Position numbers and translations under genes: made by a program
From: Naegleria gruberi
Lineage: Eukaryota
Reading direction: 5' to 3' (one strand)
Assembly: GCA_000004985.1 (NCBI GenBank)
Contig: GG739574.1
Length of the DNA stretch: 1,081 nucleotides
Notes under the pieces: model-generated
What the model saw: only the letters and a program-made list of their open reading frames with translations
Databases searched by the model: none
What the model was told of the DNA's origin: nothing
Shown: piece by piece, positions 1 through 1,081 of the stretch
Position numbering within the stretch: the first letter of the stretch is position 1
Layout of the letters: each line of letters begins with the position of its first letter

Positions 1-535
1 TAATGCTCTACCAATTGAATCAATTCAGTTAAAAAAGCTTCTTGATATTTTTTTAATTGAATTGAATTATTTAACATTGTTTTTAATTGTTTTGATATTT
101 GATTAACATATTCTCTTTCTTTATCATGACTATTATATTTAAATTTTAATTTTTTAAAATTAAATAAAAATCCACCACCACTACTACTACTTCCACTACT
201 ACTACTATTAGATTTTTCATTTGTATTATTATTAGTTGTATTATTATTTAAATTATTTAATAAATTTGGATCAATAATTGAATATTGTGTTTTCATTGTA
301 TTATTAAATTCTTCTTCGCTACCTGAAATAAAATCCCAAAATAAATAACTTTTACATAAAATAGGATGTCTAGCACAAAATGATAAAAATAAAGAAAGAT
401 ATTTTCCTTTTAATATTTTAGGATCTGTACTTGTTTGTTCATATAATTTATCTATATTTGTTGTTAATAAATCTTTAGGTGGTATTAAACATCCAATACA
501 ATCTATTTTTAAATTTTCATATAACCATTCAAAAT
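1..535 (-). CDS. Downstream exon, partial at the window edge, of the same PX-domain protein. It encodes (D)FEWLYENLKIDCIGCLIPPKDLLTTNIDKLYEQTSTDPKILKGKYLSLFLSFCARHPILCKSYLFWDFISGSEEEFNNTMKTQYSIIDPNLLNNLNNNTTNNNTNEKSNSSSSGSSSSSGGGFLFNFKKLKFKYNSHDKKEREYVNQISKQLKTMLNNSIQLKKYQEAFLTELIQLVEH, followed by a partial codon TA-.
   Basis: The open frame is continuous from 533 down to base 1, about 178 codons, with no stop. The other two minus-strand frames terminate immediately (TTT TGA at 534-529; ATT TTG ... TAA at 535-509). The codon bias matches exon A. The frame phase agrees with the exon A / intron junction. The final partial codon is 'TA', so a stop (TAA/TAG) or a Tyr codon lies just outside the window. 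Confidence 0.85.
172..207 (-). repeat. Coding trinucleotide microsatellite. The plus strand reads (CCA)3(CTA)3...(CTA)4, which is (TGG)/(AGT)n on the coding strand and encodes SSSSGSSSSSGGG.
   Basis: The run 'ccaccaccactactactacttccactactactacta' is directly visible. It lies in frame within exon B, inside the N/T/S/G low-complexity linker that follows the PX domain. Confidence 0.8.
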
Positions 536-651
536 CTATTATTATTATTATATGATTATTATATTATTATATTTAAATTATAATATTATAAAATATAATT
601 ATTATTTTAAATTAAAATTAAATTAAAAAATTAAAAAATTTAAAAACATAC
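536..651 (-). other. Spliceosomal intron, 116 nt, phase 1. On the minus strand it reads GTATGTTTTTAAATTTTTTAATTTTTTAATTT...CATATAATAATAATAATAG.
   Basis: On the minus strand the intron starts with a consensus donor GTATGT (plus-strand ACATAC at 646-651). It ends with the only AG dinucleotide in the whole interval (plus-strand CT at 536-537). It is about 97% A+T, versus about 75% in the flanking exons. Reading through from exon A hits TAA after 10 codons. Removing exactly 651..536 joins G(652)+AT(535-534) into GAT (Asp) and reconnects the only open frame on each side. The length and composition are typical of Dictyostelium introns. Confidence 0.8.
621..646 (-). repeat. Imperfect tandem T-rich octamer (TTTTTTAA)x3, located in the intron immediately downstream of the 5' splice site.
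   Basis: The plus strand reads 'aattaaaaaattaaaaaatttaaaaa'. On the minus strand this is GTATGT|TTTTAAATTTTTTAATTTTTTAATT. It is simple-sequence slippage typical of AT-rich introns and no function is implied. Confidence 0.4.
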
Positions 652-1081
652 CCTTCATTTTTCTACTAACAGTTAAACCAGTCTTATTAAATAAAGGATG
701 ATCCTTATAAATAGGATTATCTAATAATTGATCTTGTTCTTCATTAATATTAACAGTTGTAATTATAGTAAATAAAGGAGTACTATATATATTTAATTGA
801 TCATATATTACTTCTATATTAGTTGTTGTAAATGATGATAATTCAACAAATGGATATTTAGTTTGTGATAAATGAATACTTCCTTCTTCTTCTATTAATT
901 GTTGTTCTTGTTCTTCACCATTATTATTATTACCATTATTATTACCATTTCCATCATTATTATCATTATTATCTAATGGTTGTTGTTCTTGTTCTTGTTC
1001 ATCTTCTTGTTGGTGATCTTCTACTTGTTCTTCTACTTGTTGATTATTATTTAAAGGATCTTGATTAACTTGTTGATATTG
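652..1081 (-). CDS. Upstream exon, 5'-partial, of a PX-domain (sorting-nexin-like) protein. It encodes QYQQVNQDPLNNNQQVEEQVEDHQQEDEQEQEQQPLDNNDNNDGNGNNNGNNNNGEEQEQQLIEEEGSIHLSQTKYPFVELSSFTTTNIEVIYDQLNIYSTPLFTIITTVNINEEQDQLLDNPIYKDHPLFNKTGLTVSRKMK plus the first base (G) of a split Asp codon.
   Basis: I reverse-complemented and translated this by hand. Reading from base 1081 downward there is a continuous open frame of 143 codons, in DNA where the other frames hit TAA/TAG/TGA within a few codons. Third codon positions are strongly A/T-biased, as in Dictyostelium (TTA Leu, AAT Asn, CAA Gln, GAA Glu, GGT Gly). The frame stays open to the window edge, so the start codon lies outside the window. 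The exon ends exactly at a GTATGT donor. Confidence 0.85.
918..973 (-). repeat. Imperfect (ATT)n / (AAT)n coding microsatellite. It encodes the Asn/Asp/Gly run DNNDNNDGNGNNNGNNNNG.
   Basis: The plus strand reads 'ccattattattattaccattattattaccatttccatcattattatcattattatc'. On the coding strand this is AAT/GGT/GAT codon repeats in frame within exon A. Confidence 0.75.
981..1013 (-). repeat. Hexanucleotide (CTTGTT)n repeat, which is (CAAGAA)n on the coding strand and encodes (QE)n. A second shorter copy lies at about 899-917.
   Basis: The plus strand reads 'tgttgttcttgttcttgttcatcttcttgttgg'. It translates in frame on the minus strand as QQEDEQEQEQQ, part of the acidic Q/E-rich N-terminal low-complexity region. 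Confidence 0.7.

What the first reader, a model, noticed from the sequence alone, without database searches (positions are those of the whole stretch)
471..670. Divergent phosphoinositide-binding residues in the PX domain
Canonical PtdIns3P-binding PX domains use the RR[YF] triplet. The first Arg contacts the 3-phosphate and the aromatic residue stacks on the inositol ring. They also use a second basic Arg in the following helix. Here the motif is R-K-M-K-DF. The first Arg is kept, the second Arg is replaced by Lys and the aromatic residue by Met. The proline loop is IPPK rather than PPLP. The helix-2 basic position reads 'KILKGKYL' (Lys rather than Arg). This may indicate non-canonical or weak lipid specificity, as seen in some PX domains that bind PI(4,5)P2 or PI(3,4)P2. 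This is inference from motif comparison only.
Basis: inference. Interest (0 to 1): 0.5.

Follow-up and report, generated by a model that had tools for sequence, protein, structure and literature searches.

The report
Non-canonical PX pocket, Naegleria sorting nexin
The window encodes part of a Naegleria PX-BAR sorting nexin whose lipid-binding pocket has lost the usual arginine-tyrosine clamp for the endosomal lipid PtdIns3P; this kind of divergence is already well known in other sorting nexins, so the finding is real but ordinary.

Summary

Two corrections:
- KILKGKYL lies at 419..396, outside the stated 471-670.
- The Arg that binds the 3-phosphate is the second Arg of RR[YF] (p40phox R58), not the first. 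The retained R140 is therefore not a lipid ligand. The true Arg-Tyr pair is K141-M142, exactly at the modelled beta3/alpha1 junction.

Three of the four required PtdIns3P residues are replaced, and the fourth (the loop Lys) depends on the alignment. Orthologues keep RKM (N. lovaniensis, Willaertia) or RRL. Full-length orthologues are PX + Vps5-type BAR proteins.

The domain is therefore predicted not to be a stereospecific PtdIns3P binder. It may use a conserved lysine cluster and the alpha1 Tyr149 secondary site. No lipid binding was tested. I class it as a new member of a known kind, of low-to-moderate interest.

The parts
652..1081 (-). Exon 1, open at the contig end. It encodes the N/Q/E-rich low-complexity N-terminal region, PX strands beta1-beta3, and R140-K141-M142-K143 plus the first base of D144.
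   Evidence: Translation and splice reconstruction. Identical to NCBI protein P0001.
536..651 (-). Intron of 116 nt, GTATGT...ATAG, phase 1, 3.4% GC, containing many stop codons.
   Evidence: An intron at the same position and phase is present in orthologue L001.
1..535 (-). Exon 2, open at the contig end. It encodes the rest of the PX domain, a Ser/Asn-rich linker, and the first ~58 residues of the BAR domain.
   Evidence: The read-through frame matches the Willaertia, N. lovaniensis and L001 orthologues.
294..832 (-). PX domain, aa 84-224 of the 321-aa fragment, interrupted by the intron. Order of elements: beta1, beta2, beta3, alpha1, Pro loop, alpha2, alpha3/4. The Pfam core is aa 130-214 (694..324).
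656..664 (-). R140-K141-M142, the counterpart of RR[YF]. R140 is the non-ligand first Arg. K141 replaces the 3-phosphate Arg (p40phox R58, SNX3 R70). M142 replaces the ring-stacking Tyr (Y59, Y71).
   Evidence: Literature.
519..521 (-). Y149 in helix alpha1, aligned with SNX1 Y194, which is the His/Tyr of the secondary (non-canonical) phosphoinositide site. K153 (509..507) aligns with SNX1 K200.
   Evidence: Alignments. SNX1 Y194/K196/K200 mutagenesis in PMC6449406. The family has Y/Y/H/Y at this position.
474..485 (-). I161-P-P-K164, a truncated version of the PsiPxxPxK loop motif. The second Pro is missing. K164 either replaces the 1-phosphate Lys across a 3-residue deletion, or L167 occupies that column.
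   Evidence: Gapped alignments against the gap-free MAFFT run.
396..419 (-). K183-ILKGKY-L190 at the start of helix alpha2. K186 (410..408) occupies the position of the alpha2 Arg (p40phox R105, SNX3 R118). This element lies outside the finding's stated coordinates.
   Evidence: K-G-K-Y-L is invariant in the four close family members.
177..293 (-). Low-complexity Asn/Ser/Thr-rich linker between the PX and BAR domains.
   Evidence: Poorly conserved in the family alignment.
3..176 (-). Start of the Vps5-type BAR domain (GGFLFNFKKLKFKY...LIQLVEH), cut off by the end of the contig.
   Evidence: The orthologue P0004 has a weak Pfam Vps5 match to profile positions 11-85 at the equivalent residues. 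The BAR-region profile hits Arabidopsis SNX1 BAR at E 6e-4. Distant relatives are PX+Vps5 proteins.

Best explanation
The region encodes the PX domain of a divergent PX-BAR sorting nexin. Clear members were found only in Heterolobosea (Naegleria, Willaertia) and a few unassigned environmental eukaryotes.

Shown:
- The fold and register are those of a PX domain.
- The canonical PtdIns3P clamp is dismantled. Lys141 replaces the 3-phosphate Arg. Met142 replaces the ring-stacking Tyr. Lys186 replaces the alpha2 Arg.
- The PsiPxxPxK loop is reduced to IPPK.

Inferred:
- The domain does not bind PtdIns3P stereospecifically or with high affinity.
- Membrane association of the full protein comes mainly from BAR-domain dimerisation and curvature sensing.
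- A conserved lysine-rich surface (K141, K143, K164, K183, K186, K188) adds lower-specificity electrostatic binding.
- The alpha1 Tyr149/Lys153 secondary site may also contribute. In human SNX1 and other group III PX domains this site binds di- and tri-phosphorylated phosphoinositides.
For: - Register: identical in phmmer, MAFFT and hhalign. K141/M142 fall on the modelled beta3/alpha1 junction.
- The rule that all four residues are strictly required comes from PMC6449406.
- Conservation: RKM in N. gruberi, N. lovaniensis and W. magna, RRL in L001. IPPK and KGKYL are invariant. The K/R and M/L exchanges suggest selection for charge and hydrophobicity rather than for the Arg-Tyr geometry.
- More distant members show other degenerate combinations: L004 has R-G-L with LPPR, and L002 has RRY with PPLPLQ and Lys in alpha2.
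- PX-BAR architecture.
- The secondary-site Tyr/His is conserved in the family.
Against: - No lipid-binding data exist for this protein.
- Both Arg-to-Lys changes keep the charge, and the basic positions are conserved. This could mean the pocket still binds a phosphoinositide, possibly PtdIns3P weakly.
- The family alignment has only four close sequences.
- I could not inspect side-chain geometry, because model coordinates are not returned.
- The model's alignment was dominated by canonical PX-BAR sequences.
- The Chandra rule was derived from human PX domains only.
- The secondary site is only partly matched: N151 sits where SNX1 has K196.
Confidence: 0.6

Rival explanations
1. The pocket is still a working PtdIns3P site. 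The Arg-to-Lys changes are conservative and Met supplies a hydrophobic platform. Weak monomeric affinity is raised by avidity in the BAR dimer or oligomer, so the protein behaves as an ordinary endosomal Vps5-like sorting nexin.
For: - Positive charge is retained at positions 141, 164 and 186, and these are invariant or K/R in the family.
- L001 has Arg at position 141.
- The nearest canonical relatives are Vps5-type PX-BARs.
Against: - In the human survey, every PX domain lacking any one of the four residues failed to bind PtdIns3P (PMC6449406).
- The Tyr is lost in all close members.
- The PsiPxxPxK loop is truncated.
- Distant member L004 has Gly at the Arg position, so the position is not under strict constraint.
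Confidence: 0.2
2. The PX domain has been repurposed as a protein-binding (cargo or partner) module, like human SNX5/SNX6/SNX32. The protein would act as the non-lipid-binding subunit of a heterodimer with a canonical Vps5-type SNX-BAR.
For: - With the PX family profile, SNX5 and SNX32 are the best PDB sequence matches (E 2e-4 and 2.5e-3).
- SNX5 shows the same pattern: first Arg kept, second Arg and Tyr lost (VTRQHEDF).
- SNX5's loss of the pocket and gain of cargo binding are documented (PMC5348129; PMC6449406).
Against: - The defining SNX5 helix-turn-helix insert is absent. There are 21 residues between the loop Lys and the alpha2 basic position, against 44 in SNX5 and 22 in SNX3.
- The 16-17-residue inserts in N. 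lovaniensis and W. magna at that site are Asn/Ser/Thr low complexity.
- The pocket lysines are conserved here, unlike the unconserved SNX5 pocket.
- I did not establish whether Naegleria has a canonical Vps5 partner.
Confidence: 0.12
3. The apparent divergence is an artefact, arising from a wrong splice or register, a pseudogene on a tiny contig, or contamination.
For: - The contig is only 1081 bp at 19.8% GC.
- The deposited gene model has a doubtful 3' end.
Against: - The splice is canonical, conserved in position and phase in L001, and used by the NCBI model.
- Both exons have an open frame to the contig ends.
- The PX region is 53-79% identical to three orthologues, with the motifs conserved.
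- Three alignment methods agree on the register.
Confidence: 0.02

Closest known systems
Vps5 / SNX1-SNX2-type PX-BAR sorting nexins (Pfam PF00787 + PF09325)
   Same: - Same architecture: a disordered N-terminus, then PX, then a BAR domain.
- The only significant distant relatives in 1.84 billion representatives are PX+Vps5 proteins, with matches spanning both domains.
- The BAR-region profile hits Arabidopsis SNX1 (E 6e-4) and C. thermophilum Vps5.
- The alpha1 Tyr149 aligns with SNX1 Y194 of the secondary lipid site.
   Different: - SNX1 and Vps5 keep RR[YF], PPxPxK and the alpha2 Arg. This family has RKM, IPPK and Lys.
- The Pfam Vps5 score of the orthologue is below the cut-off (16.8 against 27 bits).
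- There is an extra ~15-20-residue insert between beta2 and beta3.
SNX5 / SNX6 / SNX32 PX domains
   Same: - They are SNX-BAR proteins whose PX pocket lacks the Arg-Tyr pair while keeping the first Arg (SNX5 VTRQHEDF against VSRKMKDF).
- They are the best PDB sequence match to the family PX profile.
- They are a documented precedent for a PX domain that does not bind PtdIns3P.
   Different: - This family has no helix-turn-helix extension between the Pro loop and alpha2.
- The pocket here stays lysine-rich and conserved.
- There is no evidence for a cargo-binding groove.
Group III human PX domains of Chandra et al. 2019 (bind di- and tri-phosphorylated phosphoinositides through a secondary site but not PtdIns3P)
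   Same: - This domain lacks at least one canonical residue.
- It has a Tyr (His in Willaertia) in alpha1, with a nearby basic residue (K153, or R in L001), matching the described secondary-site signature.
   Different: - The match is only partial: N151 sits where SNX1 has K196.
- Binding is untested.
- The classification was built on human proteins.
Canonical PtdIns3P-binding PX domains (p40phox, SNX3/Grd19, Vam7, SNX9)
   Different: Three of the four ligand residues are substituted, and the fourth is ambiguous.

Membership tests
PX domain (Pfam PF00787) | Significant match to the family profile above the curated cut-off | tested here: met
   29.2 bits against a cut-off of 21.6, E 1.4e-6, aa 130-214. 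Orthologues score 27.7 and 24.6 bits. hhalign against canonical PX domains gives 98.7%.
PX domain (Pfam PF00787) | Three-stranded beta sheet followed by a helical subdomain, with a Pro-rich loop between alpha1 and alpha2 | tested here: met
Canonical PtdIns3P-binding PX (Chandra group II) | Arg immediately before the aromatic residue at the beta3/alpha1 junction (p40phox R58) | tested here: not met
   K141 occupies this position in N. gruberi, N. lovaniensis and W. magna. L001 has R and L004 has G.
Canonical PtdIns3P-binding PX (Chandra group II) | Tyr/Phe that stacks on the inositol ring (p40phox Y59) | tested here: not met
   M142 occupies this position (M/M/M/L/L in the family).
Canonical PtdIns3P-binding PX (Chandra group II) | Lys of the PsiPxxPxK loop (p40phox K92) | tested here: inconclusive
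   The motif is IPPK. K164 aligns with the Lys only if a 3-residue gap is opened. In the gap-free alignment L167 occupies the column.
Canonical PtdIns3P-binding PX (Chandra group II) | Arg in helix alpha2 (p40phox R105) | tested here: not met
   K186 occupies this position and is invariant in the four close members.
Canonical PtdIns3P-binding PX (Chandra group II) | Specific binding to PtdIns3P membranes | not testable with these tools
   This requires liposome pelleting or ITC on recombinant protein.
SNX-BAR (PX + Vps5-type BAR) | BAR domain directly C-terminal to the PX domain | tested here: met
   The window holds only the first ~58 residues. In full-length orthologues the C-terminal ~230-300 residues match Vps5 BAR: Pfam is weak (16.8 bits), the profile hits AtSNX1 residues 180-370 at E 6e-4, and PX+Vps5 proteins align across both domains.
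SNX-BAR (PX + Vps5-type BAR) | Dimerisation and membrane tubulation | not testable with these tools
SNX5/SNX6/SNX32 subfamily | [quoted passage not shown] | tested here: not met
   There are 21 residues between the loop Lys and the alpha2 basic position, against 44 in SNX5. The inserts in the two orthologues are low complexity.
SNX5/SNX6/SNX32 subfamily | Degenerate PtdIns3P pocket | tested here: met
   SNX5 has R-Q-H where this protein has R-K-M.
Group III PX (secondary-site binders) | His/Tyr in alpha1 with adjacent basic residues toward the Pro loop | tested here: inconclusive
   Y149 aligns with SNX1 Y194 and K153 with K200, but N151 sits at the K196 position. The family has Y/Y/H/Y, with K/K/E/R at position 153.

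The most novel reading that the evidence does not exclude
This could be a previously undescribed, lineage-restricted SNX-BAR family: Heterolobosea plus a few unassigned environmental eukaryotes, with only four clear members among 1.84 billion representatives. In this reading the PtdIns3P clamp was dismantled stepwise (RRY to RRL, RKM or RGL; PPLPxK to PP[KR]; alpha2 Arg to Lys) while an all-lysine pocket was conserved. It would be an independent, non-opisthokont counterpart of the SNX5/Vps17-type 'second subunit', either with a different lipid specificity or acting as a non-PtdIns3P partner of a canonical Vps5.
Probability: 0.2. Interest if true: 0.45.

Novelty: new member of a known kind. Interest (0 to 1): 0.25.

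Why it matters
PX domains are used to predict endosomal (PtdIns3P) targeting in genome annotation. This example shows that a Pfam PX hit in a protist SNX-BAR should not be read as PtdIns3P binding. Naegleria membrane trafficking is little studied, and I found no paper describing its sorting nexins. A divergent SNX-BAR with a lysine-only pocket could point to lineage-specific endosomal sorting.

Non-canonical PX pockets are nevertheless common. Only 12 of 39 human PX domains tested are PtdIns3P-specific (PMC6449406). The general principle is therefore not new.

Tried and rejected
- I first guessed a Dictyostelium origin from the 19.8% GC. This was rejected: the window is 100% identical to a N. 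gruberi contig.
- The bacterial-code plus-strand ORFs (479-583 and 865-1068) are antisense low-complexity artefacts.
- phmmer matched aa 280-314 to the extreme C-terminus of the SNX1 BAR, which could have meant a truncated BAR. I rejected this. Orthologues continue for another 190-300 residues, and Pfam places this segment at Vps5 profile positions 11-85, the BAR start.
- The first AlphaFold run, with a 3-sequence alignment, gave pLDDT 39.7 and was discarded.
- Subfamily placement with the full-length profile against PDB was inconclusive: SNX5 PX E 0.008 and SNX1 E 0.025.
- SNX5 membership was rejected because the helical insert is absent.
- The AFDB Foldseek library was unavailable.
- The Koumandou 2011 retromer-evolution paper is not held.
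- The Naegleria fowleri genome paper and the kinetoplastid PX survey say nothing about Naegleria sorting nexins.
- Source organisms of the canonical distant hits include a diplonemid, Trypanosoma rangeli, Ceratiomyxa and Auxenochlorella, but no heterolobosean. Whether Naegleria also has a canonical Vps5 was therefore not determined.
- I ran no further search on that question, because a word-indexed search without a taxon filter was unlikely to surface it.

Full report
**What the window is.** The 1081-bp window (19.8% GC) is 100% identical to a whole Naegleria gruberi contig that encodes the 'predicted protein, partial' P0001. The gene lies on the minus strand. Exon 1 is 1081..652. A 116-nt GTATGT...ATAG intron of 3.4% GC lies at 651..536. 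Exon 2 is 535..1. Both exons run open to the contig ends. GC drops to 2-7% across 501-650. An orthologous gene on metagenome contig L001 has an intron at the same codon position and phase. The NCBI model uses the same junction. The spliced fragment is 321 aa.

**Checking the observation.** After splicing, the protein reads S139-R140-K141-M142-K143-D144-F145 (window 667..531, with D144 split by the intron), I161-P-P-K164 (485..474) and K183-I-L-K186-G-K-Y-L190 (419..396). The third lies outside the stated 471-670.

The PX assignment is secure on several lines:
- Pfam PF00787 gives E 1.4e-6, 29.2 bits against a cut-off of 21.6.
- hhalign of the family against canonical PX domains gives 98.7% probability, E 3e-16.
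- An AlphaFold model built from a 14-sequence alignment has mean pLDDT 78.2 and pTM 0.75, with beta1-beta2-beta3-alpha1-loop-alpha2-alpha3 topology.
- All significant Foldseek hits are PX domains.
- An earlier model from a 3-sequence alignment (pLDDT 39.7) was discarded.

**Register and pocket residues.** I verified the human SNX3 and p40phox PX sequences against PDB chains. In them RRY starts at residues 69 and 57, the loop Lys is K95/K92, and the alpha2 Arg is R118/R105.

Three independent methods give one register:
- phmmer against SNX9 and SNX1;
- MAFFT with SNX3, p40phox, SNX1, SNX9, SNX5 and 11 canonical SNX-BARs;
- hhalign.

In that register:
- R140 matches the first Arg.
- K141 matches SNX3 R70 and p40phox R58.
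- M142 matches Y71 and Y59.
- K186 matches R118 and R105.

In the model, beta3 ends at K141 and alpha1 begins at M142. This is exactly the 'sequential Arg and Tyr pair at the junction between beta3 and alpha1' that Chandra et al. 2019 define as critical (PMC6449406).

The loop Lys is ambiguous. Gapped alignments make K164 equivalent to K95 across a 3-residue deletion. A gap-free MAFFT alignment puts L167 in that column.

The four required residues are p40phox Arg58, Tyr59, Lys92 and Arg105 (citing Bravo et al. 2001). Arg58 is the second Arg of RRY. [quoted passage not shown] SNX5 keeps the first Arg but lacks a lipid pocket (VTRQHEDF). Retention of R140 therefore says nothing about lipid binding. 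The true 3-phosphate ligand and the stacking aromatic are both replaced.

**Family and context.** An exhaustive HMMER search of 1.84 billion representatives found only four strong matches: N. gruberi, N. lovaniensis P0004 (659 aa), Willaertia magna P0002 (437 aa), and the metagenome fragment P0003/L001.
- N. lovaniensis and W. magna keep SRKMKDF, IPPK and KGKYL.
- L001 has SRRLKDF.
- The 17 weaker hits (E 1e-9 to 1e-3) are mostly PX + Vps5-BAR proteins aligned across both domains. They include discoban ones, from Trypanosoma rangeli and a diplonemid.
- The orthologue's C-terminal half gives a weak Pfam Vps5 hit.
- A BAR-region profile hits Arabidopsis SNX1 BAR at E 6e-4.

The window therefore encodes the PX domain, a linker and the first ~58 residues of the BAR domain of a divergent SNX-BAR.

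More distant family members reconstructed from contigs show other degenerate combinations:
- L004 has R-G-L, LLPPR and an alpha2 Arg.
- L002 has RRY, IPPLPLQ and an alpha2 Lys.

This suggests relaxed or stepwise loss of the canonical pocket in this lineage.

**Mechanism.**
- Shown: three of the four canonical residues are substituted and the Pro loop is truncated.
- Established knowledge: in the human survey, all PtdIns3P binders have all four residues and all non-binders lack at least one.
- Inference: this PX domain is not a stereospecific PtdIns3P reader.

The K/R exchange at position 141 and the M/L exchange at 142, together with invariant K143, K164, K183, K186 and K188, argue that charge and hydrophobicity are selected rather than the Arg-Tyr geometry. 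This is consistent with lower-specificity anionic-lipid binding.

Y149 (His in Willaertia) aligns with SNX1 Y194, and K153 aligns with K200. Both are residues of the secondary site whose mutation abolishes SNX1 binding to di- and tri-phosphoinositides. The match is only partial, because N151 sits at the K196 position. The BAR domain presumably supplies dimerisation and most of the membrane avidity.

I put about 0.6 on this reading. I put 0.2 on retained weak PtdIns3P binding, about 0.1 on an SNX5-like protein-binding role, and about 0.02 on artefact.

**Novelty and verdict.** Non-canonical PX pockets are common and well described, so this is a new member of a known kind. Interest is 0.25.

The most novel reading still open is a lineage-restricted SNX-BAR family that independently evolved a non-PtdIns3P PX domain, analogous to SNX5/Vps17 (probability about 0.2). 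I could not determine whether Naegleria also encodes a canonical Vps5 partner. No literature on Naegleria sorting nexins was found.

Noticed in passing
window 83-179 (minus strand): The deposited N. gruberi gene model (P0001) leaves the open frame after ...GSSSSG (aa 263, window 179-177) and splices to a short terminal exon, VMIKKENMLIKYQNN* (window 130..83). The unspliced read-through frame (GGFLFNFKKLKFKYNSHDKEREY...) matches the Willaertia, N. lovaniensis and L001 orthologues. The annotated 3' end therefore looks wrong and hides the start of the BAR domain.
   Followed up: partly
window 695-751 (minus strand; aa 111-129): There is a ~15-20-residue insert (NINEEQDQLLDNPIY...) between beta2 and the conserved HPLF segment before beta3, absent from canonical PX domains in the alignment. 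The model predicts short helices there with pLDDT ~65. Its length varies among orthologues.
   Followed up: no
window 489-500 (minus strand; aa 156-159): A C-x-G-C motif (CIGC) lies immediately before IPPK. It is conserved in the four close family members (DC[IV]GCL, ECFGCL, ECIGCL), and L004 keeps only the second Cys. It is not a feature of the canonical PX domains aligned here. Its function is unknown.
   Followed up: no
P0004 aa ~247-265 and P0002 aa ~115-133 (orthologues); the equivalent site in the window is between aa 177 and 178 (window ~437-432): N. lovaniensis and W. magna carry a 16-17-residue Asn/Ser/Thr-rich insert between the Pro loop and alpha2. This is the same site as the SNX5 helical hairpin. 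N. gruberi and L001 lack it. The insert probably inflates the SNX5 profile match.
   Followed up: partly
L002 (Logan SRR29754122) 520-760; L004 (GCA_037189345.1) 1290-1600: More distant members of the same divergent SNX-BAR family, from unidentified eukaryotes, show different pocket states. L002 has RRY, IPPLPLQ and KGRLL. L004 has R-G-L, LLPPR and RNIFL. This hints at stepwise degeneration of the pocket. The source organisms were not identified.
   Followed up: partly
window 887-1081 and 177-293 (minus strand): There is a long low-complexity Gln/Glu/Asn/Asp-rich N-terminal region, and an Asn/Ser/Thr-rich linker between the PX and BAR domains. Both appear as codon-level tandem repeats. This is typical of the disordered N-termini of Vps5-type nexins, but here it is extremely AT-rich.
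   Followed up: no
window 3-122 (minus strand; aa 280-314): The first BAR helix (HDKEREYVNQISKQLKTMLNNSIQLKKYQEAFLTE) aligns with the last helix of human and mouse SNX1 (residues 483-517; domain E 0.36-1.2). It does not align with SNX1's first BAR helix. This is probably a chance coiled-coil resemblance.
   Followed up: partly
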